A stretch of DNA of 15,522 nucleotides. Source: Candidatus Bathyarchaeota archaeon. GTDB lineage: Archaea > Thermoproteota > Bathyarchaeia > Bathyarchaeales > Bathycorpusculaceae. Location: NCBI GenBank assembly GCA_963768425.1, contig CAVYHV010000016.1, positions 1 to 15,522 of the forward strand. Reading direction: 5' to 3'. The notes beneath the pieces are model-generated. The model was not told the origin of the DNA, searched no databases, and saw only the letters and a list, made by a program, of their open reading frames with translations. Made by a program: the position numbers and the translations under genes. Positions within the stretch are counted from its first letter, which is position 1. Each line of letters opens with the position of its first letter. This document shows positions 1 to 15,522 of this stretch, piece by piece.

Positions 1-231
1 GAGTAATGCCGCATAGTTCGCTGGAACATAAAGCGCTGAAGCTTTGAACGTATATGTTTGGTTGCCGCTTGCCGTGAAAGCTGGCGACGAAGACCCACCT
101 GAAGAGCAAACATACTCCTTAATCATTTCTGCTTTAACGTCCATAGTGAAGTCAGTTAGGAAACCGATTGCTGATCCGCCTACCTGGACAACTGCATTGC
201 GACTTAGAACTGGCGTAGTTGCTAAACTCAT
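1..231 (-). CDS. Putative tail tube (major tail) protein, N-terminal 77 codons, runs off the window
   Basis: Not in ORF track. Manual translation from ATG at 231: MSLATTPVLSRNAVVQVGGSAIGFLTDFTMDVKAEMIKEYVCSSGGSSSPAFTASGNQTYTFKASALYVP..., open to position 1. SD GAGGTGA with 6-nt spacing. Beta-rich pattern and position after the head-tail genes fit a tail tube. Confidence 0.75.
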   Translation of the reverse strand, partial: MSLATTPVLSRNAVVQVGGSAIGFLTDFTMDVKAEMIKEYVCSSGGSSSPAFTASGNQTYTFKASALYVPANYAALL

Positions 232-267
232 ACTTTTTCACCTCACAATAAGCTAATTATTTGACCA

Positions 268-630
268 TCAACCTTGAAGTAAATCTTGGATTTGCTGCTC
301 AATCTCCGGCGCGAGTTCAGGCAAATGTTGATTAACCGAGATAGTAAGAAAAAGTCTTGCCGACATTTTTCGGGTGCCAAACTCAACATAATATGCGTAG
401 GGCGCCGTTGCCTTCAGTTTAATTTGAAAATTACTCAGCTGATCAATCGCTAAAGTACTTTTTAAATAACCTGTCCGCACTGGTACCAAAATGTTTGCGG
501 TTGCCAAAATATTCTGGGCAACGTTCATCATTGCTTGACTGACAGCTTCTGGGTACTGCTCACAGAGACATTCAAAGCAGCTGCTTAGCACGTCGAAATT
601 TACCAAATTGACCTGAACAGAAATGCTCGT
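268..630 (-). CDS. HK97 gp10-like tail completion/neck protein
   Basis: Motifs VPVRTGYLKST and APYAYYVEFGTRKMSARLFL match HK97 gp10 family signatures (PVDTG.L..S; YA.YVE.GT..M....F). The ORF track starts at TTG 606, but the SD-aligned in-frame codon is ACG at 630. Confidence 0.85.
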   Translation of the reverse strand, partial: TSISVQVNLVNFDVLSSCFECLCEQYPEAVSQAMMNVAQNILATANILVPVRTGYLKSTLAIDQLSNFQIKLKATAPYAYYVEFGTRKMSARLFLTISVNQHLPELAPEIEQQIQDLLQG

Positions 631-652
631 ATTTTTTCACCTTGATGTTGCT

Positions 653-772
653 CTAAGCTATTTTCGTTACTCTATGTTCTACAAGAACCTGAGAGCCGTT
701 TTTGTAAGTTACAATCCAAGAGCTAAATTTCGTCTTAAATTTCTGGTTTGCCGCCCTTTTTTGTTCTGCCAT
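653..772 (-). CDS. Small basic hypothetical protein, 39 aa (MAEQKRAANQKFKTKFSSWIVTYKNGSQVLVEHRVTKIA)
   Basis: Below the ORF-track cutoff. ATG at 772 with SD AGGTGA 5 nt upstream, TAG at 653-655. Fills the gap between co-directional virion genes. Confidence 0.65.
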   Translation of the reverse strand: MAEQKRAANQKFKTKFSSWIVTYKNGSQVLVEHRVTKIA

Positions 773-788
773 TCACTTCACCTGCCTA

Positions 789-1226
789 TTAACTTGAAAT
801 GCAAAAGTACACTGCGTCAACGTTGATCATGACACGGGTTACTTCGGTTGCGTTACTATGAATCGGCTCGCCGGTTACCACATAGTTTGGGTCTTGCAAG
901 TGAATGATGCGGATAACTTCAGCCTTCAATGCCTCCAAAGTAGATTCTGCAGTGGCTAAATCAGCTGTGCTTTGGCTAGCGTTAACAACAATTATGTCGA
1001 CAACAAGTTTTTCAGTAACCAGGTAACATTCGCGACTAAGCGCATCCACCTGCTTGCTGGGGCTCGCGTTATAGACGGCTACTTGCAAGGTTCCTTTTCC
1101 CTGAGTAATCCCAATCGCATCCATCCGAGTCGAAGGCCACAAAATATTTGCGGCAGCCACCGGATTTGATAGCCCCCAATTCTCCTGTAGCAACTCCGAA
1201 ACTGCTAAGGCTTGATTAGTTGACAT
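789..1226 (-). CDS. Putative tail terminator/head-tail completion protein
   Basis: 145 aa alpha/beta ORF in the neck module between the adaptor and gp10-like genes. Function inferred from size and position only. Confidence 0.55.
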   Translation of the reverse strand: MSTNQALAVSELLQENWGLSNPVAAANILWPSTRMDAIGITQGKGTLQVAVYNASPSKQVDALSRECYLVTEKLVVDIIVVNASQSTADLATAESTLEALKAEVIRIIHLQDPNYVVTGEPIHSNATEVTRVMINVDAVYFCISS

Positions 1227-1331
1227 CTAAGCTTTCCTCCGCTTTCTGCCGAAAAAATAAAGAATCCAACCTATCACGAAAAGCGCTATAGCAACGGGAA
1301 TAAGCAGAAGCCGAAGTTTTCGCTTTGCCAT
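1227..1331 (-). CDS. 34-aa single-pass membrane peptide (MAKRKLRLLLIPVAIALFVIGWILYFFGRKRRKA)
   Basis: Not in ORF track. ATG 2 nt after the upstream stop; TAG abuts the next ATG. About 20 hydrophobic residues flanked by basic clusters. Confidence 0.7.
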   Translation of the reverse strand: MAKRKLRLLLIPVAIALFVIGWILYFFGRKRRKA

Positions 1332-1333
1332 TC

Positions 1334-1795
1334 TTAACCCCACCGTCCTCTACATTGAGGAACTTCATTTCCCAGGCGTGCTTGAGCGCTTACTGCTCCA
1401 GTTGAAAGATTCGCGATATTTCGGGTAAAACTTTCTTGGAAGCTTTGTACTGCGTTTTGAAATGAGAATTTTCCAACGGTGCCTTTAGTTACGAATAGGT
1501 CGCCAAGCTTGTAATCTGCCGCGCCCAAAAGCATGCCGCCGCTCGCAGCAACTAAAACGCCCATGCATGCAAGGTCAAGTGCGGCAAGCTGCGCAAAGGG
1601 GTAACGCGGATCCGTCGATGTTACACTGGGCGCGAAGCTGCCTATGTAAGTGTTCGCGTGGTCAACGTATGCTTGAACGCTATTGCCTGAAACAGAAAGC
1701 CCGTAAACAATATAATTGCTGTTGCTATCAGGTCCGGTAGCATTTAGAAAGCCAATAACCTCCTCTAGCGAGGTAAAGGCTGGATAGGTTGACAT
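1334..1795 (-). CDS. Putative head-tail adaptor/connector protein
   Basis: 153 aa, directly downstream of the major capsid gene. N-terminal FTSLEEV...L and helical pattern resemble gp6/gp15/gp36-type adaptors. SD GGAG. Confidence 0.65.
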   Translation of the reverse strand: MSTYPAFTSLEEVIGFLNATGPDSNSNYIVYGLSVSGNSVQAYVDHANTYIGSFAPSVTSTDPRYPFAQLAALDLACMGVLVAASGGMLLGAADYKLGDLFVTKGTVGKFSFQNAVQSFQESFTRNIANLSTGAVSAQARLGNEVPQCRGRWG

Positions 1796-1873
1796 GAGAA
1801 GTCTCCGTAAATTGGTTAATTTGAAGCCGGCTTTACGGTTCCAGACTCAAAAGACTGGAGAACAAATGATTGC

Positions 1874-2773
1874 TTAACTGGTTGAGTAGCCCGTTGTTTT
1901 GCATATGCAGAAGCCGTTTGCCACGTAAGGTGTCTTGCGGTAGCTTGTGAACGGGATAATTTTGCGTAGACGTTTCTGGATGTCGATGTCGGTTGTGATT
2001 TCTTGTTTGGTTACCATGAAACCCATGGGTGCGTAGTTGTTGTTTGGGTTCTGGCCGTCGCTGATGCCGTAAACTGTGCCTGCTGGGACAAGATTGCTGA
2101 CTAAAAGTGTCCATATGCCGAGTTTTTGTTCAACTTCATTGGTTAATGGGTTGGTGACTTCACGGAACAAGTTAGGGTAGGGCAAGTTGCGTAGGGATTC
2201 TTCCTGGATAGGGTTGACTGCGATGTATTTCATTATGAAGTTGTGTTGTTTTATGAGCCGGTTCATTTTGTTGAGGTCTTCAAGGCCTACGCCGCCGCTG
2301 ACAGTTATCGTTGAGCCTGTGACGCTGATTGTGTTTCCTGTGCCTGCAAAAGAGTTGCCGTTAGTCGCGCCTGCTCCGTCTATGGCGGTCCAGCTGTCTA
2401 GCTCTATTTGGTACATCGTGCGGAAGGCCAGACGCATCATTTGAGTGTCGACTACGCCGAGTTCAAAGTCGGTGATCATTTCTATGGGGATTTCGACTTC
2501 TTCGCCGTAAGTGTCAGGTGTTATGCTAACGCTTGTTAGTGGAGTGAAGTCTAGTACTGCTGGTGCTGCGATGCCTTTTCTTTGAATGCCGATTGCGACG
2601 TTGCCTGCTTCTTTGACGTAAGTTCGGGTGCGTCCTTTTATGATTGGGTCAGGAACAAAGAGCTTGGCGAAAATCATGGCGTTGGTTGCCATCTGCAGGA
2701 TTTTTTGGTGTAGCTCTGGATATTGAATAGCTGGGCTATCATCCATTGTTACTTGATCTGGTGCAAAACTCAT
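1874..2773 (-). CDS. Major capsid protein (HK97 fold)
   Basis: 299 aa after the protease and cement genes. The segment TSVSITPDTYGEEVEIPIEMITD followed by a long helix (VVDTQMMRLAFRTMYQIELD) matches the HK97-fold P-domain/spine-helix pattern. SD AAGGAG. Confidence 0.88.
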   Translation of the reverse strand: MSFAPDQVTMDDSPAIQYPELHQKILQMATNAMIFAKLFVPDPIIKGRTRTYVKEAGNVAIGIQRKGIAAPAVLDFTPLTSVSITPDTYGEEVEIPIEMITDFELGVVDTQMMRLAFRTMYQIELDSWTAIDGAGATNGNSFAGTGNTISVTGSTITVSGGVGLEDLNKMNRLIKQHNFIMKYIAVNPIQEESLRNLPYPNLFREVTNPLTNEVEQKLGIWTLLVSNLVPAGTVYGISDGQNPNNNYAPMGFMVTKQEITTDIDIQKRLRKIIPFTSYRKTPYVANGFCICKTTGYSTS

Positions 2774-2842
2774 TTCTTGATTTCTCCTTTACTTTTTACT
2801 TGAATTTCTCGACTTGACGAGTCCAAACTTGAAAGATTGGAG

Positions 2843-3211
2843 TTAGGGGATTACTATTGCTTGTCCGCCGTTAGATGCGCCTGTATCGCATAGACAGTGT
2901 TTGGTTGTTGGGGTGTTGTTGGTAACTCCGACTCCGCCTGCAGCTGAAACTACTAGGTCTCCTGGGTTGATTGTGCCGCTGGCTGTGATTCTGGCTTTCA
3001 CTTTACCAGTCATTACCGTGCAGATTTTGCCTGCCACTGCGCCAACTTTAACGATGCCTACCCACTCTTGTGCTCCTGTGGTTGGGGAAACCGTGCCTGG
3101 TCCGCTAATGTAGACGAACTGTCCTGCTGTGACGCCGCCTGTGCCCGCGATAAATGAGAGGTCAGTTGAGGATGGTTGCTGTACAAGAGGACCTGAGTTT
3201 TCATAGGACAT
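2843..3211 (-). CDS. Capsid cement/head decoration protein (DUF2190-like)
   Basis: 122 aa Gly/Val/Thr-rich beta protein (VTAGQFVYISG...GIVKVGAVAGKICTVMTG...INPGDLVVSAAGG), immediately upstream of the capsid gene. Confidence 0.7.
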   Translation of the reverse strand: MSYENSGPLVQQPSSTDLSFIAGTGGVTAGQFVYISGPGTVSPTTGAQEWVGIVKVGAVAGKICTVMTGKVKARITASGTINPGDLVVSAAGGVGVTNNTPTTKHCLCDTGASNGGQAIVIP

Positions 3212-3212
3212 T

Positions 3213-3578
3213 TTACTGCATGCCTCCTTGTGTTACTTGGGCGTCAAAAGTTCGTTTTTTCTGTGCGGCTGCTGCAAGCTCTTTGAAGTAAGGCGGAACT
3301 GCCACCATTCCTGGCTGAGTCTTCTGTGGTTCTAGGTGTTCGTTTAGGACTCCTGCGACTCCTTTCCCGGGCGTACGTTGCTTTAGTGCCTGTTTTATGG
3401 ATTCGTCAACTTTAGCAGCGATCGCGGCGGTTTCCAATTTGACTGCTTCTCTTGCGGCTTCGACAGCTTTGGTTACGGCTTCGGCTGAGGCTTTGTTGCA
3501 TACTTCTGTTAAGTTGTTTGCGTGCTTTTCGATCATGGCCTTTATGGCTTCTGCATCTAAGGGTTGATTTGTTGACAA
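3213..3578 (-). CDS. Putative nested in-frame scaffold protein, 121 aa
   Basis: Internal GGAGG (3587-3591) lies 8 nt before an in-frame TTG at 3578, exactly where the helical domain begins (MSTNQPLDAEAIKAMIEK...). Confidence 0.6.
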   Translation of the reverse strand: MSTNQPLDAEAIKAMIEKHANNLTEVCNKASAEAVTKAVEAAREAVKLETAAIAAKVDESIKQALKQRTPGKGVAGVLNEHLEPQKTQPGMVAVPPYFKELAAAAQKKRTFDAQVTQGGMQ

Positions 3579-4295
3579 TTTTCTCTCCTCCAAATTTTTA
3601 TTTTCGTTTTTTTGGTTAGCTCCCTTTTGGGAGTGTACCTGTGAATTACAACTTAAACAACTCAGGGTCAAAGCGCTTGCACATAGCCCACATGGAACTT
3701 TCTCCTTTGCCGATAGTGCTTTTCTGATGGCTTGCTGTTGGTCTACTTTCATGGCTGCGGCGAAGCCAACGGGCTTAAACTTGGCATGTTCATAAGCGCC
3801 TATAGAAACAATGCTTAACTCGACAAGGCGTGGTCTGCGCATTATTTCCCAAGCGCCACGGCATATATGGACCAGATTCATTTGGTCGTCTCTGGAGCGG
3901 GATCCACATAAACTGCAGTAAGCTTCACCCAGAATGCGTGGGCTAACGCTGTTGACGTATTCTCGCTCGATTTTTGCGAGCAGTTCTTCATCGCCGCTTA
4001 CTTCCCCCTCGAAAGGAACAACGATTCTGCCATCAGCTGATGTCTGGGGTAAATGCAAAATATTGATGACGCCTTTGATGTCTTCGACGCGGTCGCCATG
4101 ATCCACTCGGATCTGCGCATTTTGACCACTGGCCACAAAATAGGGCAGTTCTTCAGCGGGAACTTGCCAGCTATTCTCGTTAACCGTATCATCAATTGCT
4201 GTTCCTTGAATGAGCAGGACTTTCCCATCAACGCTGCGTTTTAGCGTGACGGGCACCGTGTAGTCTAGCTGAATATTTGGTTTTGCTTGGCTCAT
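3213..4295 (-). CDS. Prohead maturation protease fused to a C-terminal scaffold-like coiled coil
   Basis: HK97/assemblin-like protease motifs (IQGTAID..VNEN; IRVDH; YVNSVS; LVELSIVSIGAYEHA), a CxxC...HxC insert, and an Ala/Lys/Glu-rich helical C-terminus. Confidence 0.82.
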   Translation of the reverse strand: MSQAKPNIQLDYTVPVTLKRSVDGKVLLIQGTAIDDTVNENSWQVPAEELPYFVASGQNAQIRVDHGDRVEDIKGVINILHLPQTSADGRIVVPFEGEVSGDEELLAKIEREYVNSVSPRILGEAYCSLCGSRSRDDQMNLVHICRGAWEIMRRPRLVELSIVSIGAYEHAKFKPVGFAAAMKVDQQQAIRKALSAKEKVPCGLCASALTLSCLSCNSQVHSQKGANQKNENKNLEERKLSTNQPLDAEAIKAMIEKHANNLTEVCNKASAEAVTKAVEAAREAVKLETAAIAAKVDESIKQALKQRTPGKGVAGVLNEHLEPQKTQPGMVAVPPYFKELAAAAQKKRTFDAQVTQGGMQ

Positions 4296-4332
4296 GAAAG
4301 TGCTCCATTTGCTAACAGTAAGTTAAGAAAGT

Positions 4333-4360
4333 TTGACTAACTCGGTCAAGGCTTAGTCAA
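4333..4360. promoter_or_regulatory. Inverted repeat TTGACTAA-N12-TTAGTCAA, putative operator in the divergent intergenic region
   Basis: Perfect 8-bp arms at 4333-4340 and 4353-4360, with an extra GTCAAG in the spacer. Lies between the capsid operon start (4295, -) and the inserted gene (4435, +). Confidence 0.5.
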
Positions 4361-4434
4361 GAAATTTTACGAATAACCTTTTATCGTTTAATATCTCAAT
4401 TACCAATATAGGACAAAGGGAAGAAGAGAAAGCA

Positions 4435-4974
4435 ATGCCTGACGGGCACGCTCTATCGAAAAAGAAAATCATGTTGTTAAGCTTGTTAGGTGTTTTCATA
4501 ATATTTATGGGATATATCACATATGCAGACCTTAAGAATACAACAGAAAATTCTGTTCCGCAAACTACACCCAGTCCTGTTAGTTTTTTTCCGCCTGAAT
4601 ACCCCAATAATCCTTCGAATATTCCTCTGGTGACAAACTACACAATAATTATTCCTCAAGGACTATACAATGGCGGAGACATCCCATCGTATAAGGTTTC
4701 TATGAGGTTTATAGCACCGTTACCAAGCCTTAAAAGCGAAGAAAACTGGACTATAACAAATTGCACTGCTGGCAGAGGCACAATACCTTATCCTTTTACA
4801 ACCTGGTCAAAAACAGGTTATTCTTACAACCCAGACTCATATGCTCAAATTCTTCCTTACGTCTTTAATGGAACAACAATAGACGTTAGGGTTGATGTCT
4901 ACGGATATAACGGCATAGATGTCCAGCTTGTGTACTCAAAAGAGTGGAATGTAACAGAATACGTTTACACATAA
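4435..4974 (+). CDS. Membrane-anchored exported protein (moron-like insertion)
   Basis: The only credible plus-strand gene; visibly AT-rich. KKK followed by a hydrophobic N-terminal anchor, a Pro/Thr linker, and six N-x-T sequons (NTT, NYT, NWT, NCT, NGT, NVT). Confidence 0.8.
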   Translation: MPDGHALSKKKIMLLSLLGVFIIFMGYITYADLKNTTENSVPQTTPSPVSFFPPEYPNNPSNIPLVTNYTIIIPQGLYNGGDIPSYKVSMRFIAPLPSLKSEENWTITNCTAGRGTIPYPFTTWSKTGYSYNPDSYAQILPYVFNGTTIDVRVDVYGYNGIDVQLVYSKEWNVTEYVYT

Positions 4975-4983
4975 AATCTGTTT

Positions 4984-5304
4984 TTACCAATAAACATCAT
5001 GGTCTCTTGTGATTAAGCAAACACAATTGGGATGCAAATTCACCGCAAAAGTGTCTTCATCAAGCCATTCTCCATAAGGAAACATATCCTTCAGGTCGTC
5101 CGGATCCTGCAGCTCATACACGTCATTGTTGTGGTCTTGGCAGTTTTGGCATAGATTGGGACTGGGCTTTAGTCCTTCAGTTACATAACGCCAAACAGTG
5201 TAACGGATTGCTGGGTTAACCACAGCTGCCTTGAAAGCCTTGAACGCAAGAAAGGCGTTGAGGGCGTCTTGCAGGTCATTGTCTTGGAATTTCTGAGATA
5301 ACAT
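4984..5304 (-). CDS. Stand-alone Mu gpF/SPP1 gp7-like C-terminal Cys/His domain (head morphogenesis)
   Basis: CQNC...HPNCVC matches the CxxC...HPNCRC signature. Overlaps the portal 3' end, the usual position for this gene. Confidence 0.7.
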   Translation of the reverse strand: MLSQKFQDNDLQDALNAFLAFKAFKAAVVNPAIRYTVWRYVTEGLKPSPNLCQNCQDHNNDVYELQDPDDLKDMFPYGEWLDEDTFAVNLHPNCVCLITRDHDVYW

Positions 5305-6748
5305 AGCTTTTCCCGTTCATGCTTAGCTGTCTTTGAGAAGCCTTTAGTTCAGGAGAAGGCTGAGATGCATCGCTTTTGCTGACGGCGTCGGAGGGCCTTG
5401 CTTGGTTGTAACTTTGACGCATCGTTGCCAGGTTCCCCCAGACTTCTTCAGGCAAACCAAGTTTTGCTCGGGCTTCTAGATCTCCGGTTAGGCCCGCTTG
5501 GAAGAGTGCAATTTGTTGGTCAACCAAAACGTCTGCTGCAGGCTCCCAGATCGGTCGCCACTTTACCTTTGGAATCTTATCCGAAGTAATGAACGATCCT
5601 GGAAAGTCGCCTTGCAGGATAGCTGGGAACAATTCAGTTTCGTAAGTGTACTTTATGTGTTCCTGTCGCATGCGAAGGCGAGTGACAAATTCCTGCATAA
5701 CTATGTCAGCGGTTGATCTGTTTGCGTTTTCAATTTCTCCTAAAAACAACTTGGGAACGCCTAACTGTGCGTTACGTTGAGTTAGCAGATAGTTTAGCCA
5801 CCATTCAACGCGTAAGCCGCGAGTCATGCTGTCGATAGGTATGGGGTTGACGTCGTGTTTGAATGCGAGGTCGGTTCCTTGTTGGCGTTCAGCCATGCCA
5901 TCGATAAATGCCTGCAGCTTAGTGTCCGACCACTCAGCCTTTTCTGTGCCGCATTGATAGGCAAGGATGGGCTTGGTGTAAATTTTCATTATGGTTGCCA
6001 TGTCATGCTGGAAATCGTCTGTAAGAGCCTGAATCAGCAGGGTGCTTCTTAGCAGGCTTACGCCGTAGGCGCTGTTGTACCTACCTGAACCTTGATTGTG
6101 AAGTGTACGCAGTATGTCTTGAGGCTCAAAAATTGCCGGAGGCACAGAAAGAAGTTGAATGTAGCCGAAAATGTTCATGTAAGCGTCTCGGCGAATCCGG
6201 ACATAAAGTGGATCCAGAGGCTTCAGCCATTCAACCCGTTGATTATCTTCATCTCGGCAAAGCTCGGTGACGCTAAAGCCGTTAACCAAAGCATTATTTT
6301 CTTGGATTCGGGCGACAGAGGGAACGTTATGGGAATCCAGCCACTCGCTCAGATAATCGTTGAATGTAGAGTTGCCGCCTTCTAGCTCAAGCCAATTGCT
6401 AACCGTCAAGTTAACGCGAACATCAACTGAGGCTGCAATATACGGATTGTACTCGTAGAGGGCTTGCAGTTTCGGCAGATCATCAACTGGCGTGATTCCC
6501 CAAATTCTATCATAAAGGCTGCTGTAAGGCGGAGTAACAAAGCCTATTCCAGCACTTTTCAGAGTGTACCTGCTGAGGTATTCTTGCAGAACCGCATCTC
6601 GACTGGACCTAAACGGGATCTCTTGCTCAATTTGCTGCTTAGCCGTATCCTCTGCTACATTTCGCATGGGGTTTGGCAACGAATCGGTTCGTTGGGCAGG
6701 AAGTATTTTGCTTGCAACCTGACCAAAAGCGGATCTAAAGTTTACCAT
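5276..6748 (-). CDS. Portal protein
   Basis: 490 aa directly after TerL. Contains portal-type segments: NPYIAASVD, LKPLDP..VRIRRD.Y, YGVSLL, LGVPKLFLG...NRSTA, EAR..LGLP. Confidence 0.9.
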   Translation of the reverse strand: MVNFRSAFGQVASKILPAQRTDSLPNPMRNVAEDTAKQQIEQEIPFRSSRDAVLQEYLSRYTLKSAGIGFVTPPYSSLYDRIWGITPVDDLPKLQALYEYNPYIAASVDVRVNLTVSNWLELEGGNSTFNDYLSEWLDSHNVPSVARIQENNALVNGFSVTELCRDEDNQRVEWLKPLDPLYVRIRRDAYMNIFGYIQLLSVPPAIFEPQDILRTLHNQGSGRYNSAYGVSLLRSTLLIQALTDDFQHDMATIMKIYTKPILAYQCGTEKAEWSDTKLQAFIDGMAERQQGTDLAFKHDVNPIPIDSMTRGLRVEWWLNYLLTQRNAQLGVPKLFLGEIENANRSTADIVMQEFVTRLRMRQEHIKYTYETELFPAILQGDFPGSFITSDKIPKVKWRPIWEPAADVLVDQQIALFQAGLTGDLEARAKLGLPEEVWGNLATMRQSYNQARPSDAVSKSDASQPSPELKASQRQLSMNGKSYVISEIPRQ

Positions 6749-6764
6749 TTACTAAGTACATCCA

Positions 6765-8006
6765 TTAATGTCTGTTCGGGAACGCAATTCCCACGCCTGA
6801 CGATGGCGAGGGTGAGCGTTTTAGTTGCCAAGCGGCTAATGCGAGAGCGATAACTGCGTCGTCATGGTAGCCTTCGGGTGCTCCATACTGCACGTTGCCG
6901 CTTCGGGTAGTCTTGTACCCGTACAGCTTGAGCTCGTTAATCAAAACTGGAATCGGCGGGATTGTGAGCTGGTGGTTTTCAATCATTATGCTGAGGTTTT
7001 CGATGAGGTCTTTTTTTGTGGCGTTGGTGAATTTGTAGCCGTCCACATGCACTTTCTCTCTGCAGAGTTCGTCTTCGATTGGATCGCCAACTCCGGTGCT
7101 GTCAATTAGCAAACGGGCATCATAGTTCTGGGATAGTTGAACGATGCGTTTTCTTTGAAATACCCAATCCAACTCATTGAATCTGTCAAAGGCAACCAAG
7201 TGACCATCAATATCCAAGACAATTAGAACCGTGAAATCTTCGAGCTTTGCAAGGTCGCCGCCCATGACATACTTCTTATTTGGCTGAGGAAGCTCAAAGC
7301 CGCCTTCAACAATGCGGTCAACTCCTCGGAATACACTGCCGACGTCTTCTAAGAACTGTGCCAAAACCTCTTGACGATAAGCCAACTCAGGCATATCCCG
7401 AGCAAAAGAGGCAATTTCGGCTGGATCCAAGTACGGGTTGCTTGCACTTGGGAAGCTCCAGCTTTTGTAATCTGTTTGTTTAGGGTCTTGCCCGCGAGTC
7501 CAAAGCTGGAAATACCAGTTATGCCCTCTGGGAGTGCCCGTGAAGAAGGCGATGCCTTTCTCATCCATCAAAGCAGGCCTAAGAGCCAAGGTCCAGGCTT
7601 CTTCAGCAATTTGTGCGCCTTCGTCAACCCAAAGAACCTTTACGCCTTGGCTACGAAGTGAATCGGGGTTGTCTGCGCTCTTAAACCAAACATGCCGATT
7701 GCCCAGCAAAATCACGTGACGGTCTGCACGGTGGATTTCCTCGATTAGCTCACCTGGACAATAGTTGAAGAATTCGCTCCATTGCCGCTGGGTATGCCAA
7801 TAAGTGGGTGCAACTGCGAAGCCGACGATTCCTAATTTTTCTTTGCCTTCGCCTTGCTGCCACATTTGCCTTATGAATTCGTTGGCGCCCGCGACGGTTT
7901 TGCCCCAGCGTCGTCCGCAGTTGAGCACTCGGAACCTTGCGGTGCAGTAGTGGAATTGGCATTGTCCTGGATGGGGTTTGTATCTGATGCGTATTGTTTT
8001 TTGCAT
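6765..8006 (-). CDS. terL: Terminase large subunit
   Basis: PHPGQ adenine-binding motif, Walker A GRRWGKT, Walker B LWVDE, coupling motif GTP, and RNase H-like nuclease motifs GGDLAKLEDFT, IDSTGVG, HDDAVIALALA. Confidence 0.96.
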   Translation of the reverse strand: MQKTIRIRYKPHPGQCQFHYCTARFRVLNCGRRWGKTVAGANEFIRQMWQQGEGKEKLGIVGFAVAPTYWHTQRQWSEFFNYCPGELIEEIHRADRHVILLGNRHVWFKSADNPDSLRSQGVKVLWVDEGAQIAEEAWTLALRPALMDEKGIAFFTGTPRGHNWYFQLWTRGQDPKQTDYKSWSFPSASNPYLDPAEIASFARDMPELAYRQEVLAQFLEDVGSVFRGVDRIVEGGFELPQPNKKYVMGGDLAKLEDFTVLIVLDIDGHLVAFDRFNELDWVFQRKRIVQLSQNYDARLLIDSTGVGDPIEDELCREKVHVDGYKFTNATKKDLIENLSIMIENHQLTIPPIPVLINELKLYGYKTTRSGNVQYGAPEGYHDDAVIALALAAWQLKRSPSPSSGVGIAFPNRH

Positions 8007-8397
8007 ACTTCAGGGTCTTCCCAACGGATGTTGATTTCTTCAGACTGGGCTTGCTCTGTTGGTTTGGCGCCGCTAAGCTCTGCGAGTTCAATGTTAATTT
8101 GGCGCATAAGATTCAAAGCTGCAATCCGTGCCCGTCGCTTTTGGCTTGGCTGTACATGAAGCTGGCTTTACGGTACAACTGCACATGACAGTTCTTAGCC
8201 TTCAGCAGAGCTTCGGTGAATTCCTGCAGAAGAGGCTGCCATGAAGCTCTGTGAGCCATCTCTCGATACACCGTGGCGGTGTGACAGCAGAATTTGATTG
8301 ATGTTTCTGCAACAATTTCTTTAAGAGTTAAGCCGTCTCCTTCGAGCTTTAGCTCAAAGAGGCGTCTTTCAAGCAGATCTTTATCCAATAAAATCAC
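7871..8397 (-). CDS. Putative terminase small subunit, split by a 1-nt deletion near 8131-8133
   Basis: Track ORFs 8113..8397 (N-terminal HTH: GLTLKEIV...ATVYRE) and 7871..8116 join into ...AKSD(x)ARIAALNLMRQINIEL...EEINIRWED if one base is restored. Immediately upstream of terL. Likely start TTG 8388. Confidence 0.7.
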
Positions 8398-8882
8398 TTC
8401 AACTGCAGATTTTGCGAATTTTTAGGCACATACTTTAATGAGACCGTTAAGCGACCGCGGCTGTTTGATCTGACGAGTTCTCGGTTTATTCTTGTGTCGC
8501 CTCTGCCATGGCTGCCATGACCAACACGTTTAATGATCCAGTTCCCAAGGTCTCCGCGAACCAGCTGCGGGTTACTCGTAATTAGATAGAACGGCAGTCT
8601 GGTTTGGGATGTGTAGAGCTCTGCGATAAAGTTCAGCAGACGCTTCCCAACGCCTATCCCTTGATAGTCAGGTAAGAACCACAAGACGGCTAACCCGATA
8701 ATAATTTGCTTTCATACGCACGTGTGCTACAGCGATAAAGGCAATGGGTTTTTGGTTATACATCGCTGCGTAGCATCTGACTCCGGCGCCAAGTTTACTG
8801 TTTAGATAGTGATATTGCCGAAACATCTGCCACAGGGAACCGCCGCACCGATAAACTTGGAGCTCAACGGGCGGCCGACTTC
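8394..8882 (-). CDS. Mom-like GNAT acetyltransferase domain (no start codon of its own at the domain boundary; extra base near 8674)
   Basis: The -1 frame relative to the ATPase reads SRPPVELQVYRCGGSLWQMFRQYHYLNSKL...RVSRLVVL. After a 1-nt shift it continues PDYQGIGVGKRLL...TSNP. HYL plus the acetyl-CoA motif QGxGxG. Confidence 0.8.
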
Positions 8883-9487
8883 TTTTTTTCTGCTAAACTC
8901 CATTGTGTCCGTGCAGAAAACCCAATCGGGATCAAGCCAATCGATAACATCATAGTGGCATGTAACAGCAATGAATTTCTTGTTTGTTCTTCGGACGGCT
9001 TTGCTTATGGCATAGGCGCTAACTTTAGCAATCTCACGGTCTACGACGCTTGTAAATTCGTCAAATACGATTTGTGGCTGCTCTAGACTGAGAGCTCTTG
9101 CGATGTCTACACGCATTTTCTCTCCTTGGCTGAGGGCATCGTAGCTTTTGAGCCAATCAGGGCGGTGAAGCAAAACCAACGCTGCAGAGGTTCTTTGTTA
9201 TCTCGTTTACCTGTTGTCCTTCTGGAAAATCGTCGAGAATAGATTCATGGGTGTAGGCAAAAGCCTTTGATGTAGCTGTCAGCGAAGAGAGTTTTGGCTA
9301 TGCTTGTTTTACCAGTGCCGCTACGACCAACTATGACGCCGATCTGCCAAGTGTTATCCTCAATCGGAATTTGTCCAGTGAAGTGTTTCTCCATCTTGCA
9401 ATCAACGAGTGTGAAGCTGCCGATGACTGATTGCGCTCGGAAACTGTTTGGCTTATTCCAGGTTCTCACAAAGTCAAAAGACGGCAT
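8802..9487 (-). CDS. Soluble ABC-type ATPase of the phage ABC-GNAT type, interrupted by two +1 indels (9259-9262, 9160-9162)
   Basis: Walker A GRSGTGKT, signature LSQGE, Walker B IVFDE, D-loop TSVVD, H-loop VTCH. The missing middle (AYTHESILDDFPEG...LCSVGFASPPDWL) is in the intervening frame. No permease gene nearby. Confidence 0.88.
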
Positions 9488-10002
9488 TTGTACCCCTCAC
9501 CTGTTAGTTTGTTGAAGATGGCTTGTTGGTGAACCTCATCTTCGCATTCAAGTACAACCTCAAAAGTCGCAGCAAGCGTTATGCCTTTTTCTTCGCTCAG
9601 AAGGTTTTTGAGTTTCTCATCGGAAACCATAACCAAATACTTGAGTTCTTCTTCCTTTCCCGCTTCGATAATGCGTTCATATTCGGCCCTGTCAAGTTCA
9701 GGGTCATGCTTGCCTCTGAGCTTGTTTAAGACCTGTCTGAGTAATCTGCGGTCAACATCTTCTACTGGTAGGCGGATAACTGAGACTTCAGCCATGCCCA
9801 AGGCTTTAGCGGCTGTGTAGCGTTGTTCTCCGTCAGCGATTAAGAGATCCTTGTTGGTTATGATGGGAACGATAAAGCCCCATTTCTTGATAGAAGTTTT
9901 GAGGCGTTCGAGCTGGTCTTTGCTCATCTTATTTGGGTTCTGCCCATCCGTCTTAACGTCGCTGATCTTTACCGTTTCAGCGGCTGGAATAACTATTGAC
10001 AT
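9466..10002 (-). CDS. ParB/Sulfiredoxin N-terminal domain protein
   Basis: NPN.M...QLERLKTSIKKWGFIVPII...IADGEQRYTAAKALG is a ParB-N motif with GEQR in place of GxHR. No HTH. The small C-terminal domain overlaps the ATPase start. Confidence 0.9.
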   Translation of the reverse strand: MSIVIPAAETVKISDVKTDGQNPNKMSKDQLERLKTSIKKWGFIVPIITNKDLLIADGEQRYTAAKALGMAEVSVIRLPVEDVDRRLLRQVLNKLRGKHDPELDRAEYERIIEAGKEEELKYLVMVSDEKLKNLLSEEKGITLAATFEVVLECEDEVHQQAIFNKLTGEGYKCRLLTL

Positions 10003-10277
10003 CTATCGGATAACCAACTTTTCAAACAGAATAACTGCAAGACTAACCAAGCCAACTAGGCTGGTGCTTCCTATGGCTATAAGGATTTTTTGGGTTACTT
10101 CTAGCTGGTGAACTTTAGCAACAAGACCTGACTGCAAGTCCTCGCCCACAAGCGCCTTTTCTATTCGGTTAACTTGAGCGGTGTTTGTGTGTATGGCTGT
10201 GATGTAGGGGCAAACTGGGTTTTTGTTTGCGTCCGGACAAATCTCTGGCTGTTCAGTTCCTCTTCATTTGGTTCCAG
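10003..10277 (-). CDS. Putative coiled-coil plus C-terminal TM protein (XhlA/holin-like), probable 1-nt deletion near 10257
   Basis: Not in ORF track. Open frame TEQPEICPDANKNPVCPYITAIHTNTAQVNRIEKALVGEDLQSGLVAKVHQLEVTQKILIAIGSTSLVGLVSLAVILFEKLVIR*, whose TAG abuts the ParB ATG. SD GGAGG 8 nt before CTG at 10277. Confidence 0.5.
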
Positions 10278-10558
10278 TTGAAATTCCTCCGAATGCTTGT
10301 ATGGTTTGGAAGGCGCCTTGACCAAGTGGGTGCATGAAGAACTAAACCAGGCTCAACTTCTGGCACCGCTTCGGGAGCGGCTTGCTCAAAGGTTGCTGCC
10401 AAATGCTGCACAACCTCATCAATAGTTGTTAAGCAAACGGTTTCGCTGATTAGCCTGTCACGAAAAGCCTCTCCGCTAACAAAGCCTTGTGCATCGTGCC
10501 ATTGCTGGCGTAGTTCGTATGATTTGGACGAACGTCTAAGTCCTCGTTTATGTGTCAT
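10253..10558 (-). CDS. Hypothetical protein, likely first gene of the late operon
   Basis: 3' part of track ORF 10253..10669, from ATG 10558 (MTHKRGLRRSSKSYELRQQW...). GGTGA upstream. No recognisable motif. Confidence 0.45.
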   Translation of the reverse strand: MTHKRGLRRSSKSYELRQQWHDAQGFVSGEAFRDRLISETVCLTTIDEVVQHLAATFEQAAPEAVPEVEPGLVLHAPTWSRRLPNHTSIRRNFNWNQMKRN

Positions 10559-11021
10559 ACTAGAAAGCCGCTCACCACAACTTTTGGATGAAGGGGGCGA
10601 ACTCAGAATAGCCTGGAGCAACTGCTCCCCCGCCAAGAGTTTTTGCGCAAAAGATATAACATCTAACATAAAAAACTACCGCTTTGTCTGGTTGTCCATT
10701 ATATCGAGTCTTTATTCTCTTTATTTTTGTTACCTGAGCATTTTTCCCGTCGCTAAACCGCCAAGAAACAATCATGAAACTAAGCATTAATGGCTGAGAG
10801 CCTACACGATAATATCGCAAACAAGAGCAACTGCGAGCTAACTTCAAGGTTAGGCGCTAAATCTATTGCGTTGAAACCTGCCAAGAAGCATAAATTCTAT
10901 ACCCTTCTACAGATACTTGTTGTCCAATCGCCCGATTTTACTGTTTTCAGAAAAAATCTTACTAGGAACTCGCGCCGAGCATTAAAAAAGTGCTTAATTG
11001 GAAAAAAGAGAGGAGTAGAAG

Positions 11022-11462
11022 TTATCCTACTGTTGTGTTGTATGGCACTGGTATGTATGTGTTTGTTGTCGAGTCGTAAGTATATGGCGTTCCCACTGGG
11101 ACTCCGTATGATGTCAGACTCTCCGATGTTGGAGTTGAAATTATTGGCGGTGTCAATGTTGAACTTATTCCTGCCGCTGAGCTAGTACCTGACGCCATTC
11201 CATAGCCATATCCTTGCCATTGATAGTAGACGTTCTCAGTGTTGCCCCACGTGTAGACCATGATGCTTATCGGGTTGCTGTATTGATAGGTTCCAAACGA
11301 TTGACCATTCCAATTGTCAGTGTAAGCATAGTTGAATGGGCAATAGCTTGAATCCCATGGATCAGTTACACCGTCATCACAGTAGATGTAGAGTGGCCCA
11401 CCACCATAGATGTCAGAGCCATGGCAGTATCCTGCTGGTCCTGATTCTAGATTACAAAAAGC
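11022..11462 (-). pseudogene. 5'-truncated remnant of a Tyr/Gly/Thr-rich extracellular protein
   Basis: The frame of track ORF 11022..11261 stays open upstream to ~11462 (...DIYGGGPLYIYCDDGVTDPWDSSYCPFNYAYTDNWNGQSFGTYQY...) with no start codon. A broken signal-peptide-like stretch lies at ~11540-11631. Confidence 0.5.
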
Positions 11463-11672
11463 CTATCTTTCTTTCTGAACATTCACTCAAGAGGCAACGA
11501 CGAAAATATCTCAAAGAACTTTTGTCCCAAAGCCTGGTTAGGCATTGGCTTAAATAAGGTCCCTATTCCAACCAATGTCGCAAAGAGCTAAATTGCCACT
11601 GATGTCGTCAAAACGGCTTTTTCTTTCTCAAAACCAAAATACCATTTCCTCAATGAGGCAGTCTGAATCTAT

Positions 11673-12724
11673 TTATCGGCTTCTTCTTTTTATTAAAAAA
11701 ATTGTTAATGTACTTATTAAAAGTACAACTGCAAGAGTTACTACTACTGTTGGAAATAATTCGGGAATTGATGGCCCGGGTGATGTGTTTGCAAGCGGTG
11801 TTGACGGACTCGCGATAGGCATCGCTTGTGGATTTGAGGCCTTTAGAAAAGGAGCAAAAGTAACATCATTACTCTTGGTCAGCGAGTTAGCTATCGTTTG
11901 GCTATCGTTTGTCCCCCACCAATTGTAAGTAGCATTAACGTTGCTTATCTCCGTATAAATATTATAGTTAGATTGGTTCATAATATTATTTTCATAAAGC
12001 ACTGTTGGAACTGAGAATAGAAAAATCCCTACAGCATTGTTATCAATTGTATTGTTAACAATTTGAATGGAGTAATCGAGCGGCGATTCAGCCGAAATAG
12101 ATAAGCCCACTCCAAAATTTCTAATAATGTTATTAGATGCTGTCATATTGCCTAATACTAATATTCCAGTCGTTTCGTTACCAAAAAGACCAGACGTTCC
12201 GTATCCTGCTCCGTTAAGGATGTTTGAGAAAAGTTTGTCTTCTGAGCCGTCATCTTCTATTGCATTACCACCGTTCGAACTAGTGAGATTAATGATATTA
12301 TTTGTAACTGTATTTGCTGACCCTCCAATAACGATAACATTGGCATTTCCTACTATTGTGAATCCAGAGATGGTTACGTTATTTGCAGCAATGTCTATTC
12401 CCACATCATAAGGACCAATTTGAGTAGTTGTGATAATTGTATTCTCACAACCCTGACCAATCACCGAGATTGATTTATTTATAAATAGACTATTGCCACT
12501 CATCTGATTATCATTCCCAGTTGTAATGTTATAATTTCCAGACCTTACAAAAATAGTGTCGCCTGCTTTTGCACTATTAATGGCGCTTTGAATACTGGAG
12601 AAATCATCGGGCACTATAATTTCTTTTGCAGTTGTTGCTTTTACTACGTTAAACTGAAGCGTAATTGACGATGCTAATAAGATTAAAAAAAAGTGACCAA
12701 GTAATGCTTACTTAAACGGCCCAT
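11673..12724 (-). CDS. NosD/CASH right-handed beta-helix surface protein with C-terminal IPE-TM-basic anchor; signal peptide out of frame at a T8 tract
   Basis: VPDDFSSIQSAIN.A..GDTIFV..G.Y cap, Asn/Ile-rich parallel beta-helix repeats, NWWG motif, Pro/Ser/Thr linker, and tail IPELFPTVVVTLAVVLLISTLTIFLIKRRSR. ATG 12724 gives MGRLSKHYLVTFFLILLASSITLQFNVVKA if the 12685-12692 tract has 9 rather than 8 bases. Confidence 0.88.
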
Positions 12725-13036
12725 AGCTACCAATATAGTGATATTTCGATATATGGGTTGTTATAAGAACCTGGCGTCTCAAGAAATTACAGCACCAACG
12801 CATAATCTGCTCTTGCCTGCAACTGCTCATTTTGTTAAACATTTGTAGGGGAACTTGAGATTATTCGTGAGATTATACGGAACAACTATCCTATGGCAAC
12901 CGTATAATTAAGCGATCAATAATAGATAAATATCAAATATAAAGCGTCTTTTTGTAAAGACAAAGCTTCTCTAAAGCCGATTAGGCGGGTAAGAGTAGTT
13001 TTGGTAAACTCCTCGTATCTTGTTTTTAGCCTCTTG

Positions 13037-13232
13037 CTATTTATCTTTAAGTCCATTGATGAACTCTAAATAGCTTTGGCCCGTTCGATCTTTCTGAGAG
13101 CGTTCTTTCTGCTACGGGTCACATTGGGAGTGTGCATTTTTAGTTTCCGAGCAATCGCATAATCCGAAAGACCCCGGGTCTTCAAGTGCAAAATCGCTTT
13201 TCGCAATCTGTTAAACCCGCAGCATACTTCAA
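13037..13232 (-). CDS. Small Tfx/sigma70-region-4-like HTH protein (two apparent 1-nt deletions)
   Basis: Reconstructed as MKYAAGLTDCEKAILHLKTRGLSDYAIARKLKMHTPNVTRSRKNALRKIERAKAxLEFINGLKDK. The TTG start overlaps the upstream TGA. The core HTH is in track ORF 13066..13266. Confidence 0.7.
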
Positions 13233-13692
13233 GCTTTTGCCTCCTCTTCACTGGCGCCATAGGCATTTATTGCAAAGCTGGTGAGTGTCCAATGCCAACC
13301 ACGTTTTTCTACAAGTCTTTGCCCAAACTCATGTTCCAACCGCTTATTCATTCTAAGAATCCTGCGGCTGACCTGATGCCGAGTAACCCTAAACCTCTCT
13401 AATTTTGAGGCTAAGTCTTTTGGCAGCAAACCTTTCGAACCAGCTTCAAACAGCGACTGAAGAATCTCGCGGTCCACCTCATCTCTGCAAGCCTATGCGC
13501 TCGATTAGTGATCGCTCAAAATTGAAAGAATCTTTCAACCCAGCAAAGATGGTGCGCAGCATAAGCTTGACTTCTTCAACCTCAGAGAGAGTCTGTTTGA
13601 GAAGCTGCTGATTATACTTTAAACGCCCAATTTTATCGCTTTGACTACGCTTCTTTTTAGCGGTTTTGAACAGGTTTTTCAGCGTTTTCCAT
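13229..13692 (-). CDS. Coiled-coil plus winged-helix DNA-binding protein (apparent +1 indels at 13664-13667 and 13492-13493)
   Basis: Track ORFs 13479..13871 (3' half) and 13229..13477 join as ...SLIERIACRDEVDREILQSLFEAGSKGLLPKDLASKL...TRHQVSRRILRMN...KRGWHWTLT, a wHTH pattern. ATG 13692 is preceded by GGAGTG. Confidence 0.7.
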
Positions 13693-13938
13693 ATCAGAAT
13701 GCACACTCCAAGAATTCTGCCAGCATCAACACATGGCAAAATTGACAGTGGGTAATCAGGACCAACTAATTGCAGAAAAGTGACTTGTGAAAAGCATGGA
13801 CTTTTCCCATGCCCTGAGATAGCGCAAAAATTGGCTTTTGAACAGCATTTTACAGACATTAAAAGCGCCATAACATCGATATGGTTATGCAGCTATCGTA
13901 TAATCTTTTCCTCCTGGACCGTTTTGGTATCTCTTGGT

Positions 13939-14838
13939 TCAGTTTGAAAATCGGCAAGCTTGCCCAAAGCTTCGGCAACCTTTGGCTAGACTGTAACCCA
14001 TTTTCTCTAGCTTCTCGAGGCTGCTTGAAATCTTTGCTAAATCAGTTAGGACATTGTCCACTTGACCCTCAAGCTTCTTCACTCGCTCAGGCATCAGCAA
14101 ATACTCAACTGCTGCATCTCGACCAACATGATCAAGCTCGCCCTCATCTTCTCCAGGGCTGTCATCGATAACCCGTTTTGGAGTACTCACCGAAAAATAG
14201 CGATTCAGAAGATTGGCAACTGGATCATCAACGCCCAGTTCATGTCGCTTGTTAATCTGCCCATCACCCAACACGCAGCCGTACTTACTCATCAAGCCCT
14301 TAGCGACTCGGTCAGCCAAGTTCTTAGCCAAAGTCACAAGCTCCCCAGGACTTCGACCATAAAGCGTCTCGACATGAACAATCCAAGATGTCGTGGTATG
14401 ACGCACCTTCACACCCTGCTCTAAGCCCAAAAGAGCCGTCCAATTCTGCATCTCGATTCGCCGAAAATCGCCCGCAGGATAAACACCTTCGCGCAACACA
14501 GGAAACTTGAAAAAACAACGGTGCAAACGAAACACACCGCTGCTAAAAAGCACTCCCTCACATGATATGAGAAAGTTTTGACCTTGCTCCGTGAGCTCGT
14601 AGTCAACGAAGTTGCTTCGCTTTAACCTGCGAATTAACCCTGCTTTCTCAAGCTTTTTTACATAGTAGGCTACATGTTGTTTCTTCCATCCACGGGCACG
14701 CCCAATCTTCGCAGGATACATCTTAACCTCAATGCCTTTGAGAATAGGGATGACGCGAGTGCGAACGGTACAGAAGTCAAATTTGACTTTTGACTTTAAA
14801 CGCGAAATATTTTGACTTCTATCATCAGCGCCAACCAT
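13939..14838 (-). CDS. MarR/ArsR-like wHTH protein with an uncharacterised alpha/beta domain and C-terminal coiled coil (possible replication or regulatory protein)
   Basis: YPAKIGRARGWKKQHVAYYVKKLEKAGLIRR...YELTEQG wHTH, then RLH...HELGVDDP...IDDSPG..EGELDH. The true C-terminus probably continues past a +1 indel at 13981-13983 to ~13893. Confidence 0.8.
   Translation of the reverse strand: MVGADDRSQNISRLKSKVKFDFCTVRTRVIPILKGIEVKMYPAKIGRARGWKKQHVAYYVKKLEKAGLIRRLKRSNFVDYELTEQGQNFLISCEGVLFSSGVFRLHRCFFKFPVLREGVYPAGDFRRIEMQNWTALLGLEQGVKVRHTTTSWIVHVETLYGRSPGELVTLAKNLADRVAKGLMSKYGCVLGDGQINKRHELGVDDPVANLLNRYFSVSTPKRVIDDSPGEDEGELDHVGRDAAVEYLLMPERVKKLEGQVDNVLTDLAKISSSLEKLEKMGYSLAKGCRSFGQACRFSN
14772..14820. 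repeat. Cluster of TTTGACTT direct and inverted repeats
   Basis: Perfect 16-bp palindrome AAGTCAAATTTGACTT (14774-14789). TTTGACTT at 14782, 14789 and 14811. AGAAGTCAAA (14772-14781) is the reverse complement of TTTGACTTCT (14811-14820). Confidence 0.75.
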
Positions 14839-14850
14839 AAAAAAATTACC

Positions 14851-15197
14851 TCAGAACTGGAAAGACAACTTCCTTATACTTTGCCTAAGTCCTTCAATAT
14901 CTTGATCCAGCTTTGCCAGAGTCAGCAATGGTGTCCCATTAAACTCAGCTAGAGCTGCTCTTAGCGATTCGCGATTTTCAACGTATCTCGGATTCTGTAG
15001 AAGGGTGCTATACCGTTTAGTCCATTGACTGAGACTGGTGGCAACCATAACTTCGAACTCTGCGTTTTTCGGTGTTCCAGGCGTAAAGTAATAGTGCTCC
15101 AAATAGTGTGCGAAACCGCCATAGAAACTGAAAACGATCCAATCGCTCATCAGTCAGCCAATCAACGGCGTCAATCCTGATCAATCTGTAGATTCAA
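14851..15197 (-). CDS. Hypothetical protein (5' end probably frameshifted)
   Basis: Track ORF 14851..15150. GGAGG 7 nt before TTG 15197 suggests a start MNLQIDQ...DWLTDERLDRFQFLWRF that would join AHYLEHYYF after two single-base corrections. Confidence 0.55.
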
Positions 15198-15413
15198 TGC
15201 TGGACCTCCAGAACAACTTTTGTTTTTGGGTATGAAGCTGCCGCATGCATCGCTGGAAGCTATTCGGTTGAGCCGTTGTCGCCCATTTAGTAGTCGAGTC
15301 GCAAGCGACCGAACCAGTCTGCGCAATCCCCACATCTGGCTCCGTCCATTAGTGAAAAGCCTCCCAAAGAGAAACCAAAACCTAATCACCATTAACGCAT
15401 AATGTTTATCCAT
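15171..15413 (-). CDS. Small basic hypothetical protein, first gene of the early operon
   Basis: ATG 15413 preceded by GAGGT. Arg-rich. The 3' end is uncertain because of a possible indel in an A-run. Confidence 0.45.
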   Translation of the reverse strand: MDKHYALMVIRFWFLFGRLFTNGRSQMWGLRRLVRSLATRLLNGRQRLNRIASSDACGSFIPKNKSCSGGPALNLQIDQD

Positions 15414-15428
15414 TCCAAAAAACCTCTT

Positions 15429-15522
15429 ACCATCTTTCTAGAGTAGCGAAAAAGAAAATGGGGGATTGGCGAGCCCCCTATTCGCCATTTTAAGAAGTAT
15501 AAATTACACTCTAGATGATGGT
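15429..15522 (-). promoter_or_regulatory. Putative early promoter (TTTATA at 15498-15503, minus strand) flanked by imperfect inverted repeats
   Basis: ACCATC-TT-TCTAGAGT (15429-15444) versus the reverse complement of 15508-15522 (ACCATC-A-TCTAGAGT). An internal GC-rich stem region spans 15455-15491. Confidence 0.5.

What the first reader, a model, noticed from the sequence alone, without database searches (positions are those of the whole stretch)
8394..10002. Packaging-linked ParB/Srx + ABC ATPase + Mom-like GNAT cassette: candidate DNA hypermodification system in an archaeal virus
Seen: three overlapping coding units (ParB-N, a soluble ABC ATPase with all motifs, and a GNAT with HYL and QGIGVG), with the GNAT stop overlapping the TerS GTG. 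Established: phage Mu Mom is a GNAT-fold enzyme that modifies adenine N6 to block restriction, and ParB-N proteins next to terminases commonly accompany DNA-modifying enzymes in tailed phages. Inference: this virus acylates its DNA during or just before packaging to evade host restriction. I know of no characterised example from an archaeal virus, and the ATPase role and modified base are unknown.
Basis: partly seen in the sequence, partly recalled or inferred. Interest (0 to 1): 0.8.

Follow-up and report, generated by a model that had tools for sequence, protein, structure and literature searches.

The report
Frameshifted ATPase–acetyltransferase gene beside terminase
An archaeal provirus carries, just before its DNA-packaging genes, a ParB-like gene and an ATPase–acetyltransferase gene whose two halves lie in different reading frames joined at a conserved run of A's, an arrangement shared with lactic-acid-bacteria phages that probably yields two proteins from one gene.

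Summary
The cassette is real at 8394-10002 (minus strand): ParB-N gene, ABC ATPase and GNAT, directly upstream of TerS, TerL and portal. ATPase and GNAT are not two families. They are one phage family (phrog_11143), fused in frame in most phages.

The host lineage is Bathyarchaeia. There the GNAT half lies in the -1 frame behind a conserved A7 or A9 run in 65 of 71 scorable named loci, and in frame in none. All 17 Streptococcus, Lactococcus and Oenococcus phage records show the same offset, at G_GUU_UUU or similar sites. So do 27 of 79 nearest IMG/VR contigs, at A or T runs. I read this as programmed -1 frameshifting or transcriptional slippage giving ATPase-only and ATPase-GNAT products.

The window copy also carries three private 1-nt indels in this gene and one in TerS, so it is decayed or mis-assembled.

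"Mom-like" is not supported (no Pfam Mom hit; hhalign probability 0.1%). The GNAT fold is generic.

Packaging-linked DNA acylation was already predicted for this ABC-GNAT family by Iyer and Aravind, and remains untested. The recoding signal and the archaeal hosts are what I did not find in print.

The parts
9466..10002 (-). ParB-N (ParB/Srx, CTPase-fold) gene, 178 aa, intact. It has the GxxR box (DGEQRYTAAKALG) and a small C-terminal domain ending GYKCRLLTL. No HTH or dimerisation domain was found.
   Evidence: ParB_N 2e-8; phrog_498 N-terminus 7.3e-25; phrog_620 4.4e-21; conserved GxxR and GYxCRxLTL in relatives
9265..9487 (-). ABC ATPase segment 1. Its start ATG at 9487 overlaps the ParB end by 22 nt. 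Contains Walker A GRSGTGKTS.
   Evidence: phrog_11143 positions 11-69, E 1.9e-10
9262..9266 (.). Window-private extra base (frameshift 1).
   Evidence: table 4: 1 letter left out at 9264 in contigs of all 4 runs
9164..9261 (-). ABC ATPase segment 2, read in the third frame (YTHESILDDFPEGQQVNEITKNLCSVGFASPP).
   Evidence: read; colinear with the intact paralogue L003
9157..9163 (.). Window-private extra base in a C run (frameshift 2).
   Evidence: table 4: 1 letter left out at 9159 or 9163 in contigs of 4 runs
8890..9156 (-). ABC ATPase segment 3: signature LSQGEKMRV, Walker B IVFDEFTS, D-loop SVVD, H-loop CHYD, DPDWVF.
   Evidence: phrog_11143 102-200, E 2.9e-37; nearly invariant columns
8883..8889 (-). 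A7 run (AG A_AAA_AAA G in the ATPase frame): the proposed -1 frameshift or slippage site joining ATPase to GNAT.
   Evidence: bridged without a gap by 4 contigs of 2 runs (table 8: X1 records 3 and 4, X8 records 25 and 26)
8842..8875 (-). Predicted hairpin (GCCGCCCG...CGGUGCGGC), starting 7 nt after the run.
   Evidence: 12 pairs, -15.3 kcal/mol, 0 covarying pairs; window z -1.13; 54 A7 loci mean z -1.87
8802..8882 (-). Zero-frame tail of the ATPase-only product (26 codons, stop TAA 8802-8804). It overlaps the GNAT frame.
8675..8889 (-). GNAT N-terminal half in the -1 frame (KKRSRPPVELQVYRCGGSLWQMFRQYHYLN...), including the family's nearly invariant R-P and the first strand.
   Evidence: 217-266; 195-266; R17, P18 nearly invariant
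8672..8676 (.). Window-private extra base (frameshift 3), which breaks VVLPDYQG.
   Evidence: table 4: 1 letter left out at 8674 in every contig there (X1 2 of 2; X2, X7 and X8 1 each)
8394..8671 (-). GNAT C-terminal half (acetyl-CoA loop QGIGVGKRL), stop TGA 8394-8396.
   Evidence: Acetyltransf_7 0.0015; phrog_11143 265-355; phrog_7693 acetyltransferase 2.1e-9
7871..8397 (-). TerS-like HTH protein in two pieces (8113-8397 and 7871-8116). The window lacks a base after 8133.
   Evidence: intact 172-aa paralogue; T put in behind 8133 in all 4 runs; HTH/TerS families at this position in viral loci
6765..8006 (-). Large terminase subunit, 413 aa.
   Evidence: Terminase_6N 9e-14, Terminase_6C 9.3e-5; phrog_2 3.5e-41
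5276..6748 (-). Portal protein, 490 aa.
   Evidence: phrog_9232 9.7e-18

Best explanation
The locus is the packaging-proximal accessory module of a head-tailed Bathyarchaeia provirus: a ParB-N (NTP-binding, no HTH) protein, then one gene of the phage ABC-ATPase-GNAT family (phrog_11143), then TerS, TerL and portal.

Shown:
- ATPase and GNAT are a single polypeptide in most phages.
- In the clade that includes this window, the GNAT half lies in the -1 frame behind a homopolymer run (A7 here).
- The -1 frame opens only 6 nt before the run and has no start codon before the family's conserved R-P and first strand.

Inferred:
- Standard decoding makes a roughly 227-aa ATPase with a short out-of-frame tail.
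- A -1 ribosomal slip on A_AAA_AAA, or an RNA polymerase slip adding one A, makes the roughly 360-aa ATPase-GNAT fusion.
- The gene therefore sets a fixed ratio of the two subunits of a dimerising ABC ATPase, in the manner of dnaX tau/gamma.

Inferred with less confidence: the ParB-N partner loads or activates the enzyme on double-stranded DNA, and the GNAT, powered by ATP, transfers an acyl group from acyl-CoA to a DNA base before or during packaging.

The window's own copy cannot do this as assembled. It carries three further private 1-nt indels in the gene and one in TerS.
For: One family:
- Four window pieces hit phrog_11143 colinearly.
- In-frame fusions are found in 127 of 155 viral loci and in 40 of 59 phage records. 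I computed those offsets by hand from the coordinates.

Conserved -1 arrangement:
- 65 of 71 scorable named Bathyarchaeia loci (54 A7, 9 A9, 2 A8), 0 in frame, 1 in +1, 5 unscored. The pattern holds in every assembly-name group.
- 25 of 32 loci from same-genus genomes (these overlap the named set).
- 17 of 17 Streptococcus, Lactococcus and Oenococcus phage records.
- 27 of 79 nearest IMG/VR loci against 1 in +1.

The shift is needed:
- In the 15 A7 loci scored in the -1 frame, the last -1-frame stop is 6 nt before the run. The first start codon lies at +54 or later in 14 of them (+9 GTG in one, up to +168). That is beyond the nearly invariant R-P.
- In phage 315.4 and P335 the GNAT frame has no start before HHYL, and annotators started the ORF inside the domain.

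Different slippery sites sit at the same place:
- A_AAA_AAA (Bathyarchaeia).
- G_GUU_UUU (315.4, P335).
- A_AAA_AAG (Enterococcus 9184).
- A9-A10 or T7-T9 runs in IMG/VR. The three T7 runs there (L239, L275, L283) are in heptamer phase.

The GNAT half is under purifying selection in the -1 frame: third-position entropy is 1.36 against 0.61 and 0.37.

The run is not an assembly error:
- No length variation among the 54 A7 loci.
- Contigs of other runs bridge it without a gap.

Homopolymer control:
- Runs of 7 or more occur in 15 of 19 -1 loci and in 35 of 112 in-frame loci.
- 33 of those 35 are an A10 clade.
- In 28 of its 30 distinct loci the -1 frame stops within 2 codons of the run. A slip there would give ATPase alone.

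All -1 rows except one long branch fall in one clade (82 rows, SH-like support 99).

Functional unit and DNA link:
- ParB_N+ABC, ParB_N+ABC+GNAT and ABC+GNAT+GP3_package fusions.
- ParB upstream in 89 of 131 viral loci; terminase downstream.
- The window ParB is closest to the ParB module fused to phage DNA methyltransferases (phrog_498).
- A phage ParB-like protein activates a DNA thymine dioxygenase on dsDNA (abstract of PMC13229309).
- The same reading was published for this family (passage in PMC7824862).
Against: Against recoding:
- No RNA or protein data exist. No RNA run holds the stretch.
- The hairpin has 0 of 12 covarying pairs. It is only modestly more stable than shuffles (mean z -1.87; window -1.13). 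The A9 subgroups have no stable structure (z 0.55 and 1.08).
- The first 75 nt after the run show no clean -1 periodicity (0.58, 0.29, 0.57).
- In four A9 loci a TTG lies 33-48 nt upstream of the run in the -1 frame, so independent initiation is possible there.
- Thomasclavelia phage TR-TP1 has ATPase and GNAT as separate, non-overlapping genes. Enterococcus 9184 has an annotated start before the first strand. A two-gene solution is therefore viable.
- A -1 offset is also what ordinary 4-nt gene overlaps give.
- In the A10 clade, in-frame and -1 states interleave on the tree (10 changes, at least 5 forced). That could be mutational noise at long runs.

Against DNA acylation:
- The GNAT fold is generic. 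The best matches are small-molecule and protein N-acetyltransferases (1y9k Z 15.1, RimI 5isv Z 14.4, Naa50 Z 14.0).
- There is no Mom or TmcA signal.
- In Enterococcus 9184 and Thomasclavelia the genes sit among replication genes.
- Only 16 of 80 Bathyarchaeia loci had a BLAST-detectable TerL within 3 kb.
- No modified base has been shown for any member.
Confidence: 0.6

Rival explanations
1. There are two ordinary overlapping genes. The ATPase terminates normally, and the GNAT is initiated on its own (internal or non-canonical start, or translational coupling) inside the overlap. No recoding occurs.
For: Thomasclavelia TR-TP1 has separate genes, and Enterococcus 9184 has an annotated start 34 nt inside the ATPase end. 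Four A9 loci have a TTG 33-48 nt upstream of the run in the GNAT frame. A -1 offset is typical of 4-nt overlaps.
Against: In 14 of the 15 A7 loci scored in the -1 frame, the first ATG, GTG or TTG lies 54-168 nt after the run, at varying positions (+9 GTG in the other). That is downstream of the nearly invariant R-P and the first strand. In 315.4 and P335 no start precedes HHYL. Profile matches in the two frames abut without loss (ATPase to position about 200, GNAT from about 195). Homopolymer or heptamer sites recur at the junction in unrelated sequence contexts.
Confidence: 0.12
2. The run is a DNA-level contingency tract (phase variation). Its length changes in the population and switches the GNAT half on (in frame) or off. 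Assemblies merely show the commoner off state.
For: Long A/T runs are mutable. A8 variants in the +1 frame occur in an A9 context (L028 and L043; L149). A10 (in frame), A9-type (-1) and A11 (+1) loci interleave in one IMG/VR clade. Phase-variable DNA-modification genes are well known (recalled).
Against: None of 71 Bathyarchaeia loci is in frame through run length, and the 54 A7 loci show no length variation. 17 of 17 Lactobacillales phage records are -1, with only a T5 stretch. The -1 IMG/VR loci differ from the A10 clade in flanking sequence, not only in run length.
Confidence: 0.1
3. The frame break at the junction is damage or sequencing error, and the cassette copies are pseudogenes.
For: The window copy does carry private indels. 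Several paralogues in the same genus are visibly decayed: L026, L022, L013 and L054. Many Bathyarchaeia loci lack recognisable terminases.
Against: The same offset appears in 65 of 71 loci from assemblies of several naming styles and in isolate phage genomes. The GNAT frame stays open and shows coding periodicity. Only 1 of 79 IMG/VR loci is +1 against 27 that are -1. Only 1 locus with A11 was seen beside 33 with A10.
Confidence: 0.04
4. The architecture and recoding are as described, but the target is not DNA. The ATPase-GNAT acetylates a protein (a packaging, capsid or host protein) or an RNA or aminoacyl-tRNA, as RimI/Nat enzymes, TmcA or GNAT toxins do.
For: The best fold matches include RimI (Z 14.4) and Naa50/NatA (Z 14.0-13.7), within 1-1.5 Z of the top hit. 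ASCH (an RNA-binding, N4-acylcytosine-related family; function recalled) follows the gene in 315.4 and Oenococcus. Formyl_trans_N follows it in Gordonia Axumite and phiE255. TmcA is likewise an ATPase plus a GNAT (recalled).
Against: The fusions are to DNA-handling modules: ParB_N, the TerS family GP3_package and wHTH. Synteny with TerS and TerL is conserved. No TmcA family was hit at E<=1.
Confidence: 0.3
5. One reading: a member of the Mom clade that modifies adenine N6.
For: Both are GNAT-superfamily enzymes of phages. In the Mu-like phage phiE255 the gene sits after the tail-fibre genes, where Mu carries mom.
Against: Pfam Mom (PF25680) is not hit by any cassette protein at E<=1, although it hits Mu Mom at 2.4e-75. 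hhalign probability is 0.1%. Mom is not in the top 50 BFVD matches. Mom has no ATPase or ParB partner.
Confidence: 0.03

Closest known systems
ABC-ATPase-coupled GNAT of phage ParB-terminase loci (predicted DNA nucleobase acyl-modification system; Iyer, Zhang, Burroughs, Aravind 2013, seen only as cited in PMC7824862 and PMC4738411)
   Same: It is the same protein family. Tenacibaculum phage pT24, named in PMC7824862, is among my tblastn hits. ParB is upstream and terminase downstream. All ABC motifs and the GNAT acetyl-CoA loop are present.
   Different: The host is an archaeon (Bathyarchaeia). The two domains are split between frames at a conserved slippery run. The window copy is also damaged. 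I could not read the 2013 paper or any supplement, so I cannot say whether it noted archaeal members or the frame split.
dnaX tau/gamma and phage tail-chaperone G/GT recoding (two products from one gene by -1 frameshifting or transcriptional slippage)
   Same: There is a slippery A-rich heptamer or homopolymer at a domain boundary. One product is a truncated form of the other. The site type is conserved while the sequence varies. Both configurations occur in relatives: a slip makes the long form in some and the short form in others.
   Different: The proteins are unrelated. No product has been observed. Known archaeal cases are few: tail chaperones of haloarchaeal viruses and Mg chelatase (passages of PMC5009743).
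Phage Mu Mom (GNAT-superfamily adenine N6 modifier)
   Same: A phage GNAT-superfamily enzyme proposed to acylate DNA and so escape restriction.
   Different: There is no sequence or profile similarity. Mom acts without an ATPase or ParB partner and is regulated by Com (annotation).
TmcA / NAT10 (ATP-dependent tRNA/rRNA cytidine N4-acetyltransferase)
   Same: A P-loop ATPase joined to a GNAT that acetylates a nucleic-acid base (recalled). This is the best mechanistic analogy for why an acetyltransferase would need ATP.
   Different: The TmcA ATPase is a RecD-like helicase, not an ABC ATPase. No TmcA Pfam family was hit at E<=1. TmcA's target is RNA.
ParB-dependent phage thymine dioxygenases (5mYOX176/ParB176; PMC13229309)
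   Same: A short phage ParB-like protein without an obvious DNA-binding domain sits next to a post-replicative DNA-modifying enzyme and is needed for its action on dsDNA (abstract).
   Different: The enzyme is a Fe/2OG dioxygenase, not an ATPase-GNAT. For the present pair, binding is only inferred from natural fusions.

Membership tests
phrog_11143 ABC-ATPase-GNAT family | Colinear match to the whole 357-position profile | tested here: met
   Window pieces cover 11-69, 102-200, 217-266 and 265-355. Positions 70-93 are read in a third frame.
phrog_11143 ABC-ATPase-GNAT family | ABC motifs (Walker A, signature, Walker B, D-loop, H-loop) and the GNAT Q/RxxGxG loop | tested here: met
   ABC fold of homologue P0002. 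GNAT fold of the L003 ORF, pLDDT 85.7.
phrog_11143 ABC-ATPase-GNAT family | One uninterrupted reading frame | tested here: not met
   The window has four frame changes. The best paralogue, L003, has one, at the conserved run.
ParB-terminase locus DNA-modification cassettes (Iyer/Aravind) | ParB-N gene upstream and TerS/TerL downstream on the same strand | tested here: met
   Window. Viral loci: ParB_N 89 of 131; Terminase_6N 45 and Terminase_3 32 of 120. Bathyarchaeia: ParB 79 of 80 but TerL only 16 of 80.
ParB-terminase locus DNA-modification cassettes (Iyer/Aravind) | A modified base in virion DNA that depends on the cassette | not testable with these tools
   No chemistry or kinetic-signal data are available.
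Mom family (Pfam PF25680) | Sequence or profile match to Mom | tested here: not met
   No hit at E<=1 for the L003 GNAT, P0002, P0006, P0088 or P0001. Mu Mom itself scores 2.4e-75. hhalign probability 0.1%.
Mom family (Pfam PF25680) | Closest fold neighbour is Mom | tested here: inconclusive
   Mom is absent from the 50 best BFVD matches. I know of no solved Mom structure (recalled) and none was among the PDB matches, and I did not confirm that Mom is in BFVD.
TmcA/NAT10 | RecD-like helicase ATPase plus a GNAT_acetyltr_2 domain | tested here: not met
   The only Pfam hits are ABC_tran and Acetyltransf_1/7/10. The ATPase fold matches ABC nucleotide-binding domains.
Programmed -1 frameshift / transcriptional slippage genes | Slippery heptamer or homopolymer in the zero frame at the frame junction | tested here: met
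   A_AAA_AAA at 8883-8889. Seen in 65 of 71 Bathyarchaeia loci. Other sites occur in phages.
Programmed -1 frameshift / transcriptional slippage genes | The downstream frame holds conserved residues that no start codon can reach | tested here: met
   the -1 stop is 6 nt before the run and the first start is at +54 or later in 14 of the 15 A7 loci scored in the -1 frame (+9 GTG in one). R-P is nearly invariant.
Programmed -1 frameshift / transcriptional slippage genes | Stimulatory RNA structure supported by covariation | tested here: inconclusive
   A hairpin is predicted, but 0 of 12 pairs covary. Mean z is -1.87 for A7 loci, and the A9 loci have no stable structure.
Programmed -1 frameshift / transcriptional slippage genes | Two protein products, or edited mRNA, observed | not testable with these tools
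   No RNA holder was listed. No proteomics is available.
Canonical partition ParB | ParB-N plus HTH DNA-binding and C-terminal dimerisation domains, with a ParA partner | tested here: not met
   The only significant Pfam hit in the 178 aa is ParB_N. No ParA-like gene lies in the window ORFs I scanned.
ABC transporter | A membrane permease partner or fused transmembrane domain | tested here: not met
   The neighbours are ParB and TerS. The database names 'ABC transporter' rest on the ATPase domain alone.

The most novel reading that the evidence does not exclude
A dnaX-like recoding switch at a homopolymer run fixes the ratio of ATPase-only to ATPase-GNAT subunits in a ParB-guided, ATP-driven DNA-acylating machine. 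That machine marks viral DNA just before packaging. The device would have been kept, with changing slippery sequences and in both polarities, from Bathyarchaeia viruses to phages of lactic acid bacteria. It would be one of very few recoding signals shared by archaeal and bacterial viruses outside the tail chaperone.
Probability: 0.25. Interest if true: 0.85.

Novelty: new variant of a known kind. Interest (0 to 1): 0.62.

Why it matters
First, the family is common in tailed viruses, and most clusters in the ESM Atlas are viral. Yet it is mis-named 'ABC transporter', 'DNA polymerase' or 'hypothetical', and in a whole clade it is mis-annotated as a full ATPase plus a truncated ORF. Recognising the frame junction would correct these records.

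Second, a conserved recoding site in archaeal proviruses adds a testable case to a very short list of archaeal frameshifting or slippage events. It comes with bacterial counterparts (P335, Oenococcus phages) that can be tested in culturable hosts.

Third, the long-standing prediction that ParB-terminase loci modify DNA during packaging has no experimental example for the ATPase-GNAT type. Knowing that the active enzyme needs the fusion product tells experimenters what to express.

For the window itself the finding is modest. Its copy is damaged.

Tried and rejected
Things tried that gave nothing usable:
- Binding of ParB to the ATPase: complex prediction gave no verdict (score 0.00, controls not run). 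It counts neither for nor against.
- Expression: the look-up of sequencing runs listed no RNA holder, and no run held more than 0.22 of the words. Only Logan contigs of 4 soil or peat runs could be laid. They cannot show transcripts, read-level run lengths or the window's own sample.
- The family tally (61 of 61 genomes 'match') is meaningless, because the profile rings in 13 of 14 control genomes through its ABC half. I used that call only for loci.
- Fold searches did not narrow the GNAT substrate. There were about 250 chains at Z>=8, and the top rows are tied within 1-2 Z. Absence of TmcA, NAT10 or Mom from those lists is not evidence.
- The first IMG/VR scan used a fused query and so returned only in-frame loci (61 of 61 with both motifs; 19 of 80 lacked one regex motif). 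I repeated it with the archaeal ATPase first.
- Nine of 80 named loci failed my ATPase C-terminal regex, and five had no scorable GNAT motif. I dropped them from the 65-of-71 count. In one search, four of 36 loci failed the regex.
- In the tree, phage 315.4 is labelled plus1. One of my GNAT queries had been translated in a wrong frame and hit its own locus. Its true state is -1. No other row can be affected, since that junk query matches only its source.
- The tree is a FastTree with midpoint root. Enterococcus 9184 is a long branch, so I claim no order of events.
- Terminase linkage in Bathyarchaeia is weak: TerL in 16 of 80 by BLAST, and about 10 of 84 downstream ORFs by PHROGs. Many copies look like remnants.

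Literature:
- The Iyer et al. 2013 paper is not held. I know it only through citing passages. Supplements are closed.
- That the frame junction is not in print rests on searches, and on finding no mention of ParB, ABC or this acetyltransferase in the held part (first 300,000 characters) of the recoding review PMC5009743.
- The Bathyarchaeia virus preprint has no occurrence of ParB, acetyltransferase, ABC or frameshift.

Considered and rejected:
- ABC transporter: no permease partner.
- Partition ParB: no HTH or ParA.
- TA-type GNAT toxin: no antitoxin-like neighbour. This was not pursued further.

Full report
**What is there**

The window is a whole 15.5-kb contig (C16) of a 2.96-Mb, 33-contig genome. 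Its minus strand reads:
- a ParB-N gene (9466-10002);
- fragments of an ABC ATPase and a GNAT (9487 down to 8394);
- a TerS-like HTH protein in two pieces (8397-7871);
- TerL (8006-6765);
- portal (6748-5276);
- weak protease/scaffold and capsid matches further on.

Close relatives of the cassette lie in records titled Candidatus Bathyarchaeota/Bathyarchaeia or uncultured archaeon in 76 of 80 loci. The other four are short contigs of bacterial MAGs. 'Archaeal head-tailed provirus, packaging module' is therefore confirmed.

**One gene, not two**

All ATPase and GNAT fragments hit a single PHROG, phrog_11143 (357 positions, function unknown), in colinear order. Proteins of 400-470 aa with ABC_tran plus GNAT domains are abundant. 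So are other fusions:
- ParB_N+ABC (about 420 aa);
- ParB_N+ABC+GNAT (P0088, P0002);
- ABC+GNAT+GP3_package, a TerS family (P0001);
- ABC+GNAT+wHTH (P0015).

These fusions show that ParB, ATPase, GNAT and a TerS-type DNA binder work together.

An AlphaFold model of the GNAT ORF from the intact paralogue (pLDDT 85.7) is a standard GNAT. A model of P0002 (pLDDT 81) has an ABC nucleotide-binding domain.

**The conserved frame junction**

The genome holds at least five further copies. In the best one (L003, contig C14) ParB (179 aa), ATPase (227 aa), TerS (172 aa) and TerL are intact. The GNAT (175-aa ORF) lies in the -1 frame and overlaps the ATPase end by 124 nt. The junction is a run of A's.

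Counts across relatives:
- Same-genus genomes: 25 of 32 scorable loci have A7 or A9 with GNAT in -1. Two have A8 with GNAT in +1. Three are in frame through secondary indels. Two could not be scored.
- Named Bathyarchaeia records (not independent of the above): 54 A7, 9 A9 and 2 A8 in -1; 1 A8 in +1; 5 unscored; none in frame, out of 71. The pattern holds in all assembly-name groups.

In all 15 A7 loci scored in the -1 frame, that frame is closed by a stop 6 nt before the run. In 14 of them it has no start codon for the next 54-168 nt (a GTG at +9 in the other). Yet it encodes, five codons after the run, the R-P that is nearly invariant in the family, followed by the first strand of the GNAT. 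Upstream of the run the ATPase frame shows coding periodicity. More than 75 nt downstream the -1 frame does. The 75 nt in between are ambiguous.

**Not peculiar to archaea**

I computed frame offsets by hand from the tblastn coordinates, for the 59 phage records where both halves were listed.
- GNAT is in -1 in all 17 Streptococcus, Lactococcus and Oenococcus records.
- It is also in -1 in Enterococcus 9184.
- It is in frame in 40 records (Gordonia, Arthrobacter, Burkholderia, Pseudomonas, Pasteurella, Porphyromonas, Leptospira, Aeromonas, Nonlabens, Tenacibaculum, Vibrio, Pseudoalteromonas, three uncultured).
- In Thomasclavelia TR-TP1 the two halves are separate genes.

In 315.4 and P335 the junction is CAG_GUU_UUU_C. 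In Enterococcus 9184 it is GC_A_AAA_AAG. Oenococcus has a T-rich stretch and A_AAG_GGC. GenBank annotators placed the GNAT start inside the domain, in P335 and Oenococcus at the TTG of the HYL motif.

Among the 80 IMG/VR loci nearest to the archaeal ATPase, 50 are in frame, 27 are -1, 1 is +1, 1 is in frame with a stop and 1 has no room. The -1 loci carry A9-A10 or T7-T9 runs at the junction.

As a control I measured the longest homopolymer between the ATPase end and HHYL:
- -1 loci: 7 nt or more in 15 of 19.
- In-frame loci: 7 nt or more in 35 of 112. Of these, 33 are one clade with A10.

In 28 of the 30 distinct loci of that A10 clade, the -1 frame stops within two codons after the run. A slip there would give the ATPase alone.

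On a FastTree of the ATPase domain (167 rows), every -1 row except the long-branched Enterococcus phage falls in one clade of 82 rows (support 99). That clade also holds the A10 group. At least 5, and most parsimoniously 10, changes of state are needed.

**How I read it**

A slippery run at the domain boundary lets one gene make both an ATPase-only protein and an ATPase-GNAT protein. Which of the two needs the slip differs between lineages. ABC ATPases act as ATP-sandwich dimers (established knowledge), so the ratio would set how many GNAT heads a dimer carries. That last point is inference.

For A7 with a GC-rich hairpin 7 nt downstream, ribosomal -1 frameshifting is the simpler mechanism. 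The hairpin has 12 pairs and -15.3 kcal/mol but no covariation. Mean z for the 54 A7 loci is -1.87, and -1.13 for the window. For A9-A10 and T9 runs without a stable structure, transcriptional slippage is at least as likely. I cannot separate the two.

Known archaeal cases are few (passages of PMC5009743).

**The window's own copy**

Contigs of four unrelated soil or peat runs, 85-99% alike, were laid on the window. They lack one letter at 9264, at 9159/9163 and at 8674, and carry an extra T after 8133. Four contigs bridge the A7 run without a gap.

So three breaks in the ATPase-GNAT gene and one in TerS are private to this sequence. I cannot tell decay from assembly error. Either way the copy as given encodes neither an intact enzyme nor an intact TerS.

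**Function**

Synteny is strong in viral contigs:
- ParB_N is the upstream ORF in 89 of 131 loci.
- The first long downstream ORF matches Terminase_6N in 45 and Terminase_3 in 32 of 120. The two counts may overlap.
- That ORF usually follows a 300-460-nt gap, which holds HTH/TerS-type ORFs.

The window ParB is most like the ParB module fused to phage DNA methyltransferases (phrog_498).

Published work gives a precedent and the same prediction:
- A ParB-like activator is required by a phage DNA thymine dioxygenase on dsDNA (abstract of PMC13229309).
- ParB-fold fusions to methyltransferases occur in phages, to an acetyltransferase in a bacterium, and to ASCH and MT-A70 domains in archaea (passages of PMC12704722).
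- 'ParB-Terminase large subunit' loci are predicted to modify DNA during packaging (PMC4738411).
[quoted passage not shown] That phage is among my hits.

The specific 'Mom-like' claim fails. The GNAT's nearest folds are small-molecule and protein N-acetyltransferases, which does not discriminate between targets.

Side clues point to amino-group chemistry but not to a target. An ASCH gene follows the cassette in 315.4 and Oenococcus. A Formyl_trans_N gene follows it in Gordonia Axumite (labelled tRNA-methyltransferase) and in phiE255.

My estimates for the target are about 0.4 for DNA and about 0.3 for protein or RNA. The rest is open.

**Verdict**

- What I did not find in print is the conserved -1 junction, its reverse-polarity relatives, and the Bathyarchaeia hosts. 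The 2013 paper and all supplements were unseen.

Noticed in passing
G000 contigs C9:889-2468, C14:7097-8669, C6:221993-222959, C28:100023-100718, C14:276210-276587: The same genome holds at least five more copies of the ParB/ATPase-GNAT cassette, 66-77% identical in DNA and in varied states of decay. Other genomes of the genus hold up to eight or more. This suggests a heavy load of related proviruses or remnants in this Bathyarchaeia genus.
   Followed up: partly
IMG/VR loci such as L228, L233, L267 (run about 120 nt after the Walker B): A clade of in-frame ATPase-GNAT genes keeps an A10 run. In 28 of 30 distinct loci it is followed at once by a -1-frame stop (A10-TAG or A10-TAA). That is the mirror image of the window's arrangement.
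   Followed up: yes
L010:1805-2452 (Gordonia phage Axumite gene 3) and L011:4807-5421 (phiE255 gp30): The gene after the ATPase-GNAT is a Formyl_trans_N protein in both phages. In Axumite it is annotated as tRNA-methyltransferase.
   Followed up: partly
L009:4813-5190 (Streptococcus phage 315.4) and L140:4139-4531 (Oenococcus phage Vinitor-27): An ASCH-domain gene lies between the GNAT and the terminase genes in these Firmicutes phages. It was not seen among the commonest families at that position in 108 IMG/VR ORFs.
   Followed up: partly
L142:3519-4349 (Enterococcus phage 9184 ORF024); L141:3675-4055 (P335 Orf25); L140:3675-4061: There are public annotation errors. The GNAT half is labelled 'DNA polymerase' in phage 9184. 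In P335 and Oenococcus phages it starts at a TTG inside the HYL motif. The ParB-N gene is labelled 'DNA modification methylase' in the Javan phages.
   Followed up: partly
window 11500-13000: A low-GC stretch (0.36-0.41 against 0.44-0.49 elsewhere) holds a 313-aa ORF (11673-12614, minus strand, GTG start). It has no Pfam or PHROG match.
   Followed up: no
window 4435-4974 (+): This is the only sizeable plus-strand ORF inside the minus-strand head module. It is 179 aa, with a hydrophobic N-terminal stretch and many N-x-T/S motifs, and has no family match. It may be a moron or a surface protein.
   Followed up: no
window 9466-9570 and relatives (C-terminus of the ParB-N protein): A conserved 35-residue C-terminal element (..F.V.V.C..E.EQ....L...GY.CR.LTL) ends the ParB-N proteins of this cassette, from Bathyarchaeia to IMG/VR phages. 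It hits phrog_28816 alone. It may be the docking piece for the ATPase.
   Followed up: partly
L198, L204, L206 (named records of Anaerolineaceae and Phycisphaerales MAGs): Near-identical cassette copies (70-72% to the archaeal ATPase, A7 in -1) sit on short contigs (3-18 kb) binned with bacteria. These are most likely mis-binned viral contigs.
   Followed up: no
L009 and L141, about 10-60 nt after GGTTTTTC: 315.4 and P335 share a possible long-range stem (CCCAC...GUGGG) after the slip site. P335 has z -2.25 and 315.4 has z -1.19.
   Followed up: no

Follow-up and report, generated by a model that had tools for sequence, protein, structure and literature searches.

Genes and features at the locus

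The junction studied here belongs to a tailed provirus in a Bathyarchaeia archaeon and lies in the region of its head module, within an analysed stretch of 15,522 nucleotides that we call the window. An ORF for an ABC-type ATPase overlaps there with an ORF for a GNAT-type acetyltransferase in the -1 frame. The features are listed below in window coordinates, in the order in which they are read.

9466-10002, minus strand: gene for a protein with a ParB N-terminal domain (Pfam ParB_N, E 2e-08; PHROG ParB-like families)
8802-9487, minus strand: ABC-type ATPase, zero-frame ORF (ATG 9487-9485, stop TAA 8804-8802)
8394-8892, minus strand: ORF of a GNAT-type acetyltransferase, -1 frame (open from 8892, stop 8396-8394)
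8883-8889, minus strand: slippery heptamer A_AAA_AAA in the zero-frame phase, proposed site of the -1 shift
8876-8882, minus strand: 7-nt spacer GAAGTCG between heptamer and stem
8842-8875, minus strand: GC-rich stem-loop (RNAalifold consensus, 7 pairs, -10.95 kcal/mol)
8802-8882, minus strand: region read in two frames (24-residue zero-frame tail and GNAT N-terminus)

The ParB_N match of the first gene exceeds the Pfam cut-off. This gene lies directly upstream of the ATPase, with a 22-nt overlap with the ATPase start, and the same neighbour is also present in phage records. The ATPase satisfies the criteria for an ABC-type enzyme (Walker A, ABC signature, Walker B/D-loop, NBD fold), and the motifs G..SG.GK, LS.G.K.R and VFDEFTSVVD are invariant in the family alignment. 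Matches of the window ATPase to Pfam were weak (ABC_tran, E 3.6e-4, below cut-off; AAA_22), and many NCBIfam ABC models matched, all below their cut-offs. A Foldseek search with the two-domain model as query gave as top matches ABC NBDs such as HlyB, MacB and MJ0796 (E ~2e-08); only ABC NBDs were returned, and no separate search was made with the GNAT domain. Since no transmembrane partner was seen, the ATPase is not a transporter, and its annotation as an 'ABC iron siderophore transporter' in phage records can be corrected. An intact paralog of 227 aa lies at G000:C14.

In a PHROG scan, the ATPase pieces were collinear with positions 11-69 and 102-200 of phrog_11143, and the GNAT pieces with positions 196-266 and 265-355. 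The latter also matched phrog_7693, 'acetyltransferase' (E 2e-09). Other matches of this domain were below cut-off, namely Acetyltransf_7 in Pfam (E 0.0015) and, for the paralog, a RimI-like model in NCBIfam (E 3.9e-06). An acetyl-CoA-type motif of the form sought (Q/R-x-x-G-x-G/A) is present as YQGIGVGKRL. An in-frame homolog modelled with AF2 shows a strand-helix pattern in its GNAT part and a low-confidence linker at the ATPase-GNAT junction; the first strand (211-216) and helix (219-226) of the GNAT fold come from the overlap. No Mom-related match was found in the Pfam, PHROG and NCBIfam scans, which did not include a direct comparison with Mom. Only position links the gene to Mom: phiE255, a Mu-like Burkholderia phage, has its fused ATPase-GNAT gene after the tail-fibre genes, which we take to be the place of mom in Mu.

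The copy in the window is not intact. It carries four private 1-nt insertions, two of which (near 9258-9263 and 9159-9163) split the ATPase ORF into three frames, and two of which (near 8674-8675 and 8419-8423) disrupt the GNAT ORF, so that as assembled it is broken and neither product is possible. With a 1-nt deletion in the next gene (8133/8134), relative to two close relatives, this makes five private single-base indels in 1.2 kb, and the local excess of indels remarked on in the earlier note is real. The window holds either a faulty consensus or a decaying provirus copy. The A7 run is not among its private differences. Both nearest relatives, L101 (95% identical) and L014 (93%), have A7, and Logan contigs from three public studies (X1: 3, 4; X2: 19, 20; X10: 15) span the run without an indel. 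The four private insertions are absent from the two relatives and from the same contigs. The evidence from sequencing runs consists of contigs only, and contigs drop rare variants.

The junction in homologous loci

The junction was surveyed in 171 loci, among them the best 80 of 540 viral matches and the best 80 of 477 genome matches; three of the 171 gave no ATPase/GNAT anchor pair. In the remaining 168, the GNAT frame was -1 relative to the ATPase in 121 cases, in frame in 45, and +1 in 2. The -1 layout was found in 78 of the 80 genome loci (best 80 of 477), across nine differently labelled MAG series, and in 35 of the 80 viral contigs (best 80 of 540). The break thus recurs at the same junction in other genomes, as the earlier note had proposed to verify. 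That note also held that its reading would fall if accurate reads showed eight As and close homologs were uniformly in-frame fusions lacking a conserved slippery site or hairpin; the outcome was the opposite, with A7, not A8, in relatives and bridging contigs. Both ORFs were otherwise intact in 102 of 115 distinct -1 loci. A -1-frame stop began no more than 6 nt ahead of the run in 86 of the 115 loci, and the zero-frame stop fell at an identical offset in all 115.

Across the run, the ATPase frame of the window reads AGC AGA AAA AAA GAA GTC (S R K K E V) and ends, after a tail of 24 residues, with ...CGRCFGNITI* at 8804-8802. The -1 frame is closed just before the run by a TAG (8895-8893), and its translation at the junction is QKKRSRPPVELQVYRCGGSLWQMFRQYHYLN, with no ATG, GTG or TTG ahead of the conserved RPPVELQVYRC strand. 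The coordinates and letters of the earlier note all proved right, as did its placing of the A7 (8889-8883) in X_XXY_YYZ phase and its description of the zero-frame tail, of the GNAT N-terminus in the -1 frame and of the missing start at the boundary. An A7 by itself is common, as 1279 A/T runs of exactly 7 were counted in the genome; it is the conservation of the break at the same junction which lifts this site above chance. The run begins at codon position 3 in 66 of 66 distinct A7 junctions and in both distinct T7 junctions (2/2). Because the A7 clade is one lineage, the first of these counts amounts to little more than one observation.

The 7-nt spacer and the GC stem, also proposed earlier, were both recovered, and together with the phase of the heptamer they are invariant in the A7 clade. 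The 5′ arm GCCGCCC (8875-8869) pairs with GG (8849-8848) and GCGGC (8846-8842), U8847 being bulged, and an additional G8868-C8850 pair is possible (8875-8868 reads GCCGCCCG, 8850-8842 reads CGGTGCGGC). Pairing is kept in 66 of 66 distinct A7 sequences (462 of 462 cells). Six of the seven pairs never vary, and the remaining one, CG in 64 sequences, is UG in the other 2. The covariation analysis of the hairpin that the earlier note called for found no compensatory change in any of the 7 pairs over the 66 distinct A7 sequences, and support for the stem therefore comes from invariance only. The arms contain six third-codon positions, all with zero entropy. They also code for conserved residues (RPP, RCG). 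The fold of the window over 96 nt was no better than that of shuffled sequences (z -0.64, 56 of 200 shuffles as good); a second computation, against dinucleotide shuffles, gave z -0.54. Over the A7/A8 junctions, the stem was present in 64 of 64, with an MFE of about -19 to -20 and z of about -2.1 to -2.3. The T7 lineages have GC stems of their own, unrelated to this one, 6-7 nt downstream of the in-phase heptamer. Nothing in Rfam matched 8600-9100 at E <= 1.

Synonymous variation is suppressed exactly across the overlap, and the suppression is confined to it. Third-position entropy is 0.55 in the overlap (26 codons) vs 1.29 upstream (99 codons) and 1.47 downstream (113 codons), a drop with a Mann-Whitney p of 5e-09. 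Entropies at codon positions one, two and three are 0.35, 0.21 and 1.29 for the ATPase, and 0.62, 0.43 and 1.47 for the GNAT. Both ORFs are under purifying selection, with entropies that fit coding sequence.

Other structures were sought elsewhere in the family. Stems were lacking at A9 junctions (n=36, z -0.26) and at in-frame A10 junctions (n=33, z -0.47), and the consensus structure of 39 A9 sequences had 0 predicted pairs. A long-range stem, between the region following the run and the one with the Trp codon of W..F..YHYL, was tried by comparing the partner of each locus with those of other loci, and was rejected as not significant for the A9 class (own mean -7.6, cross mean -6.6, mean rank 0.40); it was good only in a Bathyarchaeal A9 subclade (L002, L012, L092-L094, rank 0.03-0.11). 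For four Streptococcus/Lactococcus phages, a stem closed by CCCAC/GUGGG was predicted, with z only -0.75 to -1.64.

The proposed ribosomal slippage and its alternatives

These comparisons establish how the two ORFs are laid out, that this arrangement is conserved, that both frames are under selection, and that the shift maps to the run. As the same layout is found in more than 100 related viruses, the site looks like a deliberate frameshift site. We think it probable, with real room for doubt, that it is a programmed -1 ribosomal frameshift producing the ATPase alone and an ATPase-GNAT fusion, a proposal for which there is no protein, reporter or RNA evidence. Most ribosomes would stay in frame 0, add the 24-residue tail and stop at 8804-8802, giving an ATPase alone of about 227 aa in intact relatives. 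A fraction would pause at the GC hairpin 7 nt downstream, with two Lys-tRNAs on A_AAA_AAA; these would slip back by one base, and reading would continue as ...SRKK-RSRPPVELQVYRC... into a fusion of about 360 aa, predicted to be the same polypeptide as that made from the plain in-frame gene of other phages. It is inferred that ribosomes do the slipping, that less fusion than free ATPase is made, and that the proportion of the two is important. The ratio might serve, for example, to form mixed ABC dimers with one GNAT, or to limit a DNA- or protein-modifying activity. The recoding proposed in the earlier note is thus supported as regards layout and conservation; a ribosomal rather than transcriptional mechanism, and a given ratio of products, have not been demonstrated.

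The main rival, especially for the A9/A10 relatives without a hairpin, is programmed transcriptional slippage, in which the polymerase adds one A (A7 to A8, A9 to A10), a fraction of the mRNAs encodes the fusion and the ribosome decodes normally. We regard it as unlikely for this site, while giving it serious weight. Homopolymer length at the junction varies across the family (A6, A7, A8, A9, A10, A11 and T7), relatives with A8 to A11 occur without structure, the A9 and A10 classes lack a downstream one, and neighbours differ by a single A (L042 with A11, L097 with A8). Of 37 distinct sequences of the in-frame class, moreover, 35 retain an unbroken A10, as polymerase slippage predicts, and a -1-frame stop directly follows the run in 30 of 36, so that one extra A would give the ATPase alone. 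Bacterial dnaX and IS elements use runs of A9-A10 for transcriptional slippage. Seven As, however, make a short run for efficient slippage, judging by bacterial work, and we know of nothing on slippage by archaeal RNA polymerase. Slippage of the polymerase needs neither ribosomal phase nor a stem, yet every 7-nt run has both, in two unrelated lineages. It also accounts poorly for the isolated phages with the -1 layout (Oenococcus unk162; Streptococcus 315.4, MismyG and Javan420; Lactococcus P335), as these phages of lactic acid bacteria have only T5 or C5 at the junction; their lack of a canonical heptamer, with only GGTTTTTC or TTTTAC..AAAGGGC in its place, counts against ribosomal slippage as well. 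Replication slippage on the A run, toggling genomes between split and fused states, would explain why -1 and in-frame homopolymer classes coexist and why one-A variants are found. It seems very improbable in view of the exactly 7 As kept in 66 distinct A7-clade sequences from many assemblies; the two A8 and one A9 variants of this clade arose by substitution, with frames kept, and the contigs (which, again, drop rare variants) show no length polymorphism.

Two explanations dispense with recoding altogether. The GNAT could be a separate protein made from an internal or non-canonical start, or an untranslated remnant, as phage annotators have assumed in placing the beginning of a separate downstream ORF at the ATPase stop or beyond it, and most A7-clade members do have an ATG in WQMF. 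This Met is not conserved (WQVF, WRQF, WKSF), whereas conservation is seen in the -1 peptide that precedes it, R-P-x-[IV]-[ED]-[LVI]-x-[VI]...C, which aligns with the in-frame fusions and forms the first strand of the fold; no ATG, GTG or TTG lies between the -1 stop and this strand, and the GNAT ORF is under purifying selection. We find this explanation improbable. As for a homopolymer miscall in a noisy assembly, the true sequence being A8 and the gene an ordinary fusion, it could draw on the private indels of the window, on those of a close relative from another MAG, located in its terminase gene, and on the plain in-frame fusions of Gordonia, Burkholderia, Porphyromonas and Leptospira phages. 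It can be practically discounted, given the A7 common to both nearest relatives and to bridging contigs of three studies, and the -1 frame in 121 of 168 loci, among them isolated phages without a long homopolymer. Nor would a simple fusion be expected to show a fixed offset of the zero-frame stop (115 of 115) or a suppression of variation confined to the overlap.

Returning to ribosomal frameshifting at the A7, a wider reading, which we put forward tentatively and do not ourselves expect to hold in full, is that the junction of the whole family is a two-way slippage switch: either the split or the fused form is encoded, and slippage makes the other product. Split forms would be those with A7 or T7 and a hairpin, with A9/A10 or with T5, and fused forms those with A10 and an immediate off-frame stop. 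If so, selection would act on the ratio of ATPase to fusion and not on either protein by itself. The heptamer and hairpin would then have evolved at least twice, be found in several provirus copies within a Bathyarchaeia genome, and make up a -1 ribosomal frameshift signal far more widespread than any other in Archaea.

Relation to known systems

The proposed frameshift site of the ATPase-GNAT family looks not to have been described before. No description of it was found in the portions available of PMC3711429, PMC5009743, PMC10274946, PMC13229309, PMC12839542 and PMC8211752; the 146 candidate clusters of PMC3711429 are named only in its supplement, which lies outside this statement. At the level of search listings, 'frameshift' occurs 0 times in two papers on Bathyarchaeia viruses. 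The family offers more than 100 natural variants of heptamer, spacer and hairpin in archaeal proviruses, and corrects phage records in which the GNAT N-terminus is unannotated or truncated. Since cultivable relatives (Lactococcus P335 and Oenococcus phages) have the same split layout, the prediction is testable at once. Because the split state, the fused state with A10 and the plainly fused state coexist in it, the family is a natural test case for when slippage of the ribosome is employed and when that of the polymerase.

In E. coli dnaX, a -1 frameshift takes place on A_AAA_AAG with a downstream stem-loop, while Thermus dnaX relies on transcriptional slippage at an A run. The likeness lies in an A-rich slippery run where two domains encoded by an ATPase gene meet, in two products with a common N-terminal ATPase, in the downstream hairpin of the E. 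coli version, and in lineages that differ in using ribosomal or polymerase slippage for the same outcome. The gene families are unrelated, and the dnaX shift truncates, whereas the proposed shift of the -1 class extends the protein into the GNAT; only the in-frame A10 relatives would truncate. Recoding in dnaX is mentioned in the part of PMC3711429 available to us. The ATPase-GNAT site shares with IS1/IS3 elements the heptamer class, a similar spacer, a GC stem and residence on a mobile element. In these elements, transposase OrfA-OrfAB is made on A_AAA_AAG or A_AAA_AAA followed by a hairpin or pseudoknot, and a further likeness is that the fusion is the active enzyme, made in limited amounts. 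The proteins are unrelated, and the present locus is without inverted repeats or transposase.

The tail assembly chaperones gpG/gpGT are made by a -1 frameshift in tailed phages, including haloarchaeal tailed viruses. The case resembles the one proposed here in being a -1 shift conserved among tailed (pro)viruses of both bacterial and archaeal hosts, usually annotated as two ORFs, by which most of the product is short and a minor part carries a C-terminal extension. Unlike gpG/gpGT, the ATPase/GNAT gene lies by ParB and terminase, outside the tail module, codes for different proteins, and is also commonly found as a plain in-frame fusion. Frameshifting in tail genes is treated in PMC8211752 and PMC3711429, as far as the available parts of these go. 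Within the family itself, the actinophage 'ATP binding cassette-like protein' of phrog_11143 (Gordonia phage Axumite gp2, 401 aa) is collinear with the window pieces and has the same ParB neighbour and proximity to terminase; such members differ in that a single uninterrupted ORF covers both domains and the junction lacks a homopolymer.

Next to a handful of virus tail genes in which recoding is inferred, a 2021 review (PMC8211752, available in part) counts one proven -1 case in Archaea, calling it the only one demonstrated: that of Saccharolobus solfataricus fucA1 (A_AAA_AAT). That gene resembles the present one in its archaeal host, its A-rich heptamer, its overlapping ORFs which are fused in frame in relatives, and the downstream stem proposed for it. 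It is a cellular glycosidase gene of a single species, whereas the ATPase-GNAT junction belongs to a viral family with more than 100 distinct natural variants and several copies per genome.

The junction in the window and in the rest of the genome

The window is the entire 15.5-kb contig C16 of a 2.96-Mb genome in 33 contigs (G000), and carries a tailed-virus head module on its minus strand. The earlier note had placed a candidate programmed −1 frameshift on a run of seven A's between an ABC-type ATPase and a GNAT acetyltransferase; its coordinates and letters for the junction were all exact when the sequence was re-read.

Features of the window, all on the minus strand
10002-9466: ParB-domain gene
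9487-8394: ATPase-GNAT gene under study
8889-8883: A7 run, in ATPase-frame phase AGA AAA AAA GAA
between run and stem: spacer GAAGTCG
8875-8868 and 8850-8842: stem segments GCCGCCCG and CGGUGCGGC
between ATPase-GNAT gene and large terminase: pair of small ORFs
8006-6765: large terminase
6748-5276: portal
after the portal: scaffold-like protein

The zero frame ends in ...CGRCFGNITI* (stop at 8804-8802), and the −1 frame opens right behind a TAG (8895-8893) and reads QKKRSRPPVELQVYRCGGSLWQMFRQYHYLN. The proposed A7 break stood, but reading the whole gene takes four frame changes rather than a single one. Its pieces are collinear on a single 357-position family, phrog_11143 (positions 11-69, 102-200, 196-266 and 265-355). 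Alignment of the gene with its two nearest relatives, loci L101 (95% identical) and L014 (93%), traced three of these changes to one-nucleotide insertions that only the window has, near 9258-9263, 9159-9163 and 8674-8675; a fourth private insertion lies near 8419-8423. Contigs of four public sequencing runs, from four studies, lack these four extra letters wherever they are covered. As for a miscalled A8, left possible earlier, no indel was found at the run in contigs of public runs (bridged by records 3 and 4 of run X1, 19 and 20 of X2, and 15 of X10). Because the run is also identical in both nearest relatives, the A7 break is, on these alignments, the ancestral state. The remaining breaks in the window come either from errors in the consensus or from decay of its own copy.

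The ORF that separates the GNAT gene from the large terminase (7750-8397, minus strand), possibly a small terminase judging from position only, is split by a deletion of one nucleotide at 8133/8134, private to the window compared with L101 and L014; an intact 172-aa paralog (L003:942-1460) has no Pfam or PHROG match. L101, from another MAG, has three private one-nucleotide insertions in its terminase gene, matching window positions 7052, 7193 and 7281, where the window agrees with L014. Single-base indels, we remark, are scattered generally through these MAG provirus copies.

G000 holds five further copies of the gene (66-77% nucleotide identity), six in all.

Further ParB/ATPase-GNAT module copies in G000
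C9:889-1949
C14:7097-8151
C6:221993-222959
C28:100023-100957
C14:276210-276587

At C14:7097-8151, the ATPase ORF (227 aa) and the GNAT ORF are both intact and overlap by 124 nt, the sole discontinuity being a −1 step at ATA AAA AAA AAG. Three other copies make this −1 step on a run of A9, and the C6 copy reads through because of one extra base 60 nt downstream compared to its relative L160. Among the best 80 of 477 genome relatives, as many as six or seven loci came from a single related MAG; together with the six copies here, this shows that Bathyarchaeia genomes hold numerous related proviruses or their remnants.

Junction classes and the use of both frames

Confirmed relatives were gathered as the best 80 of 540 IMG/VR contigs and the best 80 of 477 genome contigs, and 171 loci were classed by tblastn anchors on both sides of the junction; both anchors were present in 168, and 3 gave no pair. 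Homologous loci do break at the same point: GNAT is in the −1 frame in 121 of the 168 paired loci (78 of the 80 best genome loci have this layout), in frame in 45, and in the +1 frame in two, which are one-A variants of their neighbours (L042 with A11, L097 with A8). Removal of duplicates left 154 distinct junctions (115 in −1, 37 in frame, 2 in +1). The −1 junctions have A7 (66), A9 (39), A10 (3), A8 (2), A6 (1), T7 (2), T5 (1) or no run (1). Those in frame have a perfect A10 in 35 cases, the others being the C6 copy and a run-less Gordonia phage. The in-frame A10 fusions (L030-L091, 35 distinct IMG/VR contigs, junction near 2600 in each locus) read G CAA AAA AAA AAT AGA CC, with TAG or TAA right after the run in the −1 frame in 30 of 36 cases.

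Without a long homopolymer, the split layout is found in isolated phages (Oenococcus vB_OeS_unk162, Streptococcus 315.4, MismyG, Javan420, Lactococcus P335). In these five, the ATPase ORF (225-226 aa) ends in ...IIII*, and the GNAT N-terminus lies over its tail in the −1 frame, with no start codon ahead of it in that frame. Plain in-frame fusions without a run occur in Gordonia, Burkholderia phiE255, Porphyromonas, Leptospira LE3 and one faecal phage. Javan420 (L173) has a second GNAT-frame break at an A-rich stretch near 1985-2000 (..AAAAACAAAAAATAAAAAG..), so this prophage copy seems damaged.

In 102 of the 115 distinct −1 loci the ATPase frame is open for 185 codons or more upstream and the GNAT frame for 125 or more downstream; 11 others, including the window, have further breaks, and 2 run off the locus end. 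In the A7 clade, entropies by codon position (ATPase 0.35/0.21/1.29, GNAT 0.62/0.43/1.47) are those of proteins under purifying selection in both ORFs. The shift can only occur on the run, because a −1-frame stop starts at most 6 nt ahead of it in 86 of the 115 junctions (overlapping the first A's in 24 of them) and the conserved R-P motif is reached two or three codons past it. In an AlphaFold model of the natural in-frame homolog L034 (363 aa, pLDDT 75), junction residues 205-208 are a low-confidence linker, and the C-terminal domain takes its first strand (211-216) and helix (219-226) from the segment that corresponds to the overlap; a GNAT started downstream of the overlap would be without both. 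Third-position entropy in the GNAT frame is 0.55 over the 26 codons from run to zero-frame stop, compared to 1.29 in the 99 codons upstream and 1.47 in the 113 codons downstream (p = 5e-09). That stop sits at one fixed offset in all 115 junctions (TAA 79, TGA 36).

At the Leu codon of the GNAT motif YHYL, all 115 of the −1 junctions have a stop in the other frame, xTA A, xTG A or xTA G across YHYL-[NSDK] (8804-8802 in the window); such a stop was also seen by eye in plain in-frame fusions (Gordonia, CTA GAC; Burkholderia, TTG AAA; Leptospira; Porphyromonas; the faecal phage). Synonymous suppression in the A7 clade is not confined to the arms of the stem but continues as far as this stop, which is unexplained.

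Ribosomal or transcriptional slippage

The hairpin proposed in the earlier note is present and invariant in the A7 clade: 462 of 462 cells are paired, and six of seven pairs do not vary, the remaining one being U-G in two sequences and C-G in the other 64. All six third-codon positions of its arms have zero entropy, against only 2-6% of third positions elsewhere. Covariation did not back it, as no compensatory change was found in the A7 clade, nor is the window's own fold better than shuffles (z −0.64 in one test, −0.54 in another); the A7-class mean z is −2.27 (55-nt windows, mononucleotide shuffles).

That the ribosome makes the shift in the window's clade is the reading we hold to be probable, though well short of certain. 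The 7-nt runs (66 A7 and 2 distinct T7) are all in the single phase required by tandem tRNA slippage. The T7 loci (L055; L072/L075/L083) read CGT TTT TTT and have their own GC stem 6-7 nt on (CGGGGC/GCCCCG and GGGCG/CGCCC), in different codons from the A7-clade stem. This phase and these separate stems would favour the ribosome over slippage of the polymerase during transcription, which we regard as unlikely in this clade without dismissing it; the remaining odds are spread over other rivals. For relatives with a long run, slippage of the polymerase is no less likely than that of the ribosome. Short runs come with the stem and long ones lack structure: found in 64 of 64 A7/A8 junctions, the stem is present in only 1 of 36 with A9 (z −0.26) and 0 of 33 in-frame A10 (z −0.47). 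In the in-frame A10 class the run is perfectly kept, and since a −1-frame stop directly follows it in 30 of 36, one slip there would be predicted to yield the ATPase alone (...QKKK*), the mirror image of the split class.

Protein identities and comparison with known systems

Invariant Walker A, signature and Walker B/D-loop motifs in alignment A1, together with Foldseek matches of the model to ABC nucleotide-binding domains, identify the N-terminal domain as a divergent ABC-type ATPase; its Pfam and NCBIfam scores are under the curated cut-offs. Five phage records (L008, L009, L010, L172, L173) annotate it as 'ABC iron siderophore transporter' or 'oligopeptide transport system'; such names are misleading, since there is no membrane partner. 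In the same records the GNAT part is a short hypothetical or GNAT ORF whose start is placed no earlier than the ATPase stop, which leaves the conserved GNAT N-terminus without annotation.

The C-terminal domain appears GNAT-like from weak profile hits and a YQGIGVGKRL motif. The constant ParB neighbour, the nearby terminase, and the formyltransferase gene that follows the fused gene in Mu-like phiE255 and Porphyromonas phages suggest, by inference only, that it acts on DNA or a DNA-bound protein; its substrate is unknown. In phiE255 (L175, gp29-gp30) and the Porphyromonas phage (L174), the fused gene comes after tail or tail-fibre genes, unlike the ParB/terminase setting. Why two products should be needed is likewise a matter of inference: because ABC domains act as dimers, a mixture of ATPase and fusion would give dimers carrying no GNAT domain, one or two.

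No description of a recoding site in this ATPase-GNAT family was found in a literature search, which did not cover supplementary tables. The mechanism is of a known kind; what appears to be new is the family in which it occurs, its setting in archaeal viruses, and the occurrence side by side of split, A10-fused and plainly fused states.
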